DNA of 12,909 nucleotides from Candidatus Heimdallarchaeota archaeon. Its GTDB lineage: Archaea > Asgardarchaeota > Heimdallarchaeia > Heimdallarchaeales > Kariarchaeaceae. How positions within the stretch are numbered: position 1 is the stretch's first letter; every line of letters starts with the position of its first letter. This document shows, piece after piece, positions 1-12,909 of this stretch. The DNA lies in NCBI GenBank assembly GCA_015523565.1, contig WAKA01000135.1, positions 1 through 12,909 of the forward strand, read 5' to 3'. A program made the translations under genes and the position numbers. Under the pieces are notes generated by a model, which ran no database searches, had not been told where the DNA came from, and worked only from the letters and a program-made list of their open reading frames with translations.

Positions 1-1
1 G

Positions 2-280
2 GATCTAAGCAACAATGGATTACAAATTGTGGACAATAGGTTTGTCAGGCTCGATGAGTTGACACCATTCAAACTTTCTGAATTAGGAAGCCAAAAATCA
101 AAAATGGAAAAAGTGGCAAATGAACTTCTTCAAGACTTAAATCAAACTTATGAGATTGCTGTCAATGAGAAGGAGATAATGGAATCCCTTCCGAAATTCA
201 AATCAGCCTTAGATACGCGCTACAAAAAATCAAAAAGCCAATTGACTGAATACCTCTCCCTTTTAAGCAAACTGAATTAA
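2..280 (+). CDS. 3' end of a hypothetical protein (partial, runs off the left edge); charged, helical C-terminus
   Basis: The frame is open from position 2 (DLSNNGLQIVDNRFVRL...) to TAA at 278-280, so the GTG at 29 is probably internal. The sequence is Lys/Glu/Leu-rich with no family motif I recognise. Confidence 0.7.
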   Translation, partial: DLSNNGLQIVDNRFVRLDELTPFKLSELGSQKSKMEKVANELLQDLNQTYEIAVNEKEIMESLPKFKSALDTRYKKSKSQLTEYLSLLSKLN

Positions 281-292
281 ACCACTCAACAA

Positions 293-346
293 TCTTCTTT
301 TCCTTTTCTATCTAATACTGTTATTTCCATAGCTTTCCATTTTTTT
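293..346 (+). terminator. Pyrimidine/oligo-T-rich tract, candidate archaeal-type terminator
   Basis: tcttcttttccttttct...ttccattttttt lies shortly downstream of the stop at 280. Confidence 0.3.
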
Positions 347-365
347 AATTATAAACATTTAAGAA
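343..365 (+). promoter_or_regulatory. Candidate BRE/TATA promoter for the 662-aa gene (short or absent leader)
   Basis: TTTTAATTATAAACATTTAAGAA lies about 22-44 nt upstream of ATG 387, and there is no Shine-Dalgarno. The AT-rich background makes this weak. Confidence 0.35.
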
Positions 366-386
366 TAACTACCACATTACATAAAC

Positions 387-2375
387 ATGATAGGAAAGAC
401 ATTTTCAAAAGTACTGTCATCAATTTTGATTTTCCTGATGATCATTTCAGGATTTTCCAATATCCCGATTCAAAACAGTTTTCCAACCCAAAATGCCCTA
501 GCCAATCCACAACGGATTGATTTGGGAAACGGAACTTGGGTTGAGATAACTGTCAACGGAAATATCACCACATTGATGTTTTCTGACACTTCAATGATTA
601 TTGTCAACGCTTCCAGTGATGTGACAACAATTGAATTCTATGAGAGTATTGAGTCAATTAACTTCACAAGACTCTCCATCATTGCCAATGAATCCTTTTC
701 TTCTACAGTCTATCCATTTGACAACGTTCAAATACCAACAACAACAGGTTTTAAGATAGATCTTGTTCAAAGGTTGACAAGTGAAATAATTTTGGGGAGT
801 TGGGAATTTCTATCCTATTCTTCCTTTGACAGTTCCCATTTCAGTATGTTTGAAATGCAATCTCAACAAATGATCAATTCAACAGCAAACAGGATGTTCA
901 ATGCCATTATTGCTGCAAATCAAACAAAATTTGGTGCTTCTTTTACATCATACGTTTCATCAACAGGAGATATGGTTTCGCTTGATTTAAATGGTGATAC
1001 CTCATCTCCTGCAAATTCCACTTTCCTGTTGAGAAATGAGGGTGGCGGATACAGCGCAAATTATTCAATAGACTCAGGTCAAGACCCTCAAAATAGTGTT
1101 GATTCATTTTTCGATGTTTTTGCATCTTATATGGATCAAACAGGAAATGGAAACCAATATGAAATGTCAGGAAAGATTTTGGATTTCCTGTCTTCCTTTG
1201 ATTTCAGAAATGTTACTTCTGGTTTTCAAGACAGTTTGCTTTTGGAACAGGGAATGCCACCTCAAACAGTTCGTTATCCTTCAAACGGTGCAGTGGACAA
1301 TCCAAATGATCCTTTTGACATCATAGACGTCATTATAATGTCTGAAATGATTACTTTTGTATTCGGGGGCTTGTCTGTTGTACTCTTCCCAGATAAGCTT
1401 GTGGTAGATTATTATACATTCGATGGACTTTATGTACCCATTGTTGTGTTCTTTGAAACGTTGGAGATCCATGTCATCATTATGGAAATAACAATCATTG
1501 TTTATATGCAATCCATAGAACTCCTCATGGTAATTATAATCCAAGAAATCATCAAAATTGAGGTATACATTCAATATATTGTCTTGGTTGTTGAAATTCT
1601 TGAGATAACTATAATAGAGATAACATTGACATTCATTGACATTGATATAACAATAATTGAAATTTCAATAACTGTCAACATCTGGATTTTCAAGATAATC
1701 ATAAAAGTTGTCAAGAAAGTCATTATCTTCCTTCCTTTCTGGATACTCATTATTCCAATATTCATTCCTGTACCTGTTCCATTCTTTGTCCCTGTGCCCA
1801 CACCAGTGCCTGTCCCAGTACCCCAAACAATTGTCAATCTCTACAACCAAACCCTTGATGAAAGAAATGATGTGATGAACTTGACTTATTATGTTTCAGA
1901 TGAGTACGGCAATCCGATTTCTGGTGCAAATCTGACATTGACAATGAATACTAGACCTGGAATAATATATAATGGAAGTGAAATCATTAGAAAACCTGGG
2001 TACTATGAATTCACTAATTTACCATTGGATTTGAATGTTGAAATTACTGTTACAGCGGACACGAATTCATATCGGCCCTTGGGATTCATTACGCATGTCA
2101 TAACAATAAATGATGTGACAGATACTGTAATTGTTCCTTCAAATGTTACAGTCACAAATACTGCAACTTATGTCCAATATTCAAATGTAACAACTACAGT
2201 ACCTAATGGCACAATTACTCAAACAATCGTGCAGAATAATACAGTCACTAGTACGGTCAATAATAATTCAACAGCTAGCACCACTCCAATAAACTTGCCA
2301 TTAATGATAATTACGACTATCGCTCTTTCCCAATTAATGGTAATCATACGAAAAAGACGGAAACAGAAAATTTGA
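387..2375 (+). CDS. Secreted, C-terminally membrane-anchored surface glycoprotein with an Ile/Val-rich tract, (PV)n repeat, Ig-like domain and Thr/Val/Asn-rich linker; function unknown
   Basis: 662-aa ORF. It has an N-terminal signal (MIGKTFSKVLSSILIFLMIISG) and a beta-rich N-region. The Ile-rich tract is at 1440-1766 and the PV repeat at 1755-1823. An Ig/Big-like segment follows (LTYYVSDEYGNPISGANLTLT...PGYYEFT). There are many N-x-S/T sequons and a C-terminal TM + RKRRKQK. Confidence 0.85.
   Translation: MIGKTFSKVLSSILIFLMIISGFSNIPIQNSFPTQNALANPQRIDLGNGTWVEITVNGNITTLMFSDTSMIIVNASSDVTTIEFYESIESINFTRLSIIANESFSSTVYPFDNVQIPTTTGFKIDLVQRLTSEIILGSWEFLSYSSFDSSHFSMFEMQSQQMINSTANRMFNAIIAANQTKFGASFTSYVSSTGDMVSLDLNGDTSSPANSTFLLRNEGGGYSANYSIDSGQDPQNSVDSFFDVFASYMDQTGNGNQYEMSGKILDFLSSFDFRNVTSGFQDSLLLEQGMPPQTVRYPSNGAVDNPNDPFDIIDVIIMSEMITFVFGGLSVVLFPDKLVVDYYTFDGLYVPIVVFFETLEIHVIIMEITIIVYMQSIELLMVIIIQEIIKIEVYIQYIVLVVEILEITIIEITLTFIDIDITIIEISITVNIWIFKIIIKVVKKVIIFLPFWILIIPIFIPVPVPFFVPVPTPVPVPVPQTIVNLYNQTLDERNDVMNLTYYVSDEYGNPISGANLTLTMNTRPGIIYNGSEIIRKPGYYEFTNLPLDLNVEITVTADTNSYRPLGFITHVITINDVTDTVIVPSNVTVTNTATYVQYSNVTTTVPNGTITQTIVQNNTVTSTVNNNSTASTTPINLPLMIITTIALSQLMVIIRKRRKQKI
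1755..1823 (+). repeat. Protein-level Pro-Val dipeptide repeat (PIFIPVPVPFFVPVPTPVPVPVP)
   Basis: Degenerate CCNGTN hexamers with varied third positions. Confidence 0.85.
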
Positions 2376-2727
2376 TGGATATGATTCTTCTCAATTAAAA
2401 AACATGTTTCTTGTTTATATTCTGTGATTTCTATTTTTACATTATTGCTAGACAACCAATCACCATTTTTCTAATTTTTGCGTCATAATCAAAATTTATT
2501 TCACAAATGAATGATCCTTTCAATAAAATATGTCGCATACTACATTTGCATACATAACTAGTTCAATAATTGCCATTTTTCCATATTGGAAACAATTACT
2601 TGAAAGAACTGGGTGACTTGAGACAAGACAAAAGTTGGACAAAAATGTTATTCGTAGTTGCTGACTCTTATAAGGTTTGATAGAAAATATAGAAAAAGAC
2701 AATGCTATTCTTTTTAATTAATTATGA

Positions 2728-2970
2728 ATGAGATTGGATAATATGGATGACTCCCCACCAACCAATATGATTGACACAAACAAAGGAGGTCTGGTTGCTT
2801 TAGGATTTTTTTTAATTGCCCTTGTTCATTTATTTTTCTTTAATACTGGATATCCAATCCCATTTTTCTGGATTACCTCCTTTGAAACGTTTATTGTTAG
2901 TGCTGTCGTGTTTTTGGTCATTTTCACATTGATCTATTTCAAACTGATTATCCCATTTATCCGTAGTTGA
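2728..2970 (+). CDS. Small two-TM membrane protein, hypothetical (start could be 2728, 2743 or 2767)
   Basis: 80-aa ORF with two Phe/Leu/Ile-rich hydrophobic segments separated by NTGYPIPFFW. It is co-oriented with its neighbours. Confidence 0.65.
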   Translation: MRLDNMDDSPPTNMIDTNKGGLVALGFFLIALVHLFFFNTGYPIPFFWITSFETFIVSAVVFLVIFTLIYFKLIIPFIRS

Positions 2971-3059
2971 AAGATGTAATTTGTTTAATTTTCTCATATC
3001 TGACAAGATCAATATGTGCTTTGTGTCACCAAACTACTTTGATGGGCACAATTGTTCCT

Positions 3060-3075
3060 TAAACACTTATTTAAT
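3060..3075 (+). promoter_or_regulatory. Candidate BRE/TATA promoter for the 3096-10888 operon
   Basis: AAACAC-TTATTTAA, with the TATA-like element 22-29 nt upstream of ATG 3096 and no SD. This fits a leaderless first gene. Confidence 0.35.
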
Positions 3076-3095
3076 TCAAATAAATAAGAAATACA

Positions 3096-5609
3096 ATGAA
3101 TAAACATTATACACGGCTATTGATTATCTTTTTCCTATTTGGACTATTTGTCTTTGGTCTAGGAAACTCTTCACCAATGAATATGGTAAATGAAAAGAAA
3201 CTGTTCGCAAGTAATGATTTAACCATCTACCCAAATGTCCCTCCAGATCTTTTGGACAGGGCAAGAACTGCAAATTTCATAAGGGAATCAAGGTATAGTC
3301 TCTCAAAAAACGCCACTTCCATTGATAAAATATTTTATAGAATTGGTGCCTTAAGACTTCTGGACCCTGACTTATCAAATCTCACACAATCACAAAAAGA
3401 TTATCTGATCTCGCAAATACTATCTTTTCAAAACACTAATTTTGGATTTGGAGATTGGTATAAAGACAGAAGTTCTGTAACTGGAACATACAAGGCTGTT
3501 CAAAGCCTAATTTGGCTTGGTTACAATGGGTTGAACACTGCAAATGTCAAACAATATTTGGATGCACTTTTGGTTCCATTGACAAATTCATTCAAAACTT
3601 ATCTGTCAGATAGTGACGGTGACCTTTATGCAACATCCATTGCAGTGTTGACATATTCATTACTTAATGAACCTGTTCCTTCTTCAACAAATGTTGCAGA
3701 TACATTGTTAAATGGTCAAAATTTAGACCCTTCATTTGTACCACCCCAAGAAATAGGAGGGTTTGGTCTTCAGACAAATTCTAAAAAATCAATCTATTGG
3801 ACATCTTCAGTGGTACTGACTTCTTATGCTTTGGAAGCATTGAATAAATTGGGGATGAATGCTAATGATACCAACAGTGCTATTTCATTCATCAAAAATC
3901 TACAATTAAGCAACGGAGGTTTTGTGGATGTCACAACACAAACATCATCGTCTGCATCATATTCTGCAAGGGCAATTGTTGGATTGAATCTATTAGGGTC
4001 ATCTCCAGTGGACACTGCCAAAGCCGCATCTTATCTTAAAGGACTTCAGTCATCAAATGGTGGCTATAGGTTAAAGGACACAAGTGTGGCTCCTTCATTG
4101 AAAGGAACATACTTTTCATTGTTGGGTCTTTCCTCTTTGAATGTTGTTCCTGCAAATATTACAGAAACAGTAAATTATCTTGTGAATTTGCCAGACATGG
4201 TTGATGGATATGGGGCAAATCCTGAAAGCGAACCAAATTTGAGAACTACATTTGACGGGGTGTATTCACTTGTCCTTATGAACAGAACAATTACAAATAA
4301 GCAGAGGTTACTCAATTATGTTGAAAGCTATAGAAATAATGACAATGGTTTCGGACTGACGGGTTCTTATGTTGAATCAACATTCAGAGCTGTAACAATC
4401 TATTCACTTCTAAACATGTCAATGCCTTCTGCATCTGGTGTAATTTCCTTCCTTCAAAGCTTACAACAACCAGATGGTGGCTTTTCAAAAACTCCTGGAA
4501 ATACAACCTCTTTTGTCATTTCAACCTATAGGGCCATTGTTGCCTTGAAATTATTGGGAGCTACACCAACAAATGTAAATGGTGCCATCTCATATCTTAA
4601 AAGTACACAGAACACTGACGGTGGTTTCGGAGGCTATGTTGGTGATATTAGTGACGTCAGTAGCACATATCGCGCTGTAAGAGCACTTTCACTTCTCAAT
4701 GATACATCCTTTGATGTCACTGCGGCAGTCAGTTTTCTTAAAAATTCCCAAAATCCTGACGGAGGTTTCAAACGAAGTTCTTATGACAATGCTCTCCCAA
4801 ACAATGTGTCTCATGCTATTTTTACTTATTCTGCTGTTCGAGCATTAATTATCTTGCGTTCTCTTCCAAACAACATTTCTGGGGTTTATTATTATCTTAA
4901 AAGCCTGAGAAACAATGACGGTGGATACGGAAAGCATCCAGATTTTACCTCTGATCTTGCATATACATTCTCATCATTGTATGTCCTTTCACTTCTGCCA
5001 GAAATAACAGGTTTCAAGGCAGTTCTGCCAGGAAATCTAGATTCACTAAGATCACAATACGATAACTTTTCAGTGACGATTTCCAGTGAATTGTACCCCA
5101 TGAATTATTCAATATCCATTGCAAATTCTTCAAGTGTGATTAATTCAGCAACTATTAATAACGCATCTGGGACTTTCGTGGTTGATACCTCTTCTTTCAC
5201 AAATGGTATGCATGTTATGAGGTTGACAGTAGTTGATGGATCGTTTGGAATGATCAATCAAACATTTAAGATATTGATCTCCAATGTTATTGTAACTTCT
5301 AGTACAAGCAATTCCAATACAACCAGCTCAACTGGTACGACATCAACAACTAATTCTTCTTCAATCACAACTAATTCCTCAACGACAACAACAAATTCGT
5401 CCACTGTAAATATAACATCCAATTCAACCTCTTCATCTTCAATCATTTCAACTAACGAGAATTCAACTCAATCGTCGACAACAATCAGTTCTCAACCGCC
5501 TCCACTCGAAACTGGAGGAAACAATACTCAATCTCTAATAATATTTGTTGCCGTAGGAGGTATTGCACTTGCGGTGATAGTGATCATTATATTCCGTTTG
5601 AAAAAATAA
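3096..5609 (+). CDS. Surface-anchored prenyltransferase/squalene-oxidase-repeat protein (12 repeats, probably two alpha/alpha barrels) + Ig-like domain + Ser/Thr linker + C-terminal TM
   Basis: Repeated YL/FLxxxQNxDGGF/Y...S/DxxSTYRAVxAL units (LQLSNGGF, LQSSNGGY, LQQPDGGF, TQNTDGGFG, SQNPDGGF, LRNNDGGYG) match the Prenyltrans (PF00432)/QW-type repeat. It also has a signal peptide and a C-terminal TM + RLKK. Confidence 0.88.
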   Translation: MNKHYTRLLIIFFLFGLFVFGLGNSSPMNMVNEKKLFASNDLTIYPNVPPDLLDRARTANFIRESRYSLSKNATSIDKIFYRIGALRLLDPDLSNLTQSQKDYLISQILSFQNTNFGFGDWYKDRSSVTGTYKAVQSLIWLGYNGLNTANVKQYLDALLVPLTNSFKTYLSDSDGDLYATSIAVLTYSLLNEPVPSSTNVADTLLNGQNLDPSFVPPQEIGGFGLQTNSKKSIYWTSSVVLTSYALEALNKLGMNANDTNSAISFIKNLQLSNGGFVDVTTQTSSSASYSARAIVGLNLLGSSPVDTAKAASYLKGLQSSNGGYRLKDTSVAPSLKGTYFSLLGLSSLNVVPANITETVNYLVNLPDMVDGYGANPESEPNLRTTFDGVYSLVLMNRTITNKQRLLNYVESYRNNDNGFGLTGSYVESTFRAVTIYSLLNMSMPSASGVISFLQSLQQPDGGFSKTPGNTTSFVISTYRAIVALKLLGATPTNVNGAISYLKSTQNTDGGFGGYVGDISDVSSTYRAVRALSLLNDTSFDVTAAVSFLKNSQNPDGGFKRSSYDNALPNNVSHAIFTYSAVRALIILRSLPNNISGVYYYLKSLRNNDGGYGKHPDFTSDLAYTFSSLYVLSLLPEITGFKAVLPGNLDSLRSQYDNFSVTISSELYPMNYSISIANSSSVINSATINNASGTFVVDTSSFTNGMHVMRLTVVDGSFGMINQTFKILISNVIVTSSTSNSNTTSSTGTTSTTNSSSITTNSSTTTTNSSTVNITSNSTSSSSIISTNENSTQSSTTISSQPPPLETGGNNTQSLIIFVAVGGIALAVIVIIIFRLKK
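5295..5492 (+). repeat. Low-complexity Ser/Thr/Asn linker with repeated TTNSS units
   Basis: TSSTSNSNTTSSTGTTSTTNSSSITTNSSTTTTNSSTVNITSNSTSSSS..., with seven N-x-S/T sequons in 66 codons. Confidence 0.85.
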
Positions 5610-5627
5610 ATTTAAAGTGATTTAGCC

Positions 5628-8600
5628 ATGAGGTCTTTATTTCTTTTAATGTTCTTATTGTTCGTATCATTCATGGCTGATCCTATAACCAGCAAATCTG
5701 TGGCTATGAATTATTCTAAGACAAGCAATGACCAAGACCCAACTCCTCTTGATTTCATAAAATTATCTCAAGACGATGATTTTGATAACCTTAAATCGAT
5801 GGATATTGCTTATTATAAAATTAACACTCTTGAATACCTTCAACAGCTATTTAGTGTCGCGACCAATGAGACACTCAATAACTTTGAAGAAAAAGCATTG
5901 GATTTCATAATGTCCTCATTTTCAAATGGATCTTGGGCAAATTGGAAAGGGTCACGTCCATCAATGGAATCTACTTTTCAAGCACTTATATCCCTAAACC
6001 ATACCTCAAATATGAATCTAATTACTCAAAGTCAAGCCATTGAGATAATCAATTTCTTAAATTCATTAAAAAGACCAAATGGCGGATTCTTTCCCTTGCA
6101 AAATTGGGATGTCCCAGATGTATCCTCTACTTATCGTGCATTGGTTTTAGAAAGAATATTGAAAAGACATTTTCCAAATTTGCCAATTGAATTGAATAAA
6201 ACTGGTGTTGTTGATTTTGTTCGTTCCACATATAATGAACCTGTTTTCATTACTGGTGCTTCTGCCTATGGTGAAATTCAAGGTGGAAAACCAGAAATTC
6301 TTGCCTCTTTGTTTTCCTTGTATGTCCACATCTTCATGAACCAAACTGACCCACATGTAAGCAATGTCATTGCTTTGATAAATTCCTTCACCTCCCCAAA
6401 TGGAGGTGTTGCAGGGTATTCTGGTAGTTTAGTGCAGACTGGATACACGGCAAGAGCAATTGAATACTATCTTCTTGTAAAATCATATTATCCTGATCTA
6501 TTGCCTTTGTTCAATGAAAATTTCTTGGAAAATGCCGCCAATTATATCACATCAAATCAACTTTCCAATTCTGGTTTTGGTTCAAGTGAAACGGATAGGT
6601 CTGTGTCCATCTCAAGTACATTTTTCGCTATGAGGATTGCATTTCTCACAAGAAATGAAATAAATTTGAATATTGACCCTGTTGGTGTCTTAACTTATTT
6701 GCTCACTCCAAACCAGCCAACCTTTGGAATTGGTGACTTCCCAGGAAATGTTCCCTCCGTGGTTGAAACTGCTCGAGGAATTTTGACTGGAAAACTATTG
6801 GGAAATCTGGATTGGCTCCACCCAAAAACCATTGATTATATCACTGATACATTTTCCGAAAAGGAAGGGGGTTTCGGATTTCGTCCTCAGTCGAATCCCC
6901 GCATAAAATATACTTATTATGGCATTTTGGCATTAAGGGCATTAGGAAAAACAATTTCAAATCCCAAGGACATTGTTAATTTTATTCTTCAATCTGAGGT
7001 AGATACTGGTGGTTTTGGGCAAATTCCTGGAGCTCATTTCAGTTACCTGACACATACATATTGGGCATTGAAATCCCTAAATCTATTGGGACATTTCTAT
7101 CCTATCAAATTTAACAAAACAAAGCTAATAGAGTGGTTAAAGGGTCTTGAAAATCCCAAAACAGGGATGTACCGAAATTCTCAAACTGGAGAAGATTCAA
7201 TAATTTCAACTTTTCGAGCCGTTGAAATACTGAAGTTATTTGATGTTGCAATTAATTCCTCAAAGATTTTAAATTCAGTTCAGTCATATGCGGTTCCAAC
7301 AGGTGGATTTGTGAATAAACTAAGCAAAACAGTTCCAACAATGGAAGCAACATATTTTGCATTTCAATTGATTCATTCATTAAATGGATCAATTTCATCA
7401 CTATCCGTTTTCAAAAAATTTGTGGAATCGTTAAAAAATGCAGATGGCGGATATGGATCAAGGCTTGGATTTTCTTCTAGGGTAACTGCTACATTTTATG
7501 CAATATCATTGCTTAATCGTCTCAATTCAAGCGATAATGCATTCAATTTTGGTGAAGGGCTTGATAAGGATTTATTTGCCCCTCTAATTATCCAAAGCTT
7601 TGTGCCTTCAATAAATAATTATCAACAATTTTCTGGATCATACATTACTGAGGCTTCAATTCAAGATCCTGAAACACATGTAGATCAAGCATGGGTAGAG
7701 GCCACTTGGACAGATGGACAAATAAATAAAACATTTACATTTATTGGATATCAAACCAATAATTCCCTATGGAGATTTACTATAGGCTCTTTCAAAGATG
7801 AAGGAATTATTCAGTTCCAGATTGTCGCTAATGATACAAATGGAAACATAGGCAAAACTGACTTTTTCTACCTGAAGGTCAAATCCATTGCAACAGGATC
7901 ACAATACGTGCAAATAAACTTAATTCAATTCCTAATCAGAACCTTCATTCCTTTCCTAATGCTCGCGGTTGCCTTTGCTGATCTGATCTACTCAATCAAA
8001 AAACAATATTCCAAGGAGGTTATCAAAAAAATGTATAAACCATCAAAACAGTCTGAATGGACTGACCTAGAAATTTTCAATGGATTTCTATTGATCATAA
8101 CAATGATCGTAATTGCAGAAATTGCACGGCTTGTCCTAAAAGACACTCAATTCATTCTTCAAAACAGTCTTTTTCTATTTAGGTTCCTTTTGGCCATTCT
8201 CTTAGTGCTCTTTGCCAAATATTCTCTTGGTGTCCATACTTATGGATTATTTGCGCCAAGTGTTCTTGTCATCTCTATGATTCAAATTGGACCATTTTGG
8301 GGAACAATCCTGTTTTTCAACATTTTTACATTGCTTTATCTTGTTAGAATTTTAATTGAGCCGTATGCTTTTCCTGTTGGATTTAGAATTGGAATTATGA
8401 TGGTTTTCAACATTTCCTTTTTAGGACTTCTGGAAATGATTGGAGAAGTCTATCGTATCCCATTCCTAAGCACTGCAATATTTGTCCCCATCATTATCCT
8501 TCCGTGGATAACAGATAGGTATGTAAGCAATGTAATTCAAAATGATCATCTCTTTGCATTTTCGAGATTACTGTTTACCCTTGCAATTACATGGGGATCG

Positions 8601-9740
8601 TATTTCTTGATGAGCAATGATACAGTTGTTACATTTGTTACCCTTAATCCTGAAATTTGGATACTTCTCGTTGGAATTATTGTGTATTATGGACGGGGCA
8701 GGCGTTATACTATTTTAGATAAAAGAAGGTTCAGGAAACTTTTCAGTAAAAAAGAGGACCCCTTAAACATAATTGTCAGGAACCAGAATTACATTGCAAA
8801 ATACAACCCCCCTGAAATTTTCCCCCTAATGAATAAATTCGATATGAAACTTCAATTTGAAAAATGGAATGTACCTACTCCAACGATTTATGCGGTAATT
8901 TCTGAAATAAAGGACATTCGCCCTACTCTAAATTCTCTTGTCTCAAACCCAAGGTATTCAAACGGTTTTGTAGTTAAACCAACTCAAAGTTTAGGTGGAA
9001 TGGGCATCATTGTGATCACAAAGGTATTGCCTGATAGATCATTGCAAATAGGAAATGATCTTTATGACTATACTGCAATAGAAAAAGAAATGACGAAAAT
9101 CATCCAAGGCGAATATCTTTCCACCCAAACATCTTCAGAAAATGATATTATTCTAATAGAGGAAAGGATTGTACTTAATGAATTCTTCAAAAGAATCTCT
9201 GTCGGTCTTCCTGATATACGTGTAATTGTATTTAATGGCATTCCTGTTATGGCAATGACCAGACTTCCAACATCAGAAAGTGATGGCAAAGCAAATCTAA
9301 AACAAGGTGCTATCGGTGCAGGTATCGATATGGAAACTGGTGAGATTTTTCATGCAGAATGGAAACAACATGAAGTAAAAATTCACCCAGATACAAAACA
9401 GCCAATTCTGGGCATCAAAATTCCACAATGGAAAGAAGTCTTGGCAATTGCATCCTTGGCACAAAGAAGTAGTGGTCTAGGATATGCAGGTGTTGATTTG
9501 GTTATGGGAACTGTTGGCAACCAATCAAAAATTTTCGTTTTGGAAATCAATAAAAGACCAGGACTTGAAATTCAGAATATCAATCAATCAAGTCTCTTGA
9601 ATAGACTCGACTTTATTGAAAAGCAAAAAATGAATTTTACAAATAGATCTCCTCTTGCCTCTGCAAATATGGCAATCAAATTGGGGAAGGTTTGGAAAAA
9701 ACAAAACTGGGAAAAATCCTTCAAGGAGGAAATGACATGA
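5628..9740 (+). CDS. Multidomain fusion: signal peptide + 12 prenyltransferase-type repeats + Ig-like domain + multi-pass 7TM_transglut-type membrane domain + alpha-L-glutamate-ligase-like (RimK-related, ATPgrasp_ST/TIGR02291-type) ATP-grasp domain
   Basis: Repeats at ~5790-7530 (LKRPNGGF, EKEGGFG, DTGGFG, LKNADGGYG). Membrane-domain motifs are GVHTYGLFAP (8229), PIIILPWITDR and NPEIW...GRGRRYTILDKRRF (8646-8732). ATP-grasp motifs are RNQNYIAKYNP, FVVKPTQSLGGMGI (8967), GLPDIRVIVFNGIPVMAMTRLPTSESDGKANLKQGA, HPDT, GLGYAGVD and LEINKRPGLEIQ (9540). Confidence 0.9.
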   Translation: MRSLFLLMFLLFVSFMADPITSKSVAMNYSKTSNDQDPTPLDFIKLSQDDDFDNLKSMDIAYYKINTLEYLQQLFSVATNETLNNFEEKALDFIMSSFSNGSWANWKGSRPSMESTFQALISLNHTSNMNLITQSQAIEIINFLNSLKRPNGGFFPLQNWDVPDVSSTYRALVLERILKRHFPNLPIELNKTGVVDFVRSTYNEPVFITGASAYGEIQGGKPEILASLFSLYVHIFMNQTDPHVSNVIALINSFTSPNGGVAGYSGSLVQTGYTARAIEYYLLVKSYYPDLLPLFNENFLENAANYITSNQLSNSGFGSSETDRSVSISSTFFAMRIAFLTRNEINLNIDPVGVLTYLLTPNQPTFGIGDFPGNVPSVVETARGILTGKLLGNLDWLHPKTIDYITDTFSEKEGGFGFRPQSNPRIKYTYYGILALRALGKTISNPKDIVNFILQSEVDTGGFGQIPGAHFSYLTHTYWALKSLNLLGHFYPIKFNKTKLIEWLKGLENPKTGMYRNSQTGEDSIISTFRAVEILKLFDVAINSSKILNSVQSYAVPTGGFVNKLSKTVPTMEATYFAFQLIHSLNGSISSLSVFKKFVESLKNADGGYGSRLGFSSRVTATFYAISLLNRLNSSDNAFNFGEGLDKDLFAPLIIQSFVPSINNYQQFSGSYITEASIQDPETHVDQAWVEATWTDGQINKTFTFIGYQTNNSLWRFTIGSFKDEGIIQFQIVANDTNGNIGKTDFFYLKVKSIATGSQYVQINLIQFLIRTFIPFLMLAVAFADLIYSIKKQYSKEVIKKMYKPSKQSEWTDLEIFNGFLLIITMIVIAEIARLVLKDTQFILQNSLFLFRFLLAILLVLFAKYSLGVHTYGLFAPSVLVISMIQIGPFWGTILFFNIFTLLYLVRILIEPYAFPVGFRIGIMMVFNISFLGLLEMIGEVYRIPFLSTAIFVPIIILPWITDRYVSNVIQNDHLFAFSRLLFTLAITWGSYFLMSNDTVVTFVTLNPEIWILLVGIIVYYGRGRRYTILDKRRFRKLFSKKEDPLNIIVRNQNYIAKYNPPEIFPLMNKFDMKLQFEKWNVPTPTIYAVISEIKDIRPTLNSLVSNPRYSNGFVVKPTQSLGGMGIIVITKVLPDRSLQIGNDLYDYTAIEKEMTKIIQGEYLSTQTSSENDIILIEERIVLNEFFKRISVGLPDIRVIVFNGIPVMAMTRLPTSESDGKANLKQGAIGAGIDMETGEIFHAEWKQHEVKIHPDTKQPILGIKIPQWKEVLAIASLAQRSSGLGYAGVDLVMGTVGNQSKIFVLEINKRPGLEIQNINQSSLLNRLDFIEKQKMNFTNRSPLASANMAIKLGKVWKKQNWEKSFKEEMT
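9724..9729 (+). promoter_or_regulatory. Shine-Dalgarno sequence for the transglutaminase gene
   Basis: AGGAGG lies 7 nt upstream of ATG 9737, which overlaps the upstream stop (ATGA, 9737-9740). Confidence 0.75.
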
Positions 9741-10888
9741 CGAACGAGGTCAACAATGCCACTGTTAAACTATTGGCTATTCTTCTGGTGGTGTCAATAA
9801 TTTTCGGCACATTTGTTTTCTTGTATACCGAAGAAAATAATGAAATACTTAAGGGAGAAGCTAATTTTCAACTTCATTACATCTATACCCTGAAAAATGA
9901 AGGTCCCCTAAATCTGAGCTTTGTATCTTTGAGACTTGCTCTCCTTAAATCTTGGGAACCTGTACAAAGAGTGGACAGTATCAGTTATGCACCAATGGCT
10001 AACCGAACAGCATCAGACCAATACAACAATTCATTTATTTATTATGAATTTGACTTTTTTGGGGTCAATCAGACTCTTCAGGTTGAAGTTTATGCAAATC
10101 TTACTCTTTACCTGCTTGATTATGCAAATGCAAAATTGACGATATATCCTTATGACCCTAATGATAGGCTTTATGCCCTATTTCTTGCATATGATCAATA
10201 TGCAGATACAACAGATCCTGCCGTTAGATCTATTGCTAATTCATTTCCTGTCACAAATAATCCAATTGAAGATGCATATTATGCATATAATTTTTCTTCG
10301 ACTTTTATAAAATATAAACTTCTAAGTAAAGTGAAAGGGGCAAGTTTCGCAATTAGAAATGGCTATGGGGATTGTGACGAATATACGACCCTGTTCATGG
10401 CTTTAACTAGGGCTCGTGGGATACCTTCAATTGAACATTCGGCATGGCTTGGTGATTTCGTTGAAGGATACAATGGAACAGACAATGGTGCTGCGGCACA
10501 TGCCTATCCTATGTTTTATGTGAATGGAATTGGTATGCTTCCGGCAGATCCAACAAGAGGAAATACCAATTTCTTTGAGAACTGGCTGAAAACAGATGAA
10601 AAAAGAATTACCTTGACAAGAGGTCCAGATAAACCATATCGCCACCTGACTTATAGATGGATACCAAAGGAAAATATTTCTGACCCCCAAATATTCTCTG
10701 AATATCGAATTTTTATTGATAAGCTAAATATCAATTATTTTTCAAGAATCAGAACTACAATTTTTGTTATACTAACCGCTATGCCTGTAGTTTTTGTTGG
10801 ATATTCTGCTATTGCAGGTAGAAGGGCATACAAATTGAAACAAGAAAAAGTCAAAAAAATCCTCATGGATCATCTTACTGATAACTAA
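9737..10888 (+). CDS. Membrane-anchored transglutaminase-like (Transglut_core) enzyme with intact catalytic triad, 383 aa
   Basis: GDCDEYTTLFMALTRARGIP (Cys 10373), HAYP (His 10499) and ADPT (Asp 10547). There are TM helices at both ends and many N-x-S/T sequons. I revised the start from 9692 to ATG 9737 on the basis of the SD and the ATGA overlap. Confidence 0.9.
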   Translation: MTNEVNNATVKLLAILLVVSIIFGTFVFLYTEENNEILKGEANFQLHYIYTLKNEGPLNLSFVSLRLALLKSWEPVQRVDSISYAPMANRTASDQYNNSFIYYEFDFFGVNQTLQVEVYANLTLYLLDYANAKLTIYPYDPNDRLYALFLAYDQYADTTDPAVRSIANSFPVTNNPIEDAYYAYNFSSTFIKYKLLSKVKGASFAIRNGYGDCDEYTTLFMALTRARGIPSIEHSAWLGDFVEGYNGTDNGAAAHAYPMFYVNGIGMLPADPTRGNTNFFENWLKTDEKRITLTRGPDKPYRHLTYRWIPKENISDPQIFSEYRIFIDKLNINYFSRIRTTIFVILTAMPVVFVGYSAIAGRRAYKLKQEKVKKILMDHLTDN

Positions 10889-10945
10889 ATTCCATCTATT
10901 CTCAAAAAAACAACGTTAAAAAAATAGATGAAATAATATGTCTAT

Positions 10946-11863
10946 ATGATTTCTCTTGAAGACCGTGTCAGAGGATATATATTCGGTTCTGCAATTGGTG
11001 ATGCATTCGGTAGGGCTGTTGAATTTGATTCCTATAAGCAAATTCTCTCTAAATATGGCGAAAATGGTATTGTTGACCTTATCACAGACGATTGGACTGA
11101 TGACACACAAATGATGCTTGCAATCGGAAACGCATTATTGAAAACCCACGATAAAAATGAAACGGCTATACTAGACTCCATTGCAGAAAATTTCATCAAA
11201 TGGATGGATGACCCTGGCTATGCACCTGGTTCGACATGCATGAGTGGATGTGCAAACCTAAAATCAGGAATTCATTGGAGTAAATCTGGTATTCCTTGGT
11301 CAAAAGGATGTGGAAGCGTTATGAGGTCTGGTGTAATCGGTTTTTTCTTTAGGAATGATATGGACAAACTCAAATCAATAGCATCAAAATCAGGATTGAT
11401 GACTCATGCCCATCCAACAGCAGATGCGGCATGTATTGCAGGTGCATTGTCCATCAATTATGCACTTAAGGGATTGAAGACCCCTCAAATTTATGAAAAA
11501 GTCAGATCCGAAACATTAGGGATTTCTCAGGAATTTACAGACAAAATTGATCAGATGGCACGTATTGCCCAATCTCAAACACCAAATCGTGAAGGGATTA
11601 TTTCTCTTGGACAAGGGTGGGTTGCAGACGAAGCCTATGCAATGGCTCTTTACTCGCTTTGGCGAACAAACAATTACCAAGATTTGGTGGTTCTTGCGTC
11701 AAATCATGATGGTGATTCCGATAGTGTTGCTTGTATTGCAGGTGGGATTTTTGGAGCAATGAATGGCATTTCATCAATCCCACAAGAATGGATCGACAGG
11801 CTGGTGAAAAAAAACATTCTTGCAAATTTTGCAGATATGGTTATTGAGGCTATCAAACAATGA
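10946..11863 (+). CDS. ADP-ribosylglycohydrolase family protein (DraG/ARH-like)
   Basis: GSAIGDAFGRAVEF, WTDDTQM, GCGSVMR, THAHP and DGDSDSVACIAG are the canonical motifs, with the metal-binding acidic residues intact. 305 aa. Confidence 0.93.
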   Translation: MISLEDRVRGYIFGSAIGDAFGRAVEFDSYKQILSKYGENGIVDLITDDWTDDTQMMLAIGNALLKTHDKNETAILDSIAENFIKWMDDPGYAPGSTCMSGCANLKSGIHWSKSGIPWSKGCGSVMRSGVIGFFFRNDMDKLKSIASKSGLMTHAHPTADAACIAGALSINYALKGLKTPQIYEKVRSETLGISQEFTDKIDQMARIAQSQTPNREGIISLGQGWVADEAYAMALYSLWRTNNYQDLVVLASNHDGDSDSVACIAGGIFGAMNGISSIPQEWIDRLVKKNILANFADMVIEAIKQ

Positions 11864-11911
11864 AATTTTCTTTGGTATTGAAAACAGGATATGTACGGAA
11901 AACAGATCTTC

Positions 11912-12907
11912 TCAGAACTCTTTTCCTTTTGCATTGTGACTCTTTTTTGAAAAAACAACCAGTGTCATCAAATTCAACAAATTAAACAAAATCAAAACCT
12001 TATTCCAAAATAGCTTGGCTTGGTTTGAATAATTATAATAATTCCCATTTCCAAATATCGATACAATTTTCTTAGCACTGCCATTCAAAAAGAACAGTCC
12101 AGTTGTTTCAAATTTCTCAGCCTCCAAAAATCCTTGTGGATAATCAAAAAGATTGAGCCATGCAAGAAACTTGAAATCTTTTTCAATGGTTTTGACCTGA
12201 CCCAATATTGTTTTCAAGTATTGCACTTGATAATCCATGTCCTCATTAAACATTGCTGAAACGCCTGTCTCAACAATGGCCCACGAATCTGCATTTGTCA
12301 GGGAAAGATACAAATCAAGTTTCTTTTCTATCATTTGCGCATTTGGATGTCCTAATATTCCATCGTATGTGGACAGCCCAAATATGTCATAGAACCCATC
12401 TAATTTTTTGGTGAAATTCAAGGAAAAATCATCTTCAATTTCTTTTCCCTCAAAAATCAGAGTCAATCCAAAAATTCCTACAATCTTTATGCCATCAAAT
12501 GCCTTATCATTTCGAACCATTTCATAAACCTGTTTTACAAAGTTTATGTATTCACTTTGGCTACTGTCAATATTGTCTCTATAATAGAAATTGGCTTCAT
12601 TGCTGAATGAAAGATACTTGATGTCATACCTTGAGACAAGTAATTTCAAGAATGAAAAATATCTATTCACCACTATTGAGTCATCCAATGCTTTTCCCTC
12701 TAAATCCTTTGGCACCTTAAAATCAAGAGTGTTGATAGGTCCCACGCTTATTGAGACATCCATTTTTCGGAAACTCAATGACGCAATCCAATGGTCTAAA
12801 ACAGTCCATATGTATTTTTTATGATCCACTTCAATATCTCCCCAAAGATATTGCCGATGCTCCAATGTCACACCCGAACTTTCTGCGAGATCATATCCCT
12901 TGTCTGA
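11912..12907 (-). CDS. Clan GH-A-like glycoside hydrolase TIM barrel with C-terminal membrane anchor (partial, 5' end beyond the right edge)
   Basis: The frame stays open to the window edge (SDKGYDLAESSGVTLEHRQYLWGDIE...KYIWTVLD). SFSNEAN is a likely acid/base motif and IVETG a likely nucleophile motif. AWLNLFD...TGLFFLNGSAK follows, then a hydrophobic C-terminal helix + basic tail. Confidence 0.7.
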   Translation of the reverse strand, partial: SDKGYDLAESSGVTLEHRQYLWGDIEVDHKKYIWTVLDHWIASLSFRKMDVSISVGPINTLDFKVPKDLEGKALDDSIVVNRYFSFLKLLVSRYDIKYLSFSNEANFYYRDNIDSSQSEYINFVKQVYEMVRNDKAFDGIKIVGIFGLTLIFEGKEIEDDFSLNFTKKLDGFYDIFGLSTYDGILGHPNAQMIEKKLDLYLSLTNADSWAIVETGVSAMFNEDMDYQVQYLKTILGQVKTIEKDFKFLAWLNLFDYPQGFLEAEKFETTGLFFLNGSAKKIVSIFGNGNYYNYSNQAKLFWNKVLILFNLLNLMTLVVFSKKSHNAKGKEF

Positions 12908-12909
12908 AT

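Follow-up and report, generated by a model that had tools for sequence, protein, structure and literature searches.

What does an archaeal gene cluster do that seems to place an ATP-grasp ligase on the cytoplasmic side of the membrane and a transglutaminase-fold enzyme on the outer side, and which genes belong to it? The question arises from a stretch of 12,909 nucleotides (hereafter, the window) from Candidatus Heimdallarchaeota archaeon (GTDB lineage Archaea; Asgardarchaeota; Heimdallarchaeia; Heimdallarchaeales; Kariarchaeaceae), which corresponds to positions 1-12,909 on the forward strand of contig WAKA01000135.1 (assembly GCA_015523565.1). A first-pass annotation of the window had interpreted its five co-oriented genes, from 387 to 10888, as one system of secreted or membrane proteins. 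Signal or anchor helices were indeed predicted in all five products from hydropathy. As for the five-gene system, genes A, B, and C proved to be a tightly linked and recurring unit, whereas the 662-aa protein and the 80-aa ORF were not conserved neighbors (Table 1).

Locus layout and conservation

In terms of linkage, the close packing of 3096-10888 described earlier was evident: an 18-nt gap separates A from B, and the stop codon of B and the start codon of C share an ATGA overlap, with GGAGG upstream of the C start. Because of this overlap and the upstream GGAGG, the start of gene C was assigned to the ATG at position 9737 and not to the TTG at 9692.

Table 1. Features of the window, with positions numbered from its first nucleotide.
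Feature	Positions	Strand	Evidence
ORF, 662-aa protein	387-2375	+	ORF listing
Putative ORF, 80 aa	2728-2970	+	ORF listing
Gene A, 837 aa	3096-5609	+	ORF listing, PF00432, AF2 model
A-B intergenic spacer, 18 nt	5610-5627	+	Direct sequence reading
Gene B (whole)	5628-9740	+	ORF listing, PF00432 + PF14402 + PF14397
Gene B ectodomain: predicted signal peptide and tandem toroids, residues 1 to ~640	5628-7544	+	PF00432, BLAST, alignment
Gene B juxtamembrane domain and RloB-type polytopic membrane domain	7545-8732	+	PF14402, hydropathy, alignment
Gene B ATP-grasp domain (predicted cytoplasmic), residues 1036-1370	8733-9740	+	PF14397, TIGR02291, alignment
Gene C, 383 aa	9737-10888	+	PF01841, AF2 model, ortholog alignment
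ADP-ribosylglycohydrolase	10946-11863		ORF outside A-B-C
ORF	11912-12907	-	Outside A-B-C

The A-B-C order and its tight spacing were kept in all related loci with full flanks, which came from several Heimdall families and Thorarchaeota, and gene A orthologs lay directly upstream of B wherever flanks were available. Among 400 sampled Asgard genomes, a ligase ortholog was found in 17, of which 16 also encoded the transglutaminase ortholog; whenever the two were on one contig, they were adjacent. The remaining genome, G018, has a contig that stops inside B. Homologs of A, B, and C do, then, co-occur across Asgard genomes, a point that the first-pass annotation had left to a neighborhood check. 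The gene C family is also a dedicated one, with 42 clusters at E ≤ 1e-102 and the next match only at 1.6e-7. Loki-type genomes have a second tier of transglutaminase paralogs (E 1e-20 to 1e-37), but the ligase does not accompany them (0 of 135 in that family), and they were set aside as a different module. A, B, and C are one conserved, dedicated module, and no account of their layout was found in the literature searched, in keeping with the earlier view that the architecture is undescribed. Because its distribution is patchy (~4% of the sampled Asgard genomes), the module is accessory, which counts against the explanation preferred below.

The remaining ORFs were excluded. Homologs of the 662-aa protein, previously proposed as a candidate substrate, occur on other contigs in two operon-bearing genomes (G001 and G007), in the first of which the homolog retains its own upstream neighbor; this proposal was abandoned because linkage of the protein to the operon was seen in no other locus. 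A tandem-repeat scan of its odd Ile-rich segment revealed no DNA repeats that would explain it. No conserved counterpart of the putative 80-aa ORF was found in related loci, and neither the ADP-ribosylglycohydrolase gene nor the minus-strand ORF was retained as a member, since each is conserved in no related locus. The A-B-C operon itself contains no substrate gene, which also counts against the preferred explanation.

Domain structures of the three proteins

The gene A product consists of a signal peptide, two tandem α6/α6 toroids (residues ~45-640), a juxtamembrane spacer, a Ser/Thr-rich stalk, and a C-terminal TM helix (~810-833) followed by the short basic tail RLKK. It matched PF00432 in the Pfam search (1.6e-55), and the AF2 model of residues 30-660 had 24 helices and a pLDDT of 90.8. 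The closest fold to the toroids was the RabGGTase/GGTase3 β subunit (TM 0.73, rmsd 1.9 Å, 265 columns), and their sequence matches were to drimenyl-diphosphate synthase and squalene-cyclase repeats. The gene B toroids, which also matched PF00432 (6.8e-37), are paralogous to those of gene A (23-26% identity in BLAST of A against B and in the alignment). The toroid fold and repeat motif are thus common to A and B and to prenyltransferase β subunits and class II terpene cyclases, but the toroids here are in tandem, are predicted to be extracellular, and lack both the Zn site and DxDD. There are zero Cys residues in the whole A and B proteins, including the prenyltransferase Zn-ligand Cys, and a motif search of both found no DxDD or DxD[DE] cyclase motif. 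Because of these two absences, the tandem toroids are probably non-catalytic binding modules, and they were rejected as candidate enzymes.

Beyond its toroids, the gene B product contains a conserved juxtamembrane domain (residues 640 to ~760), approximately nine TM helices (residues 765-1021, from hydropathy and the alignment), and the ATP-grasp domain. The loops among the helices are rich in K/R, from which a topology with the toroids outside and the ATP-grasp domain inside is predicted. A match to PF14402 (7TM_transglut) at residues 854-1038 scored 40.6 bits, above the cut-off of 25 (2.7e-10), and in the protein atlas the membrane domain matched 7TM_transglut clusters only, all with scores below 0.8. 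The match to NF052267 (RloB, with an inactive transglutaminase ectodomain on a 7TM) reached 20.5 bits, where the cut-off is 900, and covered the TM part only. Several charged or polar residues in or beside the TM helices were invariant (R195, R268, GFR281, E297, GE301, D324, and PE370 in the numbering of alignment A4). To our knowledge, transport has never been shown for a 7TM_transglut domain, and this counts against the preferred explanation.

The ATP-grasp domain matched PF14397 (ATPgrasp_ST) at 191.8 bits, above the cut-off of 31.4 (1.8e-56), and all its nucleotide and Mg motifs were invariant (K82, E143, D161/R163, N188, D255, and E271/N273 in the numbering of alignment A3). Its scores were 231 bits for TIGR02291 (alpha-L-glutamate ligase-like), under the equivalog cut-off of 314.2, and 20.7 bits for TIGR00768 (RimK family alpha-L-glutamate ligase), under the cut-off of 143.4. 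A phmmer search of the domain against the PDB gave no match, and a profile search gave weak RimK/PurD-type matches, that to RimK being partial (E 0.003-0.09). The shortfall against TIGR02291 and the lack of a close solved relative of the ligase count against the preferred explanation. The ligase tree placed the Asgard clade among other proteins in which the ligase is fused to a 7TM domain and separated it from the standalone RloC-like clade.

The gene C product begins with a TM helix and a β-sandwich (residues 38-128), followed by a transglutaminase core (144-334), a C-terminal TM helix, and a basic cytoplasmic tail conserved among orthologs as K..KL.KLL.P. The core matched PF01841 (Transglut_core) at 32.5 bits, above the cut-off of 23 (1.1e-7). 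Its catalytic residues Cys213 (codon 10373-10375), His255 (10499-10501), and Asp271 (10547-10549) were invariant in 23 orthologs, and Cys213 is the sole Cys across A, B, and C. The best fold matches of the AF2 model (pLDDT 86) were 3isr (E 3.9e-15) and the periplasmic domain of TgpA (6g49/6g4h, ~1e-6). Both the P. aeruginosa TgpA and 3ISR, a putative cysteine protease of Cytophaga hutchinsonii, combine a β-sandwich with a transglutaminase core, as C does, although their sequence identity to C is just 14-15%, and we know of no ATP-grasp linkage for either. A BLAST comparison of C with a bacterial TGase-7TM-ATP-grasp-TPR fusion gave a match (E 0.42) too weak to serve as evidence on the activity of the transglutaminase in that fusion. 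Since relatives of the ligase are repeatedly fused to peptidases, gene C may trim the ligase product, attach it, or both. True transglutaminases take Gln side chains as substrates, not Glu chains, which is a further point against the preferred explanation.

Taken with the predicted topology, the invariant ATP-grasp motifs and the Cys-His-Asp triad bear out the arrangement that had been proposed for this cluster, with the ligase inside and the transglutaminase outside. The families PF00432, PF14402, PF14397, and PF01841, which the first-pass annotation had suggested searching, were all matched, and only TIGR02291 fell short.

A sister clade without toroids encodes a 575-aa 7TM-ATP-grasp protein, whose gene has an ATGA overlap with that of an anchored transglutaminase; the latter shares 30% identity with C and has retained the GDC..H..D motifs. 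Because this clade retains the ATGA-coupled pair, the ligase and transglutaminase form the core, of which the toroids are a lineage-specific extension. Such a two-gene core (7TM-ATP-grasp and anchored transglutaminase) narrows what needs to be reconstituted.

Relationship to known ligase systems

The closest known system to A-B-C is RloABC of Pseudomonas, which in Pseudomonas aeruginosa is the retropepsin-like osmotic stress tolerance operon (PMC11957051; bioRxiv 10.1101/2025.03.18.643919). Both systems have an ATPgrasp_ST/alpha-L-glutamate-ligase-like enzyme on the cytoplasmic side (predicted for gene B), a 7TM_transglut membrane domain, and a hydrolase-type extracytoplasmic enzyme from the same operon. 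However, in the Asgard locus the ligase and the 7TM domain form a single polypeptide, the 7TM carries a tandem α/α toroid as its ectodomain, whereas that of RloB is an inactive transglutaminase, and the outside enzyme is a transglutaminase-fold Cys enzyme with an intact triad, whereas RloA is a retropepsin. The Asgard locus also adds a second toroid surface protein, and its host is an archaeon. No match to the RloA-type retropepsin (PF05618) was found in the host genome (90% complete), and none in the operon. The matches to PF14402 and PF14397 and the toroid ectodomain thus agree with the earlier description of a relative of the proteobacterial 7TM/alpha-L-glutamate-ligase-like system with a different layout. 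The chances seem about even that A-B-C is an uncharacterized archaeal variant of the bacterial RloB/RloC envelope system that works as one membrane machine.

Weaker likenesses were found to RimK/RimB, which acts in the poly-glutamylation of ribosomal protein S6, and to the TTL/MATCAP tubulin tyrosination cycle, each of which pairs an ATP-grasp ligase with an antagonistic peptidase. The present ligase has weak RimK profile matches, and among its relatives there are fusions with three kinds of peptidase: a retropepsin, a MATCAP carboxypeptidase, and an S8 subtilase placed outside the cytoplasm (7TM-grasp-TM-S8). The two cycles are fully cytoplasmic and act on known protein tails, whereas the Asgard system is membrane-embedded, with its partner enzyme predicted to be outside. 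Since a transglutaminase-fold Cys enzyme can be a peptidase and ligase relatives are fused to peptidases, the earlier statement that no peptidase is visible at the locus is doubtful. A resemblance in functional logic, with no homology, exists to CapB/C/A/D of Bacillus, in which poly-γ-glutamate is made by an ATP-dependent amide ligase at the inner face, passes through the membrane, and is anchored or released by an acyl-enzyme outside; CapB is Mur-ligase-like and CapD is a γ-glutamyltranspeptidase.

Possible mechanisms

In the reading that we prefer, the cytoplasmic ATP-grasp domain of B would be an ATP-dependent amino-acid ligase of the RimK/RloC type, and its product would be a short peptide or poly-amino-acid chain, or else a carrier-bound peptide tail. 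The RloB-type polytopic domain would then pass or present this product at the outer face, as suggested by its fusion to the ligase, by the charged residues conserved within the membrane, and by Rlo genetics: in P. aeruginosa, the loss of rloB or rloC rescues a triple periplasmic protease mutant (PMC11957051), which implies that something whose formation requires the cytoplasmic ligase gets into the periplasm. Outside, the translationally coupled enzyme C would take the product onto its active-site Cys, and the acyl-enzyme would be resolved either by water (trimming, like the RloA protease in Pseudomonas) or by the amine of a surface acceptor (attachment, like CapD on poly-γ-glutamate), while the toroids of A and B may bind or scaffold the product or acceptor. 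This mechanism has an equal prospect of being right or wrong; what the analysis itself shows is that the genes are linked and conserved, which domains they encode, that the active sites are intact, and what topology is predicted. Also in its favor are the peptidase fusions among relatives of the ligase and the lack of an RloA-type retropepsin match in the host genome. Co-folding, which the first-pass annotation had proposed, gave a score of 0.55 for the membrane domain of B with C, against 0.00 for the best of three controls; the runs agreed in at least 83% of contacts, and partner pLDDT was at least 84. Of 80 solved complexes, 58 attained the mark used, as did 2 of 110 mismatched pairs, but passing scores of 0.60 or lower, such as this one, were seen in only 7 of the 80 solved complexes and in both passing mismatches, so that the models lend weak support to a B-C contact.

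Rather unlikely, in our view, is the more specific scheme of the first-pass annotation, in which the exported product is a candidate oligo- or poly-Glu that the transglutaminase cross-links to surface proteins, with the 662-aa protein as a substrate and the toroids as scaffold; the outcome would be a new envelope polymer in covalent attachment. The RimK-like ligase and the intact triad placed outside the cell fit this scheme, and the CapB/CapD system is a functional precedent. Attachment of a Glu chain, however, would need transpeptidase chemistry, since transglutaminases use Gln donors; the recurrent ligase fusions to hydrolytic peptidases favor trimming at least as strongly; and the 662-aa protein is unlinked to the operon in G001 and G007. 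A parallel in its favor comes from pseudomurein, for whose Glu-Lys cross-linking exported transglutaminases are the best current candidates (PMC11915815).

There is only a slim likelihood that the ligase is purely cytoplasmic and extends a cytoplasmic C-terminal tail or a loop in some membrane protein, with A, B, and C as candidates, for which RimK on RpsF and TTL on tubulin are precedents, as may be the ATP-grasp-MATCAP and retropepsin-ATP-grasp fusions without 7TM_transglut, which may act in the cytoplasm. The conserved basic tail of C would suit such a role, but none of A, B, and C is conserved at its extreme C-terminus, and Rlo genetics tie the ligase to periplasmic proteases. In this reading the 7TM domain would serve only for anchoring or regulation, and the transglutaminase would have a separate job outside, such as proteolysis of surface proteins; it is then hard to see why the ligase and outside enzyme are so strictly coupled in translation and co-occur so perfectly, and the conserved charged residues of the membrane domain suggest a role beyond that of an anchor. 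It is highly improbable that the toroids are active prenyltransferases or class II terpene cyclases acting on membrane lipids or surface proteins, with the ligase and transglutaminase as accessories. Their closest folds and sequence matches point that way, but without Cys they have no Zn-binding Cys, DxDD is absent, their predicted extracellular site is away from prenyl diphosphates, and the sister clade does without them.

Returning to the preferred Rlo-type reading, the fusion of the ligase to the membrane domain and the translational coupling of the outside Cys enzyme make the archaeal variants an informative arrangement, one that constrains in a testable way which direction the pathway runs, with synthesis inside and processing outside. 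The cassette is also a candidate cell-surface determinant in Asgard archaea, the relatives of eukaryotes, whose surface is barely characterized. A bolder and doubtful possibility is that some Asgard archaea use a membrane-coupled ATP-grasp to make a previously unknown extracellular poly-amino-acid or peptide polymer that a dedicated transglutaminase-fold transpeptidase fixes covalently to toroid-bearing surface proteins; if so, this would be a new archaeal envelope layer, functionally like an anchored poly-glutamate capsule or pseudomurein cross-links, and the toroid-less pair would extend it to other archaea.

Layout and distribution of the three-gene module

The genome holding the window is a metagenome-assembled genome of 3.57 Mb, approximately 90% complete, in which the window is an entire contig with a uniform GC content of approximately 35%; those of its relatives that carry names are Heimdallarchaeota. 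Genes A, B, and C, encoding a toroid surface protein, a toroid–7TM–ATP-grasp ligase, and an anchored transglutaminase-fold enzyme, respectively, are tightly spaced: A and B are separated by 18 nt, and the start codon of C overlaps the stop codon of B as ATGA. An ADP-ribosylglycohydrolase gene lies 57 nt 3′ of C.

Features of the window and homologues of the 662-aa protein
Feature	Position	Strand	Basis
662-aa ORF	387–2375	+	ORF reading
80-aa ORF	2728–2970	+	ORF reading
Gene A, 837 aa	3096–5609	+	ORF reading
Gene B, 1370 aa	5628–9740	+	ORF reading
Gene C, 383 aa	start ATG 9737	+	GGAGG upstream of start
ADP-ribosylglycohydrolase	10946–11863	+	PF03747, 1.4e-69
662-aa homologue, locus L021	1495–3438	-	
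662-aa homologue, locus L022	1486–3402	-	
662-aa homologue, locus L023	1474–3429	+	

The toroid–7TM–ATP-grasp fusion was found in approximately 27 protein clusters, whose source names, where informative, were Heimdall-, Thor-, or Odinarchaeota; the nearest one was labelled only generically, as "Methanobacteriota archaeon". The transglutaminase family of C comprised 42 clusters at E ≤ 1e-102, with the next matches only at 1.6e-7, and at least 19 of the 42 have a longest contig equal in length to that of a fusion-protein cluster, suggesting that the two share a contig. All related loci with full flanks, which came from Thorarchaeota and a number of Heimdall families, showed the same A–B–C order and tight spacing but variable flanks. 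Sampling of 400 genomes across the phylum yielded 17 with a ligase ortholog, of which 16 also contained a transglutaminase ortholog, and the two genes were adjacent wherever they shared one contig. They lay at the ends of two different contigs in one genome (G014), and in the only genome with the ligase but no transglutaminase (G018), the contig ends inside B. For A, B, and C, the co-occurrence of homologues in other genomes that the first-pass annotation required was borne out. The retained gene order, paired occurrence, and patchy presence in approximately 4% of genomes mean that the A–B–C module is real and dedicated, but accessory. Some of the orthologous matches in G003, G079, G353, and G355 were reported with one in-frame stop (TAA/TAG), which may be a real break or a reading-frame edge. 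Many Loki-type and other Asgard genomes (of family f20 and others) also contained paralogous transglutaminase ORFs of approximately 400–580 aa, matching the C profile with E values of 1e-20 to 1e-37, but not the ATP-grasp.

Domain structures and predicted topology

The domains assigned to A, B, and C in the first-pass annotation (PF00432, PF14402, PF14397, and PF01841) were correct according to Pfam and NCBIfam. In Pfam, Prenyltrans (PF00432) matched both A (1.6e-55) and B (6.8e-37). A is predicted to contain a signal peptide, a Ser/Thr-rich stalk, a single TM helix at the C-terminus, and a basic tail. The AF2 model of its residues 30–660 is confident (pLDDT 90.8, pTM 0.87) and has 24 helices forming 12 hairpins. 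In Foldseek, the beta subunits of RabGGTase/GGTase3 aligned with approximately 265 residues of this model (rmsd 1.9–2.8 Å, target-normalised TM approximately 0.7), and two-domain squalene cyclases fitted only with an rmsd of approximately 12 Å. From the model, A can be read as two tandem α6/α6 toroids that have their own arrangement. Because the A and B sequences contain no cysteine and no DxDD motif, the toroids lack both the Zn–Cys site of a prenyltransferase and the catalytic acid of a class II cyclase; these absences make them most likely binding modules.

B also matched 7TM_transglut (PF14402, 40.6 bits, cut-off 25) and ATPgrasp_ST (PF14397, 1.8e-56) in Pfam, whereas in NCBIfam TIGR02291 scored 231 bits, under its cut-off of 314, and the RloB model gave a weak match limited to the TM part. 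A signal peptide and approximately nine hydrophobic helices (residues 765–1021) are predicted, and K/R-rich loops after the first and last membrane helices predict that the toroids are outside and the ATP-grasp domain inside. Every ATP-grasp nucleotide and Mg motif was invariant in 11 orthologues. The membrane domain has invariant charged residues at R195, R268, GFR281, E297/E301, D324, and PE370 (numbering of alignment A4).

C matched Transglut_core (PF01841, 32.5 bits, cut-off 23; Pfam) and is predicted to have a TM helix at either end and a basic C-terminal tail. In its model (pLDDT 86), a beta-sandwich precedes the transglutaminase core, with 3ISR, a putative cysteine protease of Cytophaga (E 3.9e-15), and the TgpA periplasmic domain as the top fold matches. 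Cys213 (GDCDEY), His255 (AHAYP), and Asp271 (ADPTRG) were invariant in 23 orthologues, and Cys213 is the sole cysteine across A, B, and C. Co-folding of C with the membrane domain of B scored 0.55 (best of three controls, 0.00). Of 80 solved complexes, 58 attained the mark set for this test, as did 2 of 110 mismatched pairs; passing scores ≤0.60 were obtained for only 7 of the 80 solved complexes and for both mismatches that passed. Contact agreement between runs was at least 83% and partner pLDDT at least 84, and the model lends weak support to contact between the two.

Relatives of the ligase and the possible role of C

A quick maximum-likelihood tree built from 60 rows of ATP-grasp domain sequence, with an arbitrary root, united the toroid-associated Asgard ligases, fused and split, in a single clade (SH-aLRT 100) nested within a clade of all 7TM-fused forms (support 98). 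This Asgard clade is distinct from those of the standalone RloC-like, the retropepsin-fused, and the MATCAP-fused ligases. The split forms of some Asgard lineages, consisting of a toroid protein of approximately 820 aa and a 7TM–ATP-grasp protein of approximately 565 aa (L036:1214–5387 in a Heimdallarchaeota MAG; also P0355–P0361), occupied at least two positions within the fused clade. In the one inspected member of the neighbouring clade (support 86; L051:7001–10278, JGI metagenome contig Ga0315314_1000237), a toroid-less 575-aa 7TM–ATP-grasp gene overlaps, as ATGA, a gene whose 517-aa product combines a signal peptide, the beta-sandwich and transglutaminase core seen in C, and a C-terminal anchor; this product is 30% identical to C and retains GDC..H..D. 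Contig Ga0315314_1000237 additionally encodes an EF-G/EF-2-family protein and a DUF2110 protein. From this coupled pair, the conserved core is the 7TM–ATP-grasp protein with an anchored, apparently active transglutaminase, and the toroids, in protein A as well as in the B ectodomain, are a lineage-specific addition.

Forms of approximately 550 aa with 7TM and ATP-grasp domains occurred in other archaea and bacteria, and a 7TM–ATP-grasp relative was also found in haloarchaea. A Bathyarchaeota-labelled cluster (P0034, P0036, and P0037) combines 7TM_transglut, ATP-grasp, an extra TM helix, and Peptidase_S8 in one polypeptide, and the position of the subtilase after the extra helix would place it outside and the ligase inside. 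Other relatives were a bacterial giant TGase–7TM–ATP-grasp–TM–TPR protein, retropepsin–ATP-grasp fusions, and fusions of ATPgrasp_ST with MATCAP (tyrosine carboxypeptidase, PF08014). The source names of the last (P0039 and approximately 80 similar proteins) pointed to candidate-phyla (Patescibacteria-type) bacteria, including Patescibacteria, Gracilibacteria, and Peregrinibacteria, and this bacterial ligase/carboxypeptidase combination is reminiscent of the tubulin tyrosination cycle of eukaryotes.

Among these relatives, only RloABC of P. aeruginosa has been studied: a triple periplasmic retropepsin mutant is relieved of its defects when either rloB or rloC is deleted (PMC11957051). The rescue implies that whatever the cytoplasmic ligase makes would get to the periplasm by way of, or carried on, the 7TM protein, where the protease would have to process it. 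The archaeal cassette contains no retropepsin; in its place, the outside enzyme is an apparently active transglutaminase-fold Cys enzyme. C may trim or cross-link, both being outcomes of one acyl-enzyme intermediate, as they are for CapD of the poly-gamma-glutamate capsule. Because the ligase family is repeatedly fused to hydrolytic peptidases, trimming by C seems at least as likely as cross-linking, for which exported transglutaminases are the current candidates in pseudomurein (PMC11915815). No published description of the A–B–C architecture was found in the literature searched; the cassette is a variant of the poorly understood Rlo-type system already known (PMC11957051).

The 662-aa protein and other neighbouring genes

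The first-pass annotation had proposed a five-gene system with the 662-aa protein as candidate substrate. The A–B–C linkage held, but the 662-aa protein was not a conserved neighbour in related loci; nor were the 3′ minus-strand ORF, the ADP-ribosylglycohydrolase, and the 80-aa ORF, which were rejected as operon members on that ground. Three related genomes have homologues of the 662-aa protein. Two genomes with the operon, G001 and G007, have homologue and operon on different contigs, which argues against the protein as an operon member or substrate, and in G001 the homologue still adjoins the counterpart of the window's upstream ORF; its gene is a unit separate from the A–B–C operon.

The 662-aa surface protein had no match in Pfam. 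Its conserved central segment of approximately 150 residues consists almost solely of Ile, Val, Glu, Thr, and Lys (e.g., EIIKIEVYIQYIV..EIL.IT.IEI), is not a DNA repeat, and is followed by a PVPVP-type linker. This Ile-rich segment is kept in four genomes, at 37–46% overall identity.

Follow-up and report, generated by a model that had tools for sequence, protein, structure and literature searches.

An isoleucine-rich, glycine-free segment in a family of Heimdallarchaeial surface proteins is predicted to form a beta ribbon and may self-associate

What does a tract of 109 residues that is crowded with isoleucine and valine, and free of glycine and alanine, do in the middle of an exported protein? 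The question is raised by a gene in the window, by which we mean the whole 12,909-nucleotide stretch of DNA analysed, taken from a hydrothermal-vent Heimdallarchaeial MAG with a 3.57-Mb genome. The initial annotation had read the tract as a beta element of long strands, arranged in quasi-pentad units and shaped by selection on the protein, rather than as ordinary transmembrane (TM) helices. It named as options an oligomeric beta-helix, a cross-beta sheath or fibre, and a beta element that inserts into a membrane. To our knowledge, almost nothing is known of the cell surface of Heimdall-group Asgard archaea. The gene and its parts, all on the + strand, are as follows.

387..2375, +, whole gene of a putative surface protein of 662 aa (P0001); open frame with full-length homologues
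387..449, +, N-terminal signal peptide or hydrophobic helix, aa 1-21; basic start and then a hydrophobic run, AF2 helix at aa 2-21
504..1286, +, predicted all-beta N-terminal ectodomain, aa 40-300, with 10 N-x-S/T sequons; AF2 pLDDT 72-89
1323..1439, +, predicted start of a short-strand beta ribbon, aa 313-351, with GG/PD/DG turns and the motif DKLV(I/V)xY; fragment model pLDDT 92-95
1440..1718, +, Ile/Val-rich, Gly/Ala-free acidic tract proper, aa 352-444; from composition, conservation, beta periodicity and model
1692..1718, +, basic cluster KIIIKVVKK, aa 436-444, which closes the acidic tract; from the sequence
1719..1817, +, uncharged hydrophobic Pro-rich segment, aa 445-477, LPxWIxIIPxFIPVxxPxFIPVPTPxP; best-conserved block
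1818..2114, +, predicted Ig-like or macroglobulin-like beta-sandwich, aa 478-576, with 4 sequons; AF2 pLDDT ~90 and structural matches
2115..2294, +, Thr/Asn-rich stalk, aa 577-636, with 6 sequons; from the sequence, AF2 pLDDT <50
2295..2372, +, C-terminal membrane anchor with basic tail RKRRKQKI, aa 637-662; AF2 helix at aa 637-661

Judged by the signal peptide, the many sequons and the C-terminal anchor seen in its sequence and model, the product is a surface protein. A TATA-like AT box ~35 nt 5' of the ATG and oligo-T runs 3' of the stop codon were visible by eye. Comparison with Pfam and NCBIfam matched 0 families in either, and full-length homologues share 34-47% identity with the protein. 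AF2 modelled the N-terminal ectodomain as up-and-down strands of 8-12 residues each, for which structure comparison returned only loose matches to porin-like meanders (Z ~10, rmsd >11 Å). This ectodomain has the lowest conservation in the protein (31% identity), and in a shorter subfamily the N-terminal region is different and cannot be aligned with it. The Ig-like domain (43% identity) matched MG4 of complement C5 (Z 10.3, rmsd 2.6 Å), and sub-threshold matches to CarboxypepD_reg, Big_1 and Invasin_D3 fell on it in 7-10 of the 19 family members. The C-terminal anchor and R/K tail are present in 17 of the 19. Since ten sequons precede the tract and ten follow it, with none inside, both of its flanks probably lie outside the cell.

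Translation of nt 1440-1766 (+), which encodes residues 352-460, bore out the earlier count for the 109 aa (40 Ile, 13 Val, 7 Thr; Gly, Ala, Arg and Cys all absent); the remaining common residues are E (10), L (8), F (7) and K (5). The DNA is no tandem repeat, as had also been stated: Tandem Repeats Finder reported just a trivial 20-23-nt array at 1623-1645, and the Ile codons are mixed (ATT 17, ATA 14, ATC 9). Across the 3.57-Mb genome, 2725 ORFs reach 150 aa or more, and among their 109-residue segments the tract holds the most Ile (40); the next two have 30 and 27, while 12-13 is the most frequent count. The region 1349-1712 is also covered by a contig that the same vent study obtained from another sample, with 3 substitutions and 0 indels. 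Residues 352-444 are 62% I/V/L/F/M, and the tract contains no Gly at all and no Pro before residue 450. This greasiness is interrupted at close intervals, the longest stretch of aa 352-444 without D, E, K, R, Q, N or H being 7 residues, and every 19-residue segment carries 1-5 charges. Four I[ILM]EI[TS] motifs are present. However, the quasi-pentad units did not hold up, since profile autocorrelation gave z = 0.9 at lag 5, whereas lags 7 and 9 reached 2.7 and 2.0, and the same analysis detected no internal repeat in the tract. With that lag-5 value, and no Pfam pentapeptide match even at E up to 1, a pentapeptide-repeat beta-helix (Rfr fold, A(D/N)LXX) was rejected.

The family, as far as sequence searches reach, is unannotated and rare. 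About 19 relatives (clusters) were found among 1.84 billion representatives, every placeable one of them from the Heimdall group, and among 83 genomes of the class the family is limited to 3 of 7 families. Literature searches found no account of this family or of such a sequence type, a profile search of PDB sequences found no relative, and a protein atlas search gave no usable match. The family alignment comprised 19 sequences, and related loci were sought with a 6-member alignment. The tract was kept, in the same frame and at the same position, in all 19 members (protein clusters) and at no fewer than 11 loci from 10 genome assemblies; the suspicion that full-length homologues might lack it was thus put to rest, every homologue having it. 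Across the family this stretch of ~90 residues is 22-43% Ile, and 17 of the 19 members have no Gly in it and 16 no Ala, the remaining members having no more than one of each. Identity in the tract is 58% among 4 close genomes and 46% among 9 genomes (shuffle baseline 15%), and in the Pro-rich segment 66% and 54%, respectively. By these comparisons the two together (~130 residues, one third Ile) are the best-conserved part of the protein.

Selection of the bias at the protein level was upheld by the codons: in 4 genomes, two or more different codons occur at 16 of the 17 columns where Ile is invariant, and third-position identity in the tract (0.40) equals that of the rest of the gene. Six acidic positions are conserved in the tract, and D336 is nearly invariant in the 19 members. 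Residues K390 and E392 of one subfamily appear as E and K in the other, in a register fixed by invariant Y394, and this swap is consistent with a same-face i/i+2 pair on a strand. Amphipathicity is clearest in aa 417-437, where 10 of 11 positions on the hydrophobic face exchange I and V only, while variation on the other face stays within polar classes. The I/V-only exchange in the alignment fits better with tight protein packing than with lipid contact.

Periodicity, composition and structure prediction agreed that the tract is beta-like and unlike ordinary TM helices. The family-averaged hydrophobicity profile peaked at a period of 2.3 residues (power 76.9), the other listed peaks reaching at most 22 and none lying at 3.6. 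Beta power exceeded alpha power in 19 of 19 members and the beta shuffle z was the higher in 18 of them, with alpha-power z-scores between -1.4 and +1.3 across the 19. In composition the tract (I 33%, V 15%, L 7%, A 0%, G 0%, charged 14% across the family) differs from the C-terminal anchors, taken from 17 of these proteins (I 14%, V 16%, L 17%, A 8%, G 3%, S 10%, charged 0%). AF2 assigned beta structure to the tract and helices to the signal peptide and anchor of the same chain. Conventional TM helices were judged unlikely on the absence from aa 352-444 of an uncharged run of ~18 residues, on the missing 3.6 period and on the unlike composition; the only uncharged run of ~18 or more residues lies in aa 445-477, which is 21% Pro across the family.

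The predicted monomer is an antiparallel, cross-beta-like ribbon of strands of 5-7 residues. In the fragment model, strands occupy 313-317, 322-326, 329-333, 337-343 and 349-355, with pLDDT 85-95 for aa 315-400 and below 50 from aa 411; aa 404-476, the second half of the tract with the Pro-rich segment, fell below 50 in both AF2 runs. From model and sequence, the structural unit is larger than the 1440-1766 first proposed: its predicted strands begin at residue 313 (nt 1323) and its Pro-rich continuation runs to residue 477 (nt 1817). Canonical GG, PD and DG turns occur only within aa 327-347. Several of the two-residue turns modelled in the tract hold Ile, with no Gly, Asn-Gly or Pro at the proposed turns, and the exact topology may be wrong because Ile-containing tight turns are unusual for hairpins. 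A complex prediction with three copies of aa 300-480 returned a score of 0.00 with an uncertain partner fold and has no bearing either way. The long strands of the initial annotation are therefore replaced by short ones in the confident part of the model; its overall interpretation survives in the protein-level selection, the universal presence of the tract and the preference for beta over TM helix, and falls on strand length and the pentad period.

From the observed composition, conservation and beta periodicity, the beta prediction for aa 313-400 and the extracellular markers on both sides, we infer a module of ~165 residues (aa 313-477) that would form an Ile-rich, cross-beta-like ribbon outside the cell, copies of which, in some number, self-associate into a rigid stalk or core. 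This is the explanation we favour, although tentatively, at a little below an even chance. The module would sit between the variable N-terminal ectodomain and the membrane-proximal Ig-like domain, stalk and anchor. Its short strands would run across the long axis of the ribbon, with most acidic and polar residues placed in the turns and on one side, and the opposite side a nearly unbroken ladder of Ile and Val. Because a single greasy sheet cannot stay solvated, the Ile faces would pack against their equivalents on other copies. The conserved Pro-rich segment (21% Pro, 28% Ile and ~2% charged (K, R) across the family; AF2 pLDDT <50) may lie along the sheet as a strap. The result would be an oligomeric shaft, rigid and very stable, that keeps the variable head clear of the membrane. 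If this is true, the family would offer a natural, non-pathological cross-beta assembly of extreme stability, of interest for protein design.

The main rival to self-association is embedding in the membrane. The tract in part or as a whole, especially aa 405-465, might lie in the cell's own membrane as a second anchor, either as a hairpin of 2 or 4 spans with the basic cluster cytoplasmic or as an amphipathic sheet in the outer leaflet with its Ile face in lipid; we regard this as rather unlikely, yet it deserves the most weight among the alternatives. Most members have K or R at or within a few residues of the aa 436-444 point (QPVR in the short subfamily, for example; P0009-P0011 show the cluster weakly or not at all), with 22-46 uncharged residues after it, and this order of basic cluster and then uncharged segment fits the positive-inside rule and speaks against self-association. 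Uncharged runs reach 65 and 91 residues in two members, Trp and Tyr stand at the segment borders (P0012 has WWPWWPWWWWP), and sequons on both flanks are consistent with an even number of spans or an in-plane sheet. Hydrophobicity is also like that of the signal peptide and anchor: by a crude sum on a Hessa-type scale, which cannot separate the tract from real anchors, some 19-residue segments of the tract scored 3.0-3.3 as against 2.9 for the protein's own anchor. Since these scores are so near, insertion into the membrane during export could occur. However, the charges in every 19-residue segment and the 7-residue limit on polar-free runs in aa 352-444, the six conserved acidic positions and the lack of a 3.6-residue periodicity all argue against embedding, as do the composition, free of Ala and Gly and unlike that of the family anchors, and the Pro every 2-4 residues in the supposed last span. 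AF2, moreover, reserved helices for the true anchors, and near-invariant Ile with I/V exchange alone is atypical of lipid-facing positions. Entry into membranes, if real, would make the tract an unusual kind of membrane element, non-helical and in an organism that lacks an outer membrane.

Quite improbable, in our estimate, is a broader proposal of a new kind of extracellular assembly element, in which a hyper-hydrophobic, Gly-free cross-beta ribbon with a hydrophobic polyproline strap acts as a zip that fastens surface proteins to one another or into a neighbouring cell's membrane. Slightly less probable again is a latent inserter, in which the tract is held out on the stalk and, after oligomerising, drives amphipathic beta hairpins into a foreign membrane, on a partner cell or a vesicle. 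Insertion via hydrophobic segments is what beta pore-forming toxins and fusion proteins do, and the clear hydrophobic/polar alternation of aa 417-437, the Trp-rich borders and the placement of the tract distal to an Ig-like domain and a ~60-residue stalk in a C-terminally anchored protein would suit such a role; yet positions on the polar face are often hydrophobic too, predicted strands of 5-7 residues are too short for a bilayer, and neither a pore-forming or fusogen fold for the flanking domains nor a conserved partner gene beside the gene was found. We give still less credence to a role of the sheet in transport, with a hydrophobic groove along which lipids or other greasy compounds would pass between membrane and exterior. 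LptA/LptC beta-jellyrolls and TamB/AsmA beta-tacos carry lipid via grooves, the sheet would be amphipathic with one greasy face, and LptC (Z 7.3, 3.3 Å, 85 residues), TamAB (Z 7.0) and LptD (Z 6.1) were matched, but these matches rank below single-layer sheets and in the tool's 'common' range, no sequence relation was found, and no transporter partner is conserved beside the gene. That the tract has no function, having arisen through faulty assembly or a wrong frame, or as a low-complexity linker rich in N/D/Y that was inverted and by chance stays open, is scarcely credible: the antisense frame is nearly open (one TGA) and reads N/D/Y-rich, but this is the expected mirror of ATH codons, the tract recurs in frame across the loci, assemblies and clusters counted above and without indels in the second sample, and it is the best-conserved part of the protein. 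An antisense gene or inversion was likewise rejected.

Synteny gave no support to the idea that the gene belongs to the ATP-grasp/transglutaminase (Rlo-like) cluster beside it. In the 3 relatives checked from the same taxonomic family, the homologue has no other gene of the window within ~10 kb, and no neighbour family common across lineages was found.

The monomer prediction and Foldseek search called for by the initial annotation gave a beta ribbon on the one hand and no significant match on the other: the full model retrieved from the PDB only non-specific all-beta rows (TM ~0.1), and the fragment model found nothing at E <=0.001 in the PDB or BFVD. Functional amyloids and cross-beta fibres such as curli CsgA and the archaeal sheath protein MspA are marked by fibre formation, dye binding and imperfect strand-turn-strand repeats; in the tract no true internal repeat and no sequence match to solved chains was seen. 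In other structural comparisons, the best analogues of the ribbon were free-standing or intertwined beta ribbons. The closest solved one is the G-box of CPAP/SAS-4, a likeness of modelled shape only (CPAP, 4bxp_A: Z 10.8, rmsd 2.1 Å, 109 residues; SAS-4: Z 9.7, 2.6 Å, 122 residues; PDB 4bxp, 4by2). The G-box is a free-standing ribbon of ~20 short antiparallel strands that has been likened to amyloid sheets (PMC3776556), and the predicted model of the tract is a single-layer meander of the same kind, with pLDDT <50 beyond aa 411. One edge of the G-box is the binding site of a proline-rich peptide (Cottee et al. 2013, PMC3776556); in our protein a conserved Pro-rich segment directly follows the ribbon. 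However, the G-box uses type I turns, often PDG, is polar and hydrated on both faces, and is monomeric and cytoplasmic (PMC3776556). The tract is probably extracellular, lacks Gly, has no Pro before residue 450 and is dominated by I/V/L/F/M, and the G-box pattern of PDG-rich type I turns and polar, hydrated faces was rejected for it. Membership in the TCP10_C / G-box family PF07202 was rejected too: our protein had no match, and the one match in the 19 members (E = 0.2; 11.8 bits, cut-off 36) fell at residues 62-79, outside the tract.

The single-layer antiparallel sheet of OspA and its engineered self-assembly mimics (6kk9, 3ec5, 2ol6) were also matched (Z 8.7, 3.7 Å, 102 residues, plus Foldseek rows at E >=0.1, which are not significant). 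The OspA sheet is capped by globular domains at both ends, as the ribbon here lies between two folded domains, although the OspA sheet is short, charged and soluble. The confident part of the model matched the phiKZ central spike (6orj_A; Z 9.5, 3.6 Å, 83 residues). Phage-tail spikes (phiKZ 6orj, phi92 gp138 3pqi) have short strands and a greasy Ile/Val core in three intertwined chains, and by analogy such a trimer could be an oligomeric solution of the kind proposed for the tract, but the spikes have a Gly-containing octad whereas the tract shows no period of 8 (lag 8 z = -0.8). The Ig-like domain, finally, matched a domain of SlaB (8qox; Z 8.8, 2.6 Å, 95 residues), the membrane-anchored stalk subunit of the Sulfolobus S-layer, whose parts are a signal peptide, beta-sandwiches, a shaft that oligomerises and an anchor at the C-terminus. 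Near the family gene there is no conserved partner of the SlaA type. Our protein shares the overall logic of SlaB in its signal peptide, beta-sandwich, candidate shaft and anchor, but the SlaB shaft is a trimeric alpha-helical coiled coil, whereas an Ile-rich beta ribbon, lying distal to the Ig-like domain, is the candidate shaft here. If the Ile faces do zip copies together, this ribbon would correspond, in beta-sheet form, to the coiled-coil stalks found in archaeal S-layer anchors.

The Ile/Val-rich tract lies within the 662-aa open reading frame at 387-2375 (+), whose product, P0001, is a putative C-terminally anchored surface protein. The source metagenome-assembled genome is 3.57 Mb in size and roughly 90% complete, and the window is one entire contig of 12,909 bp. 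P0001 returned zero family matches against Pfam and NCBIfam; its layout is as follows.

Layout of P0001, from N- to C-terminus
387-2375 (+), P0001 reading frame
N-terminus, basic and then hydrophobic in sequence
Preceding the tract, all-beta ectodomain with 10 N-x-S/T sequons
1440-1766 (+), aa 352-460, the tract as first delimited; tract proper, aa 352-444
aa 436-444, closing the tract proper, basic cluster KIIIKVVKK
1719-1817 (+), aa 445-477, after the basic cluster, uncharged Pro-rich hydrophobic segment terminating in PVPTPVPVPVP
aa 478-576, after the Pro-rich segment, Ig-like domain with 4 sequons
After the Ig-like domain, Thr/Asn-rich stalk with 6 sequons
C-terminus, hydrophobic anchor and then an RKRRKQKI tail

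Translation of 1440-1766 reproduced exactly the composition counted in the initial annotation (40 Ile, 13 Val, 7 Thr and zero Gly, Ala, Arg or Cys), and the same stretch contains 10 Glu. Across 2725 genome ORFs of at least 150 aa, 109-residue windows elsewhere held at most 30 Ile, with a mode of 12-13, and the next most Ile-rich windows came from spurious frames or from conventional polytopic membrane proteins. The mixed use of Ile codons (a three-codon split of 17/14/9) and the non-tandem character of the DNA, which holds only a 20-nt trifle of repeat, were likewise as described. Another sample from the hydrothermal-vent study behind this genome yielded a contig that covers nt 1349-1712 without an indel. 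On the minus strand, 1281-1850 contains two antisense ORFs of 97 and 88 aa, in a near-open N/D/Y-rich frame with one TGA. An antisense gene opposite the tract was rejected; such a frame is the expected mirror of ATH (Ile) codons.

Regional pairwise identity was computed for two sets of homologues, one from four close genomes and the other from nine genomes.

Pairwise identity by region (four close genomes; all nine genomes)
N-domain (aa 40-300): 31%; 24%
Tract: 58%; 46%
Pro-rich segment: 66%; 54%
Ig-like domain: 43%; 38%

Compositional bias does not account for the conservation of the tract, since a shuffled-partner baseline within it gave 15% identity, with a maximum of 30%. More than one Ile codon was used in 16 of the 17 invariant-Ile columns, and third-position identity at identical residues was 0.40 in both the tract and the N-domain, against 0.45 for the Ig-like domain. 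Invariant Ile residues with varied codons, together with third-position identity like that of other regions, therefore place the constraint on the protein, which upholds the earlier proposal that the bias was selected at that level. Throughout the family the tract contains 22-43% Ile and 55-67% IVLFM; of the 19 members, 17 have no Gly in it, 16 no Ala and 18 no Cys. Its polar positions retain their residue class; E378 is invariant in the nine aligned genomic homologues, and only Y394 stays invariant in the 19-member alignment. Next to Y394, the K390-I-E392 of the long subfamily (window 1554-1562) becomes E-I-K in the short subfamily (P0015, P0016 and P0018-P0021), a charge swap consistent with a salt bridge between residues i and i+2 on the same face of a beta-strand.

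The initial annotation had favoured beta-strands over ordinary transmembrane helices, and this reading was supported by periodicity, composition and structure prediction. The family-averaged hydrophobicity spectrum had a single dominant peak at period 2.3 (power 76.9, others at most 22) and no peak at period 3.6. Taken singly, 19 of 19 members had more beta than alpha power, and in 18 of 19 the shuffle z-score was higher for beta; alpha-band z-scores ranged from -1.4 to +1.3. The pattern is textbook alternation at aa 417-437, where every close homologue has I or V at 417, 419, 421, 424, 426, 428, 430, 432, 434 and 437, with D, T, E, S, N, W, F or K at the intervening positions. Within aa 352-444, at most 7 residues in a row are neither charged nor strongly polar. 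As an internal control for composition, we took the anchor at the C-terminus of 17 members of the family. In per cent, these anchors have I 14, V 16, L 17, A 8, G 3, S 10 and zero charged residues, against I 33, V 15, L 7, A 0, G 0, E 9, D 2 and K 3 for the family tract; beta-branched residues make up 0.77 of the aliphatics in the tract and 0.43 in the anchors. A naive predictor would probably call helices in the tract, because on a crude hydrophobicity sum some of its windows (3.0-3.3) are not distinguishable from the real anchor (2.9).

A full-length AF2 model built on a 19-sequence alignment (mean pLDDT 68.9) was all beta between aa 42 and roughly 450, with helices only at aa 2-21 and 637-661; pLDDT was about 90 in the Ig-like domain and below 50 at aa 404-476. 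A fragment model of aa 296-482 reached pLDDT 85-95 at aa 315-400 and fell below 50 at aa 411-466. Its strands were 313-317, 322-326, 329-333, 337-343, 349-355, 360-365, 368-373, 379-385, 389-394 and 398-402, with longer, low-confidence strands beyond aa 402. Because these modelled strands begin at aa 313, the ribbon is predicted to start before position 1440, where it was first delimited. The first ribbon turns are canonical (GG 327-328, PD 335-336, DG 346-347), and those inside the tract are E/Q-based. Foldseek with the fragment model gave no significant match, its top rows being the single-layer sheets MORN, TCP and OspA. Structure comparison without Foldseek gave the following, with LptC and TamAB among lower-ranking matches.

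Structural matches to the modelled ribbon
CPAP TCP/G-box, 4bxp_A: Z 10.8, rmsd 2.1 Å over 109
SAS-4 TCP, 4by2_A: Z 9.7, rmsd 2.6 Å over 122
phiKZ central spike, 6orj_A: Z 9.5, rmsd 3.6 Å over 83
OspA, 6kk9: Z 8.7, rmsd 3.7 Å over 102

Matches of the Ig-like domain were to domains of the macroglobulin type (C5 MG4, Z 10.3, 2.6 Å) and to one from SlaB (Z 8.8). The N-terminal ectodomain (504-1286, aa 40-300) was modelled as a large up-and-down sheet with strands of 8-12 residues (pLDDT 72-89). On its own it resembled porins only loosely (Z about 10, rmsd above 11 Å); ectodomain and tract combined matched the axonemal central-apparatus chain 9ijj_x (Z 13.2, 5.0 Å over 275 residues).

A word-indexed search found 5 full-length relatives of P0001 (identity 34-47%), and a profile search run exhaustively over 1.84 billion representatives gave only 28 matches at E below 1e-3. 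About 19 of the 28 contain the tract, and the remainder align to the Ig-like domain only. Among 83 species genomes of the class Heimdallarchaeia, tract-bearing homologues occurred in three of seven families, and in one genus in 8 of 11 genomes; they were not found in the two largest families (31 and 22 genomes), an absence that is soft because most of the class genomes are incomplete. The long subfamily (640-690 aa) and the short one (about 530-550 aa), whose N-terminal region is different and unalignable, have in common DK(L/V)V..Y, the tract, a basic residue (in most members), the Pro-rich segment, Ig-like domain, stalk, anchor and tail. One genome of the short-subfamily genus, G081, carries two family copies at separate loci (L042 on contig C61, L039 on C14), the second with different neighbour genes. 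Literature searches found no paper on the tract-bearing family.

The neighbours of P0001 encode two proteins with prenyltransferase-type toroid domains, a 7TM_transglut and ATP-grasp fusion, a transglutaminase-core protein and an ADP-ribosylglycohydrolase. In three relatives from the same taxonomic family, the homologues had none of the window's other genes nearby, and ten other loci had shared neighbours only within one genus. A 720-bp spacer (2376-3095) separates P0001 from the next long gene, in the toroid/ATP-grasp cluster, and an AT-rich TATA-like box about 35 nt upstream of the ATG and oligo-T runs past the stop were seen by eye. We treat the P0001 gene as stand-alone. The spacer holds an 80-aa ORF (2728-2970) with a weak HAAS_TM match (E = 0.008). 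The incomplete ORF at the contig start (2-280) has a counterpart directly upstream of the homologue in a same-genus genome (L017:7119-7856, 35% identity); since the full-length copy has a sub-threshold HVO_A0261_N match, this ORF may encode a small regulator that accompanies the P0001 gene within the genus.

The tract is a strongly conserved, beta-type element under protein-level selection, with one near-pure Ile/Val face and sequon-rich domains on either side. We infer that a sheet at 62% aliphatic could not be exposed to solvent. Its hydrophobic face is near-invariant, with I/V exchange only, and specific residues (L379, M381, Y394 and acidic positions) are conserved, both of which favour protein-protein packing over lipid. 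For this reason we tentatively prefer an arrangement in which ribbons from several P0001 copies would associate face to face, the conserved hydrophobic Pro-rich segment may serve as a strap comparable to the STIL peptide bound by the G-box, and the outcome would be a rigid shaft beneath a variable head. The main competing explanation, which we consider rather unlikely, places the tract inside the membrane of the cell itself, either spanning it or lying in its plane as a sheet. In favour of this are the basic cluster and the uncharged Pro-rich segment, the aromatic residues at the borders, and members in which 65-91 residues in a row carry no charge. In the distant homologue P0012, the LPxWIxII at the equivalent of 1719-1760 is replaced by a Trp run (VPWWPWWPWWWWPVW), which recalls Trp-rich membrane-interface segments and bears on such embedding. 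Inducible insertion of the tract into a foreign membrane is improbable, and a sheet acting as a lipid groove still more so.

The G-box consists of about 20 antiparallel strands that form a single-layer sheet, and its type I turns are often PDG; it is monomeric, hydrated on both faces, and has a polyproline-II peptide of STIL bound along one of its edges (PMC3776556). As modelled, the likeness of the tract to the G-box is one of shape only; the sole Tcp10_C Pfam match came from one member (E = 0.2), within the N-domain and outside the tract. A single-layer or intertwined short-strand ribbon is an already known fold type. A Gly-free, Ile-dominated extracellular ribbon with a hydrophobic polyproline segment behind it is, to our knowledge, without precedent.

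Follow-up and report, generated by a model that had tools for sequence, protein, structure and literature searches.

A conserved Asgard fusion of prenyltransferase-like barrels, a 7TM domain and an ATP-grasp ligase as the core of an archaeal version of the Rlo cell-envelope system

Introduction

The closest studied system to the locus described here is RloB/RloC of Pseudomonas. RloB carries a 7TM membrane domain preceded by an inactive transglutaminase domain, and RloC is an ATP-grasp ligase. In the Pseudomonas aeruginosa rloABC operon, deletion of rloB or rloC compensates for the absence of the secreted RloA proteases (PMC12239564); hence one and the same process is acted on by a ligase in the cytoplasm and a protease in the periplasm. 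The Rlo genetics are equally compatible with a receptor model.

The Asgard protein studied here has in common with RloB/RloC the PF14402 7TM domain, a cytoplasmic ligase of the ATPgrasp_ST/TIGR02291-like type (PF14397) and an envelope-related role, and its operon, like rloABC, encodes a module with the transglutaminase fold as well as an enzyme acting on peptide bonds outside (PMC12239564). By sequence, its membrane and ligase parts are homologous to RloB and RloC, respectively. In the bacterial loci examined the 7TM protein and the ATP-grasp ligase are encoded by adjacent separate genes, in line with the preliminary description of this DNA, whereas in the Asgard protein they form a single polypeptide. 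Its N-terminus consists of two PF00432 barrels and not of an inactive transglutaminase domain of the RloB type; the Asgard transglutaminase is separate, doubly anchored and has an intact Cys-His-Asp triad. Moreover, the Asgard cassette adds two prenyltransferase-like barrel proteins, one of them fused, and a search of this genome (90% complete) for the retropepsin (RloA/RimB-like, PF05618) found none. The fusion forms the core of a hitherto undescribed archaeal counterpart of the bacterial Rlo cell-envelope system.

In PgsBCA/CapD poly-gamma-glutamate synthesis and in Dlt D-alanylation, a ligase in the cytoplasm works together with a membrane component, and a further enzyme on the outside anchors or trims the product. 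PgsB has the Mur-ligase fold and does not belong to the ATP-grasp enzymes. The Asgard cassette resembles these systems in logic (ATP-dependent ligation inside, then the membrane, then an outside enzyme), which is a functional analogy only: no homology was detected, and at the level of sequence profiles the membrane domain of the fusion matches no Pfam family besides PF14402 at E<=10, including none of the CapC type.

Results

The window, that is, the whole analysed stretch of 12,909 nucleotides from a Candidatus Heimdallarchaeota archaeon, contains an operon in the order barrel paralogue (gene 1), fusion, transglutaminase-like gene (gene 3). Its features are as follows.

3096..5609, + strand: gene 1, type-I anchored surface protein, 837 aa (PF00432, E 1.6e-55)
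5628..5696, + strand: signal-peptide-like N-terminus of the fusion, MRSLFLLMFLLFVSFMA followed by D (hydropathy peak at residues 1-23; sequence)
5745..6647, + strand: extracellular alpha/alpha toroid barrel 1, residues ~40-340 (AF2 pLDDT 89.8; PF00432 repeats)
6678..7526, + strand: extracellular alpha/alpha toroid barrel 2, residues ~351-633 (AF2; Foldseek; profile match; Pfam)
7584..7883, + strand: membrane-proximal all-beta domain (Ig-like sandwich), residues ~653-752 (AF2 strands E630-728)
7920..8012, + strand: TM1, residues 765-795, out to in (AF2 helix 21-51 of model mab956151d212; hydropathy)
8013..8060, + strand: cytoplasmic Lys-rich loop with the fusion junction (sequence; pLDDT <50)
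8061..8699, + strand: TM2 and the 7TM_transglut core (TM3-TM9), residues 812-1024 (PF14402; AF2 helices; alignment A5)
8700..8756, + strand: juxtamembrane basic segment RGRRYTILDKRRFRKLFSKK (sequence; alignments)
8757..9659, + strand: predicted cytoplasmic RimK/LysX-like ATP-grasp amidoligase, residues 1044-1344 (PF14397; TIGR02291; structure matches)
9723..9740, + strand: coupling site, AAGGAGG (9723-9729) and the next-gene ATG (9737-9739) overlapping the fusion TGA (9738-9740)
9737..10888, + strand: gene 3, doubly anchored extracellular transglutaminase-like enzyme, 383 aa (PF01841)

The fusion is encoded by one stop-free ORF (5628..9740, + strand, 1370 aa) and, as had been described, all three modules lie in it uninterrupted: a signal peptide, two prenyltransferase-like alpha/alpha barrels and a beta-sandwich are followed by nine TM helices and a RimK/LysX-like ATP-grasp domain. 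Prenyltrans (PF00432) matches three stretches above the gathering score with E 6.8e-37, the best being residues 472-635. 7TM_transglut (PF14402) matches residues 854-1038 with 40.6 bits (cut-off 25), or 46.4 bits when residues 800-1045 are taken alone, and ATPgrasp_ST (PF14397) matches residues 1051-1331 with 191.8 bits (cut-off 31.4). The only copies of PF14402 and PF14397 in the genome are those of this fusion. AF2 models of residues 24-760 (m4a6e2eea6e65, pLDDT 89.8; two alpha/alpha toroids and the beta-sandwich) and 745-1370 (mab956151d212, pLDDT 80.8; nine helices and the ATP-grasp) match the module layout derived from Pfam. The same three Pfam families are carried together by at least 26 full-length orthologues (1339–1509 aa, 38–55% identity) from independent Asgard assemblies, and at the DNA level the fused ORF is present in 14 distinct loci from independent projects. 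The fusion is a real protein that has been conserved in Asgard archaea of the Heimdall, Thor and Odin types.

One barrel superimposes on RabGGTase beta in Foldseek with a TM-score of 0.71–0.73 (target-normalised) and rmsd of ~2.0 Å over ~268 columns. Barrel 2 matches the GGTase-II beta profile with E 6e-20 (profile positions 478-630 of alignment A3). The beta-sandwich has no Pfam match at E<=10. The barrels share the alpha/alpha toroid of PF00432 repeats with protein prenyltransferase beta subunits and class II terpene cyclases, but they are extracellular, Cys-free and have no zinc site; the two-barrel arrangement is reminiscent of squalene-hopene cyclase, but the match is poor (rmsd 12–13 Å). 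Since the 1370 residues of the fusion include zero Cys, the Asp/Cys/His zinc site of protein prenyltransferases is impossible in it. The ectodomains of the orthologues are likewise almost without Cys, and no DxDD-type motif is invariant in their conserved-column list. The barrels are best read as a non-catalytic, putative binding module, and their earlier assignment as the extracellular module of the fusion stands.

An N-out/C-in topology, with the barrels outside and the ligase inside, is supported by hydropathy, the positive-inside rule (basic loops), AF2 helices and comparison of homologues. The segment from TM2 to TM9 has both ends cytoplasmic, and directly behind the last helix lies the basic stretch GRGRRYTILDKRRFRKLFSKK (residues 1022-1042), from which the ATP-grasp had already been placed inside. 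R1034 and F1035 of the juxtamembrane segment are invariant in archaeal and bacterial forms, and the family-wide conserved motifs cluster at the cytoplasmic face and in this segment. Stand-alone 7TM-ligase forms have a basic N-terminus followed by an equivalent of TM2; bacterial transglutaminase-fused forms have no TM2 (alignment A5).

The ATP-grasp domain has the features of the RimK type: the fold, a conserved Lys, a Gly-rich loop and an Asp/Glu/Asn Mg site. K1117, G1123-G1126, E1178, R1198, D1290, E1306 and N1308 are invariant in the orthologues, and D1290/E1306/N1308 align with the Mg-site motif of RimK. ArgX (Z 16.9), RimK (Z 16.0) and LysX are among the closest structures, and the top Foldseek match is RimK 5zct. 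With the ATP/Mg residues intact and RimK and ArgX as structural matches, the ligase is predicted to be active. Curated family cut-offs were not reached for rimK_rel_E_lig (TIGR02291, 231 bits vs 314.2), rimK_fam (TIGR00768, 20.7 bits vs 143.4) and NCBIfam RloB (NF052267, 20.5 bits vs 900); judged by these profiles, the fusion is related to the RloB and rimK_rel_E_lig models, yet is no equivalog. Compared with the RimK, LysX and ArgX ligases, the domain is alike in fold (Z 16–17) and in the conserved ATP/Mg motifs, but scores below the family cut-offs and is membrane-tethered.

The gene 1 product comprises a signal peptide, two prenyltransferase-like barrels, a beta-sandwich, a Ser/Thr-rich stalk, a C-terminal TM helix and a basic tail (TM segments at residues 4-28 and 810-837). 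It is 26% identical to residues 42-632 of the fusion and is, by this comparison, a paralogue of the fusion ectodomain. A gene 1 homologue lies 5' of the fusion in 14/14 fused loci, and the transglutaminase-like gene is always immediately 3' of it; the three-gene operon is conserved, and the flanking genes vary between loci. An ATGA start/stop overlap joins the fusion and the transglutaminase-like gene, which are predicted to be translationally coupled. Gene 3 matches PF01841 with 32.5 bits (cut-off 23), and its triad Cys213-His255-Asp271 is invariant in 13 orthologues and in all fused-clade loci. In the cassettes of Thermoplasmatota, Promethearchaeota and Thaumarchaeota the nucleophile is Ser (Ala once), and hence outside catalysis is perhaps not universal. 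A retropepsin gene lies behind the cassette of one unfused relative (L011).

Unfused cassettes, with separate barrel, 7TM-ATP-grasp and transglutaminase genes, are found in Thermoplasmatota and Promethearchaeota and in a small number of Asgard genomes. All unfused barrel proteins are type-I anchored, and every one ends with an anchor helix and a basic tail. TM1 of the fusion is probably the onetime C-terminal anchor of such a protein. Given this separate anchor, followed by a cytoplasmic loop and the extra TM2 before the 7TM core, a type-I barrel gene has probably been joined, at the part encoding the cytoplasmic tail after the anchor helix, to the 5' end of a gene for the membrane domain and ATP-grasp. 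The latter gene would have encoded a membrane domain of eight helices (the 7TM core and the extra helix before it) continuous with the ATP-grasp. The junction lies where the split genes have their stop and start. In the tree, rooted at the midpoint only, support for the two-barrel clade is 100/100; every basal branch within it is fused, and the clean splits L005 and L012 are nested inside the clade. From topology and phylogeny, we infer that a barrel gene was fused onto a pre-existing 7TM-ligase gene.

These data change the earlier picture in three respects. The barrels do not replace the transglutaminase of the bacterial proteins: a triad-bearing transglutaminase-like gene always comes next to the fusion and is coupled to it, and unfused versions of the cassette exist. 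Nor is their attachment point on the 7TM core the one occupied by the transglutaminase in bacteria: the barrels have brought an anchor of their own (TM1), and a cytoplasmic loop and TM2 come before the core. The joining of 7TM and ATP-grasp in one protein is common, being found in 36 of the best 150 representative clusters. The outside part of 7TM-ATP-grasp proteins is a transglutaminase, a retropepsin, a subtilase or nothing; throughout the 7TM-ligase family the outside partners act on peptide bonds (transglutaminase-like enzymes, retropepsins or subtilases).

In the junction loop, AAGGAGGT (8013-8020) lies ahead of the ATG codon of Met802 (8031, in frame), from which translation may start internally to give a 7TM-ATP-grasp isoform of 569 aa. 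The equivalent site is Met in 25/27 fused orthologues, compared to ~2% Met overall, a count that overstates the independent support, as the Met is shared among kin. A Shine-Dalgarno-like motif is found 5' of this Met in several orthologues, and the split gene in L005 begins exactly at this site. The retention of the old start Met suggests that M802, with the motif ahead of it, probably still yields a barrel-less second isoform.

Discussion

The best overall explanation, to which we assign a probability of roughly 0.6, combines a conserved Asgard fusion and operon, an origin by fusion of a barrel gene, and a mechanism of ligation, export and outside processing. Taken on its own, the mechanism has slightly less than an even chance of being correct. 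The ligase would sit where the 7TM domain opens to the cytoplasm and, using ATP, would join one or more amino acids, Glu-like as judged by family resemblance, to a carboxylate acceptor. The product would then reach the outer face by way of the 7TM domain, either through it or alongside it, and there the barrels would hold it and the transglutaminase-like enzyme would trim it or cross-link it to envelope components.

We favour such a synthase-exporter over a receptor-like enzyme, in which the barrels and/or the transglutaminase-like partner would sense an outside ligand or the envelope state and the 7TM domain would switch the ligase, whose substrate and product would remain cytoplasmic. The layout of the fusion is similar to that of 7TM receptors, with an outside binding domain, a 7TM domain and an inside enzyme. 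Barrels devoid of catalytic residues and the gathering of conserved motifs at the cytoplasmic face and juxtamembrane segment fit a receptor, and the Rlo epistasis would also be explained if the proteases inactivate an RloB sensor (PMC12239564). However, an ATP-grasp as receptor output would be unprecedented, any sensor domain is missing from the stand-alone 7TM-ligase forms and from the putative M802 isoform, and a peptide substrate on the outside would be the simpler explanation for the repeated recruitment of transglutaminase, retropepsin and subtilase. We regard sensing without export as unlikely.

Somewhat less likely still is a membrane-tethered protein modifier, which would lengthen a cytoplasmic or membrane protein at its C-terminus or on a side chain, with the 7TM domain only localising or scaffolding the ligase beside the barrel and transglutaminase proteins. 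RimK modifies RpsF in this manner, LysX and ArgX modify LysW, and these C-terminus modifiers are the closest structures. But the cytoplasmic tails of the partners are basic, not conserved and do not end in Glu, the cassette has no LysW-like carrier gene, and the strict linkage to outside enzymes would be left unexplained.

It is very improbable that the barrels are active prenyltransferases or terpene cyclases that use isoprenoid lipids as substrates at the outer face of the membrane, and that the ligase serves this reaction. The PF00432 repeats, the RabGGTase-beta-like fold and the isoprenoid basis of archaeal membranes speak for it; the Cys-free barrels, the nearly Cys-free orthologue ectodomains and the lack of an invariant DxDD-type motif speak against it, and prenyl diphosphates are not expected outside the cell. 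Weakest is the possibility that errors of assembly or sequencing created the single ORF, or that two genes are only seemingly fused: the stops exactly at the junction in L005 and L012 and one assembly (P0224) reading through into the transglutaminase gene indicate a gene structure changeable by single-base differences, but the frame stays open across both junctions in 26 orthologues at 38–55% identity and in 14 DNA loci, which effectively refutes it.

Returning to the synthase-exporter, the cassette could, as a speculative and rather unlikely extension, be an archaeal envelope-building machine, where the membrane-embedded ATP-grasp makes and exports a peptide or peptide-modified precursor and the outside transglutaminase forms covalent cross-links between it and the barrel proteins or the surface layer. 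If so, wall-less Asgard and Thermoplasmatota cells would bear a cross-linked peptide coat, and the M802 internal start would determine how much of the synthase carries barrels and how much is bare. The archaeal cassettes are natural "Rosetta-stone" fusions: by linking barrel, 7TM domain and ligase with a transglutaminase that appears to be active, they reveal parts that act as one machine and the membrane side of each. The retained M802 start offers a testable case of one gene for fused and unfused forms. The Asgard envelope is barely characterised and is relevant to eukaryogenesis; the cassette is a candidate surface-modifying system and provides a concrete set of proteins for expression and assay.

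Domain composition and conservation of the operon

The genes of the studied region are as follows.

387–2375, +, Ile-rich protein of 662 aa without a Pfam family, with a long Ile/Val-rich tract, a (PV)n stretch, a signal-like N-terminus and a C-terminal anchor
3096–5609, +, gene 1, barrel paralogue, 837 aa in the window
5628–9740, +, fusion protein P0001, uninterrupted ORF, 1370 aa
9737–10888, +, gene 3, transglutaminase-like protein with TM helices at both ends
10946–11863, +, ADP-ribosylglycohydrolase (PF03747, E 1.4e-69), starting 57 nt past gene 3

Three Pfam families match P0001 above their gathering scores: Prenyltrans (PF00432) in three stretches with E 6.8e-37, 7TM_transglut (PF14402) at residues 854–1038 with 40.6 bits against the cut-off of 25, and ATPgrasp_ST (PF14397) at residues 1051–1331 with 191.8 bits. 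Among NCBIfam models, TIGR02291 (alpha-L-glutamate ligase-like) reaches 231 bits and so stays short of its cut-off of 314, and the RloB model gives only a trace. The basic segment GRGRRYTILDKRRFRKLFSKK occupies residues 1022–1042, directly C-terminal to the last helix. Thus the preliminary description, which had placed all three modules in one ORF, was correct in its coordinates.

Using a word-indexed search, 26 full-length orthologues were identified (38–55% identity, 1339–1509 aa). All of them contain PF00432, PF14402 and PF14397, their database names are generic, and the named sources are Odin-, Thor- and Heimdallarchaeota. As the same fused ORF is found in many independent assemblies, the earlier concern that it could be an assembly or sequencing artefact was dismissed; the chance of this is negligible. 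The distribution of the family is patchy (19 of 400 genomes and 12 of 85 genera of the phylum).

In all examined loci the gene order is constant and the flanking genes vary: the barrel paralogue (760–830 aa), the fusion, and the transglutaminase-like protein (about 375 aa). In the window, the ATG of gene 3 overlaps the TGA stop of the fusion (ATGA) and is preceded by AAGGAGG. The Cys-His-Asp triad of the gene 3 product is invariant in 13 orthologues. Both the Ile-rich protein and the ADP-ribosylglycohydrolase were rejected as parts of the system, given that they are not neighbours of the cassette in other loci.

The complex of residues 760–1045 with the transglutaminase was predicted with ipSAE 0.53 in three runs (0.00 for the best of three controls), partner pLDDT of at least 83 and contact agreement between runs of at least 93%. 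Of 80 solved complexes, 58 reach the mark used for such predictions, as do two of 110 mismatched pairs; only seven of the 80, but both mismatched pairs, reach it at scores of 0.60 or lower. The prediction was graded as weak support and is not counted as evidence here.

Structure and topology of the fusion protein

AF2 models were built for residues 24–760 (on the 26 orthologues; pLDDT 89.8, pTM 0.88) and for residues 745–1370 (pLDDT 80.8), the latter comprising nine helices followed by the ATP-grasp domain. The predicted elements are the following.

Residues about 40–340, alpha/alpha toroid 1
Residues about 351–633, alpha/alpha toroid 2
Residues about 653–752, all-beta sandwich, C-terminal to the toroids
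Residues 765–795, 812–846, 848–867, 875–887, 889–913, 917–937, 947–971, 974–996 and 998–1024, helices

One barrel of P0001 was matched by Foldseek to RabGGTase beta (target-normalised TM-score 0.71–0.73, rmsd about 2 Å), in agreement with a profile search of PDB sequences. Cysteines are absent from both the 1370-aa fusion and the 837-aa paralogue, and orthologous ectodomains have 0–5 of them. A protein without Cys cannot form the Asp/Cys/His zinc site of prenyltransferases; hence the reading of the barrels as catalytic prenyltransferases was rejected, catalysis by them being very improbable, and we read their sequences as those of binding modules rather than enzymes.

From the signal-peptide-like N-terminus, the Lys-rich loop past TM1, the Arg/Lys-rich segment past TM9 and the nine predicted helices, we infer that the protein crosses the membrane nine times, its N-terminus lying outside and its C-terminus inside. 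The earlier argument that the basic segment past the last helix places the ATP-grasp inside fits this topology. In stand-alone 7TM-ATP-grasp proteins a basic N-terminus precedes a helix equivalent to TM2, whereas in bacterial transglutaminase-7TM-ATP-grasp proteins this helix is missing and the chain reaches the 7TM core from the outer side. By this comparison TM1 of P0001 would be an anchor helix and TM2 an additional helix ahead of the 7TM core, and the ATP-grasp is probably cytoplasmic in all three forms. N-glycosylation sequons number 13 in the ectodomain and 4 in the ligase, a density difference too weak to be used for topology. Fold searches with the 745–1370 model are dominated by the ATP-grasp and say nothing on the 7TM fold. 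Likeness of the membrane domain to CapC/PgsC has no Pfam support at E≤10 and was set aside as analogy only.

For the ligase, a PDB search with the single sequence gave no match at E≤0.01, and a profile search gave only weak RimK matches; fold searches were needed for this domain. By structure it comes closest to ArgX (Z 16.9), RimK (Z 16.0) and LysX. Residues K1117, G1123–G1126, E1178, R1198, D1290, E1306 and N1308 are invariant in the 26 orthologues, and those of the D/E/N set correspond in alignment to the Mg-site motif of RimK; hence the ligase looks active.

Related proteins and unfused cassettes

The 7TM_transglut and ATPgrasp_ST-type domains were reportedly defined by Iyer et al. in 2009, as the content of that study is relayed by citing papers. 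An exhaustive HMMER search with residues 760–1370 yielded 1121 representative clusters; 36 of the best 150 have 7TM and ATP-grasp in one chain. Architectures in the Pfam-scanned examples include 7TM-ATP-grasp alone, (inactive) transglutaminase-7TM-ATP-grasp without or with TPR repeats, retropepsin-7TM-ATP-grasp, and 7TM-ATP-grasp-TM-subtilase. Proteins P0033, P0099, P0138 and P0166 represent the subtilase, retropepsin and long-TPR-tail forms, the last having 18 members in one cluster. Hence fusion of the 7TM domain to the ligase is common, and only the barrel fusion is special. The earlier statement that the ligase is usually a separate neighbouring gene holds for the bacterial loci, but not for these one-chain clusters. 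As to whether the architecture is already known, no description of the barrel-7TM-ligase protein or of the archaeal cassette was found in the searchable literature, coverage of which was partial.

HMMs derived from our own alignments were run on 80 genome loci. Unfused cassettes (barrel, 7TM-ATP-grasp and transglutaminase genes) were found in Thermoplasmatota, one Promethearchaeota MAG, one Thaumarchaeota MAG (where the contig is cut, so that the barrel is not visible) and two further assemblies. All barrel-only proteins are type-I anchored: the signal peptide is followed by the ectodomain, then by a TM helix and a tail of basic residues. In the bacterial loci (Porticoccaceae and other Gammaproteobacteria, Patescibacteria, Kuenenia), the gene for an RloB-like protein of about 508 aa comes first and a separate ATP-grasp gene next. 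In the unfused locus L011, a RimB/RloA-like retropepsin gene (7433–7798) directly follows the transglutaminase gene and links the cassette to bacterial rloABC and rimBK logic. Many Thermoplasmatota genomes (L036–L081) encode, in addition, an ATPgrasp_ST-like protein of about 365 aa that stands alone, its gene having no 7TM gene beside it.

In the whole two-barrel Asgard clade and in L010, the nucleophile position of the transglutaminase is occupied by Cys. The single-barrel cassettes of Thermoplasmatota, Promethearchaeota and Thaumarchaeota (L026, L029, L031, L032, L006, L011, L030) have Ser in its place (GDSAE/GGSAE) and keep the His and Asp, and L034 has Ala.

Origin of the fusion

In the maximum-likelihood tree of the 7TM-ATP-grasp part, rooted at the midpoint only, all two-barrel cassettes form one clade (100/100), the basal branches of which are all fused. 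The clean splits, of which there are two (L005, from Heimdall TM2S.58, and L012), branch within this clade; two further apparently split rows are contig-end cuts. The sequences suggest that the second barrel gene fused once with the 7TM-ligase gene and that at least two fissions came later.

In L005 the barrel gene ends in a TGA that precedes the ATG of the 7TM-ligase gene by four bases, exactly at the position of the TM1-TM2 loop. In the window this loop carries AAGGAGGT at 8013–8020 and an in-frame ATG at 8031 (Met802). Met occupies the equivalent site in 25 of 27 orthologues, a count inflated by their relatedness, mostly 8–10 residues before the start of the 7TM model; the rest of the loop shows no conservation, and Met makes up about 2% of residues overall. 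An SD-like motif precedes this site in several orthologues. The old start is probably still in use, which would give a barrel-less isoform.

Locus L009 (5575–10944, GCA_027016885.1) encodes barrel, 7TM, ATP-grasp and transglutaminase as a single ORF of 1789 aa (P0224). Contigs from other sources with at least 90% identity encode proteins of 1422 and 386 aa instead, and for P0224 the choice is between a genuine fusion of four parts and an error of one base.

Possible function of the cassette

Among the systems that have been studied, rloABC of Pseudomonas aeruginosa is the closest. There RloB combines an inactive transglutaminase with the 7TM domain, RloC is a cytoplasmic ATP-grasp and the RloA proteins are retropepsins that are secreted; without these proteases the cells die under hypo-osmotic conditions, and deletion of rloB or rloC rescues them (PMC12239564). 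In Shewanella, mutation of the homologous 7TM protein leads to excess formation of membrane vesicles (PMC12096838). The archaeal cassette shares with the Rlo system the two core domains, 7TM_transglut and ATP-grasp, whereas the window cassette has neither the fused inactive transglutaminase nor the retropepsin partner and stays below the RloB model cut-off.

The preliminary description left the choice between a synthase-exporter and a receptor-like enzyme with a ligase controlled by an outside ligand. We tentatively favour the synthase-exporter (probability about 0.45), since the one enzyme of the family that forms bonds lies in the cytoplasm, and the partners that recur on the outside are peptide-bond enzymes. 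The receptor-like regulated ligase is its rival and appears unlikely; a membrane-tethered protein modifier seems quite improbable. Under the synthase-exporter model, ligation would take place where the 7TM domain opens to the cytoplasm, its product would pass to the outer face and be captured there by the barrels, and the Cys-His-Asp transglutaminase-like enzyme would trim or cross-link it. For methanogens, an independent proposal is that extracellular transglutaminases cross-link pseudomurein (PMC11915815), which makes a role of the cassette in cross-linking the cell envelope plausible.
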